Shown here piece by piece: positions 1 through 64,000 of a DNA stretch of 64,000 nucleotides. Position 1 is the stretch's first letter; the number at the start of each line of letters is the position of its first letter. The translations under genes were made by a program, and so were the position numbers. The notes under the pieces were generated by a model. The model did no database searches, was not told the origin of the DNA, and was given only the letters and a program-made list of their open reading frames with translations. The stretch comes from Eledone cirrhosa (Eukaryota): positions 82,894,001 to 82,958,000 of the forward strand of contig OZ024743.1 in assembly GCA_964016885.1 (NCBI GenBank). The letters are read 5' to 3'.

Positions 1-273
1 CGTTATTTCCAACACAAAAAAATTCATTAGAGGTTTCCTGAAATAGCTATTAATTAGTGTATCTTAAAACTAGTCTACTGAAGATCCATGTAGTCTTGAC
101 TGTCTAATTAATTATGGTAATTAGCTAGTATTCGTAATCTTGGTGAAACTGCAGTATGGACAATTATGCAGGTAAAATATTTTTCCCTTAAATATTTTTT
201 TTTACTTGCTATGATCTTAATCTTAATAGTAATATACTTGTGTATTGTACCTAAATAATATTTGAATATATAT

Positions 274-3200
274 ATCATCACCACCGTTTTACATCAATTC
301 TTCCGCGCTAGCATGGGTTAGACGGGTTGTCCTGTTGTGGGTAATGCCAGGTTGGGTGACTTTGTCTTGCTCATATGGGAACTGATTTTGGCTTGATTTC
401 TACAGCTGGATGCCCTTCCTAACACCAACCTCATTTACAGTGAGTACTGGGTGCTTTTTTACCATGGCGCCTACATGACTACTTTACAGTGAGGACTAGG
501 TGCTTTTTTGGAGTGACACCTCCATGACCAATTTTCAGTGGGAGGGAATGGGGGCATATTGTCTATATGTTTCAGCTTTGGCTTGTACCCATGGGAAGTC
601 GGGTCTTCTGTATTACTGCGTGATGCCAGAGGTCACGGTCCTGTATCATCGCCTTTGAGAGGTGATATTGGGCAAGGTCAGCTTTTATCACCTCATCCCA
701 GGTCTTCTTGGGTCTCCCCACCCCAAGGTTTCCATCGACTTTTAGTGCCCTCCACCTTTTTATGCAGCTGTCATCCTTCATATGCATCACATGTCCATAC
801 CAACGCAACCTCCTCTCCTGCACACAGCATTTGATTCCTCTTATGCTCAGTCTCTCTATCAATTCGTTTATGCTTTGCCATTTCCATATATTACTATTAC
901 ACACCCATTGGAGCATGCAAGCTTCATTTCTTTCTAATCTACGCAAGTCTTCTACACTCAGCGCCCAGGTCTCACTACCATGTAACATTGCTGTTCGTAT
1001 ACACGCATCATACAGTCTGCCTTTCATTTTGAGGGAAAAGCCTTTTGCAGCTAGCAGTGGTAGTAGCTCCCTGAGCTTCTTCCATCCCATTCTTACCCTG
1101 GTTACTGTACTTCCAGAACACCCACCTCCACTGCTAATTCGATCACCTAGGTAGCAGAAGCTGTCTATTGTTTCTACAGAGCCCTCCCAGAGTTTGGTAG
1201 TGCTTGTTTCCTGTGGCAGTTTGCTGCTTACTGTCCCGGTGCAGCTGCTACATGTAAAGCCTACATTCATAACTAAGCTTCCTGAGATCCCACTACATCT
1301 CTTGTGTACCCATAGTTTGCATTTGGGGCAGAGGATGGAATTCCTACATACTGAGCAAGACCATTTCCCTGAGGGGATCTGGGTTCTGTTTTCTTGTCTA
1401 CTTACGAGAATCTTTGTCAGGTTGACTTTGAGACCTATTCTTTCTAGTCCTTGCTTCCATGTCTGGAATTTCTTCTTTAGTTCCACCATGGATTCAGTTA
1501 TAAGTGTAAGATCATCTGCATACAGAAGTTCCCATGGGTATCCGGTCTTAAACTCCTCTGTTATAGCCTGCAATACTATAATAAAAAGGAGAGGGCTAAG
1601 AACAGAGCCTTGGTGGACACCGACCTGTATGCTAAAATCCTCACTATAGCTATTGTTAACCCTAACTTTGCTGACTGCTCTTCTATACATAGATTGTACA
1701 GCTTTCACAAGCCATTCATCTACTCCTAGTTTTCTAAGGCCCCACCAGATTATAGCACGGAGCACTCTGTCGAAGGCTTTTTACAGATCGACAAATGCTA
1801 GGTAGAACTGCTTACTTTTAGCTAGGTACTTTTCCTGTAACTGCCTCACAAGGAAGAGAGCATCAGTGGTGCATTTTCCTGGCACAAATCCAAACTGCAT
1901 CTCATTTAGTTTTACCTGGTCCCTAATCAATTGTGCTATAACTCTTTCCGTTACTTTCATGACCCGGTCCATCAGCTTTATATCTCTATAGTTTCCTCTA
2001 TCTAGTGCATCTCCTTTACCCTTGTAGCAGTTGACAATGATGCTGCTGCACCAATCATTTGGTATGATGCCCTCTAGTATTACCTGGTTAACAATACGTG
2101 TGGTTATGGTGTGACCTACCGACCCAGATGCTTTCAGCATCTCGGCAGCTATACCCAATGGACCAGTTGCCTTCCCAGTCTTCATATCTTTGATTGCCTT
2201 ACTTACTATGCTGCTGCTGACTTGTATTGCTGGCCCCTCCATAGGGTCCACTTGTGGTAGAGTCTCTTTCTCCCATGCATTCTCCTCATTTAGTAATCTT
2301 TCATAATGTCTCTTCCACGCAGCTTTCTTCTCGGCACTTGAGGGCAAGCTCACCTTTATCATTTCGGACACACTTCTCTCCTATGACATTATAATTTTCT
2401 CTAACACACTGCCTTGCAATTCTGAACACTCCCTGTTTCTGGTCCTCATGCTGCAAAACATGCTTGAATTTTCTATCCTCCACTTCCCTTCTAGCTAAAT
2501 ATGCTCATCGCCTAGCTTCCCTCCTGGTCTCTATGTAATGTACCCTGCTTCCCCCATTCTTCCATTCTTTCCATGCCTGTCTCTTAGCCTTAATTTCCTC
2601 ATCAACCTTATTGTTCCACCACCAAGTCACTCTCCTCCTCTCTTTGGTCTTGCTCCAACCACAGATCTCGTCTGTTGCCTTTAGTAAGTTATTTTTAGGA
2701 ACTCCCAGTGTTCTTCTACATTGAATGTCTCTATCTGTTCTTCTTTACTGTCATATGCTTAGAGTAAGATATCTTTAAGTCTGTTACTGGCTGAGGGGTC
2801 TTTCAGCTTCCAGATGTTTCTTCTCCAGGTTCCCTTCTGTTTCCAAGTAACTCTAGTTCTGACAATGAGGTCGCTGTCAACTAAGTTATGTTGGGAGGTA
2901 CATTCTTCACCAGGGAAAGCTTTTGTGTTTACAACCATCCTCTAATAAGGATAAAATCTATCTGACTAGAATGCTCCCCTGATCTATAGGTGATCAGATG
3001 TTTGTGTTACATATCGACATGTCATTGGCATCACAGAATTCTAGAAGCCTGAAGCCTTCCTCATTTCTTGTGCCAAACCCGTAGCCTCCATGGACTCTAT
3101 AGAAGCCGTCACGGTGTTTCCCAACATGTCTGTTAAAATCTCCTGTAATGATTAGGAAGTCATTATCGTTTGTGTGCATTAAGGACTCATAAAACCTATC

Positions 3201-3660
3201 CTTAAGTTCGTCTGGCAACCCAGATTGGGATGTTTAAGCTGATATGATTGTAGCAATTGTGTTATTCAGGACTAGTCTGAGTTTAATGATTCTTGCATTC
3301 ACTCTGTTCACTGAGATTACCTTATTAACCAATTTGTCAGCTAATAGTATACCTAAACCACCCATCCCGTTGTCATTTCCCACCAGAAAAATTTATATAA
3401 CTGATTTTTGCCTACAAGGACTCTAGCAGACTCCTCTCCAGCTAGTCTCTTGTACACAGCATACATCAATTTACTTTCGCTTTAACATCTCTACGATTTC
3501 TCCTGCTCTTCCTTTCATTGTTTACGTTGATGGTGCCAACTCGGAGTTTGGGGTATTTGCCATCACTCGTGGGAAAGGGTGAATTTTTGCAGGGCAGTGT
3601 ATTTGCTTACTGTCTCTGAATTGAAGCTTTGCATGGGTGCTTGGTAACTCACAGATTCAT
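274..3660 (-). mobile_element. RTE-clade LINE, near full length, disrupted (APE + RT)
   Basis: Minus-strand ORF pieces 2994-3218 (APE, ITGDFNRHVG), 1781-2371 (RT N-part, QFGFVPGKCTTDALF) and 572-1765 (GVHQGSVLSPLLF, LLYADDL, RRLRWYGHVM, GRPKKTW). The 3' UTR ends in a (GAT)-type tail near 274. Stops and frameshifts lie between the pieces. Confidence 0.93.
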
Positions 3661-3936
3661 ATTCATTTATTTATTCAGGTTTGTTCCATTATCCTCAGCT
3701 CATCCATAGATAACGGTAAACAAGAATTCTTTGATGCTGGGCTAGAAGGACAGTAGTAGTAATGGCGGAATTTGTTGGGGCTGGTGATGGGTGAGGACAT
3801 GTTGCTGAGGTTTGATTGGACGAATAGCCTATGGTGATGAGTGAGGGTAGGTGACTGGGAAATTGTCAGATAGGGAGCCATCATGGCGTACATCATCACA
3901 GAAGATTCTGGGGAAATAAGCATATATATATATATA

Positions 3937-4269
3937 CGCGTGTCTGATGGTAGCTAAGATGCTTCCATAGGTGGTATGCCGGTTGAGCACTCTATGCTCT
4001 TACAAAGCAGAGTATGATATAATAGAAAACGAAAAATCAGTGATGCATCTGAACTCAATTTATTGTGTTACAATTGTTTCGCCGGCGGACAGCTCGAGGC
4101 GCGATCATTGTGTGGATCTGTCTGATTCTGGGCCCGCAGGTTCGACGGACACGTCTAATGATTTCAGAGCATATTCTGTCACAATGATCAGGTCTCGAGC
4201 TGTCCGCCGGCGAAACAATTGTAACACACAATAAATTGAGTTCAGATGCATCACTGATTTTTCGTTTTC

Positions 4270-4276
<7 letters not shown>
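3937..4276 (-). mobile_element. Small fold-back module with degenerate hammerhead (PLE-derived, non-autonomous)
   Basis: Inverted repeat 4017-4111 / 4181-4276. Minus strand 4065-4155 reads gtgt-CCGTCGA-acctgcgg...ccgccggc-GAAA-caatt-GTA-acac. Homologous to 6513-6840 and flanked by (AT)n. Confidence 0.6.
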
Positions 4277-4305
<29 letters not shown>

Positions 4306-4366
4306 ATAATAGTAAAATTGAAGACTAAAATCCAAAGAGGGCTCGATAAGGAATATATATATTTTA

Positions 4367-4459
<93 letters not shown>

Positions 4460-4527
4460 TATATATATACACATACATATATCTATCTCTCTCTCTCTAT
4501 ATATATATATATATACACACACACACA

Positions 4528-4580
<53 letters not shown>

Positions 4581-4584
<4 letters not shown>

Positions 4585-5043
4585 CCGACCTCACACACTT
4601 ACACCTCTCCAAGACAATGTCACTGGACCGAGACCTTTGGCGGTACTCAGTAACAGAGAAGACCCGCCTTGCCAGTAGGCATCTCTAACAAAATACACCC
4701 CGTCCCGCCACCACCCGCACCCATCCACACCACCCCGTCCTATGTAAAGTTATGTTGGTGCCGCGCCATCCAGGCCGAAACAAATGAGATCGTGTAGGTG
4801 TCACGACAAAAAAACACACAGTCCACGCTGTAATGTGGCCGTGTAGGCAACACGGTAAAAACCTCCCAGACCCACACTGTAAATGTGGTTGGTGTTAGGA
4901 AGGGCATCCAACTGTAGAAAACCTGCCAGACAGTCCTATGCGAGCAAGACAATCACTCTTGCCTCAAGTGGGACTACCCCCGTCCAAACCCATGCAAGCG
5001 TGGAACACGGACGTTAAACGTTGATGATGATGATGATGATGAT
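4581..5043 (+). mobile_element. RTE LINE 3' fragment
   Basis: Reverse complement of 5094-5576; ends in a (GAT)n tail. Confidence 0.85.
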
Positions 5044-5093
5044 ATATATATATATATATATATATAAAGGTTTACATACATATATATATATAT

Positions 5094-6056
5094 ATCATCA
5101 TCATCATCATCATCATCAACGTTTAACGTCCGTGTTCCACGCTTGCATGGGTTTGGACGGGGGTTTTCCCACTTGAGGCAAGAGTGATTGTCTTTCTCGC
5201 ATAGGACTGTCTGGCAGGTTTTCTACAGTTGGATGCCCTTCCTAACACCAACCACATTTACAGTGTGGGTCTGGGAGCTTTTTACCGTGTTGCCTACACG
5301 GCCACATTACAGCGTGGACTGTGTGTTTTTTTGTCGTGACACCTACACGATCTCATTTGTTTCGGCCTGGATGGTGTGGCACCAATATAACTTACATAGA
5401 AGGGGGCGGTGTGGATGGGGTGGGACGGGGGTGTATTTTGTTGGAGATGCCTACTGATTGTAGTAGGTTTTACTATGTATTTAGGTAAGGCGGGTCTTCT
5501 CTATTACTGAGTACCGCCAAAGGTCTCGGTCCAGTGACATTGTCTTGGAGAGGTGTAAGTGTGTGAGGTCGGAGTTTATCAGCTCGTCCCAGGTTTTTCT
5601 AGGTCTGCCTATTCCGTGGCTACCGTCTATCTTTATTGCCCTGCACTTTCATGCGCATCACGTGTCCATACCAACGTAGCCTTCTCTCGAGTAAACAACA
5701 TCTGATCCCTCTTATTTCTAATTTTTCCCTTAGTTCGTTTATGCTTTGCCGTTCACGTATATTACTATTACACATCCAGCGGAGCATGCAAGCTTCGTTC
5801 CTCTCTAGTCTGCGTATATCCTCTGCACTCAATGCCCAGGTCTCACTGCCATGCAACATTGCTGTTCGTATGCAGGCATCATACAACCTGCCTTTCATTT
5901 TTAGAGAGAACCCTTTCGCGGCTAATAGTGGTATAAGCTCTCTGAACTTTTTCCATCCAGTTCTGACTCTAGCTACTGTACTTTCAGAGCACCCTCCCCC
6001 ACTGCTGATTTTGTCACCCAGGTAACGGAAGCTGTCCACTATTTCTATAGAGCCCT
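5094..6056 (-). mobile_element. 5'-truncated RTE LINE
   Basis: ORF 5620-6039 (DSFRYLGDKI...RRLRWYGHVMRM) closely resembles the C-terminal part of 572-1765; 3' UTR and (GAT)n tail present. Confidence 0.9.
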
Positions 6057-6242
6057 ATATATATATAAATTAAATAATATATATATATATAGAATTCTTA
6101 TAGAATTCCAGTAATAATCAGGAGCTGATTATACAGAGCAATTGCCAGTCCAGCAAAATTTAGGTATTAGGATTGGTGCTCTGAAATAGCAATGTATAAG
6201 AATCCAGCTTCTATAATTTTCGGCGAAAGCAGGGGAGTATGT

Positions 6243-6284
6243 GGCTCTGATGAACGCCAACCAGCGTGAAACAGACTGTCAGCT
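6243..6284 (+). ncRNA. Minimal type I hammerhead ribozyme
   Basis: ggct-CTGATGA-acgc-caacca-gcgt-GAAA-cagact-GTC-agct. Helix I is extended by tttcggcgaaag...ctttcgccgaaa. Confidence 0.85.
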
Positions 6285-6454
6285 TCTCTCCCTTCTTTCG
6301 CCGAAAACAAGTAAGTGACATAGTCACTACTTTAAAATTGATAGCGTATAGTCTTCTAAATGTTTTTAATTAAACATACGGTATATTGCCAAATATTCTA
6401 TACATACATTCATGTATACATCGCTATTTCAGAGCACCAAACACCATATATATC

Positions 6455-6514
<60 letters not shown>

Positions 6515-6636
6515 GCTGTCGGATGCTTAAAGCGTCCGTATGCGGTAGGCCATTTGAGCACTCGATGCTCTCATAGAGCAGAGTATGATATCACAGAAAA
6601 AAACAGAATGAGTGTTGCGACGAATGGAATTTATTG

Positions 6637-6732
6637 GACATATTACAATCGTTTCTCTGGCGACCAGCTCGAGGCACGATCGATGTGATGATCGAACATG
6701 ACTCTGAAAATCGCAAGGTCCTCAGATACGTC
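6637..6732 (-). ncRNA. Type I hammerhead with long helix II, inside fold-back module 6513-6840
   Basis: Minus strand gacgtat-CTGAGGA-ccttgcga-(~47 nt)-tcgccaga-GAAA-cgatt-GTA-atatgtc. Helix I has 7 bp; the first pair of helix II is mismatched. Confidence 0.7.
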
Positions 6733-6988
6733 TTGATTCTACAAAGCAGATTTTCCTAATAATCGATCGTGCCTCGGGCTGTAATATGTCCAATAAATTC
6801 CATTCGTCGCGACACTTATTCTCTTTTTTTCTGTGATATATACATATTATATATATATATGAATGTATATATAGTGTATTTTGCAATACACTGTATGCTT
6901 AATTAAAAGCATTTTGAAGACCGTACGCTATTGTTTTAAAGTAGCGACATTGTCACTTACTTAAATTTTCGGCAGACAGGGGGAGATA

Positions 6989-7031
6989 AGTTGACAGCTC
7001 TGCTTCGTACTTTTTGGTACTTATCAAAACT
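6989..7031 (-). ncRNA. Degenerate hammerhead, diverged inverted paralogue of 6243-6284
   Basis: agtt-TTGATAA-gtac-caaaaa-gtac-GAAG-cagagct-GTC-aact. Helices are intact and the core is mutated. Confidence 0.65.
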
Positions 7032-7095
7032 CAATACTCTCCCCCTTGTCTGCCGAAAGTTATGTGTGTTGGATTCTTATAGAATTCCAGTAACA

Positions 7096-7895
<800 letters not shown>

Positions 7896-8545
7896 TATAT
7901 ATGCATGTATACACCGATTGCGTAGGACTTACCTCGCCCTCAAACCTCCTCATGACCCGGGTAGACAATGGCTGCAACATCCCTTTTCCCCCACTTGCCG
8001 AACAAGATAAGGAAACCCCAGCATACATAGGTAGATGTACTTCTTTTCTTTTTTCCCTTTATCTCTTCTTCTCACTTCCCTCCACTCCCTCCCCTCCTCT
8101 TTTTCCTTTTTCCTCTTTCGCCTACCCTGAGGCAGCCATCGGGCTTTTGTAGCCTCAATACCCCCACCCCAGTAAATTCTATATAGTATTGGCCGAAAAC
8201 GCAATACCAGCTAAAAATATAGCAGCTGCTTTAGATTTTTATTTATTATTATTTTTTTTTTTATTTCAATTTATTAGCTTTTTAATTTTATAACTTCCAA
8301 CTCTCAGATTCCTCCAGAATTATTTTTTCGCCTGCTTCCTTACTAGCCTAATTTCATACACACTCCTTAGAATTTGCTGTATAGAATTCACTTTCAACGC
8401 TTGACCGACTCCACCCACTCCCTCATTGTTCTATAGGCAAGTTCAGCCACCCCACTCCCATCTACCGCCATGAAGGATTTAATTGTGTTTACAAGAAATT
8501 TTGACCAATCCTTTTGACAACTACAACCTTCCCATATAAGGAGTT

Positions 8546-8637
8546 ACCCATTGAAAAGTACGGCTATTTATTACCATGCTAATTCTACTTTAGTCCAGAA
8601 ATAGCCGTCGAAACGGCTTGAGCTCTGCCGTCGGGGT
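8546..8637 (+). ncRNA. Degenerate hammerhead
   Basis: accca-TTGAAAA-gtacggctattt...aaatagccgtc-GAAA-cggc-ttgagctct-gccg-TC-ggggt. Helices II and III are strong; the CUGANGA box is decayed. Confidence 0.6.
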
Positions 8638-8730
8638 CTTGAACATTTTCCTATTACCCACTCTACTACCTTAAGTATTGAGTACTCTGGTGCCTTATGG
8701 GCCATCTGGTTCCTTACCACAATTCCTTCG

Positions 8731-8789
<59 letters not shown>

Positions 8790-8790
8790 C

Positions 8791-9400
8791 ATGGTGGCTG
8801 CCAACTCGTTTTCGAGTACGGCCACTACTTTATATCCATGTAGGAGAACCCCTACCGATGCGCTGAACAAGTGTGACTTTTTAGTCCAGCCAGCGACTTG
8901 AAAACTCTGGTACAAACACTACACTTGTGACAATTATTGACACAGGCCCATGGTACCATGTGACGACAAGGGCAGAGAGGTCTCCAGATATAAAGCAATG
9001 CCTGTGCCGTGAAGCTTTTATAGTGAGCAAAGGCACTGCACAAAGCCAGTCCCTCTCTCTTAACCAAGATGATATTTACCAAAAAGAAGAACAAGACAAC
9101 ATCATTGGATACCATCAGGGTTGCAGGTGTTATATCAGAGTTTTCCTTCTCTTAGAATTCTGCCTTGACAAAGGCTAAGGGGTCATCTCTCCCGGTGATT
9201 TTGGATGGCCATCGACTCTTAAGAGGTCCTTTGCCCTTTGACAGGTTTTGTTTTTAGTCCTGCAGGATGTCCAAAGTCACCCTCCTCACCAAGAAACCTT
9301 GGTGGGGTTGCCAGTTTAGTCGCCAACGACCCGACCATGAGACAGGGTCTACTGGTGCTACTGGTCTAACTGGTGCTACTGGTAACATTTAATCCAGTAC
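8791..9400 (-). mobile_element. Non-autonomous RTE-derived ~600-bp repeat (copy A, short 5' inversion)
   Basis: Near-identical to 13521-13933, 40960-41569 and 41615-42205. The 3' part encodes a C2H2 remnant (CSVCTRVFKSLAGLKSH) like the RTE C-terminus at 42906. (TACA)n tail. Confidence 0.85.
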
Positions 9401-9445
9401 ATATATACATACATACATACATACATAAATACATACACATACATA

Positions 9446-9481
<36 letters not shown>

Positions 9482-9503
9482 CATACATACATGCATACAT
9501 ACA

Positions 9504-9539
<36 letters not shown>

Positions 9540-9559
9540 TATACGTACATATACATACA

Positions 9560-9595
<36 letters not shown>

Positions 9596-9618
9596 CATAC
9601 ATACATATATATACCACG

Positions 9619-9651
<33 letters not shown>

Positions 9652-9754
9652 ACATACATATACATACATACATATATATATATACACATACATACATACA
9701 TATATATATACAATTAACAACAAAGAGCGCTTAGAACATAGGTATATCTTTAAT

Positions 9755-9800
9755 TGCTAACAATGTTTCGTCCACACTAGAAGTGGGACTCTTCAGAGCA
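9755..9800 (-). ncRNA. Minimal type I hammerhead (left arm)
   Basis: Reverse complement of 12757-12802. Confidence 0.82.
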
Positions 9801-12756
9801 TAAAGAGTAAATACATAGTATACAAGCATTGACAAAGCCAAAACAGAAGAATATATGTGGGGATACCATAAGTTGGGAGGAGTTTAAAGAGTAAAGTAAA
9901 AGGAGTAAAATAAAAATAAACATAAAAATAAGAATAAAAATAAAAATAAAAATAAAAATGAAAAATAAAAATAAAAAATAAGAAATGTTATCACTCACAG
10001 TTGGGCAGGGTTCCGTTAACATACAGCTACATACAAGTATATGCATAAGCATGAGCACCCGCATGCACCTACACACAAGCACCCGTATGCAACACATACA
10101 GTATACACTAATACAAATAACATATCATAGACGGATGGGCACAAGTTAAGAGATAGAGATAGATAAAAAATAGATAAGAGGTAGATAAAAATAGATAAAA
10201 AAATAGATAAAAATAGATAAAAAAATAGATAAGAAATAGATAAAAAATAGATAAAAAATAGATAAAAGATAAAAAATAAAATAAAATAAAATAAAATAAA
10301 ATAATATAAAGTAAAGTAAAATATACACCAGAAGATAAATAAAACAATACACCAAAAAAAAAAATGGAGTAAAATATACACCATAAAGGAAGGTGTGGGT
10401 AAAGATAAGACTGGCAAATGCATAAGCTATCAAGCTATGTTCAACAAGTGATATACGTACAACATATAAAATACACAAAAATATATATAAAAGAGACGTA
10501 TATATAAGGATATATATAAAAGAGACGTATATATAAGGATATATATAAAAGAGACGTATATATAAGGATATATATATATATATATATACACATATCAGTC
10601 CAAGTAATGCATATTTATAAAGATGTAACTGGGGGTAAAAAGATGTAATAAGGGTAATCAAGATGGTAATTATTAGGGCATGTAATAATAATATTATTAT
10701 AGAAATCCCAAGGTGACACTAGTGTTGACTCATGGTGATATATGGAATATATCAGGAGCACACGAACGCCTTAGGTGTTGCAGTTAGCCGCAGTTCAACA
10801 ATAGAGTGTTCAAATGAGATTTTTTATGAACAGATGCTAAGTCCGCACTAGATTGAGTGGACCATTACAATGCAATGGAAACATCCCAGGTTGGACAGTC
10901 CCAAAAGTTCACACTCCAAAGTTCAATCCACAGGTGTGCATTCATAGAGTTGAGCGGTTGGGCAATCCGAAAAAGTTCACACTCCAAAGTTCAATACACA
11001 GATGTGCATTCATAGAGTTGAGCACTCAGGCAAGAATTAATTGGTTAACAAGGTGTATCCATATCACAAGCAGGAGCATATGCTGGGAAGGTTGCAGGCA
11101 AATTCATATACAGCAGCACGAACATCAAGAGGCAAATAACTGAGGCGCATATTAGTGAGCAGAAGCAGGCAAGTGCAGGTGGTAAAACACAGTCAGGTGA
11201 AGCAGGTTATTATGCATACCATTTAATATAAGAAAACTCAACAACAGTGCATAACAAATAGCTTCCAAAGCCGATAACCACAAAATCACAACATTGAGCA
11301 ACAATCCGGCATCACAAGAATGTACGCAACATTAGGGTTAGTCCAGAGACAGTATATGTATACTTATACATACACACAAACACACAGACATGTATATACA
11401 GAGACAGTATACGTACACATATATACAGAAACAGTATATATATATATATATATATACACATACACGTATATACACATAAATATATACATACACACACACA
11501 CACCGCACCGGACACCCAAATCTACGCGGATATATTACACAAGATATCTTACCCAGCTAACAAAAGTCAAAAACCCATAACAGTTGCTCTCACTGGTCGC
11601 AGATAATGTAGTTTCACAGTAAATTAGCCAGAGTAATCACGATTAATATTCAAAATACAACCTTATGAGGAGATGCGTATTCCCACGTGTAGTCACCAGA
11701 TTCAAGTATAAACAAACCGTTAATAAATACGGAAGGCTATCGGGGCCAAAACGTTATTTTTGGGAGAATAACACAGAGCGTCAATCTATGGTGTGCTCCT
11801 GATATATTCCATATATCACCATGAGTCAACACTAGTGTCACCTTGGGATTTCTATAATAATATTATTATTACATGCCCTAATAATTACCATCTTGATTAC
11901 CCTTATTACATCTTTTTACCCCCAGTTACATCTTTATAAATATGCATTACTTGGACTGATATGTGTATATATATATATATATATCCTTATATATACGTCT
12001 CTTTTATATATATCCTTATATATACGTCTCTTTTATATATATTTTTTATATATATTTTTGTATATATATTTTTGTGTATTTTATATGTTGTACGTATATC
12101 ACTTGTTGAACATAGCTTGATAGCTTATGCATTTGCCAGTCTTATCTTTACCCACACCTTCCTTTATGGTGTATATTTTACTCCATTTTTTTTTTGGTGT
12201 ATTGTTTTATTTATCTTCTGGTGTATATTTTACTTTACTTTATATTATTTTATTTTATTTTATTTTATTTTATTTTTTATATTTTATTCTATTTTTTATC
12301 TATTTCTTATCTATTTTTTATCTATTTTTAAATCTATTTTTTATCTATTTTTTATCTATTTTTTATCTATCTCTATCTCTTAACTTGTGCCCATCCGTCT
12401 ATGATATGTTATTTGTATTAGTGTATACTGTATGTGTTGCATACGGGTGCTTGTGTGTAGGTGCATGCGGGTGCTCATGCTTATGCATATACTTGTATGT
12501 AGCTGTATGTTAACGGAACCCTGCCCAACTGTGAGTGATAACATTTCTTATTTTTTATTTTTATTCTTCATTTTTATTTTTATTTTTATTTTTATTCTTA
12601 TTTTTATTCTTATTTTTATGTTTATTTTTATTTTACTCTTTTCTTATTTTACTCCTTTTACTTTACTCTTTAAACTCCTCCCAACTTATGGTATCCCCAC
12701 ATATATTCTTCTGTTTTGGCTTTGTCAATGCTTGTATACTATGTATTTACTCTTTA

Positions 12757-12802
12757 TGCTCTGAAGAGTCCCACTTCTAGTGTGGACGAAACATTGTTAG
12801 CA
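12757..12802 (+). ncRNA. Minimal type I hammerhead (right arm)
   Basis: tgct-CTGAAGA-gtcc-cacttctagtgt-ggac-GAAA-catt-GTT-agca; helix I extends via tcttta/taaaga. Confidence 0.82.
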
Positions 12803-12959
12803 ATTAAAGATATACCTATGTTCTAAGCGCTCTTTGTTGTTAATTGTATTACGGCTCTGTCCTCTGACATTGAGCTAACCATATACTGCCTATTTGATAA
12901 GTGGAGTGTTACACACTCCCAATTCTCTCCCTTATATACATATATATATATATATACAT

Positions 12960-12990
<31 letters not shown>

Positions 12991-13267
12991 CATATACATA
13001 CATACATATATATATATACATATACATACATACATATATATATATACATATACATACATACATATATATACATATACATACATACATATCTATATATATA
13101 CATACATACATATATATCTATATATATACATATACATACATACATATATATATATATACACATATACATACATATATATATTATATACATATACATACAA
13201 ATATATATATATATATACATACATATACATATTATATACATATACATACATATATATATATATATAC

Positions 13268-13338
<71 letters not shown>

Positions 13339-13520
13339 CATACATATATATATATACATATATACATATATATACATAAATACATATACATATTTATACA
13401 TACACATATTCATTGAAATAACACATTAAAGTTTAAGCAAAGAATCGCTGCTTTCACACCTGACGGGATCTTCCGAAACAAAAAAAAAATCAAAAAAAAA
13501 ATACTTACATACATACATAC

Positions 13521-13933
13521 ATGGTGGTGGCTGCCAACTCGTTTTCGAGTACGGCCACTACTTTATATCCATGTAGGAGAACCCCTACCGATGCGCTGAA
13601 CGAGTGTGACTTTTTAGTCCAGCCTGCGACATGAAAACTCTGGTACAAACACTACACTTGTAACAATTATTGACACATAGTGCTGGGCCCATGGTACCAT
13701 GTGACGACAAGTGCAGAGAGATCTCCAGATATAAAGCAATGCCTGTGCTGTGAAGCTTTTATAGTGAGCAAAGGCACTGCACAAAGCCAGTCCCACTCTC
13801 TTAACCAAGATGATATTTACCAAAAAGAAGAACAAGACAACATCATTGGATACCATCAGGGTTGCAGGTGTTATATCAGAGTTTTCCTTCTCCTAGAATT
13901 CTGCCTTGACAAAGGCTAAGGGGTCATCTCTCC
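13521..13933 (-). mobile_element. RTE-derived non-autonomous repeat (copy B, 5' truncated)
   Basis: Matches the 3' ~410 bp of copy A. Confidence 0.85.
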
Positions 13934-13946
13934 ATACATACATACA

Positions 13947-14058
<112 letters not shown>

Positions 14059-14148
14059 TAGTAAGTTATACCGGATTGAATCGGAGGTAACCACAGTAAG
14101 TAAGGTACGGTACTCAATACATAGCAGAGTATAAAAGTTTTAATATAG

Positions 14149-14249
14149 ATGAGATTCTACAGGACTAGATCTGTTTCATTCTTTAGAAATCATCAGGATT
14201 TCTGATGATTTCTAAAGAATGAAACAGTTCTAGTCCTGTAGAATCTCAT
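14149..14249. ncRNA. 101-bp palindrome made of two back-to-back hammerheads
   Basis: Plus strand 14196-14246 reads ggattt-CTGATGA-tttc-taaa-gaat-GAAA-cag-ttctagtc-ctg-TA-gaatct. A mirror copy lies on the minus strand around a 5-nt centre (gattt). Confidence 0.75.
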
Positions 14250-14299
14250 ATATATATATATATAGTTGTATCTGTATAAATACAGAGTGTGTAACCGAG

Positions 14300-14489
14300 A
14301 ATGGAATTGGCAAAAGTAGGGTTGTAAAAGAAAGTCTATTTTTGGAATATGGTTTTAAGGACTATGAGTGTGTACGCGCACACGTGTGTATATTTATATA
14401 TACACTCTCACATGTACACACTCATACTCTCTAAAACCATATTCCAAAAATAGAATTTCTTTTACAATCCTACTTTTGCCAATCCCATT
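14300..14489. repeat. Fold-back / MITE-like hairpin
   Basis: About 75-bp imperfect inverted arms (aatggaattggcaaaagtagg.../...cctacttttgccaatcccatt). Confidence 0.7.
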
Positions 14490-15020
14490 TACCCCTATAG
14501 AATTTGTCTCTAGCTAACATCTCCCTCTTCTCCACCCCCATCTGAACTCTTGACAAGTCTATTAACACAATTGAGATACACACACATATTTACAGAATAT
14601 CTCCCTCTCCCTAAAAGCAATTTTGTTTTGTGTGAAAAAACACAACTACCACCACCACTGCTGCTACTACCACCTCTCTCTCTATACACAAGATTTCATT
14701 TTTCCAGTCTCCTTCTCAACAAGGAGATGAAAAAATCTTGCCTTAACACTTAATTTTAAATCTTTAATTCTTAATTTTTAATTCTTATTAATTCTTTTTG
14801 ATTATAATACTCAACATTTGATGAGATGGATTTTACTAATACATCGAAACCGGTTATGCTTTATATACATTATAAAACTCTCTTTCTCAAAGAATTGCCC
14901 CTCTCATTTTTTCAATATTGTCACTTTGACGAATCAAAGAAAGGAAAAAGAAAAGAAAAGCAGATCCTTAAATATATATTGTGTGCTATTTCCAATTTTA
15001 CTTTTCTCTATAACCACTGT

Positions 15021-15050
<30 letters not shown>

Positions 15051-15052
<2 letters not shown>

Positions 15053-15630
15053 CATCATCATCATCATCATCACCGTTTTACGTCCGTTCTTCCACGCTAG
15101 CATGGGTTAGACGTGTTGTCCTGTTGTGGGCAGTGTCTGGTCGGCTGACCATGCCTTGCTCATACAGGAACTGATTTGGCTTGGTTTCTACAGCTGGATG
15201 CCCTTCCTAACACCAACCTCATTTACAGTGAGTGCTGGGTGCTTTTTCGTGGCGCCTACACGTCCACTTTACAGTGTGGGCTGGGTGCTTTTTTGCCGTG
15301 GCACCTCCACGACCACCTTGCGGTGGGGGGGGGGGGGCATATTGTCTATATGCTTCAGCTTGTACCCATGGGAGGTCGGGTACTCTGTATTACTGCGTGA
15401 CGCCAGAAGTCACGGTCGTGTGTCATTGTCTTTGAGAGGTGTAATTGGGTAAGGTCGGCTTTTATCACCTCATCCCAGGTCATCTTGGGTCTCCCCACTC
15501 TGCGGTTTCCATCAACTTCTAGTTCTCTGCACCTTTTTATGCAGCTGTCATCCTTTCTAGTGCTCTGCACCTTTTTATGCAGCTGTCATCCTTTCTAGTG
15601 CTCTGCACCTTTTTATGCAGCTGTCATCCT
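15051..15630 (-). mobile_element. RTE 3' fragment with triplicated 38-mer at the 5' truncation point
   Basis: Same family as 274-780; the unit ttctagtgctctgcacctttttatgcagctgtcatcct occurs three times at 15517-15630 (first copy has one substitution). Confidence 0.88.
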
Positions 15631-15701
15631 TATATATAGAGCATTTTATATATAGAGCATTTTTATAAATAAATATTTATTTATAAAACTGCTCTATATT
15701 A

Positions 15702-15766
15702 TATTTTATCTGATGAAAGCGCACCATAATTTGACTTGGTGTCCTTGAAATATGTATAATGAAATA
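15702..15766 (+). ncRNA. Minimal type I hammerhead
   Basis: tattttat-CTGATGA-aagcgcacca...tggtgtcctt-GAAA-tatgta-TA-atgaaata; preceded by hairpin 15649-15699. Confidence 0.72.
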
Positions 15767-15834
15767 AATATGGTTTTATAAATATAGTTTCCATTTGTTA
15801 ATATATCGTATATATATATATATATATATATATA

Positions 15835-16805
15835 CTAGCAGTTTATCCCGGCGTTGCTCGGGTTTGTTCATTTGCTATGAAAAGTTACAAACAGGTAAAG
15901 GTAGCTTGAAAGCGCATAAGGGTATCAATTAAGTGCATAAAGCAGTTGAACCGGTTATTAATAGTTACGAACCAATTAGCATTTTGGACAATCAATGATG
16001 GGTTAACAATCTTCCAATAGCGAATTTAGTAGACCAAAGTTGCAAGATGGTGGCCCTGATGCCGCTGGGTGTCAGATCTGTCCGCTATGGGTGACCCTAC
16101 CAGTTTTCCAGACGGCATAGCTCCAACACCTCCAACACCTGCACCAACCTCTATAGCACCTCTTTGTAGACGATATTGCGTGTCATCCCTTGAGGAGTGT
16201 AAGCAAAAAGTCCATTCCTGCCTCCTACGCGGCAACAGGCAACATAAAGTGGGCCATGGCAGAAGCATGGCTCCCCCAAATGGATGCCCGCCACCGACAA
16301 TGTTTGCCCTTGTGACTTGTTAATGGACATGGCAAAACATGGTCTCACCGGAAATTGGGATTGCCGGAAATCGAACGGGATATCTGACGCCGAGGGGAAA
16401 CGGTTCATCCTTAGAATGAAAACATTCTCCCCCCTCCCGCACCCCGTTACAATGGTGGCCTCAATCAAGTGGGGCGTCAGTGATTTGACGACCATGCGAG
16501 TACCGTTGCACTGCTTTGGTGGACGCAAATTTCTTATTAGCATAATGGGACAGTCAACTCTATGCTTAAGAAGGTGAGGTGGGAGCCCTGAGGGCTCAAG
16601 GGAATTTAATAACTCAACCGGATAATTAACGATATCGTCGGGGTCTGATGTCCGGTCGATAGATTTGAAGATGGCTCTTTACCGGGAATTTTCACAATCA
16701 GCTGCTCGTTAATAAAATTAACCATGGTATTTTTCGGAGCAAGGATGGCTCTTTCGCTGAGCCAATCGAGGTTTTTAAAGTTAGATTCCAGTTCCTCGTG
16801 AAATA
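15835..16805 (-). mobile_element. Helitron 3' fragment (Pif1-like helicase C-terminus)
   Basis: ORF 16151-16543 (LIRNL...CNGTRMVV, QFPVRPCFAMSINKSQGQTL) and 16606-16809 (WLSERAILAPKN). 3' hairpin cccgagcaacgccggg and CTAG terminus at 15835-15838. Confidence 0.92.
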
Positions 16806-16895
16806 ACAACCCAACCAGGAACTGGGCATATCAAAGTATTGACAAAATTATACACCTCAACAACATATGTACTTGTCTATACCACACTAATTCGG

Positions 16896-16950
16896 ACTGC
16901 CTGAAGAGGTCACAGCCAAAGATGGCTGTCACCGAAATATATATAGCAGT
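16896..16950 (+). ncRNA. Minimal type I hammerhead
   Basis: actgc-CTGAAGA-ggtcacagcca-aaga-tggctgtcacc-GAAA-tatata-TA-gcagt, with a palindromic helix III. Confidence 0.83.
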
Positions 16951-17097
16951 AATAAACGAAGCTAAATTTTAAACATTTGACTTATTTATTTTACTTTATT
17001 TTACATTACTCCGGAGTAACCAAACCAACCTGCGCACTTCGTCGAGTGCTCCAGCCTGCATACTGAGGTGTTGGTATACAACCAACATAAACTCAAA

Positions 17098-18411
<1,314 letters not shown>

Positions 18412-18783
18412 ATTTAGGTGAAAAACGAAAGATAACATTTAAAATTATTTTATTAATTTCTACGTTCGTTTCAATTTTAACGAAATACAATTGCAAAAAT
18501 ATAAAAATAATGATTTGCAGATTATTTAACCTACCAAATCAATGAAACAGTTGCGGTCACATATCATAAAATCTCTAGAGGAAATCGATATTTGATTTGA
18601 GGAATGAATGATAAAAAATATAAATCTTAAAAAAAACAGTCTCAGAAAAAAACAATTATGCAAGACAGGCCATTAGATGGGTGATGGAAACATGAGTTTT
18701 AAGCATCATACAAGTTGATTAAAGCAATAAAAGGCATAAGTCCTCCAAGCTGTAATACAGTTTATATATACAAGCTGTAATAT

Positions 18784-18825
<42 letters not shown>

Positions 18826-19012
18826 AGCGCAAATATATATATTTTTTATTCATATCAAATTGTATTTTGGTCTACCAGGCTCGTACGATTTGGGGGTTTT
18901 CAAGTGAGACCAAGAGATGGGTTAAGGATTGTTTGTATTTTTCAAATTCCTGACCTCCATCAAGCTCGTTGGAATGGGGGGAGGGAGTCGGGAGGAAATT
19001 TACTGCTGTGTC

Positions 19013-19075
<63 letters not shown>

Positions 19076-19547
19076 AAGAGAGAGGGAGGGAAGATATATA
19101 TATACAAGTGGAAGCTTAGTAAAATCGAAGCTTTGGCTGTGGCCAAGCTAACGACCTACCATTAGGAATGAGCAGCAAAGCACTCAATAAGGTTGCAGGC
19201 CTTAGAGTAATAACATACGTTTAGACAGCTTGACAAATAGAAAATTGCGGCAGGCAGACCTAGCCACACAATACCAAAAACAACGAATAAACTAATCAGG
19301 TTAGACAACTGACTTGGACATATCGAACGATATTTTGCAACACGTCCGATAGATTTCTATGAATCCGAAATCATCCATCCAACTTACGTAATATGTAAGC
19401 CTGTGGCATTCCATGATCGAACAGAGGATCCACGTCATCAACAGGAAATTTCGTTCTATGCCTCAAGCTGGTGTGGAATGCAACGCCGAACTGCTACCGT
19501 TAGCAGCCCTCGGTGTTTCCCTGTCACGTGTTATTCCCATATATGAG

Positions 19548-19598
19548 GGCTTCCTCATGATTTCTTCCGAATGAAACATTTCTAGTCCTGTAGAAGTC
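19548..19598 (+). ncRNA. Degenerate hammerhead (family of 14196-14246)
   Basis: ggcttc-CTCATGA-tttc-ttcc-gaat-GAAA-cat-ttctagtc-ctg-TA-gaagtc; a G-to-C change in the core. Confidence 0.6.
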
Positions 19599-20481
19599 AT
19601 GCATGTATGTATGTATGTATGTATGTATGTATGTATGTATGTATGTATGTATGTATGTATGTATGTATGTGTGTATGTATGTATGTATGTATTATGTATG
19701 TGTGTATGTGTGCGTGTGCGTCAGTGTGCGTGTGCGTGTGCGTATGTGTGTGTGGTTACAATTTGTTTACAAACCAAAGAATTTAAGAGTTCAAGGCATT
19801 TCATTACTAATTGTTTCCTCCCACTGTGATATGCCACATATAGCAGATCAATTTATTTAACAATTTGTCATCAGTGAGTATAAACCGTGGGTGTCATCAG
19901 AGTTTAATTAAAATACCAATACAAGTCAGTCAGGAAAAAAATAGAAGAGATAATATATATATCACTGATCAAAGTATCAAGATAAAGGTTTACAGATAGA
20001 AATATAGTTTTAAAAACATCATAGACAGAAAAATATATTGTCAGTTGTGTTTCTTAGAATAAATTAGTGTTTAAAAATGGTGTCATTTGTATTAAAAGTT
20101 TTCCTAAAATGAATTTGAATATATAAAGTTTTAATAAAACAGTATTCATAGGCTCTTCCAGCGCATCTCCCTTATCATCCTCCGGGGAAACACCTTCTCC
20201 ATTCTGTCTGCGGAGGCTGTGGGGAGGCTAGCACGTGGGACTATATTTGCTCACTATACAGAGAGATGGGGAGGGCGATAGAGATGGAAGCGATGACAGT
20301 GGGAGTTTGGCTCTTCCACGTTCGGATCATACCCTAGTGGTTGTGTTTATTAACTTCTATATCGTGTACTTTGTTTGCTTTATCAATAAATGTCTCCGAT
20401 CAGTAAAGGAGTGTTGATAAAGGAATTAAAGTTATCTGAAGCAATCTATCGGTTTTAGAATTGTTAAAACTTTAGTAGCAA

Positions 20482-20567
<86 letters not shown>

Positions 20568-20872
20568 ATAGTAGTAGTAGTAGTAGTAATAGCAGCAGCA
20601 GTACCTTGATGGTACTTACACTCGCCTGCTTCAACGCATTCAGAACAAGCTGGCGACATCTGACTTTGAGAGATATATATGACGGCCTCCCACCCATATC
20701 TGTAAAAGGAGAGTAAGATTTTCTGGCCACTGCCATCGTGCCACCTACGAGGCTGTGTCCCCATTAGTGCTTTGGAAACTACAAGCAGTCACTAATAACA
20801 GGGGGCTCAATCTCTCCTATCCCGGTGTCATCTTCAGAGATTCTGGTATTGAAATCCAGGACTTGGCAACGG

Positions 20873-21339
20873 TGTAGCGACGTGATTAGTCAGTCTGGTC
20901 ACTATAGAATAGCCCTTAAAAGGACTGTTATCGCATACGGTCTGATCGGATCTGAGGGTAGCCCTTAACAGGACTGTTGTCTCATACGGTAAGGATGAAC
21001 AGACGAAAGCACAAGTTGAAAGGACGAGCAAGGCGAGAGACGTAGTTTCGGTCAGCTATTTATTTTCATACATGAAGCGACGATACAGAGGTACAAGGCG
21101 TGTGTGAGTGACAAGCGTGGCAGAGGAGAGGAACAACGATAGCTGACTCTGCCAAAGGTCGACTGGCGAAAGTGTTTGGAATCACTCTATTTATACAAAA
21201 ATAATCGTTTGATGTTTAGCCGCTGCGTAGGCGTTTTATTTTGGTGGCTTTAAGGGTTGTTTGTTTCACGGTGAGGTAGCTAGCTAAGCAGATAGATGGA
21301 GCTGTTTATTTCACAGATGTTATTTCCGGTGGCTGTACA
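20873..21339 (-). repeat. 3' LTR (467 bp)
   Basis: Differs from the 5' LTR by about 6 substitutions and one ~15-bp indel (counted by eye). A purine-rich PPT (ggcaggggactaa) lies immediately upstream on the minus strand. Confidence 0.95.
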
Positions 21340-22056
21340 TTAGTCCCCTGCCAGATCTTTTGTACAACAAAAGAGCGAAATATCATATAGTAATGAGCCA
21401 GTGGTGCATTTGTCATGACAATAGCCCAAGGTGTCCAGCACGTAATGAAGTTTGGTGATCATCGAGTATAGGACAGAGTCGATGTAGAGATATGGCAAGA
21501 TGTGTGTCAGGAAGAGAAAAAAACCCAAACAAACTATAAAATGACTTTGATCAGATTTATGCAGGCGTGATGAATGAGCCTGTTGCTATTTGGATTGAGC
21601 TGCCTGTGAATTGTGTGACAAGAAGTCTAACAGGCAGTGAAAATAAGCGTAATGTGTTAACTGAATGGCCGTAAGCATGTTGCCTAAAAGTAACAGTTTG
21701 TTCCAAAGCATATGACTTGAGCGAATGCATGTGGTAAAAAATAACGAGGCATTCTTGAGCTATTGAGTGTACGTGAAAAAAAGAAGGCCAGTGTTTTGAG
21801 GATGCGATTTGTGAAATGCGTGATCAAAGAGAAAATATTTTGTAGTGTAAGAGTTTGAGGGACAAAAATATCTATTGCTCAGTGTATGAACCAAAAGGTG
21901 AAACAAACGTGGTTGTGTAGTGTGTATGAAACACAGAATATGTACCCGCCTTGCAGAAAGTTCATTGTATTTGAAACTGAAAATAGTAAACACAAGGAAA
22001 ATGGAAATGTTTTGCAAGAAGAATGATTAAGAAACTCACTTGAGGTTAACGGTAAT

Positions 22057-25000
22057 TCACATATTGTGCCAACTTGGCGGGCCAATGGACACGTCGTCCA
22101 CTTCTCGTGACTGGAGATGAAACAGGTGGCTTGCTGGGACATCAATCTCTTGGAGTTTCTGGTGTAGAGACTGTAACAGTATCCATGATGGCTTTTTTAA
22201 TCTGTACACGCTGACAGAATTCTGTTTACCATCTAGATCGAGAATAAAATATTTCGGATATTTTTTTAGAACACGATAAGGGCCAGAATATGGAGGTCGA
22301 AGATGAGCTGAGATGGTGTCGTTTCGAACGAAAACGTGTGTCCAATCTTTAATGTATGAAGGTACGTGTGTGGCCGTGTTCTGTTGACGGGTGCTTGCAG
22401 GAGCAAGGTGAGACATATATTGTCGAAGACGCTGTACGTATGATCCTGGGTCTGGAACCTCCTGAGGAGAGATGGGAGCAACCATCTGACCAGGTAGAAC
22501 CAGGGTGGTGCCGTACACTAGTTCTTCAGGTATATGTCCGAATTCCTCCTTAACGGTGGATCGAATGCCCAGAAGGATAAGTGGCAGGTATTCAAACCAG
22601 TGGGTCTTCCGTGGATATGCTTTTATTGCAGCTTTCAATTGGCGATGGAATCTTTCCACGAGACCATTAGCTTGCGGGTGATAAGCTGTCGTGCGGATGT
22701 GTTTACATCCTAACAGGCGAGTCAGTTCCCTGAAGAGGTGGGAGTCAAACTGGCGTCCTCTGTCCGTTGTTATCTTCGCTGGGGCGCCATAACGTGATAC
22801 CCAATGTAAAACCAAAGTTTTAGCGACTGTTTCCGCTGAGATATCACTTATGGGAAAAGCCTCAGGCCAACGGGAAAAACGATCTATGCAGGTGAGCAAG
22901 TGTGTGAAGTTCTGTGATGGTGGTAGAGGTCCAACGATGTCGATATGCACATGATGAAAACGTGCATCAGGTTGCGCGAATGTGCCGAGTGGAGTTTTGA
23001 TGTGTCTGTGGACTTTGGCTTTCTGGTAGGCAATGCAGCTCCTGGACCAGTCGCGCACATCCTTGTTGATGTTAGTCCACACAAAACGAGCAGAGATGAG
23101 TTTCTGTGTAGCCCGGATTCCCGGGTGAGACAAGCAGTGTAAAGCAGAAAAAACTTGTCACCGATGCATCTGTGGTACGTACGGTCGTTCATGACTGGTA
23201 GAAAGGTCGCACCAAATTTGTCCCAGAGAAGAAGGAATGGGAATTTGCTGAAACTTGAGGGATGGCGAATCTCGGAGCTTGATAAACTCTTCGTCAGTCT
23301 CTTGGTCAGCTGCGATCTGTTGAAGGTCGATGCCTGAATGTACATGTATTGCATTCAGCTGGATTCGAGACAGGGCGTCGGCTGCTACGTTGTCTGATCC
23401 CTTGATATGCCGAATATAAGTTGAATATTGGGAGACAAAATCCAGGTGGCGGAGTTCTCTTGGTGAATGTCGATCAGGTTTGGTACGGAACGCATAAACT
23501 AGTGGTTTATGGTCCGTGTAGATCACGAAATCCGATCCTTCGAGCATGTGACGAAAATGTTTAACCGAAAGGTAGGTTGCCAAGAGTTCACGGCCAGACG
23601 TACTGTATTTGGTTTCTGCAGGTTGCAACCGCTTAGAAAAGAAGGATAAGGGTTGCCAAATGCCGTCGACATATTGTTGTAAAACGCCTCCAACCCCCGT
23701 GTCTGATGCGTCCACTAGTAGCGAAAGAGGAGCGCCAGATCTGGGGAAAATGAGCACGGAAGCGTTTGCCAACATTCCCTTCAGGTGGTTAAAAGATGTT
23801 AATTCTTCCTCGTTCAGAGTGATCTCTTCGTTTTTGCGAGTCCGATTACGAAGAAGGTCCGTGAGGAGTCTGGCTGCGTCGGCACAATGAGGGATGAAAC
23901 GCCTATAAAAATTCACCAAACCGAGGAATTCACGCAGTTTCCGAAGTGATGTAGGTGCGGGAAAATTGCGGATAGCTTCTACTTTCTCGGGAAGTGGACG
24001 AATGGCGTCTTTATCAATGATGTGCCCGTGAAAGGACAGTGAAGGAACGCCGAGAAGGCACTTGCTGGGGTTGATGATAATACCGTACTCGGCCAAACGT
24101 TGGAAAAGAAGATCTAAGTGCTTCTCGTGTTCTTGCTCGGAAGTACTTGCTACTAGCACGTCGTCGATATACGCGTATACAAAGGGTAGATCACGTAACA
24201 CGGTGTCAATAAACCGCTGAAAAGTTTGTGCAGCGTTGCGCAGACCGAACGGCATTCACAGGAATTCAAATAAACCGAACGGTGTCGTGATTGCGGTCTT
24301 CGGAATATCTGCAGGCTCCATAGGTATCTGGTTATATGCCCGTACCAAATCTATCTAGGAAAAGATGCGTGCGCCTTGCAGAGAGGCAGACAAGTCGTGC
24401 AAGTGAGGTACAGGGTAATTATCGGGTACTGTAGAATTGTTGAGTGCACGATAATCCCCACATGGTCGCCAATCATTCTCGTTTTTTTAGGAACAAAATG
24501 TAGGGGTGCAGACCAGTTGCTGGAGGAAGGGCGAATGATTCCAAGGTCCAGCATGTGTTGAAACTCCTGTTTGGCGATTCTCAATCGGGCTGGAGGCAGT
24601 CTCCTTGGTCGGGCAGCTGTAAGTGGTCCTCTTGTCTCGATGTGATGTGTGACACTATGTTTAATAGGTCTATCCTTAAATACCGGGCGAGTGATGTCTG
24701 GGTATTTCTGGAGAATGCAGTTGTAACGCGAAGGCTCTGACTGGCAAATTACAGGGCTCACTGTGCATTGCGTGGTACATATACGTCTCACAGTGAGGTT
24801 TGTGAGGGTGTCAATAAACCTCTGGTTCTTCATGTCCACCAGAAGGTTGAAGTGGTGGAGAAAATCGGCTCCTAAGATAGGGGTCGGCAGGTCTGCCACG
24901 ACGAACACCCATTGAAAACGACGCCTCAGGCCTAAATTGAGGGTCAGTGATTTCTCCCCGAAAGTCGAAATTGACGATCGGTTCACTGCCTGCAGAAAGG

Positions 25001-25130
25001 ATGGTGTTGGATGCCTTTTGCTGAGACTAGTGAAACAGGAATAACACTAACCTGGGCTCCTGTATCCACGAGGTAACGGATGCCTGTCGCTTGGTCGTTG
25101 ATAAAAAATAGACGACTTTTCTTCTCAGTA
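22057..25130 (-). pseudogene. pol: Gypsy pol (protease, RT, RNase H, integrase), frameshifted
   Basis: Protease YLVDTGAQVSVIP; RT MPFGLRNAAQTFQR...YAYIDDVLV; RNase H VDASDTGVGGVL...TDHKPL; integrase HIDIVGPLP...ITTDRG...NGLVERFHR. Split over four ORFs. Confidence 0.95.
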
Positions 25131-25149
25131 CCAGGGGTGAACGTCGTCG

Positions 25150-26022
25150 CTAGGCCCTGGTCTGCCCGTTTCCCTGGGTGGTATTCTGGAAAGAGCACGG
25201 GGCCCTACACTTAGATGCCTGTGCGCCGAATTCTTCGTGATACCAGCAGAGGTTGCCAGACACACGATTTTGCCTGGGACTTCTGGATCTTCGACGGTGA
25301 AAGGGCCTGGATCGTCTGTTGCTGCGCCGCCGGTGTGTTTGAAAGGTCAGGTTCTCTAATTGGTTTGAGAGGGCTTTAATTTGACCAGCCTGCTCTCTGA
25401 TCATAGCCCGCAGCTCTGAAATCTCGGAAGTGGAGTCCGAGGACGCTACGTAAGGGTTCGTCCGATGATCTACTTGTGCCACTGAGACAAAAGGGTTTGA
25501 CACCTCAGCGATCTTATCTGCGACACTCGCCAGTTCTTCCGGGGTTGCTGACTCGTTGGTCGACGTCAGAATGCCTTGCATTGATAAGGGCAAGCGCTGT
25601 ATAAACAACCATTTCAGCACATCTTCTGAAAGCGGTTGGTCTTCCATCAGCTGTCTCATCTTTCGCAATAGTTGGGACGGTTTTCTGTCCCCCAATTCTT
25701 CCGCAGACACGAGTTGGTTGAGTCGTCTCTGCTGTGACCCGGTCGTTCGCTTAATCAATTCCTTGCGGAATGATTCATATGACACCGTGCCAGGCAGTGC
25801 CATGACGAGGTCCATCACCTCAGCCAAGACTTCTGGCGGGACAGACCCAATGATGTAGGTGAGCTTTGCAGAATCGCTCTTAATTCTGTTAGCGGCGAAT
25901 TGTGCTCCTATGTGAGCGAACCACAGAGTCGGGTCGTTGGACCAAAAAACAGGGACTTTCAATGTTAAAGCCGCTTGTGTGGTTGGTATTTCGGCCTCTG
26001 TCGTTGGTTGCGACATGTCCAT
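25150..26022 (-). CDS. gag: Gypsy gag
   Basis: Intact 290-aa ORF with FWSNDPTLWFAHI, LGDRKPSQLLRKM, an Arg/Ser-rich tract and a CWYH...C...C knuckle. Confidence 0.9.
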   Translation of the reverse strand: MDMSQPTTEAEIPTTQAALTLKVPVFWSNDPTLWFAHIGAQFAANRIKSDSAKLTYIIGSVPPEVLAEVMDLVMALPGTVSYESFRKELIKRTTGSQQRRLNQLVSAEELGDRKPSQLLRKMRQLMEDQPLSEDVLKWLFIQRLPLSMQGILTSTNESATPEELASVADKIAEVSNPFVSVAQVDHRTNPYVASSDSTSEISELRAMIREQAGQIKALSNQLENLTFQTHRRRSNRRSRPFHRRRSRSPRQNRVSGNLCWYHEEFGAQASKCRAPCSFQNTTQGNGQTRA

Positions 26023-26048
26023 ATTGGTATCTTCTTAGGCTGCTGTCT

Positions 26049-26080
26049 GGTTGCGTGTTCGAATCACGTTAGGGTCACCA
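26049..26080 (-). promoter_or_regulatory. Primer-binding site complementary to tRNA-Trp (extended, 32 nt)
   Basis: Plus strand ggttgcgtgttcgaatcacgttagggtcaCCA matches, from memory, the 3' 32 nt of metazoan tRNA-Trp. It lies 2 nt from the 5' LTR. Confidence 0.85.
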
Positions 26081-26082
26081 AT

Positions 26083-26564
26083 TGTAGCGACGTGATTAGT
26101 CAGTCTGGTCACTACTTCTGATCAGTTGCGAGAATAGCCCTTAAAAGGACTGTTATCGCATACGGTCTGATCGAATCTGAGGGTAGCCCTTAAAAGGACT
26201 GTTGTCTCATACGGTAAGGATGAACAGACGAAAGCACAAGTTGAAAGGACGAGCAAGGCGAGAAACGTAGTTTCGGTCAGCTATTTATTTTCATACATGA
26301 AGCGACGATACAGAGGTACAAGGCGTGTGTGAGTGACAAGCGTGGCAGAGGAGAGGAACAACGATAGCTGACTCTGCCAAAGGTCGACTGGCGAAAGTGT
26401 TTGGAATCACTCTATTTATACAAAAATAATCGTTTGATGTTTAGCCGCTGCGTAGGCGTTTTATTTTGGTGGCTTTAAGGGTTGTTTGTTTCACGGTGAG
26501 GTAGCTAGTTAAGCAGATGGATGGAGCTGTTTATTTCACAGGTGTTATTTCCGGTGGCTGTACA
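26083..26564 (-). repeat. 5' LTR (482 bp)
   Basis: Direct repeat of 20873-21339. Confidence 0.95.
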
Positions 26565-26654
26565 ACGGCAATGAACGACAGAACCACGTGGAGATCAATT
26601 GCTGAGTCCATTTCAACTGAGGCCGCCGGAGGGTGATGAGTTGTAGAGCTTATG

Positions 26655-26716
<62 letters not shown>

Positions 26717-26738
26717 GGTGGTGGTGGTGGTGGTGGTG

Positions 26739-26798
<60 letters not shown>

Positions 26799-26838
26799 AG
26801 CGTGGTGGTAGTAGTAGTAGTGTTGCTTCTGTTACTAT

Positions 26839-26874
<36 letters not shown>

Positions 26875-26926
26875 CACAACCACTACTACTACTACTGCTA
26901 ACTACTACTACTGCTACTATACAAAA

Positions 26927-29900
26927 TGATTTCATTTATTATTGGCCACAAGGGCTGACATATAGGGGACAATACAAAAGACTGGGACAGTGGGGTTTTA
27001 GAGAAAAATAAACAATATGAATAACAATAACAAAGTAACAAATAAAATACAAGAAAAATTCCCCAATAGGGGGGGATGACCACCCAGGTACCCCGCCAAT
27101 CCTGAACGACCCGACGCTTCGAGAGCACCCTGGAAGGGCACCCCTCTCCTCCTCAAATTTACCCACCTACAGCCGCATGACCAGAGTAGGCCCACTCACA
27201 CGGGCCATTCTCGCCACATTCACCCACCTTTCAGCAAATGTACTGGGGGGGGGGGGGGGGGCAGCACTTCTCTCTCCACCATCACCTTCCTTTCCAAGTG
27301 AAACTTGAAAAAGTTGATGAGGGATTGGCCGAACAGAAAAGTGTCTGTCTTCAGTCCTTTCAACCTCGTCCACCATACAACCCCTTTCGCTACTGCCACC
27401 AGACAGAGGAAAATTGCCTGCCCTTCCTGGCCAAAGAAAAGCGGCGGGTCGATCTTCACTATGGACTCGGTCGATAGCCGGATCCATTCTACACGCGACA
27501 GTAGCTCTTCGACATAACTCCACAAGTCAGTAATGCACAGACACTGGACGAGTGCGTGCAGAACGGTTTCGTCGCACTGCGCGCATCTCGGGCAGGTCAT
27601 CTGACAGCACTTCCGTGCCTATAGAATTTATCTCGAACCGGCAGTGCTGCCAACCGTGGGATTTTTGGAAATTATCCATCGTCCTCGGCTCGAAAGTCCT
27701 CCGGAACAGACTGGTTAGTTCGACTTCGTCGACTCCCAGAGCCTCTCCGAGTGCGTCGTCGCACTTTCCCACCACTAATCCTCTATAGAACTCGAGAGTG
27801 GAAGTTCCACTGACCGCATTGCCAGCCTGGTAGAAGGCAGTGAGTGCCTGGTAACATTCCAGATGCCAGTCACCCAGTCTCGGTCTCTTCTTGTCCCAGC
27901 GATCCTGTTTAGGCAGCATATCTGGAGATGCCGCAGCCTCAGCGCGTGTCTGCGCATCATTAGCCACGGCATTCCCAGCCCTCCACGTAGAGGGTGCTGG
28001 CAGCAGATGGACCGCCTCACCAGCGGAACCTGACCCCTCCACAAGAATTTGAAGAGGAGCCGCTCCAAGATGGCGAGGCGCGAACGGGGGCAAGGGACGA
28101 CGGTCAGACGGTAGTAGATGACGGACGCGAAGTACGCGTTCGCCACCTCCGCCCGACCTTTCAGTGATAGCTTCCTCCCAGCCCATTTCTGGGTGAGACT
28201 GGCTACCCTTCCCGTCACCTCGTCCCAATTCTTATCCACCTGGAGGTCTGGCCCGAACCAAACCGGTCCGTCCGTCCAGCGCCTAACGACGCTGTTGGAC
28301 GGCATGGACTTGCCTCTCCAGGTGCCGAGTTGCAAGCCCGCCGGCTTTTCCGGGTTAAGTTTTGCTCCCGTCAACCTTTCATATTCCTCCAATAAGTTGC
28401 CGACTACCTCAATTTCTGAGGTGGCCGACACCATCACGGTGATGTCGTCCGCATAAGCCGACACAGCCTTTCCGCGTCCCGGTTCGAGCGGCATACCCTG
28501 CAACAGCTCCAGCTTCCGCAGTAAAGGCTCGAGAGTCAATACGTACAGAAGGGAGGAGAGAGGGCACCCTTGGCGGACCGATCGGGAGACCTGAAATGGT
28601 TCCGAGTGGTGGCCATTAATTTTGACCATCGAGCAAGCGCCGCTGTGCATTGCAGCGATCCAGCTTCTGAAACGGGGCCGAAGCCGGCCGCCTTGAGGAC
28701 AGCCTCCAGGTACCGATGGTCGACCCTATCGATTGCTTTCGATTGATCTAAATTGATTAGAGCCCCACCGAAGCCAGGTTTACACCCTACCCTCTCTATG
28801 ATGTATCGCATGGGGTGGAGGTTGTCGTTTATGGACCTGGTTGGGATTGCGCAAGTTTGCGCCTCCCCAACCAAATCCCCGACGACAAGCACCAACCTCT
28901 TCGCTAACACCCTGGCCAAAATCTTAAACTCTGTGTTGAGCAGAGTTATGGGCCTGAAGTTGTCTAATGTATCCCTCTTGTTCTCGTCTTTCCTTATCAG
29001 CGTCACTACGCTCCGGCTCACAGAACTGGGAATGCTCCCGTTCTGCTGCCAGTTGCAGTAGAGCGCTTCGAGGAGATTGGAGAACAAATCTGGCATATTT
29101 AGAGTAATGCTCGTAGGGCAGACCATCCAAACCGGGTGACTTGCGCCTCATGCAGCCGACAAGGGCATCCTGAATCTCGACTGAAGTAATCGGCCTTTCG
29201 CAGCGCCCAGCGTCGGCCGTCGAGAGTTGCGGCAAGCCATCGAGATAGGGACAGAAGTCTGCCACCGCCTCTGACCCGCCACTTCCCCCGAACAACCTAA
29301 CAAAATGTTGGCGAAAGGCCTCACACATCCGCTTGGAATCGCTCAGCTCGTGTCCATCTCGGTCCGTCAAAGACCGAATTGCGGTTTGTCTTCACATTCT
29401 CGGGCCTGATCTGGACCAGTCCTCTCTGGCCGTTCTTCTATCGGGACGGTATCCGTCCCCTCCACAATCACACATCCCAGAAGCCACCACATGTCAAGTC
29501 CTGGCGGGATTCTGGGAGGGGTACATTATGACCTTGCTGGTTTTGCAAGGAGTCATAGCGTATTTCATAGCGAGGGCTTCTGACTTGAACAGCACCGAAA
29601 TGGTGCCGTACTGTCTGCCCCTCGCTATGTATTCGGTGTCTTCTCTGATGCACCTCAGCGCGACTTCGACATCTGCTTGTGGAATTAAAGTTTGGTTTGT
29701 GCTGAGATGCACATATAATGCACCGTTCTGCGCTCCACTGCCTCAATAGCTTCTACCGGGACAGTTAAGTTGACCCAGGTTTGCTCTTGCTTGAAGAGCT
29801 TCCAGGGCTGGGCCAACTTTTCATCTTTGTTTGCGAGGTCCATGCTGAAGCATGGTCTCTTTTTTGCTGCTGCCGCAGCGAAAGTGTTTTTCTTGTCGTT

Positions 29901-30440
29901 GGGGGTGTTGTTGTTGTTGTTATCACTGTCGCTGTTATCATTGTTGTCTTTGGTGCCGCCGTTGTTCTCGGTGCAGTTGGTATTGTTGCTGTTGGTGCTG
30001 TCGCTATTTGTTTTCATGTTAGTGTTGTTGATATTGTTGTTGCATTTGTCATTATTTCTGTTATCTGTATTTTCGTTGTCGCTGTTACTGTCATTTTTTT
30101 CAAAATTAGAGTTCTCAGTGTTGTTATCATTGCTGTCTTTGTTCACATTGTTTGTAGTAGTGTTTGTTGTATCAATTTCTGTTAATTTCGCCGTAGCGAT
30201 CCTCTCAACTTCTACGTCGTTGTCGCACGACAGCAGACATATCGTTGCGGGGCGTGGCTCAGCCATGTTTTTTTTTGTTTTGTTTTTTTCTCGATAATTT
30301 TTTAAAATGTAAAAAAGTTCAAATATTTGCCCAAATATTATTCTTTCCCCTTTGCAGGGAAAAGTCCAAGGGCTTGTATGCCTTACACAACAACAAAAAA
30401 ATTCAATAAATAAGTTTTGACAGGTAAATAAATAAACTTA
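26927..30440 (-). mobile_element. Tx1/L1-like LINE with internal deletion (ORF1 N-part fused to ORF2 RT region)
   Basis: RT motifs NFRPITLLNTEFKILA, LDQSKAIDRVDH, VRQGCPLSSLLY, SAYADDITV; C-terminal CPRC...H...C. Asn-rich ORF1 start at 30266. APE is absent; junction near 29395. The 5' boundary is approximate. Confidence 0.9.
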
Positions 30441-31452
30441 CGGGAGCGAGCAAAAAGGCGTCCGTTCAGACTCTATGACTACTATACTAAATGATAAAAT
30501 TGGTTTCTTGTCCTGTAACACAAATGGCTTTAGTTCTGTGAGAGAGGGGTGGTGGAAAGAGAGACAAAGAAAGGAGGAAAGAGAGAGAGAGAAGGTGGAA
30601 AGAGAGAGAGTGGAGGGAAAGAGAAAGAGAGTTGAAAGAGGGAGGGTGGAAAGTGAGATGGGGAAGAGAAACAACAGCAACAACAATAACCAACAACAAC
30701 AACAATAACCAACAACAGCTACAGCAACCACGACAACAACAATAACCACAACAACAACCATGACCCTGACAACGAGAACGTGATGTGTCTTCAGCCCAAT
30801 TACCCACACCCACCAAACGAATACATACGAGTATATTTTTCCTTACCCACCAAATATTGTGATATAGGACATCGTAAAACAACAACCTTTTCCCTTAGAA
30901 AAGCTAATATTATCTCAGTCGTCCCAGTCACGCCAGTCACCCACTAATTTTCCCCTACCCCCACCTTCTAACAGATTGTTAACTTTCGGAGTAAAGTTCA
31001 ACTAACATTTCACTGGTTTGTTCAAGACATTTTCTGTTAAGATTCATTCTTTTTTTAATTTGTTTTTCTTACCTTTTTTCTTAGCTGCGGGCGTAAAATA
31101 AATATTTTACTAACAGGAATGTGATTAGAATGGCAAAATAAAAGAATAAGGGTAAATATTTATTCTGGTGATCACTTATTCTTCGGCACTCTTTGCAAAA
31201 ACACAAAACCGAACAAGAATTCTCCACTTTCTTCATTGTGGAGGTTTCATATCTTTTGGTCGATACAGTGACAGATCCTACGTTGGTCTCGACGATGAAC
31301 GTTCTGTATTTTATCACTTCAATGCCCAACTCGTTAAATTAACGTCTGCATCTTTGAGTGTTCCACAGACACATGTAACCTTCACATAACCTAAAGTCAC
31401 TCATGATTGGGAAGTTCTAGGATCAAAACCGTTCATCCCGTAACGGGAATGT

Positions 31453-31506
<54 letters not shown>

Positions 31507-31853
31507 CTACCAAAATGTACGGTAGTGTCCAATCCGTATGAAGAACTCAATGTAATCCGAATATCATGAAAAGAGAAGATGTATTCAAAAATTTTTTTAG
31601 ATGAAAAATACAGGAAAACAGAGTCATGATAAATTAATAAAAATAATGAATAAACAAAGAAACAGTTCCTTATATTAAAAAATTCATCATTTTACGATCG
31701 TTTCTAGGATATATATGTTAGTGTTGGTATGCATATCCTATAGATCTATGTAAAATTTTTACAAACTATCAGAAGGAATATACATACCTACACATATATA
31801 TGCTGTCTTCAGAAATAATGATATTTGTTTATTAATTTATATATATATATATG

Positions 31854-32025
<172 letters not shown>

Positions 32026-32520
32026 AAAGAAAATAATGAAATCTCATGTAAAACTTGATATATTTTCTGAATATTTATTGTGATTAATGATTTCTGGTAT
32101 AACAAATTCTGTGAGATCATGATCATCATAATCATCGTTTTTATGTCCGCCTTTCCATGCTTGGTTGTTGTTTTAAAAAAATAACTGAAAGTTAATGTAG
32201 TGATTCTTTATTCAACAAAATTTGAGTCGACTTACACCCATTATTAACAGAAAATTTAATTTCATATTTAGCCTGCGTGTATATATATCTTCTTCATATA
32301 TTTTATTTCAAAGAAAATGAACATTACGACAGATGTCAATAGGTGCCTTATGAATAGACTAGAGCACAGTAAAGACAAGGGAGAAGGCCGGAAGCTACTA
32401 AGTTCTATATAAAATAAAAACGCCTATACTCTACCAATGTACTGAGTACTTTTTAACTGTGGTTACCCCCGATACAATTCAGGATTCTACTTATTATATA
32501 TATATATCTAATAGAGAAAT

Positions 32521-32570
32521 GGCTTCTACAGGACTAGAACTGTTTCATTCGGGACTCCATCACAAAAAGC
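32521..32570 (-). ncRNA. Decayed hammerhead (family of 14196 and 19548)
   Basis: Minus strand ...gaat-GAAA-cag-ttctagtc-ctg-TA-gaagcc is retained; the CUGAUGA side is eroded. Confidence 0.5.
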
Positions 32571-32612
32571 ACCAGTACATAAGGACCAACCAACACCAGC
32601 AGCATCTATATT

Positions 32613-32706
<94 letters not shown>

Positions 32707-33089
32707 AAGTTTGTCCTCATCAGTGGCCATCCAACCGTCGTAGGCATTTCGTCGCATTAAAGGCCATATACCTCAGGTTGGTGCGAGCAACGGCTAAAAA
32801 AAAGTCGTTGGGACACGTAAATAAAGGGGACGCTAGGGTAAACAAACAAAATGGTTTAAGCAGCAGAAAGTGATGAAGAAGGAAACAAGTCCCAGATTTC
32901 TATGAATATAAATTCGGTGGAATCGTGAACGAGAGAATAAAGACCATCAAACTTGGTTGAAATGTGAGCAAGGAAGGAATTTCGCACAGGTCTAACGGGA
33001 GGAAGAAGGGGTCTGATCTGCGAATTCGGTAAACATAAGTTCTGTGAAGTCGCAGACGAGAGAGAGAGAGAAAAAATTCATACCGGCTT

Positions 33090-33171
<82 letters not shown>

Positions 33172-34068
33172 TGCTGTTTGTGATGGGGAAGTAGTGAGGG
33201 AGTACCATTTTTAAACAATTATCTGTATTAATTCGCTGCTATTTCACAATGGGATACATTTCTCACAAGAAGCTTCTTACATGATTGTCAAGAATTGAAC
33301 ATTTCAAAAAATTAAAAAGGAATTAAATTTTTGTGATTATAATTTTATATTCATTTTTCAATTATTAATTATTTAATTTGTTATTAAAATTGAAGATCAC
33401 TTCCGAATCAAAGAAGGAAAAAAATTGATTAGAAATCGATAATTTAAATCTAATGTTTTGTATGAATAAAATCTAAAAATAAAATAAATATTAATAAAAA
33501 TAAAAACTATTAAAAGATTAAAATAAAATAGAATAAAATAAAATAAGAATTAATTAAAAATAGAACAAATAATAAAAAGGTCAAATTAAATTAAATTGAA
33601 CGGTAAAATAAAATTAAAAATGAAAATAAAAGTGAAATCATAATTACAATTATGAAAAAATAAATTAAAATATAAATAACGAATAAAAATAGAAATAAAT
33701 ATATATAAATATAAACAACACATGGTGGTGGTGGTGATGGTGTAGTGGTGGTGGTAGTGGTGGTGATAATGGTGTTGGTGGTGGTGTAGTGGTGGCGGTG
33801 GTGGTGGTGGTGGTGATAATGGTGGTGGTGGTGTAGTGGTAATGGTGGTGATGGTGGTGGTGGTTGTGGTAGTGGTGGTGTTGGTAGTGGTGGTGGTAGT
33901 AATGGTGGTGGTGGTGGTGATGGTGGTGGTGATAGTGTTTGTGGTGGTGAGGTTTGTTGTGGTGATTGTTTTAACAAAAGCGAACATTCAATTTTTCATT
34001 CGTTCAAGAATGAAAACAACAATTGTTAAGGTCTCTTAACTCATGTTGGTGGTGTAGGGACCCTATCT

Positions 34069-34636
34069 TGACATCTGGTGTATTTTGATATCTGGTATAT
34101 CGGTACACCTGGTGTATCTCGATATCTGGAATATCTTGTCATATGATATGTCGGGACATCTGGTGCATCTTGACATCTGGTATATCTTGACATGTGTTGT
34201 ATCTTGACATCTGGTATATCTTTTCATATGATATATCGGGACATCTGGTTTATCTTGGCATCTGGTGTATCTTTACATCTGGAATATAAGGACATCTGGA
34301 ATATCTTGACATCTGGTATATCTGGACATCTGGTGTATCTTGACATCTGGTGTATCCTGACATCTAGTTTATCTTGAAATCTGGTATATCTTGACATATA
34401 TCTGGACATCTGGTTTATCTTGACATCTGATATATCTGGACATCTGGTGTATCTTGACATCTGGTGTATTCTGACATCTAGTTTATCTTGAAATCTGGTA
34501 TATCTTGACATATATCTGGACATCTGGTTTATCTTGACATCTGATATATCTTAACATCTGGTGTATCTTGACATCTGGTGAATCTTAACATCTGGTTTAT
34601 CTTTACATCTGATGTATCTTGACATGTGATATATCT
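34069..34636. repeat. 17-bp minisatellite (gacatctggtgtatctt) with higher-order ~117-bp duplication
   Basis: More than 30 degenerate units; 34320-34436 is repeated at 34437-34553. Confidence 0.9.
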
Positions 34637-34773
34637 TAAAATACAGCAAATTTCTTCTGGAGAGTATGATATGAGGGAAAGTGTGAGAAACTGAGTGAAA
34701 GACAGAGAAAGAAGGAGTGAGTGAGTGAACGAGAGCTAGAGAGAGGGAGTGAGGGTGAAGAAAGGGAGAGAAT

Positions 34774-34823
<50 letters not shown>

Positions 34824-34926
34824 TAGAAAGATAGAGTGAGTGGTAGAAAGAGAGAGAGATACTCTGTGTGTTGTAATACACACATACACACCCATACATA
34901 CACACACACACACATACACACACACA

Positions 34927-34977
<51 letters not shown>

Positions 34978-35037
34978 ATACACACAATCATACATACATT
35001 GGCACACGCTCACAAAAACATACACACACGAAGAGAA

Positions 35038-35111
<74 letters not shown>

Positions 35112-35239
35112 GTATACACACATACACGTGCTGACTTACGGTGATACACACACACACACAAAAAGATACACACATGCACATACACACTCAAACATACACA
35201 CAAGCGCACATACACACACGTGCAGGAAGAGAGAGAGAA

Positions 35240-35325
<86 letters not shown>

Positions 35326-35459
35326 TAAAGTGAGTGGCAGAAAGAGAGATAGATACTGTGTGTGTTGTAATAACGAGAAAGGATCAATGCTGGTGATTTA
35401 TTTATCGACTTCGAAATGATGGAAGACGAAGTAGATGTGAGAGCTCAGGGATCCGGGAC

Positions 35460-35960
35460 AGAATATTGTAAACCTACGACTGTTGTATGGAATAGCATGG
35501 ATCTCCGTCAGTTACGATGATGAGTGCTCCATTTTAAGTTGTTATACTTAGAATATTGTAAACATTCTACTGTTGTAGGGAATGCATGGATCTCCGTCAG
35601 TTACGATGATGTGTGCTCCATTTACTTGATCAAATAAATAGCCTGCTTGCGAAATTAATGCACGATCATTCCACAAACACGTGTATCTTTTATTATTCAA
35701 TTTTCATGGAAATTCAGCGTAACACGATGTGTGACATTTGAATTACAGGTACAAAATAATGTGGATTCTTACGTAAGTGCCTGAGCATTCCACAGATACA
35801 TATATCCTTAATATAATTTCTCAGGAAGATTCAGCACGCACAATATGTGACAAGGTTAGGTCTTTGAAGTACAGGTAAATCTATTTTATGTATCTTACGT
35901 TAAGTAGGTGTCTGAGCATCCCACAGCATTCTCAGGGATGTTCAGCATCACACAATATCG
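35460..35960. repeat. Tandemly repeated SINE-like fragments
   Basis: An ~88-bp duplication (gcatggatctccgtcagttacgatgatg twice) and ~120-bp units containing cattccaca...attcagc...tgtgaca...acaggta. Confidence 0.55.
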
Positions 35961-36431
35961 CTACCACCACCACCACCACCATCATCATCACCACTATCAA
36001 CATCATCATCATCATCACATTAACCTTGTTCTCATCTCTTCCCCCAACGTCCCCTCTCCTCTTCCTTCTCCTCTCACTGTTGTTACTGAAGACCAATGTA
36101 AGTCGACCAATGGATGCTGTGTCATGCCATTTCCGTTTTGTTGTTGTCAAGTCTAACCACGCAGGGCAGAACGTGATCAATGATGATCCATATGCGCATT
36201 TCCGGATGTCAGTGCCGCCCCCTGTCCGTGCTCTTAATGGAAATTCTTTCAGTTAAGTAAGTCACTCGTGTCGTAAAAGTGAGGGGAAGATGGAAAATAA
36301 CATACATACATATATATACATACATACATACATATATAATATATATATACATACATATATAATATATAGATACATACATATATACACGCATATATAATAT
36401 ATACATACATATATAATATATACATACATAT

Positions 36432-36495
36432 ATGGTGGCTGCCAACTCGTTTTCGAGTACGGCCACTACTTTATATCCATGTAGGAGAACCCCTA
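36432..36495 (-). mobile_element. 3'-terminal 64 bp of the RTE-derived repeat (copy E)
   Basis: Identical to the start of copy A; embedded in (TACA)n. Confidence 0.8.
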
Positions 36496-36702
36496 CATAC
36501 ATACATATATAATATATATATACATACATATATAATATATAGATACATACATATATACACGCATATATAATATATACATACATATATAATATATACATAC
36601 ATATATACATACATACATACATGCATACATACATATATAATATAATCATACATATATACATACATACATATATAATATATACATACATACATACATATAT
36701 AC

Positions 36703-37604
36703 ACTAGACATAAAAAATGAGCAAGCTCAAAAGCGCCACAGAATGTTATAATAAACCTTCAGAAGTGTGGGACTAGAGTTGTTACTCAAAAATAGTGTAA
36801 TAATTATCTATCGTACATTCTGTGGCATCCTTTATAAAAATATCACAATAAATACATCTATGTTTAATGTAATAACAGCTATAAATAATTACGTAATATT
36901 ATTATCATATACTCATAGTAACAAAATAATTGTGTTGAAAATTAATATGATGCTTATATGAACGATCAAATCTATAATGATAATTTTATAAATATACTAA
37001 TATTAAAATAATTTAGTTATATATTGTTACATTAACAATCGTATTGAATCATAAAATTTTGATCACTGCAAACTTTCATATTGGAATTACCTTAAGCCAT
37101 TTATCATTACTTCGCTTTCGTACTTTTATAGATGTAGATATTTGGCTGTATCTTATATCTAATATCATGATCTCATGGTAATTTGCATGCAGTGTAAAAT
37201 AGGTTTATTAATAACTTTAATATGAAATGTATTATACAGGGCTGCGGAGTCGGCCAAAAATTGACTGGCTCCAACTCCGGATCCGATACTCCATTATTTC
37301 CTAAATTTCGGCTCCGCAGCCGTGTTATTATATTAATTTATTTATTTTATAATTGTAAATCATATTTTTATATGTTATACTCTAAGAATGAACTAAGTGA
37401 AATAGTGTAAAAAGAAAGGCATGGTTGGTTTAAGCTAATGTCCAATATCTCATATTAGATGTTTAGCAATGATTAATAGGAAATGCACTTAAACCGAATA
37501 CTATATTATAAATTCACTTAATTAATTAACTCTAGTCCCACACTTTTGAAGGTTTATTATAACATTCTGTGCTCTTTTGAGCTTGCGCATTTTTCAGGTC
37601 TAGT
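36703..37604. mobile_element. ~900-bp MITE-like element with ~77-bp terminal inverted repeats
   Basis: actagacataaaaaatgagcaagctcaaaag...gggactagagtt pairs with aactctagtccc...gtctagt; AT-rich non-coding interior. Confidence 0.8.
37237..37324. mobile_element. 88-bp hAT-like MITE nested in the larger MITE
   Basis: TIRs cagggctgcggagtcg / cggctccgcagccgtg; 8-bp TSD gtattata/ttattata (7/8 match). Confidence 0.75.
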
Positions 37605-38159
37605 TTAATATTTTTTTAAGGCAACGCTTGTAATATCTCTATATATTAATAATAAATTATCGTTGTAATGTAATTAGATTATATAATTGTTATTATAAAT
37701 GATCTTATAAATATTAGTGTAAGATGTATAAAAATATTTTCAGACTTTTAATATAAACAACAACAAAAAACAATCAATATTAAATCAATATATTATACAT
37801 AATAGAAAACATAAAATAAATAAACAATATAAAAATAAAATATTTACATACAATTGCAATTATCAGTCTATATACATTTTCTCTATTCCCTGAGCAAATT
37901 AATGAGATTTGTTCTTATTGCACATAATTTGATGACTTTTTGGAGTGTATTAAAAGATAACAACAATTTGTGATTAAATTGTTAACTTAAGCAACTCTCT
38001 TTTTAATAGTTGTTGGCTGAGCGAAATTGGAAAAGCCTATGAGCAAATATTTTAAAAAATACACAAACTACATTTCCCTGTATTGTTGCAACATTAGATA
38101 AAATAATTGAGTAATGTCGTGAGATTTTGCTCCTATTGCACATTAATAGTGTTTCTATT

Positions 38160-38250
38160 TTTCAGCACAAAGCCATAACCGCAGTCCATTACTGGTACTT
38201 TATTTTATTGAACTGGTAAGGATGAAAGGCAAAGTTAACCTCGGCGGGAC
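38160..38250 (-). mobile_element. SINE fragment (Nin/Deu-domain-like core)
   Basis: actggtacttattttattgaactggtaaggatgaaaggcaaagttaacctcggcgg; same motif as 52160-52230. Confidence 0.6.
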
Positions 38251-38499
38251 GAAATAACAAAAATAACAAAAACGATGAAATAACAAAAATAAATGAACTA
38301 GGAAAACAAACAAAAAAACATGGCGGATGCTTTTGAGCAACACTTACTCTGATTGGTTGAAAATTAGCCAATGGCACGTAATCACCACGGCCAGACCTTG
38401 AAAAAAAAATTGACGATCTACACATATATGTTAGAACACTAAGTGACTAAAACATTCTGTTGTTAGTCACTTCGTGTCTAACAGATAATTGCTCCTACA

Positions 38500-40725
38500 C
38501 TACAACAAAAACATACGAAATAAATGAGGGAACCCTTGAGACTGTGATAGGAAAACTCCAAGATAAGAAAACACCAGGAAGAGAAATGATTGTCGGCTAC
38601 TGGTATAAAAAACTTATATTCTAACGGAGGTATCTTATTGACCTCTACCAACAAGTTCTTAAAGGAGATACACTTATACTAGAATGGTTGACATTAGCAC
38701 AAACATTACTGGTCCCCAAGAACAAAGACACCCACTTGGCAAAAAACTACCGACCATTGCATGCCAGAACCTGATGTATACAGCCTGCCTGAACCTATTC
38801 CTCCAAGATCACTGTGAAAATAATAACATCATCACAGATGAACAAGCAGCTGGAAAGAAAGGGGTTTGGGGATGTGCCGAACAACTCCTAATCAACAAAA
38901 CTGCGATGTCGGAGGTGCGACAACTTAGGAGGAATATGGCTACAGTCTGGCTGGACTACAGGAAAGCTTTCGATTCTGTTCCCCACTCTTGGATGATAGA
39001 GGCCCTCCAACTTGCTAAAGTCCCAGACATTATTGTCAGAGCCATAGAGAAGCTGTCTTCTTCTTGGGCTACTATCCTAAGGTTAAAGACAGTGAGGGAG
39101 GACTCATTTTTCACTGATAAAATAAAATATCGCAGGGGTATATTTCAGAGAGACAGTCTCTCTGTTATATTATTCATCTTGTCATTAAACCGCTTGTCCT
39201 TTCTGCTCAAGAAATGTGAGGGATACATCATTGGCTCACAGGAGGACAGAAATACGAACCTAACCCATAATTTCTTTGTGGACGATCTGAAACTCTATGC
39301 TCAGAACATGGATGGGATGAAGAAAAATCTTGACCTGGTTACAACGTTCTCAAAGGATATAGGAATGGAGTTTGGCCAAGATAAATGCTCATACATGACT
39401 GTAAAGAGAGGAAAGACAACAACCCAATCTAGCAACATTGTCATCAATGGCCTAACTGTTTCACCGATATCTGATGAGGACTGTTACAGATACCTGGGGA
39501 TAGATGAGAACATATCCTATAATGGTATCTGTAATAAGGAACGCGTAACCAGGAAATACTACACCCGATTAAGAAATATTTGGTCATCGGAACTCTCTGC
39601 GCAAAACAAAACAGTGGCTCACAATGTGTTTGCTGTGCCTGTCCTAACACCAACGTTTGGAATACTCAATTGGACGATAGACGAAATCCGAGCAGTTGAT
39701 GTTGGAACTCGAAAAATACTAAACAACACCGGAAACTTTCACATGAACACTGACATAGACTGCCTTTACTTGAAACGTAAGCAGGGAGGCAGGGGCCTAA
39801 CATCAGTCCAGACAGCATTTGAATGTCGCATCATATCCCTCCGACAACATCTACGAACCTCGAAGCGTAGGAGCCCGTCTCTCGAGCAAGTCTATCTGCA
39901 TTAAACAGATAAGATTATGAGAGTTGGGAAGGAACTCCTCGAGAGATATTCCCTGCGTGATAATCAAAAGCTCACACCCAGGGAAGTCGCTCAGCAGTAT
40001 CGCAGTGAATCCATGGATGCTTATCAGCAAAAATCATGCATGGATATGTTGCCAGGAAGCTCCTGAGTGAGAGTAATATAGATAAGGAAATTAGTCTATC
40101 TTGGGCCAACAACCGCTATATTGGCTCCCACTTTGAAGGATACGCTTTTGCAATCCAAGAACAGGAGATTAACACGAAATACCTGATTCACAAAAGAGAT
40201 AGGGATGCAGGCAAACACCTAGATGTGATAACAAGTGCAGACTCTGCAGAACTAACATCGAGGATATCACCCATGTCATCAGCAGCTGTCCAAAGATGTC
40301 ATCGCGGTACTATCTACCTATGAGGCATGATGTAGTGGCCAAAACACTGTACAATGCAGTTCGTAAAAAAGATAGCCCCGATAATAAACACATTAAAAGC
40401 TACAGCAATGTGGAAGACATCCACGTACATAATATGAAAGAGTACTGGTGGAATGTTCCAGTAACCCCCAATAAATTGCAGGCATAACAGACTAGATATT
40501 ATGATATGGGACAGGGAGAAGAAAGCATGCACAGTAGTGGAAATTAGCTGCCCAGCAGATGCCAATATAATATCAAAGATTAGCGAAAAGGAGAATATTT
40601 ATGCAGAACGGATGAGAAATCTGCAGATACTCCACCCTGATTACACCTTCAGATTTATGCCTGTGATTATTGGGGCACTGGGGTATGTTAGTAACTGCCT
40701 CAATACAAATCTTGAGAAGCTAGGC
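38500..40725 (+). mobile_element. R4/Dong-like non-LTR element (RT + CCHC + restriction-like endonuclease), 5' truncated and disrupted
   Basis: ORF 38684-39904 with EQLLINK, WLDYRKAFDSVPHSW, RGIFQRDSLS, FVDDLKLY. Downstream pieces encode C..C...H..SSC, MRHDVVA and DIMIWDREKKACTVVEISCP. Confidence 0.9.
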
Positions 40726-40959
40726 TGCATATACACATGTACAGATACAAAGCATATACACATGCACACATACAACTCAGAACATACACAACCAGACATA
40801 CAATAACATCCATATCTACACACACATGCATGCATACATAATCTACCAAGTTGATGTGTAAATTTCAATGAGAGAGTCTTGTGTCTATGTTAGAAACCGA
40901 CTCTCTCTATTGGGAAAAAATTTGTGAAATTATAAAACCAGAAGAACATACATATATAC

Positions 40960-41569
40960 ATGGTGGCTGCCAACTCGTTTTCGAGTACGGCCACCACTTT
41001 ATATCCATGTAGGAGAACCCCCACCGATTCGCTGAACGAGTGTGATATTTTAGTCCAGCCAGCGACTTGAAAACTCTGGTACAAACACTACACTTGTGAC
41101 AATTATTGACACATAGTGCTGGGCCCATGGTACCATGTGACGACAAGTGCAGAGAGATCTCCAGATATAAAGCAATGCCTGTGCCGTGAAGCTTTTATAG
41201 TGAGCAAAGGCACTGCACAAAGCCAGTCCCACTCTCTTAACCAAGATGATATTTACCAAAAAGAAGAACAAGACAACATCATTGGATACCATCAGGGTTG
41301 CAGGTGTTATATCAGAGTTTTCCTTCTCCTAGAATTCTGCCTTGACAATGGCTAAGGGGTCATCTCTCCCGGTGATTTTGGATGGCCATTGACTCTTAAG
41401 AGCTCCTTTGCCCTTTGACAGGTTTTGTTTTTAGTCCTGCAGGATGTCCAAAGTCACCCTCCTCACCAAGAAACCTTGGTGGGGTTGCCAGTTTAGTTGC
41501 CAACGACCCGACCATGAAACAGGTTGTACTGGGATACATGTTACCAGTAGCACCAACTGGTGACCTGAC
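40960..41569 (-). mobile_element. RTE-derived non-autonomous repeat (copy C, full length)
   Basis: See copy A; in tandem with copy D. Confidence 0.87.
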
Positions 41570-41614
41570 ACACATGTATACACATATATACATACATGCA
41601 TACATACATACATA

Positions 41615-42205
41615 ATGGCGGCTGCCAACTCGTTTTCGAGTACGGCCACTACTTTATATCCATATAGGAGAACCCCCACCGATGCGCTGAACGAGTGTGA
41701 CTTTTTAGTCCCGCCAGCGACTTGAAAACTCTGGTACAAACACTACACTTGTGACAATTATTGACACATAGTGCTGGGCCCATGGTACCATGTAACGACA
41801 AGTGCAGAGAGATCTCCAGATATAAAGCAATGCCTGTGCCGTGAAGCTTTTATAGTGAGCAAACGCACTGCACAAAGCCAGTCCCACTCTCTTAACCAAG
41901 ATGATATTTACCAAAAAGAATAACAAGTCAACATCATTGGATACCATCAGGGTTGCAGGTGTTATATCAGAGTTTTCCTTCTCCTAGAATTCTGCCTTGA
42001 CAAAGGCTAAGGGGGTCATCTCTCCCGGTGACTTAAGAGCTCCTTTGACCTTTGACAAGTTTTGTTTTTAGTCCTGCAGGATGTCCAAAGTCACCCTCCT
42101 CACCAAGAAACCTTGGTGGGTTGCCAGTTTAGTCGCCAACGACCCGACCATGAAACAGGTTGTACTGGGATACATGTTACCAGCAACACCAACTGGTGAC
42201 CTGAC
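41615..42205 (-). mobile_element. RTE-derived non-autonomous repeat (copy D, full length)
   Basis: Same 5' start (gtcaggtcacc) as copy C; small internal deletion. Confidence 0.87.
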
Positions 42206-42494
42206 ATACATAATACATACATACATACATACATATATACATACATACATATATAATATATGCATACATACATAATATATACATACATACATTTATACAT
42301 ATATACATACATATATTCATACATATATATACATACATACATGCATACATACATACATATATATGTATATTCATATATACATACATACATATATATGTAC
42401 ACGCATACCTACATATATATGTACGCGCATACATACATACATACATACATACATACATACATACATACATACATACATACATACATACATCATC

Positions 42495-42810
42495 ATATCA
42501 TGGCTGCCCCCTCGTTATCGAGTATGGCCATTGCTCAAGAAAAAAAATAAAAATAAATAAATAATAAAAAAATAAATAATAAATAAAAAAATAAAAAATA
42601 ATAATAATAATAATAAATAAATAAAAATAAAAAAAAAATATATATATATATATACATACATATATACATACACATATATACACATACACTCACACATATA
42701 TACACACATACATTAATAACAATAATAATAATAATAATAATAATAAACGACAACAACAATAATAATATACAATTTCATATATATATACACACACACGCAC
42801 GCACATAAGC

Positions 42811-42890
<80 letters not shown>

Positions 42891-43490
42891 TAGCAACTAA
42901 CAGTGCTACGATCGAATGTGGCTTTTTAGCCCAGCCAATGATCTAAAATGTCTTGCACAGAGTCGGCAACCAAAACATTCACTGGGAATAGTCGGCTGTG
43001 GTTGGAGTTCGTGTACTTTTGCATGTCGCTTGAGCCCTCCTGCTGATTTACATTCTCTACCACATGTTTGGCAAGCATGATGAGTAGCATCTTCAACAGC
43101 AGCCTGGTAGTCAACCACTGGTCTTACTTTATGACTGCGAAGATGACTTTCGAGTCCAGCTTTGCTTAAGCAGAGTCTCGCACAGACGCTGTATGTCAGC
43201 ACCATAGGAGGACCCCCGCCGTCTGGAAGTGCAACAGCAATGCCCTTCCTCACATCCCGCTTTACTTTCTCGTATGCGATTCGAGATGCCTCAAAGGCAA
43301 CTTTTCCCTCATATACAGTCTTTCTCCATTTATTACGATCAGCAGCAATATTTTTCCATGTATCAGCAGAGATGTTAGCGTCTTTCAGAGAGGCTTTCAA
43401 CGAATCCTTATACCTCTTTTTTGGTTTATGTGGCGGTCGTTTTCCTTTAACCAACTCTCCATAGAAGAGTTGTTTTGGTATTCTAGAATA
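42495..43490 (-). mobile_element. RTE (BovB-like) 3' fragment with C2H2 fingers, split by microsatellites
   Basis: RIPKQLFYGEL...PKKRYKDSLK followed by three C2H2-like fingers (42906-43487). The tail tggccatactcgataacgagggggcagccatg near 42498-42530 resembles the 3' end of copies A-E. Confidence 0.85.
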
Positions 43491-43516
43491 CATACATACA
43501 TACATACATACATACA

Positions 43517-43550
<34 letters not shown>

Positions 43551-43969
43551 CATGCATGCATGCATACATACATACATACTGTTTTGACCAAGAATTTTTG
43601 CTGGAGCCACTTTTTTAACATAAAAACAGTCTTGGCGCAAAATCAACTTTTTACATTCACATGACCTCTACCGACCAATCAAAATTGTTTTGACCACAAG
43701 CATTTTTGCAACACAAAAATAACGCTGGAGCCACTTTTTTAACATAAAAACAGGTAGAATTCCCAAAACTAATCAGATCAGAGCAAACAGCACGGACACT
43801 CTATCTCAAAATTATTTTTGAAAAGCATTTAGAAATGCGCAACCGGTAAAAACTTAAAAACTTAAAACCACAACTGAATACTAACCCATACAATCACTAA
43901 TACTCTTTTATTCCTAATTAAACCATTTTTCAACTGTGAACAATTTGTCAGCATTTTCTATTCCGTTTA

Positions 43970-44065
<96 letters not shown>

Positions 44066-44289
44066 GAGAGTTATTAACTCATATAGATACCCTGCAATTA
44101 ACAAGCTCAAAGTATAAATACTGAGCATTATAATATTAATATGTGTAGAAGTAAACACAGTAAACCCGTGTCTAAAATTACGAGGGTTGATTACACCACA
44201 AATGTTATATATCATTCAACCTGAATCATATGGGATGTTACAAGATTTCTTACAAGATGTCTCATACATACCATATCAATAAACATTTC

Positions 44290-44380
44290 ATCTCCTGGAC
44301 AGACTAAAGATTAATCTGTTTCGCCCTGAATGAATCGTGTTTGTAACAAGTAATCCGTAGGCATTTCGTCAGCGAGAGAT
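44290..44380 (-). ncRNA. Probable type I hammerhead (diverged relative of the 7201-7895 module)
   Basis: atctctcg-CTGACGA-(aat)gcct...gggc-GAAA-cagattaa-tct-ttagtctg-TC-caggagat. Flank 44470-44530 resembles 7650-7715. There is a 3-nt insertion before helix II. Confidence 0.6.
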
Positions 44381-44739
44381 AAGACTAAATGTTACATAAC
44401 ACCTATAACAATAAACTCACTAAAGTTTACACCTCGTGCGTTGAAAGTCATATGCGGTGCGAGTGGTTATGCTAGAAATAATAGCCTATTTACACTCATT
44501 TTTATAAGCTCAACAGATAAGGAGCCGAAATACAAATAAAATATATATATATCTGTGTGTGCATGAGGGGGTGGGTAGTGTTTGAAAGGTATTCTTTGGA
44601 GAGTAAGGGAAGTTCTATTGATCCGCAATTGTATATTGAATCCTATCTAATGATATATCTGATTAATTACAAGATTTCATAGATATTCTAAATTACAAAT
44701 TCTTCGTCGACGACCTAATCTTCGAGAGACTCGAGTGCT

Positions 44740-45122
44740 TGGTCAATGTTAGACTCTCTCTAGAGTCACGCGATCAGGGTGCGTTGCCCAAGCGATTTGG
44801 GGGGTCTTGGTCTTCGTAAATGTTCTCCCTTGCTTCCTTTCCTTCACCCACGCTTGCTTCACCCTGGTGAGCAACATCCTCTCCTCTCCAACATGGACTA
44901 GATCCAACAGGGAGTAGGATAAAGCTCTCCATCAATGGGTTGAGTTGGGTTTATCTGTTCCTGAGAAAATGGAGGACAGTCGAAGTCAGAGAGCTCAGGA
45001 CAGCATAAGTTCGAGAGCCACCTTCGTCCAGGCGGATCAGTTTGCAAGGTGCCACTTACTATTTGCCAGCGCCAAATACTCAGGTGACTGGGTTGATGCC
45101 CTACCCGTGGCTAACGTTGGAA
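44740..45122 (+). mobile_element. CRE-clade-like non-LTR fragment
   Basis: ALPKRF-GGLGLR across a frameshift, and SAKYSGDWVDALPVANVGT, resemble post-RT motifs of CRE elements. Confidence 0.6.
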
Positions 45123-48100
45123 CGGACTTCTTAAGGAGCCTGGAAGCCTTTCTGGGTACGCCTCGCCCTTTAATGTTAGCGGGGGACTGGAAAGGTATCT
45201 TAGACGCAGGCTGGGATTGTGTGGGAGAAGCTGATAGGAGCGGGAAGTGCAAAAGCCTCAAGCACCTAATCAGCTAGTTCCAACTGTCTGACAGGTACCG
45301 ACTAGATTTCCCCAATGCGCCAGTGTGGACGTGGACCAACTGCATAGAGTCATCTAGATCGTATATAGACAAGATCTTCATTAGGAAAATAGATAGAAAT
45401 AGTGTAGGATGCCTAATTTTTAAAACGGTCGCCTATTCAGATCACAAATTTGTGATCTGTATAGTCGACTTAGATAAAACGCGTAGGTTAGGACCTGGTT
45501 ACTGGAAGCTGAACATGTCATTTCCGGTACGTAAAGCTTACAGGGACCGGGTCAACAATTTAGTTAAACAAAAGTTGACAGAGGTATCGTCAACAACAGA
45601 TGGTGGGAGGCCCTCAAAAGAGAGATTAGAGTAACCTCGATAGAGTTCAGCAAAGAACTAGCGTTAGAGAAAAATAGAAAGGAGAGGGGGGTAGATAGGT
45701 TAGACGAGGCTATTTGTAGTGACATTGTAACTGACGTGCTAGCGGCGAGAATGGCATTAAACCATTTCTTCAATGTGAAACACAAAGGTTGCATTGTCAG
45801 AGCTAAGGCGCGTGCTAAGAGAAACAAGGGAACCAAAGCCGTTCGAAGGGTTCGCGAGGCAGAGGCACAGCGTGGTAATAAAACCACAATTCGGTCTTTG
45901 GTGGACCGAGATGGACACGAGATAAGCGATTCCAAGCGGATGTGTGAGGCCTTTCGCTAGCACTTTGCTCGGTTGTTTGGGGAGAGTGGCGGGTCAGAGA
46001 CAGTAGCGGACTTCAGTCCCTACCTTGACGGCTAGCCGCGCATCTCGACGGTCGACGCTAAGTGCTGCGAAAGGCCGATTACTTCAGCCGAAATTCAGGA
46101 CGCCCTTGTCGGCTGCACGAGGCGCCATTCAACCGGTTTGGATGGCCTGCCCTATGAGCTTTACGTAAATATACCAGACTTGTTCTCCGATCTCCTCGAA
46201 GTGCTCTACTGCAACTGACAGCAGAATGGGAGTATTCCCAGTTCTTTGAGCAGGGGAGTGGTGACGCTGATAAGGAAAGACGAGAACAAGAGGGATACAT
46301 TAGACAACTTCAGGCCCATAACTCTGCTCAACACAGAGTTTAAGATTTTGGCCAAGGTGTTAGCAAAGAGGTCGGCGCTTGTCGTCGAGAATTTGGTTGG
46401 GGAGGCGCAACTTGCGCAATCCCAACCAGGTCCATACATGACAACCTCCATCTCATGCGATACATCATAGAGATGGTAGGGTGTAAACCTGGCTTAGGTG
46501 GGGCACTGATCAATTAGATCAATCGAAAACATTCGATGGGGTCGACCATCGGTACATGGAAGCTGTCCTCAAAGCAGCTGGCTTCGGCCCGTCTTCAGAA
46601 GCTGGGTCGCTGCAATGCACAGCGGCATCTGCTCGGTACTCAAGGTTAATGGGTACCTCTCAGAACCGTTTCAGGTCTCCCGATCGGTCCTTCAAGGGTG
46701 CACTCTCTCTTCCCATCTGTACGTATTGACTCTCGAGCCGTTACTGCGGAAGCTGGAGCTGTTGCAGGGTATCCCGCTCGAACCAGGACGCGGAAGGGCT
46801 GTGTCGGTTTATGTTGACGACATCACCGTGATAGTATTAGACACCTCGGAAATCGAGGTGGTCGGCACCTTATTGAAGGAATATGAAAGGTTGACAGAAG
46901 CGAAACTTAAACCGGAAAAGTCGGTAGGCTTGCAGCTCGGCACCTAGAGAGACAAGTCCATGCCGTCCAACATCGTCATGGGGCGCTGGACAGACGGACC
47001 GGTAAAATTCCTTGGTGTTTGGTTCGGACTAGACTTCTAGGAGGAAAAGAATTGGAACGAGGTAACGAGCAGGGTAGCCAGCCTCACCCAGAAATGGGAT
47101 GCGAGGAAGCTATCACTGAAAGTTCGCGCGGAGGTGGCGAATGCGTACTTCGCGTCCGCCATCTACTACCGCCTGACTGTCGTACCTTGCCCCTGTGCGC
47201 GCCTCGCCAAGTTGGAACGGCTCCTTTTCAAATTCTTGTGGCGGGGAGAAGTCCCGTTGGTGAGGCGGTCCATCTGTTGCCAGCACCCTCTACGCGGAGG
47301 GTTGGGAATGTCGTGGCTAATGATGCGCAGACATGTGCTGAGGCTGCGACATTTCCAGATATTCTGCCTAAACGGTGAACAGGTGTGGTCGCCGTTTATC
47401 AGACGGGCCTTTCCGCAGCTCGTTTCTGTGACTGAGCTGTAGTCCTGGGTCAAGAAGAGACCAAGACTGGATGACTGTCACCTGGAATGTTGCCAGACAC
47501 TCACTGCTCTCTAGCAAGCGCGCAATGCGATCAGTGGAACTTCCACTCTCGAGTTCTATAGAGGATTAGTGGTGGGCAAGTGCGACGACGCACTCGGAGA
47601 GGCTCTGGGCTTCGACGAAGTCGAACTGACCAGTCTGTTCCGGAGGACTTTCGAGCCGGGGACGATGGATAACTTCCAGAAACCCCCACTTGGCAGTACT
47701 ACCGGGGAGGGGGGGCACTGCCGGTTCGAGATAAACTCTACAAGCACGGAAGTGCTGTCCGACGGACCTGCCCAAGATGCGCACAGAGCGACGAAACCGT
47801 TCTGCACGCACTTGTCCAATGTCCGTGCATTACTGACTTGTGGAGTTATGTCGAAGAGCTACTGTCGCGTGTAGAATGGATCCGGCTATCGGCCGAGTCC
47901 ATAGTGAAGATCGACCCGCCGCTTTTCTTTGGCCAGGAAGGGCAGGCAATTTTCCTCTGTCTGGTGGCAGTTGCGAAAGAGGTTGTATGGTGGACCAGAT
48001 TAAAAGGACTGAAGACAGACACTTTTCTCTTCGGCCAATCCCTCATCAACTTCTTCAAGTTTCACCTGGGAAGGAAGGTGAGGGTGGAGAGAGAAGTGCT

Positions 48101-48486
48101 GCCCCCCCCCCCCCCCCCCGTACATTTGCTAAAATGTGGATGAAGGTGGCGAGAATGGCCCGTGTGAGTGGGCCTACTCTGACCATGCGCCTATAGACTG
48201 GCTAATTTGAGGAGGAGATGGGTGTTCTCCCCGGGTGCCCTAGAAGCGCAGGGTGGTTCAGGATTGGTGGCGTACCTGAGTACCCCCTGCCCCCCCCCCC
48301 CCTTTTTGGAGAATTTATTTTGTTATATTTATGCATAGTTTATTTTATATATTTTATATCTTCATTGTTAAATTAGTCTTGCCATTGTGCACTTTTACTC
48401 GACCTTATTGTAAACCCCCACTGTCCCTGTCTTTGTATTGTCTCCTACATGTCGACTCTTGTGGCTAATAAATGAAATTATTATTA
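45123..48486 (+). mobile_element. Tx1/L1-like LINE ORF2 (APE + RT), 5' truncated and disrupted; same family as 26927-30440
   Basis: APE motifs LAGDWKGIL, SYIDKIF, YSDHKFV, GYWKLN. RT and C-terminus are closely similar to the copy at 27 kb. Ends aataaatgaa(att)n. Confidence 0.92.
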
Positions 48487-49118
48487 ATGCACTGGGTAAT
48501 TGCTGGCCTTGTGCCTAAAGTAGAAACAATTATTATAATTATTATTATCTGTATTACTAGAAGGGGCATTCTATTGTTTGTAGAGTTCCATTTTAGAGCG
48601 CTTACTGTGGTTACTGAGTGCTATGTAGTCTTCTAAGTTTGGGGTTGTGGAGTAAGAGATTTTAATATTATTTTTGTTAAGGATCTTGTAGTACTTATGG
48701 TTTGATGGGAAGTTTTTCTCCAAGATACTGAAGAATATTTTAGGTATATTAGAGGTAATGCTCTTGGAGTACGGAGGAAGATACCATGAAATATTACGGT
48801 GGCGTCTTCTATGTGGTGCTCTGAGTTTAGTGCGGTCATTACTGCTATAATGGGTCTTATTCCTGCTGCTACCAAGACCGGGCCCTTTACAACCTCCGTC
48901 CCTATTTGACTTATGTGTTCATATGCCGCTGAAGAAGTTCGCAGGCTTCATTCCATGCTGATTGGTAGGTGTAGGTAGCAGCCCATCCTCATTATTGCGT
49001 CTATAAGCAGGGAATATATTTAGGTTCGTTTATTTTATTTGTGGAGTAAGTTGGTTATTATGGCCGGACCTCGCTATTCTATTACTATGGTGATATTTCT
49101 TAGAGCTGATCATTTTAT

Positions 49119-50640
49119 CTAGCCTAGTTTTATTATTCCTATCGTTAGTAATGTTACTGTGTTATAACTATTATATGGGATATTAATAGATTTAACATCC
49201 TGGGTATAAGAGAGTTTATTATTATAGCCTGGCACCGCCAGCACACTGTTATAGTACTCTGTGGTGCAGTTAAATATGTCCTCGTTAGACAAAAGCCTCT
49301 TGATTCTATGAGAGACGCTCTTCACTATAGAGTTGAAGATAGAAGGAGGGTGGTTGGATGATTTACTAATGTAGGAAAGCACCTCACTCGGCTTATGGTA
49401 TGGTCGGTATAGGCCTGTATCTAGTTCTAATGTTACATAAAGGAAGTTGACTATCTTATGGTTAGGGTCAATGGTTACCGAAAGGCCGGTTTGTTTTAAA
49501 GAACTTGTGTATATGTTTACTAAGATTTTCTATTCTACGGAGGTTGTAGTTTTTTATGGTAAACAGAGCAACGTCTCTATATACACCTCCTTGGAGACCA
49601 TAATTTCTTCTCTGTACAGGAAGTGGATGCCAACAAGGTCCGTTACCTGTGCGGAGTTACTCGACCCCATCGTGATATCAAAGTTATCAGGTTGGTTGGT
49701 CCTGGTCCAGTATGAACTGTCGAAGTCTATGATAGTACGCCTAGCAGTCAGCACTATATCTATTTCATTTTTAGTAATATTAGTATTAGATTTAGCTAAG
49801 ATTAGAGCTTTATTTAACAGGATAGGGGAGATAGGTGAGTAGTAGTTATCTATATCGAATTGTATAAATTTAAGTGATTTCTTATCTGGTATGTTAGTGA
49901 ACCAATTAATAACTTGGTCTGTGTTGCCGCATAGCAAAATACTAGCCTTATCCCTTAATCCAGGTGTCATTCTATCCAGGATTATTTTACTAATTCTACC
50001 AATGTCCGATGTAAAGGGGCATATTAATCTAATCGAGGGGTTATCATTAAAATTAAGCTGGTGATCCTTAAGCGAGAATTTCGGTGTCATTGGTTTGTAA
50101 GGGTCAGTGTATTTTTCAATTTCTAGGTTAGTTACAATAGTCTTAACCAATCTATTTACGTTGTTAAGTGTGTTTACAGGTGTTTTCTTATAATTGTGTC
50201 TTAATTCATTAGATATAAACTGCCTATAACTATTTATGTCGATTTTATACAAGTTTTTAATCTTGTCAGAGACTACATATAAGTATTTGTCCTCCCTTAT
50301 TTTAGTTATCAAAGTGTTCAGAAAGTTAAAAAATTTATTAGTGCATTTGTACCTTTTCTTGAATCTTAAGTTTCTAATCATGTTCAGTAGATCGTTTTCG
50401 TCTAGTACGATGTTGTGTGGTGGGTGTTTATACGTTTTGAATCCGTACATATCCTTAGTTCTTGGGTGTTCAGTTGTATCTTTATACAAATTGTAGGCTT
50501 TTCACCTGACTCTGCGTATGAACGAGTTGGTGGTGGCGATAAGCTGCTTGAGGGATGTTTTATTGTCTGGTATAGGTATGGACTTAAGCTACATCAACAG
50601 CGGTTGCTTCGCCAACATTTTGGCAACTAGCGTGTAGAGC
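49119..50640 (-). mobile_element. Penelope-like element RT fragment (second PLE lineage)
   Basis: LKDH..NF...PSIRLICP, FIQFDIDNYY, FDITMGS.NSAQVTDLVG, and thumb region YISKSSNHPPSI. Confidence 0.85.
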
Positions 50641-51839
50641 TCAAATAATAGGAACACAATATCAAAGAAGAGACATATATCATAAGAGTGGAAGAGAAAG
50701 AATTATGTTACAATATATTAGATGCTAATAACCGAAGCGAAGTGTGCATAGAGGTGCAGTGTTAAACATTATAGAAAGGTTAATATTTAATGAGAGTTAA
50801 GCGCAGAAGGTAAGCAGAGCAGGTAAAAGCAAAAATAAATGGAGGAGAAGGCAATACATTCAAAAACAAAATTTACTCCATACACGGTGTTTCATCTACG
50901 CGATATCAGTATGACAGTTCTATACATATGTGTGTACGTATGTATATATAGTGCTATAAAGGATATTTTCGTAGAATCTTCAGAGAAGAAACATATATAT
51001 AGCACCGGCCCTGTAGTCAAGGATTCTATGAAGGGGTTGAAGATCTAAAACTTAGGGGGTTTCTGCGATAAAACATCACGACTGTATAATCAGTGAGAAA
51101 GACACTAACACCAAACATACAAATTTAACAATCTATATAAACCGCTACATGTGTTGTCTGCTTATCTCTACGTTATGTTGGTGCTATTGTATCTTCCCCT
51201 TTTATTAATCTTCTCAGCTTCAACTAAGACACAAATTTAATGCTTGAAGCACACATATGATGAAGCAACTCTACTGGAGAGTATTTTACTGTATTGTTTT
51301 TGTCTGTTATTGTCTTGACCTTTCTCTGTTTCCCTTCTCAAAAAACAGCTTGTCGGTCAATAAAGTACGTGTGTCCAGCTCGTTATATTAAAAGGATGTC
51401 ACACAAACTTGATGAAAGCAAGACTCACGTACGGTCAATCAAAGTTTATCAACATTCACCACCATCTTGATAAATTGATAGGTAAACGAACGGTGAACCA
51501 ATGACATATACAGACAACACATAGATATGTGTAAGATGGCACGTTTTAACTTTCCTGCATAAACAGCTAAAAAAACAACAGAAGGATTGGAGGAAGGAAT
51601 TTAACATGAAATCTGTGAGTTAATCCTCAGTTATTGGTTGAACAAGTTGAACTGGTTGATACTTCTTAGTGGCAATATATGTATTTTACAGCTGACAAAA
51701 CAAAGAAGTACGTTTGTTATTTTACACTTTAATAAGTGTCTATGGATATACAGTGAAAGTATTAACTGACATTATTGACAAGTACGACACAAGGAAACCT
51801 AAAGACTCAGTCTTCAGTCGTACAACAGTGGTGACGATA

Positions 51840-51889
<50 letters not shown>

Positions 51890-51891
<2 letters not shown>

Positions 51892-52425
51892 ATAATTTAA
51901 GCACAAGGCCAGCAATTTGGAGACACGGGGAAAGTCAATTAAAACGACCCAATATTTGACCCTTTATTTTATCGACTCCGAAATAAAAAAAATAATAATA
52001 ATAATTGTTTCTACTTTTGGCACAAGGCCAGCAATTACCCAGTGCATTACTGGTACTTTATTTTATCGACCCCGGAAGGAAGGGAAAATGTTTTTTTATA
52101 TAAGCACAAGGCCAACAATTTTGGGGAAGGGGAAAGTCGATTAAATCGACCCCACTGCATAACTGGTACTTTATTTTATCGACCCCGTAAGGATGAAAGG
52201 CAAAGCTAACCTCGGCGGGATTTGAACTCAGATCGTAAAGGGGCGTAACCCAATGCTTATAAAGCATGTTGTCTGATGCTCTACCGATTACTGGCAATCC
52301 TCCGCCCTCTAATATTAATAATAATAATTGTTTCTACTTTAGGCACAAGGCCAGCAATTACCCAGTGCATTACTGGTACTTTATTTTATCGACCCCGTAA
52401 GGATGAAAGGCAAAATCAACCTAAT
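51890..52425 (-). mobile_element. Cluster of SINE fragments (Nin/Deu-domain-like)
   Basis: Repeated gcacaaggccagcaat...ggtactttattttatcgaccccgtaaggatgaaaggcaaa units with (taa)n/(gat)n tails. Confidence 0.7.
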
Positions 52426-52843
52426 ATCTCGGGTTATTGAACGTTTAACTAAATCTACAGATGAGCAACAAACGAGGTTAGCGTAGAAATTGAACCCGCA
52501 ACCACAGTTGATGTCAAAGAGAGAAATAGACAACAATAACAGATTAATTAGGATGAGACTATTACAGCTACTGAAGAGGAAGGTTATTGATTGAACCATA
52601 GTACTGCTAAGGATGGTTATACAAGTGGAGGGAAATAATTCGATGATGAATCGCATTACAAAGACGGCTTATGGATTTGATGAATGCTTCTGAAGAAAAG
52701 AATCCGATGAAAATGAGATGGGTAAATAGGAGTGTGATAAATCGACATTCGATCGACTTTCGTAAAATCGGATCGAGGAAACAATGTTTCCATTGGTCTT
52801 TCCAATTGCTAATACTATCTATCGGTCTCAACTCCAGGTAGAA

Positions 52844-52960
52844 GGAGCAACGTGAAATAAAGTGTCTTACCCAAGGACATAATGCATCACCTGGTCCGGG
52901 AACTCACAATCTCACGATTGCGAATTCAGTTCTCTAACCACTCAGCCAGGTGCCTTCACT
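52844..52960 (-). mobile_element. tRNA-derived SINE head
   Basis: Minus strand gtgaaggcacctggctgagtggttagag (A-box-like)...gagttcccggacc, followed by tgtccttgggtaagacacttt. Confidence 0.6.
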
Positions 52961-52964
52961 GTGT

Positions 52965-54360
52965 GATAAATGAAACTACGAAAAAGATACATTTTGTCAT
53001 ACCACATATCCAGACAGAGGACATAATGTAAAGAAGGAATCTTAACCAAGCCATTTCACTGCTTGTTGAAGAAAATTACAACTGACGAAAACAAATGAGA
53101 GAAAGGTAAAAAAAACATGGAAGAAACGACGCATAGAAGATGACATAATGCAGTTATGGCAAGATTAAAGTAAAATTGAGAAAAGGTTTAGAGGAAATGG
53201 AAACATCGGATAAGAAAAATATTGAGAGACATTAGATAAGAAATATAAAATATAGAAGAATGGATTCTATGCAATAATGGAACAGTTAAAACAGAGGATT
53301 TTGTCGAAATGCCAGACGATAAGAAGATATGTGAACAGGAATAAGCAGTTCTAGGAGAATAGATTGTTCTAAAATAACCCAAAACAATTCTTCTGCACTT
53401 TGGAAGGAGACAATAGGAAGGATGCTGTCCCTAAAGTTGGCCTGACCAAGGAGTTCTGGAATGGGATATGGGGAAATTATGTGATACATAAAAGAGACGC
53501 TAAGCGAATAAAACCATCAATAAAGAATTGTAAGGAGGAAATAGACAAAGAGATTTTACCATAAACACAGTATATGTGAAGGATGAAGTGACCGAGGTAC
53601 CAAACTAGAAAGATCCTGGTCTAGATGGGATCAATGGCTTTTGGTTGAAGAGATGCAATGCGGTTCATAAAAGCCTGGCAACTCAACTAAATGAATGTGT
53701 CCAGCAAGGTACAGTTCCCTCTTGGATGGTAACGGAACTTCCTACAACATGCCTGGATATAATATGGAAGGTACTGACTGGAATATTTGCGGAGAGGGTT
53801 CATACTTTTTTTTTATAGGAAGGAATATTGCCAAGAGAACAAAAAGGATGTAAGAGAAGATCTCAGGGTACCAAAGACCTCCTGATGATCGATAAGACAG
53901 TTTTGAGGCAGTATAAAACACCAGTCCAATATGAATATAGCTTGGATTGACTTTAAGAAGGGATATGATATGGTGCCTTATTGTTGTTGAATGTCTCCAG
54001 ATATTGGTATTGCTGACTACTTCACAACTGAATACTATGCTAGAGTGGAAGACCAAGTTGTACTCAAGCAATGTATTCCTTGGAAAAATAGAAATTAAAA
54101 GAGACATCTTCCAAGGTGACTCATTTTCACTGTTACTATTTTCGTTGCACATATACCTATAACACTGACACTTATGAAAGTTAAAATGAGTTACCAGTGT
54201 GGATGACCTGAAACTGTGCGAGAAGTCACAGAGAATTGGTAAGAACATGTGTCTTGTAAAGCTGGAGGATGGGAAAGCAACGATATTCTGGGATAATGAT
54301 TTTTAAACTGATAGAGTAATTGAGCACCACTGACCGGCCATTGTTGTGACAAATGCCACT
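52965..54360 (+). mobile_element. Highly decayed R4/Dong-like remnant
   Basis: PGLDGINGFWLK, YQRPPD/LMIDK, AWIDFKK, IKRDIFQGDSFSLLLF and VDDLKL are spread over different frames. Confidence 0.7.
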
Positions 54361-54404
54361 CTCTTCTACCATATGGCTCCCCCCCCCCCTCTCTCTATAT
54401 ATAT

Positions 54405-54886
54405 ATATATATGCATACCACTCTCCTTGAACATATGACCCAACTCCTCTCTCTTCTCCGGCGTCCTAACAATCCTCACATTCAGAGTGCCGATTTTAAT
54501 GGCTCTTCTGCAAGGCAAAACTGTATTCTTTATATTTGTCTCAGAGACAGCTGATCCATTATCCACTGGCCTTCCCTGCGGCTCTAAACCAGCAGAGTCA
54601 TGACGACCAGACTGCTCATTGACAGTGTAGTTAGGGGCTCTAACCCTAGTGCTGTTACATACACTCTCCATGGATCTATTCAATGGCTGATAATACCTTA
54701 CGTACCCCACTCGAGTAAGGTAATTATTTAACCCATAAATGGAGCGCTAACAGGTACTACTACTCCGGGCCAGAGGAAACTTGAGAGTGGTAACAACTAA
54801 GGGGTAACTCCACATTCCCCACAGCTCCTGAATTCCCGAACCGGAGCCTTACCACTGGAGGTAGTTTAATGTCATACCCAGGACAT
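54405..54886 (-). mobile_element. 5' end (UTR + start of APE) of an RTE-type LINE
   Basis: ORF 54366-54710 ends in IKIGTLNVR...EEL (first APE motif); a structured 5' UTR lies upstream. Confidence 0.7.
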
Positions 54887-54917
54887 CATATATATATATA
54901 TGTATATATATATAATG

Positions 54918-55095
<178 letters not shown>

Positions 55096-55315
55096 TATAT
55101 AAATATTATATATATATATATATATATATCGTTTCTCAATCTGTTTAGCAAGATTCTTTATCTGAAAACGTGTGTTGAAACCGATATTGTTATGCTTTGG
55201 GAGGGTCATGTTGCCAATAAGAAACACACGCACCAGTTGTTTTCACTCCAATTTATTATAAATTAAATTTATAAATTTAAGAATTTATAAATTTCCGGGC
55301 GGTTGTTCATATATT

Positions 55316-55416
55316 GTCAAAGTTCTTTCGTCAAAGTTCTTTCGTCAAAGTTCTTTCGTCAAAGTTCTTTTGTCAAAGTTCTTTTGTCAAAGTTCTTTTG
55401 TGAAAGTTCTTTCGTC
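55316..55416 (-). repeat. 7x14-nt tandem array (gtcaaagttctttc)
   Basis: Units start at 55316, 55330, 55344, 55358, 55372, 55386 and 55400. The unit is the reverse complement of 58876-58889. Confidence 0.95.
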
Positions 55417-56668
55417 CCGAGTTTACACCTACACCATCAACACCGATGTAAGAAGATTACAACTTACCAAAAAGCAAGCAGATAGGCTAAAACGAACACT
55501 AATTCTAAACATAAAAAAGATTTACAGAGAATTAAGTCATCAAGAAAAACATAAGCGTAACTTAATACAAGAAATAACTAAGATCACCAAGAGAAAAATT
55601 GATATATATAAACCTTATATGTCTCGAAGAAAAGTACATTGTTCAGGAATGCGACAAACACTTTAACAAGAAATTAAGGTGGCTCAAACAGATGAAACTA
55701 AACCAAGAAACTTCAGAGAATAGAGATAAATATCGAGATAAGATTGATGGTATAAACATGGCCGACATCTCATTAACGGATGAATTCAACAACAACAACA
55801 CAAATATATACGGCAACACTACAGTCGACTCTGATGAATTATCGATATTACAGCTACCACCTAAATATGCCACATATAATAAGGTAAATATGATAAAATG
55901 CTTGTCAGAAATAGAAAAATCATTTACAAAATTACGTTGGAGCCTCAAAAACAAAAACAAAAACAAAAGTAACAACATACGCACACACATACAACACACA
56001 TCCCAACAACAACAGACACACAGACACAAACAACGATAACAACAACACAGAAGTAAGGGAAGGTAATGGAATTGAACGGAGAAGGGAGACTATCGATACT
56101 GACAGAGAAAATAACCAGGACGAGCACACAGACACACAAAATAGAATAGATAATAACAATGAGCCAGAGGAAAGAGACAGGAGTAATAATGAGAGACATA
56201 GAAACAACAATGAGGCTGTTGGTGGAAATAGAAATAGAAACAACACAACTAACAATAACAATAACAATAGTACACATAAAGCAGCAGCCTAGAATTCTAC
56301 TTTTTATAATCCTTCCGATATGTCCTTCGACCTACGGCGAGTCCACGCCACGACTTTAGCTTTTAACAAACTCACGCAATTGCCGTCGCAGGTCGATGAA
56401 CAAACAGAAGCACAATTTAGTATAGCTCGATCTAAACTTAGAAATATTATAGAACAGTATAGCAAGAAGCAAAATAGAATGGAGGCCCAGCAACTGGGAG
56501 AAAAATCTGCAAATGGCTTGCGTAAGCTCATGCAGCGCTCGCGTAATGGAAAGATTTCATGCTTTCCAACAGACAAGTCTGGCAGAATGTCGGTTGACAG
56601 TCTGCCAAACTACAGCCAGGCAATGCAACCCCACATCACTAACACAAGAGAAGTAACACCACAAGAGC

Positions 56669-58648
56669 ATGAGCATAGGGAGAAAACCCTCAATGCACAT
56701 AATGCAGCGCAATAAAAGGACTGCCAACAACTCCCGGGCCTGGAAAAATGACGTGCCAGCGTTGTATGGGCTTCGAAAAGACCATAAGACGAGCAGTGAC
56801 CCTGTCACAGGACCACCAGCACGGCCAGTCTGTGGAGCTAACATTGCTAGTAACTACAGACTTTCCTACTTCCTCTCCCTGATCATACGCCCCATCATTG
56901 AAATGTCCCCAGATATATGTGACAACACGGAGGACCTCCTCAGCAGAATCAGCGAAAATAACCGATCTAGGGACCTAACAGACTGTATAATAGGTAGTAT
57001 GGATGTTGTGTCCCTATATCCATCCATTGACGTGGATTTTGATGTGGAGAAATGCGTAGAAATGATCAGTGAGAGCAATGTTGAATTCCATGGGATTGAT
57101 ACCAGTGAGCTGGGACTCCTACATAAACTTACCTATAGTAATAATTATCTAGATACATATGACCTTAGCAACCTGTGCCCTACAAGACCAGCCAGAGGCA
57201 GACCACCTACCATTACCTCAATGGCCAAGAAAACCCACACAGAAAGATGGAACGGGTGGACCAGAGTCATACGGACCCCCGAAAACCACGATGAACTAAA
57301 GAAAATGATTGCACATGCGGTGGAGGCCAGTATAAAACTAACCCTTAAGGAACATATGTTCAAATTTAATGGAAAAACATATGCCCAAGAGGAGGGAGCA
57401 GCTATTGGTGTTAGCATTGCAGGTGACATAGCTAACCTATTCATGGTATGGTGGGACAATAAACTTAAACTTAAACTTAAAGAACAATTAGAAGACAGCA
57501 ACCTCTTAACCCTGATAATGTACTCCCGCTACGTTGATGATATAAACATCGTAGTAAAAACACCCCCACTAGAGAACATTCAGGAATTAGAGAAAAACAC
57601 CATGGAAAGCATCCAGCAAATAGCTAACTCCATCCACCAGAGTATTAGAGTTACTATATACCACCCAAGCAAACACCCCAACAATCGATCACCTGTACTA
57701 GACACAGAGCTCTGGTTAGAAACCATTAATAACAAAAAACAAATCCTCCATTCCCATGATGCCAAACCCATGACTTCCAAATATCTAATCCACCGAATCT
57801 GTTTCGGATCACACCAAAATCAACATACTGATTGCGAATTTGGTACGGGTGATGAGAAACGTGTCCGCATGTGCAACCCCAAAGAACTAGAGAGACACAT
57901 ACAACACTTCATCCAACGTATGCAGTTCTCTGGTTACAATCAGAGAGATAAAATCAGAGTATATAGAGGAGCCAGAACCAAATGGGAAAAAATGGTAAAT
58001 AATGATACAAATGGGACCTGCCTCTTGTATAGGAGCAAATTTTGGAATAGAATAGAAAGAACTAGGAATAAAGTTAATAGAATAAACTCATGGTATGATA
58101 GCAATAAATACCAGAGTGTAATCAATACAACCCCTAGAGGTGAATTAGCTTACAAATTTAGAAGGGCCCTAGATAAACATAAACGTAATATTAAGATAAT
58201 AGAAAGACCAGGTACCTCCATAAAAACACTTATTAGCAATACATACCCTTTTCAAAGACCTACCTGTATAGATAAGAAATGCATAATCTGTAAACTAAGC
58301 CCCCATATTAAGTGTAAAACTAGAAATGTAGTATATAGCATAAGATGTACTGAAGGACAATGTAGAGATAAGAATATAGTGTACATAGGTGTGACAGCTC
58401 GTAGTATAGGAGAACGGTTAAATGAACACTGGCGAAAGCTTCAAGATAAAAAAGAATCATCAATACTCCACCAATATGCTAAAATAGAACATAAGGGCAA
58501 ATTAGAGAACATAGAAATAAAAATAGAATCTACACACAGAAAAGACGCAATGTTTAGACAAATCACAGAGGCAATAAACATAAATGAACTCCAACCAAAA
58601 TTAAATAGAAAACATGAATGGAATAGCAACATCACAACTTACAATTAA
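56669..58648 (+). CDS. PLE reverse transcriptase + GIY-YIG endonuclease (C-terminal ORF of a frameshifted gene)
   Basis: LYGLRKDHK, RPVC, SMDVVSLYPSI, QEEGAAIG, RYVDDI; Cys cluster CIDKKCIIC; VVYSIRC...VYIGVTARSIGERLNEH. Confidence 0.93.
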   Translation: MSIGRKPSMHIMQRNKRTANNSRAWKNDVPALYGLRKDHKTSSDPVTGPPARPVCGANIASNYRLSYFLSLIIRPIIEMSPDICDNTEDLLSRISENNRSRDLTDCIIGSMDVVSLYPSIDVDFDVEKCVEMISESNVEFHGIDTSELGLLHKLTYSNNYLDTYDLSNLCPTRPARGRPPTITSMAKKTHTERWNGWTRVIRTPENHDELKKMIAHAVEASIKLTLKEHMFKFNGKTYAQEEGAAIGVSIAGDIANLFMVWWDNKLKLKLKEQLEDSNLLTLIMYSRYVDDINIVVKTPPLENIQELEKNTMESIQQIANSIHQSIRVTIYHPSKHPNNRSPVLDTELWLETINNKKQILHSHDAKPMTSKYLIHRICFGSHQNQHTDCEFGTGDEKRVRMCNPKELERHIQHFIQRMQFSGYNQRDKIRVYRGARTKWEKMVNNDTNGTCLLYRSKFWNRIERTRNKVNRINSWYDSNKYQSVINTTPRGELAYKFRRALDKHKRNIKIIERPGTSIKTLISNTYPFQRPTCIDKKCIICKLSPHIKCKTRNVVYSIRCTEGQCRDKNIVYIGVTARSIGERLNEHWRKLQDKKESSILHQYAKIEHKGKLENIEIKIESTHRKDAMFRQITEAININELQPKLNRKHEWNSNITTYN

Positions 58649-58846
58649 GGACAAAATGAAAACACACACACACATAGAACAAACAACCAACCTGTAACAT
58701 GTAAATAAACAAATAAATAAACAAATATAAACACACACAGACACCCGGATGTAACACATGCGCAAACTAAGCACACAGCACACACAAAAACAAGATGGCG
58801 TAGGACAGAACAAAGGAGAGGCACAAAACAAAGAAAAGAATCCCCA

Positions 58847-58889
58847 GTCACTGAAGAGGTCACAGAATGTGTGACGAAAGAACTTTGAC
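58847..58889 (+). ncRNA. Minimal type I hammerhead in the PLE 3' pLTR
   Basis: gtca-CTGAAGA-g-gtcaca-gaatg-tgtgac-GAAA-gaac-TT-tgac, at the position expected for a PLE HHR. Confidence 0.78.
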
Positions 58890-59059
58890 AATATATGAAC
58901 AACCGTCCGGTTATGGAACCGACCAACCAACCGGAAATTTATAAATTCTTAAATTTATAAATTAATTTATAATAAATTGGAGTGAAAGCAACTGGTGCGT
59001 GTGTTTCTTATTGGCAACATGACCCTCCCAAAGCATAACAATATATATATATATATATA

Positions 59060-59468
59060 AACGTTTGTATATCTATAATAAAGCCAAAACAATGCAGGTA
59101 TGAACATAGAATAAAGAATGCAAATGCAAAAGATATTGTTGACAATTAGTCTTTTACCTTAGATTTATTTAAATGTCCTTAATTTTCAAAATAATATCTC
59201 TTCTTCGGAGGGACGTAAAGTGGTTAAACCAGTGTTCTAAATAGCTTGCCAAGTCATGCTGACAGGAAATGGTATAGAGTATCTGTTCTATCTCTAATAT
59301 CAAAGAGTTAAGGTTAGGTGGATAAAGAGTATTTTTTTTTGTACATGCCTGTTTAAGTGTGTGGGAGAATGCGTGAAGGTGTAAGTATGTGTGTGTGTGT
59401 GAGTGTCAGAAGATATGTCTATACATAAGTGTGGGGGATAGATGTTATCTCGTGTTAGAACTGGTCTT

Positions 59469-59501
<33 letters not shown>

Positions 59502-60365
59502 ATAAGTGGAGGTGTAAGCGTGTGTGTGTGTGTGTGTATGTGTGTGTGTGTGTGCATGTGTGTAGGAGGGGTTGTAAATATGGGGCTAGATGCTCTATCA
59601 AGTTATAAATTGGGTGTTGAGTTCTAGTCTATTATTGATTGGTGGTTGTGTTTTGTCTATAATTAGTGCTTCCTTAATTCTAAGATTGCCGAGGTTTCTT
59701 TCCTTAGCTTCTATCCTAACTGTTATGGTTTTGTCGGTGTTTTTGCATTTAACTAGGTGTTTCTTAACTGAGGAAGCATTAGTATTGAGGTGTTCTTTTA
59801 TTCTTATGTGGAGTGGTCTGGTGGTGCTACCTACGTAGAAGTTGTTGCATTTGTCACACTCTAGTCTGTATACGATGTAAGCCTGGTGGCATAGGTCTGT
59901 GTCGTTGATGGGGCAGTTGGCTAGTCTGCAGCAGTTGTCATGTCTGGTGGAGTGTCATTTGGTTAGCTGTCCGCGTAGAGAAGGACCTGAGTGGGCCAGT
60001 TGGATATCTAGTCCCTCTCGTCTGATAGCTCTGCGGATGGCTGTTATTGTTTCTTCACTGAAGTGTGAGAGCTTCAGGAAGCAAGTGTTAGTGTCTCGGG
60101 TGTGGTGTCCTCTGTTCTTTCTGGCACGGTTTGTGGTGGATGTCGTGTATCCGTTCAGTTTGAGTACTTCCAGGAAATGTGTGGTGTGTGTGTCTCGGTC
60201 TCTAGCGTCGGTGCATTTGTTCCGGATACGTGCCAGTTCGTTCCTTATGTATCCGAACTTAACGCCGGCTGGGACGGCCGATCTGAAATGTACGAACAGG
60301 TCCCTGCTGGCGGCTTTTTTATAGAAGCAGGTGTGGATGTCTCCTTTATATTTCATGTGGATATC
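59060..60365 (-). mobile_element. 5'-truncated Penelope-like element (thumb + GIY-YIG + 3' UTR)
   Basis: ORF 59955-60356 (FYKKAASRDLFVHFRSA), then IVYRLECDKCNNFYVGSTTRPLHIRIKEH on the minus strand near 59600-59900. Degenerate HHR at 59175-59214 (gtccct-CCGAAGA-agag-atatta-tttt-GAAA-at-TA-aggac). Confidence 0.88.
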
Positions 60366-63300
60366 ATTTGATCACTTTGTTTTGGTGTTTTAATCGCGAA
60401 ATATTCTTTGAACGATATTTATTACTAATATTTATAGTTCTCTTTGACCGCTCTCTCTCTTTTTGAATTGCTATTTCTCACGCTGTCTCTGTCTCTCTCA
60501 TTCTTCCTTCCCCTCTCTCTCTCTCTAGGTCACACGAGCTCTCTCCCCCTCTCTCTCTCTAAATCGCACCTTGAATTTCTCACCCGACTTATCTATCTTC
60601 TCTCTCTAACCTTTCCCCCCACTCTTCCCGCTATCTCTCTCTCTCCTCTCTTCTGTCTCTCCCCTTTTCTTTTCTTCTATTTCTTTTTCTTTTTCTATCT
60701 CTCTAGATCGCACAAGCTCTCTCTCTCTTTTTCTCTAAATCGCTCCTTAAATTTCTCACTGGACTTATATCTCCCTCTGTCCCTCTCTAAACTCTACCCT
60801 ACACTTCCCACTATCTTTCTTTCTCCCCTCCACAGCGAAATGGACTGCATACAGGAAAAAGGTGAAATTAGGAGTCAGCGAAACTGGTCAAAGATGGAAC
60901 TAGCGGTTTTCATCAAGGGGTGGACCATGGCTGATGGGTCTCCACCAAGAAAAAAGATGGCGGAGAACCTGAAAAGCCATGGGTTTCTGAGGACTCTGGC
61001 ACAGATAGAGAGAAAGAGAAAAGAAATTGAGAAGGCGTATGTCCTCATAGCGCCACATATGGTGATGCTAAGCCGTGTCCTCAAGCAGGAGAAAACCGAA
61101 CAGAAGGGAGAGGAGAGGGAAAAAGAAAAGGAGGAGAGCACAAGCACGGACCTGAAAGAAAATGAGATACCCTCCGCCACAGTCAGGGAGGGCAGGCTGG
61201 GCAACCAACAAGCAAAAGGTGAAGGTGAAAACCGAAATCACTTTCCGAAGGAGAACCAAGCGCAGAGAGACCAGTGGACAACTGTTCAAAGGAAGAACAG
61301 AAAGCACGGAGACACTGGTAGCAAAAAAAACCCAAGTAATGTGCAAGTTTTTCAAGAACGGGACCTGCTGGCATGGAGAAACAGGGATGGGATGCAGATT
61401 CGCCCACCCCAGGTCTCAAACGAACTATGCCCATCCTACTCGCGCAACATGCCCGAGCCAAAGCCGAAATAAGCCGCTCCAGAAGTATGGTGATGTCGCG
61501 CGTGCCGCACCAACAAGGAGAAGGCACGTACATGCCGACGAGATACAGATGGCAGCAGCAGAGCAGAAAATCTTTTTAGTGCTGGCAGAGAAGATTGTGG
61601 GACAGCTGACCTGGCTGCATCGTTTCCAGAGCCAGGGTCACCCACACCAGCACTCGATACCACCACAGCTAAGGGACCAGAGTGGCCGCCGCTGACACCA
61701 GACCAGGTGTCATACCGACAGCCATTACTGGCACCCCAAAAGTCACACCAGTGCTGCTGCTGAATGTCAGAGGCCTGGTGAAACTCAGTAACATGAGTAA
61801 AATTTCCTACCTGGGAGACTTAGCCATAAGCAATCAAGCATTATGCATGGCACTAACCGAAACGCACCTGACAAGCAGTATAGCAGATGCAGAAATACAT
61901 ATACCAAAATATACTGTATTTCGTTCGGACAGGAAGGAGAGAACTCATGGTGGGGTTGCTCTGTATATCCGTGAAGAGGTCACACCAATTGTACTGTTGA
62001 CACATTCAAACTCAGTCTGTGACACACTGATAGTACATATGAAGCAACTACAGACAGTAATATGTGTCACATATCGGCCGCCGATGCCCCCAGTCATGAG
62101 TGTAAATTTGAGGATAGCCTAAGTAGGATAGAAGAGGTTTGGCCAGGGTCTCAACATTCTACTGCTGGGAGACTTCAACCTACCAAAGGTCAAATGGCCT
62201 GAGGCCCACCTCCTCCCTGGAATGACGTCAATAGAACAGAGACAGACGGAATCCCTGCTAGCCCTCACACACAGGCTGTTCATGGAGCAAGTAATACTCC
62301 TCCCAACAAGAGGCGAAAATGTCCTAGACCTCTGTTTTACAAACAACGAAGTGCTCATCCACAATGTAAAGGTGACACCAACAATTCTCTCGAATCATAA
62401 CTTAGTAGAGCTAATGATATGTGAGCCGAGAGAACCAACAGAGACAGAACCATAAAGAAGCTCCGGGACGTTATCCAGCCTTAACTTCTACAAGGCTAAC
62501 TGGAAAAAGATTAAGAGAGAAATCCAGAAGCAAACGTGGAGTGAAAACACCGCCACACAAGACACTAACACACAATTTCAACACTTCATGACAACGATAC
62601 ACACTATATGCAAAAAGTTTGTCCCGGAGAAAAAGGCAAACAGACACAAAAATCTTATTCCCAGAGATAGGAAAATCCTTATGAGACGAAGAACCAAGCT
62701 CTCAAACCAGTTGAATAGTCAACAAGAAAACAAAAACAAGAAGGAATCCTATTTGAAATGTGCACTTCTTGGCATCGAGATTGCACTCAAACTTTCCCAT
62801 AAAAATGAGAGGGCAAAGAAAAAGAACAGGGCCATAGAAAACATTAAAACAAACCCTAAGGCCTTCTTTAAATTTGCAAAAGAAACTGCCTCGGTACACT
62901 GCAAGATTGGGCCACTCTTCCATACAGACGGTTCATTAACCGAAAACCCCCAAGAGATATGTGAAATACTGAACGAACAGTACAAAAGTGTGTTCACATA
63001 TCCATTGAGGCACATGCAAATAACGAAGCCAGAGGAGTTCTTTGATGCCACAACACTACATGAAGAAATGGCGACCATCAACCACATAGACATAACGGAG
63101 GAGGATGTGGTGTACGCCATAGATGAAATTAGAACAGACTCAGCTGCTGGACCTGATGGATTCCCAGCAGTTCTCTTAAAAACATGTAAGCGGGCCTTAG
63201 CAACTCCACTGAAGATGCCCTTCAGAAGCTCCTTGGCTAGCGGTGTACTACCCAGGGAGCTGAAAGAAGGCACAATATGCCCTATCCATAAAGGAGGTAG

Positions 63301-64000
63301 CAGAGCGGAGGCCAAAAACTATATGCCGGTCTCCCTGACGTCGCATATCAGTAAGGTCATGGAGCGAGTCGTCAGAAAGAAACTGATCACTTTCCTCGAG
63401 GAAAATGACCGCCTGACTAGCACGCAACATGGCTTCCGCCCAGGAAGAAGCTGCCTTACACAGCTGCTGCATCACTACGACTGGGTACTGAAACAACTAC
63501 TAGACAGCTCACATGTGGACGTGATATATCTTGACTTTGCGAAGACCTTTGACAAGGTCGACCACGAAATGATATGTCACAAACTACACGGATTCGGCAT
63601 AACTGGAAAAGTAGGTGAGTGGCTGCACGACATCCTAAAGGACAGAAACCAGACAGTCGCAGCAAATGGGGCCCTCTCAAAGGAAACACCAATAACAAGT
63701 GGGGTGCCCCAGGGGACAGTCCTGGGACCACTACTGTTTTTGGTGGCTCTCTCAGACATGCCATCTGTAGTACATACAACAACATCCCTCACTAGTTATG
63801 TTGATGACACTAAGGTAGCACAGGCAATCAAAAACCCGGCTGACGCTGCCCTTTTACAACAAGATCTGGATGCCATATACAAATGGACGGAAGAAAACAA
63901 CATGCAGTTTAATGCTGGCAAATTCCAAGTCCTACAATACAAAACTCCAAACAAACCTGCAAACACAAATATAGTACAACACAACTACACAGGACCATGA
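60366..64000 (+). mobile_element. CR1-group LINE (5' UTR, ORF1, ORF2 APE-RT), running off the window end
   Basis: APE motifs LLNVRGL, ALTETHL, RSDRKERTHGGVALY, LLGDFNLP, LDLCFTN, SNHNLV. RT motifs YMPVSLTSHISKVMER, QHGFRPGRSCLTQL, YLDFAKTFDKVDH, SGVPQGTVLGPLLF, YVDDTK. Confidence 0.93.
60840..61695 (+). pseudogene. LINE ORF1 with Myb/SANT-like (trihelix) N-terminus and CCCH zinc finger; one frameshift
   Basis: RNWSKMELAVFIKGW...MAENLKSHGFLRTLAQIERKRKEIEKAY, then, after the A8 run at 61323-61330, CKFFKNGTCWHGETGMGCRFAH. Confidence 0.65.

Follow-up and report, generated by a model that had tools for sequence, protein, structure and literature searches.

A tandem array of 14-base units at the junction of two cDNAs of a Penelope-like element in Eledone cirrhosa is probably a scar of repeated re-priming

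The window analyzed here is the whole stretch of 64,000 nucleotides of Eledone cirrhosa contig OZ024743.1 (GenBank assembly GCA_964016885.1, positions 82,894,001 to 82,958,000 of the forward strand), and the positions below are those of the window. A retroelement insertion in it consists, from left to right, of a (TA)n microsatellite, an inverted piece covering element positions +219 to -14 and stopping in the hammerhead motif, six extra units of a 14-base array, a microhomology, a forward body that starts at about +320 and extends to +159 of the following repeat, and an (AT)n microsatellite. Element positions are counted from the predicted ribozyme cut. The target microsatellite on the left flank was found with TRF at 55096 to 55129, and that on the right flank was read from the sequence at 59045 to 59059. 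The inverted 5' piece (55130 to 55333, minus strand), which would represent the second cDNA, was recognized as an inverted repeat with 58959 to 59044 and by BLAST against sibling copies; compared with these copies, it has undergone a deletion near 55295, where the two CCGG of a hairpin mark the limits. The array (55316 to 55416, plus strand) ends in five bases, TCGTC (55412 to 55416, plus strand, element about +320), which its last unit shares with the start of the body, because the family reads GCC-TCGTC-CCGAG at the body-start site, as found at 29 sibling loci. In four intact copies this microhomology lies at +320 to +328.

The forward body (55417 to 58648, plus strand), which would be the first cDNA, is a 5'-truncated and decayed single open reading frame, with reverse transcriptase (RT) and C-terminal GIY-YIG regions in the open stretch at 56657 to 58648. 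The 3' pLTR (58775 to 59044, plus strand) was delimited from the end distribution and the priming sites and runs from the common 5' end of the family, at about -81 to -110, to the first priming site at +159. A predicted minimal type-I hammerhead motif occupies 58847 to 58889 (plus strand) in this pLTR, and its sequence and fold place the predicted cut after 58885. The window copy differs from the sibling majority at 36 of 1,484 body positions.

The domain matches identify the element as an endonuclease-bearing Penelope-like element (PLE) with an RT and, at the C-terminus, a GIY-YIG domain, in agreement with the sequence-only reading of this locus. The body matched the Pfam RVT_1 family with an E value of 5.5e-5 to 1.5e-4, under the curated cut-off, and a search of PDB with the RT part gave one weak RT match. 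The C-terminus of the body aligned pairwise to a Pfam-confirmed GIY-YIG domain (E 5e-9), and a Pfam search with that C-terminus itself gave no match. The Atlas (language-model) neighbours of the body protein were animal proteins with RVT_1, GIY-YIG or HTH_animal domains. The 5' part of the reading frame is broken in the window, and in intact siblings the frame begins within the pLTR and continues past the point at which the window's body starts. The family thus shows pLTRs in direct and inverted arrangement with an optional tail, and an open reading frame that starts in the pLTR, as endonuclease-bearing PLEs do (PLE structure and ribozymes are treated in the excerpted parts of PMC8557442 and PMC4209133).

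Other repeats occur in the window. A second, different GIY-YIG element adjoins the insertion in the opposite orientation (59598 to 60371, minus strand; Pfam GIY-YIG, E 3e-7), and LINE-like open reading frame remnants at 60438 to 62122 include a 344-codon open stretch and a weak exo/endo/phosphatase match (E 0.03). TRF found a 17-base minisatellite of about 34 copies at 34064 to 34637. A+T-rich tandem repeat sets with 5-, 11-, 20- and 29-base units, at 10151 to 10670 and 11884 to 12378, recur as reverse complements about 1.5 kb apart, which suggests a long inverted repeat.

We then analyzed where the cDNAs of the family end. In 80 loci taken in genome order, 100 of 102 pLTR 3' ends fell at one of two sites 60 bases apart, with 54 at +159/160 and 46 at +219/220, and nearly all were followed by (TA)n. 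The two ends in the window, 59044 and 55130, both lie in (TA)n at these sites (+159 and +219). Such ends agree with reverse transcription that is primed from both strands of the target and starts at two internal sites, as reported in vitro for the Anolis PLE in excerpts of PMC11167929. They also fit the twin-priming model for inversions, described for LINE-1, whose 5' junctions carry microhomology (PMC11702581, in part).

The 5' ends were also clustered. Twenty-seven of 100 sampled stretches ended 81 to 110 bases upstream of the predicted ribozyme cut (window 58775 to 58804); these stretches had mostly been picked for reading through to -22 and were hence left unused for ends near helix II. 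This 5' hot spot is the likely start of the RNA, and because it lies upstream of the cut, most cDNAs would have been copied from uncut RNA. At one locus (L126:640-714, minus strand) a hammerhead-ended cDNA is joined directly to a tRNA-Arg(ACG) found with ARAGORN and then to about 27 bases and (TA)n; the insertion may be chimeric or may lie next to a tRNA gene. In these pLTRs, skips forward from one short direct repeat to another (16 to 80 bases) are commoner than duplications, with examples at window 55290 to 55300, across the CCGG hairpin, and at L067, L068, L070, L198, L213 and L225.

The array has a period of 14 bases, 7.2 copies and 95% matches in TRF. Its unit is the reverse complement of the hammerhead segment at 58872 to 58889. 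Units 1 to 3 have C as the final base, units 4 to 6 share a T at the unit boundary, and unit 7, which alone shows C>G at the third base, is followed by GTC. The tandem array at the junction and the C>T variant common to units 4 to 6 had thus been read correctly from the letters, and so had the presence of seven units, with the refinement that unit 1 is the last part of the inverted pLTR piece and that six were added. The description of the array as stopping at the base of helix II did not hold, since the array extends into that helix, whose six-base 3' strand is represented by four bases in every unit (three in the last unit).

The exact pattern of two units gave five matches in the 3.0-Gb genome, all within the window array, and the reversed control gave none; the array did not arise by chance. 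It also appeared in independent short reads. A 91-base contig, found once in each of runs X2 and X3, spans 55341 to 55431, beginning inside unit 2 and continuing past unit 7 and its junction with the body; it shows one differing letter (55384) and no gap. Runs X2 and X3 are from one sample, which is probably not the assembled individual, because only 0.35 to 0.43 of the sampled words were present in them. The contigs do not fix how many identical units open the array on its left side, and no read or contig of the short-read runs crosses it whole. The RAD runs X5 to X7 had no coverage of the locus. X5 reads with two apparent T units mapped to an old fold-back copy that lacks the array (L143), and a 64-base X4 contig that resembled a two-unit locus with a jump to the upstream pLTR was absent from the assembly at two mismatches and was not counted. 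The sequence-only reading had proposed a check of the reads for an assembly artefact; with these contigs, the array is genuine. It is a by-product without function.

It was proposed that the ribozyme helix acted as a template boundary. The motif in the window has the features of the minimal hammerhead described for metazoan PLEs in the excerpted part of PMC4209133, namely predicted CUGANGA and GAAA cores, helices I and II and a very short helix III. Helix I would be formed by 58847-50 and 58886-89, the CUGAAGA core lies at 58851-57, helix II would be formed by 58859-64 and 58870-75, and GAAA lies at 58876-79. Folding gave helices I and II as expected, but the z score was only -1.36, and an Rfam scan of 55000 to 59200 at E 1 gave no match. 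As noted earlier from the letters, the template segment at 58872 to 58889 is a hammerhead segment flanked by TGAC on both sides, which is an A-B-A' layout. Such a layout is commonplace, because 305 bases of the window pLTR hold 43 direct repeats of at least 4 bases spaced 8 to 25 bases apart.

If the helix were a boundary, cDNAs should stop there. Exact matching, which gives a lower bound, found no fewer than 4,095 copies that continue across the segment as far as the loop of helix II. A pattern that catches departures from the element gave 172 matches; among the 100 matches listed, 70 were examined as loci and the remaining 30, judged from their letters, were single-base indels or further matches to a locus already listed. 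Inspection by eye gave 35 true junctions among the matches listed, spread over all 22 positions of the stretch, and 8 of the 35 fell within the helix II strand, about as many as even spacing predicts. Among these 35 there was no pile-up of cDNA ends at the predicted cut site. Scaled for the matches beyond those listed and for a capture chance of about 0.42, the estimate is about 150 junctions over 22 bases, or about 0.2% per base. Because of the many read-throughs and the lack of a junction excess at helix II, the ribozyme is not a template boundary.

The use of the 14-base register elsewhere in the genome was also analyzed. With two mismatches allowed there were 12 matches, of which six were in the window array and six at other loci. 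Three of these loci (L137, L139 and L142) are cDNA ends, L141 is ambiguous and lies at a fold-back, L140 has a 14-base duplication at the cDNA start and then reads on, and L138 is an old decayed copy. None of the seven loci of this register lies deep inside a young read-through copy, although thousands of such copies carry the full 4-base repeat. At L137 and L142 the second unit carries GTCACA, as expected if a cDNA had overrun helix II by six bases and then re-paired further back, with a single mismatch inside the pairing.

Variable-length arrays of the same 14-mer at independent 5' junctions, named in the sequence-only reading as support for an RT mechanism, were not seen, as the six other loci have at most two units each. 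The unit numbers in this register (7, 2, 2, 2, 2, 2) are overdispersed against a simple geometric model (p about 0.02). The seven-unit array is unique in the genome, and no locus with more than five units was found beyond it. A source element that already carried the array was considered and rejected, as there is no second copy in the genome.

We then analyzed reiterations in other registers, with unit counts made by eye (automatic counts were rough, with a deletion at L157, a fold-back at L271, another element at L272 and two arrays mixed at L263). Reiteration of a 12-mer at the 5' hot spot was seen at 14 loci, every one of them lying at a cDNA end, and the periods range from 15 to 32 bases with 2 to 5 units. 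Eleven of these loci have two units, L240 has three units of 20 bases, L247 has four perfect units of 15 bases and L244 has five in a patchwork. Immediately 3' of the ribozyme the search gave 25 matches, and the reversed control gave 9; among 20 loci fetched, 18 were element reiterations, 12 or 13 of those at cDNA ends, and L261 and L268 have three units each. An upstream register gave four loci, three of them at ends. In a 16-base register there were no matches, with a weak pattern whose first base is private to the window copy and whose microhomology is absent from one subfamily.

Within the hammerhead core, a search in a 12-base register yielded 14 matches; 13 are duplications with two units, and 11 of those 13 lie inside read-through cDNA. 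Twelve of the 13 cross over on the side favoured by a cDNA-strand primer, which is a weak sign of an RNA template, as the other strand could use the same side. The 12-base duplication at window 58852 to 58863, between the 5' strands of helices I and II, occurs at 13 loci (L144-L156) in different subfamilies.

By exact patterns, whose differing lengths make the comparison rough, the 14-base register has one locus, the 12-base register seven, the 11-base register about ten and the 17-base register six. Periods of 11, 12, 13, 14, 15 to 32 and 17 bases all occur. In the 80 loci taken without bias, 7 were flagged for reiteration, an order of magnitude only, as some are simple-repeat variation. Because neighbouring registers, mostly outside the ribozyme, give as many reiterations or more, stuttering is a family-wide feature of cDNA ends, with the register set by local microhomology, and the specificity claimed for the 14-mer was not borne out.

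Some duplications have another history. At L278:656-830 both inverted arms share a short duplication, with two units in one arm and three in the other, and at L274/L275 both arms of one insertion carry the same duplication. Such sharing by both arms means that some duplications were already in the template and can be inherited from a source element. At L042:1030-1230 a 58-base composite unit, made of most of the hammerhead and of open reading frame sequence, is duplicated at the inversion junction.

The junctions also bear on the time of amplification. Host (TA)n lies between the units at L238, L252 and L260, and a run of bases from the opposite cDNA lies between the units at L244; such interposed bases cannot arise by later slippage. 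Because of them and of the linkage of reiterations to junctions, the first slips would have occurred at the time of insertion, and the origin of the array is tied to insertion as had been proposed: reiterations are strongly junction-linked, and none of the seven loci of the 14-base register lies deep in a young read-through copy. At L244, moreover, a 26-base composite unit that is absent from the element stands in repeated form, which shows that re-copying from DNA takes place at junctions of this kind.

The T run of units 4 to 6 was analyzed in the same light. TG stands at the C>T site in 4 of 96 sibling stretches and at 1 of 38 CpG sites of the window body, so that three adjacent T units by independent CpG decay have a probability of 3e-4 to 2e-3 and such decay is an unlikely source. 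An opposite-end (minus-strand) primer that overshoots by two bases re-pairs at five of six positions to give a T unit, whereas a cDNA primer on RNA pairs at one terminal base. The T run therefore fits DNA-templated copying better than RNA-templated copying, and one CpG change with two later duplications would also give it. Realignment on a short direct repeat, part of the first account of this array, does explain the 14-base unit; processive RNA-templated addition of all the units is disfavoured by the T run and by the other loci of the register, with no more than two units. Across the family, arrays of 3 to 7 units stand at cDNA ends with strand marks in both directions. Sequence alone cannot name the polymerase, and slip-back of the RT on RNA is possible.

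These results suggested that the array is a scar of repeated cycles of priming, extension, release and re-priming on short microhomologies while two cDNA ends were joined, with at least part of the amplification on DNA, a reading to which we give a probability of about 0.68. Both target strands would have primed reverse transcription, and the second cDNA would have stalled or ended near helix II by chance. A 3' end would then have slipped several times, by 14 bases each time, on the GTCA/TGAC repeat until the two ends were sealed together. The RT may have made the first slip on RNA, and units 4 to 6 at least were more likely copied from DNA. Either the RT or a host polymerase such as Pol theta could have copied them from the opposite end, during second-strand or end-joining synthesis. 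Alternatively, units 4 to 6 may have arisen by later replication slippage after one CpG change. Four findings count against the re-priming scar: seven units are an outlier, the GTCACA mark at L137 and L142 fits RT on RNA, slips in the 12-base register lie mostly in read-through cDNA and so were in part not junction events, and duplications common to both arms (L278, L274/L275) can be inherited.

It is a doubtful but conceivable extension that the Penelope RT has a latent repeat-addition processivity. When stalled or at the RNA 5' end, and whatever the local structure, the enzyme would realign on 3- to 5-base repeats and add several units without release, and the 3- to 7-unit arrays (the window, L247, L240 and L268) would be genomic records of it.

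The PLE RT is the closest retroelement relative of telomerase. PLE RTs are not known to have RNase H, and its lack would leave the RNA available. The first account of the array was telomerase-like: on reaching the ribozyme helix, taken as a template boundary, the RT would have halted and then added six units processively on RNA. Six extra units do stand at one cDNA end, L137 and L142 independently show an overshoot of the cDNA strand into helix II followed by slip-back, the four perfect units of L247 and the three of L240 also stand at cDNA ends, T and C units are each an exact substring of the template, and an A-B-A' template beside a stem is what telomerase and DRT10 use (PMC12632851, in part). 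However, at least 4,095 read-throughs face an estimated 150 or so junctions even over 22 bases, the 14-base register is outnumbered in the rough comparison of exact loci given above, the T units would require a one-base realignment three times running, and the composite repeats of L244 show DNA templating. We therefore consider this account unlikely.

Also unlikely is an ordinary minisatellite, in which the junction was made with one unit that later grew by replication slippage on the 3- to 4-base direct repeat. A CpG-type change common to three adjacent units, the outlying number of seven, the interior two-unit duplications of the family and the age of the window copy, as judged from its 36 differences, would all suit such growth. 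The absence of deep interior duplications from young read-through copies, when junction copies have one, does not; nor does the unit count over 55341 to 55431, which is equal in the second sample, and patchwork junctions with host DNA between the units are impossible by later slippage.

Serial template jumping, in which an RT at the ribozyme-cleaved RNA end jumps repeatedly to the 3' end of cleaved RNA so that the last ten bases plus four make the unit, is very improbable: the unit boundary GTCA|AAG does coincide with the predicted cut and R2 proteins do jump templates (PMC11371274, in part), but cDNA ends do not pile up at the cut, every jump would have to halt when precisely four bases of the helix had been copied, similar arrays occur at registers without a cut site, and the purified Anolis PLE did not need ribozyme cleavage, with uncut RNA as its main substrate, according to excerpts of PMC11167929. 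The chance that an assembly artefact produced the array is practically nil, given the contigs of two runs and the distinct variants that mark individual units, even if the array was never spanned whole.

The re-priming scar was then compared with known systems. In Pol theta end joining, as described in the excerpted part of PMC12426944, short copies of the break flanks (mostly under about 30 bases) are primed by minimal pairing and patchworked at a microhomology junction, and iterative, patchwork insertions are under 25 bp. The junctions here appear analogous, with microhomology, short copies of flanking sequence and iterative patchwork. They differ in that the ends are retroelement cDNAs, for which RNA can serve as template as well and the element supplies an RT of its own, and seven regular units are longer than usual Pol theta insertions.

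In the I factor, in Alu/L1 tail expansion (PMC3415434, in part) and in eel UnaL2 (PMC1636434, in part), the RT likewise releases, re-anneals on the RNA and repeats a short segment, and these sources already compare RT slippage with telomerase. Their slips occur at initiation on pre-existing 3' repeats, whereas most slips in this element family occur at the cDNA 3' end, in single-copy sequence, on 1 to 5 bases of microhomology. The inverted 5' piece joined by microhomology resembles LINE-1 twin-primed inversions (PMC11702581) and the inverted pLTR/tail structures of PLEs, in which two internal priming sites give the tail and the target is A+T-rich (PMC3846280 and PMC11167929, each in part). Palindromes and microhomology are reported at PLE junctions in PMC3846280, microhomology, extra bases and duplications at R1/R2 5' junctions in part of PMC2718515, and snap-back synthesis in R2 insertions in PMC11371274. 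Reiterated units at PLE cDNA ends are not described in the available parts of PMC3846280 and PMC11167929, and no description of them was found in a literature search that covered material other than subscription papers and supplements.

Telomerase and DRT10, as excerpts of PMC12632851 describe them, also copy an A-B-A' template by a stem-loop into a tandem reverse complement of A-B. Those systems have a strict boundary and normally produce added repeats, whereas in this element family more than 95% of the cDNAs read through, with an arbitrary register and with arrays as an infrequent by-product. Neither a structural boundary that halts synthesis nor a single repeat register was found, given the read-throughs without an excess of ends at helix II and the range of periods.

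The array is best seen as a variant of known retrotransposon junction scars and as the longest case found of a family-wide pattern. How PLEs complete insertion is still unvalidated according to the excerpted part of PMC11167929, which also describes an active purified PLE protein, Poseidon of Anolis. A family with thousands of young copies is a large natural record of this step: its cDNAs start at two sites in (TA)n, favour one 5' end and often show iterative re-priming where they end. If a host polymerase re-primes on DNA, PLE 5' ends would be sealed as LINE 5' ends are, which is useful but expected. If the RT re-primes on RNA, the arrays would give evidence in vivo, from the sister clade of telomerase, for the elementary step by which telomerase adds its repeats.
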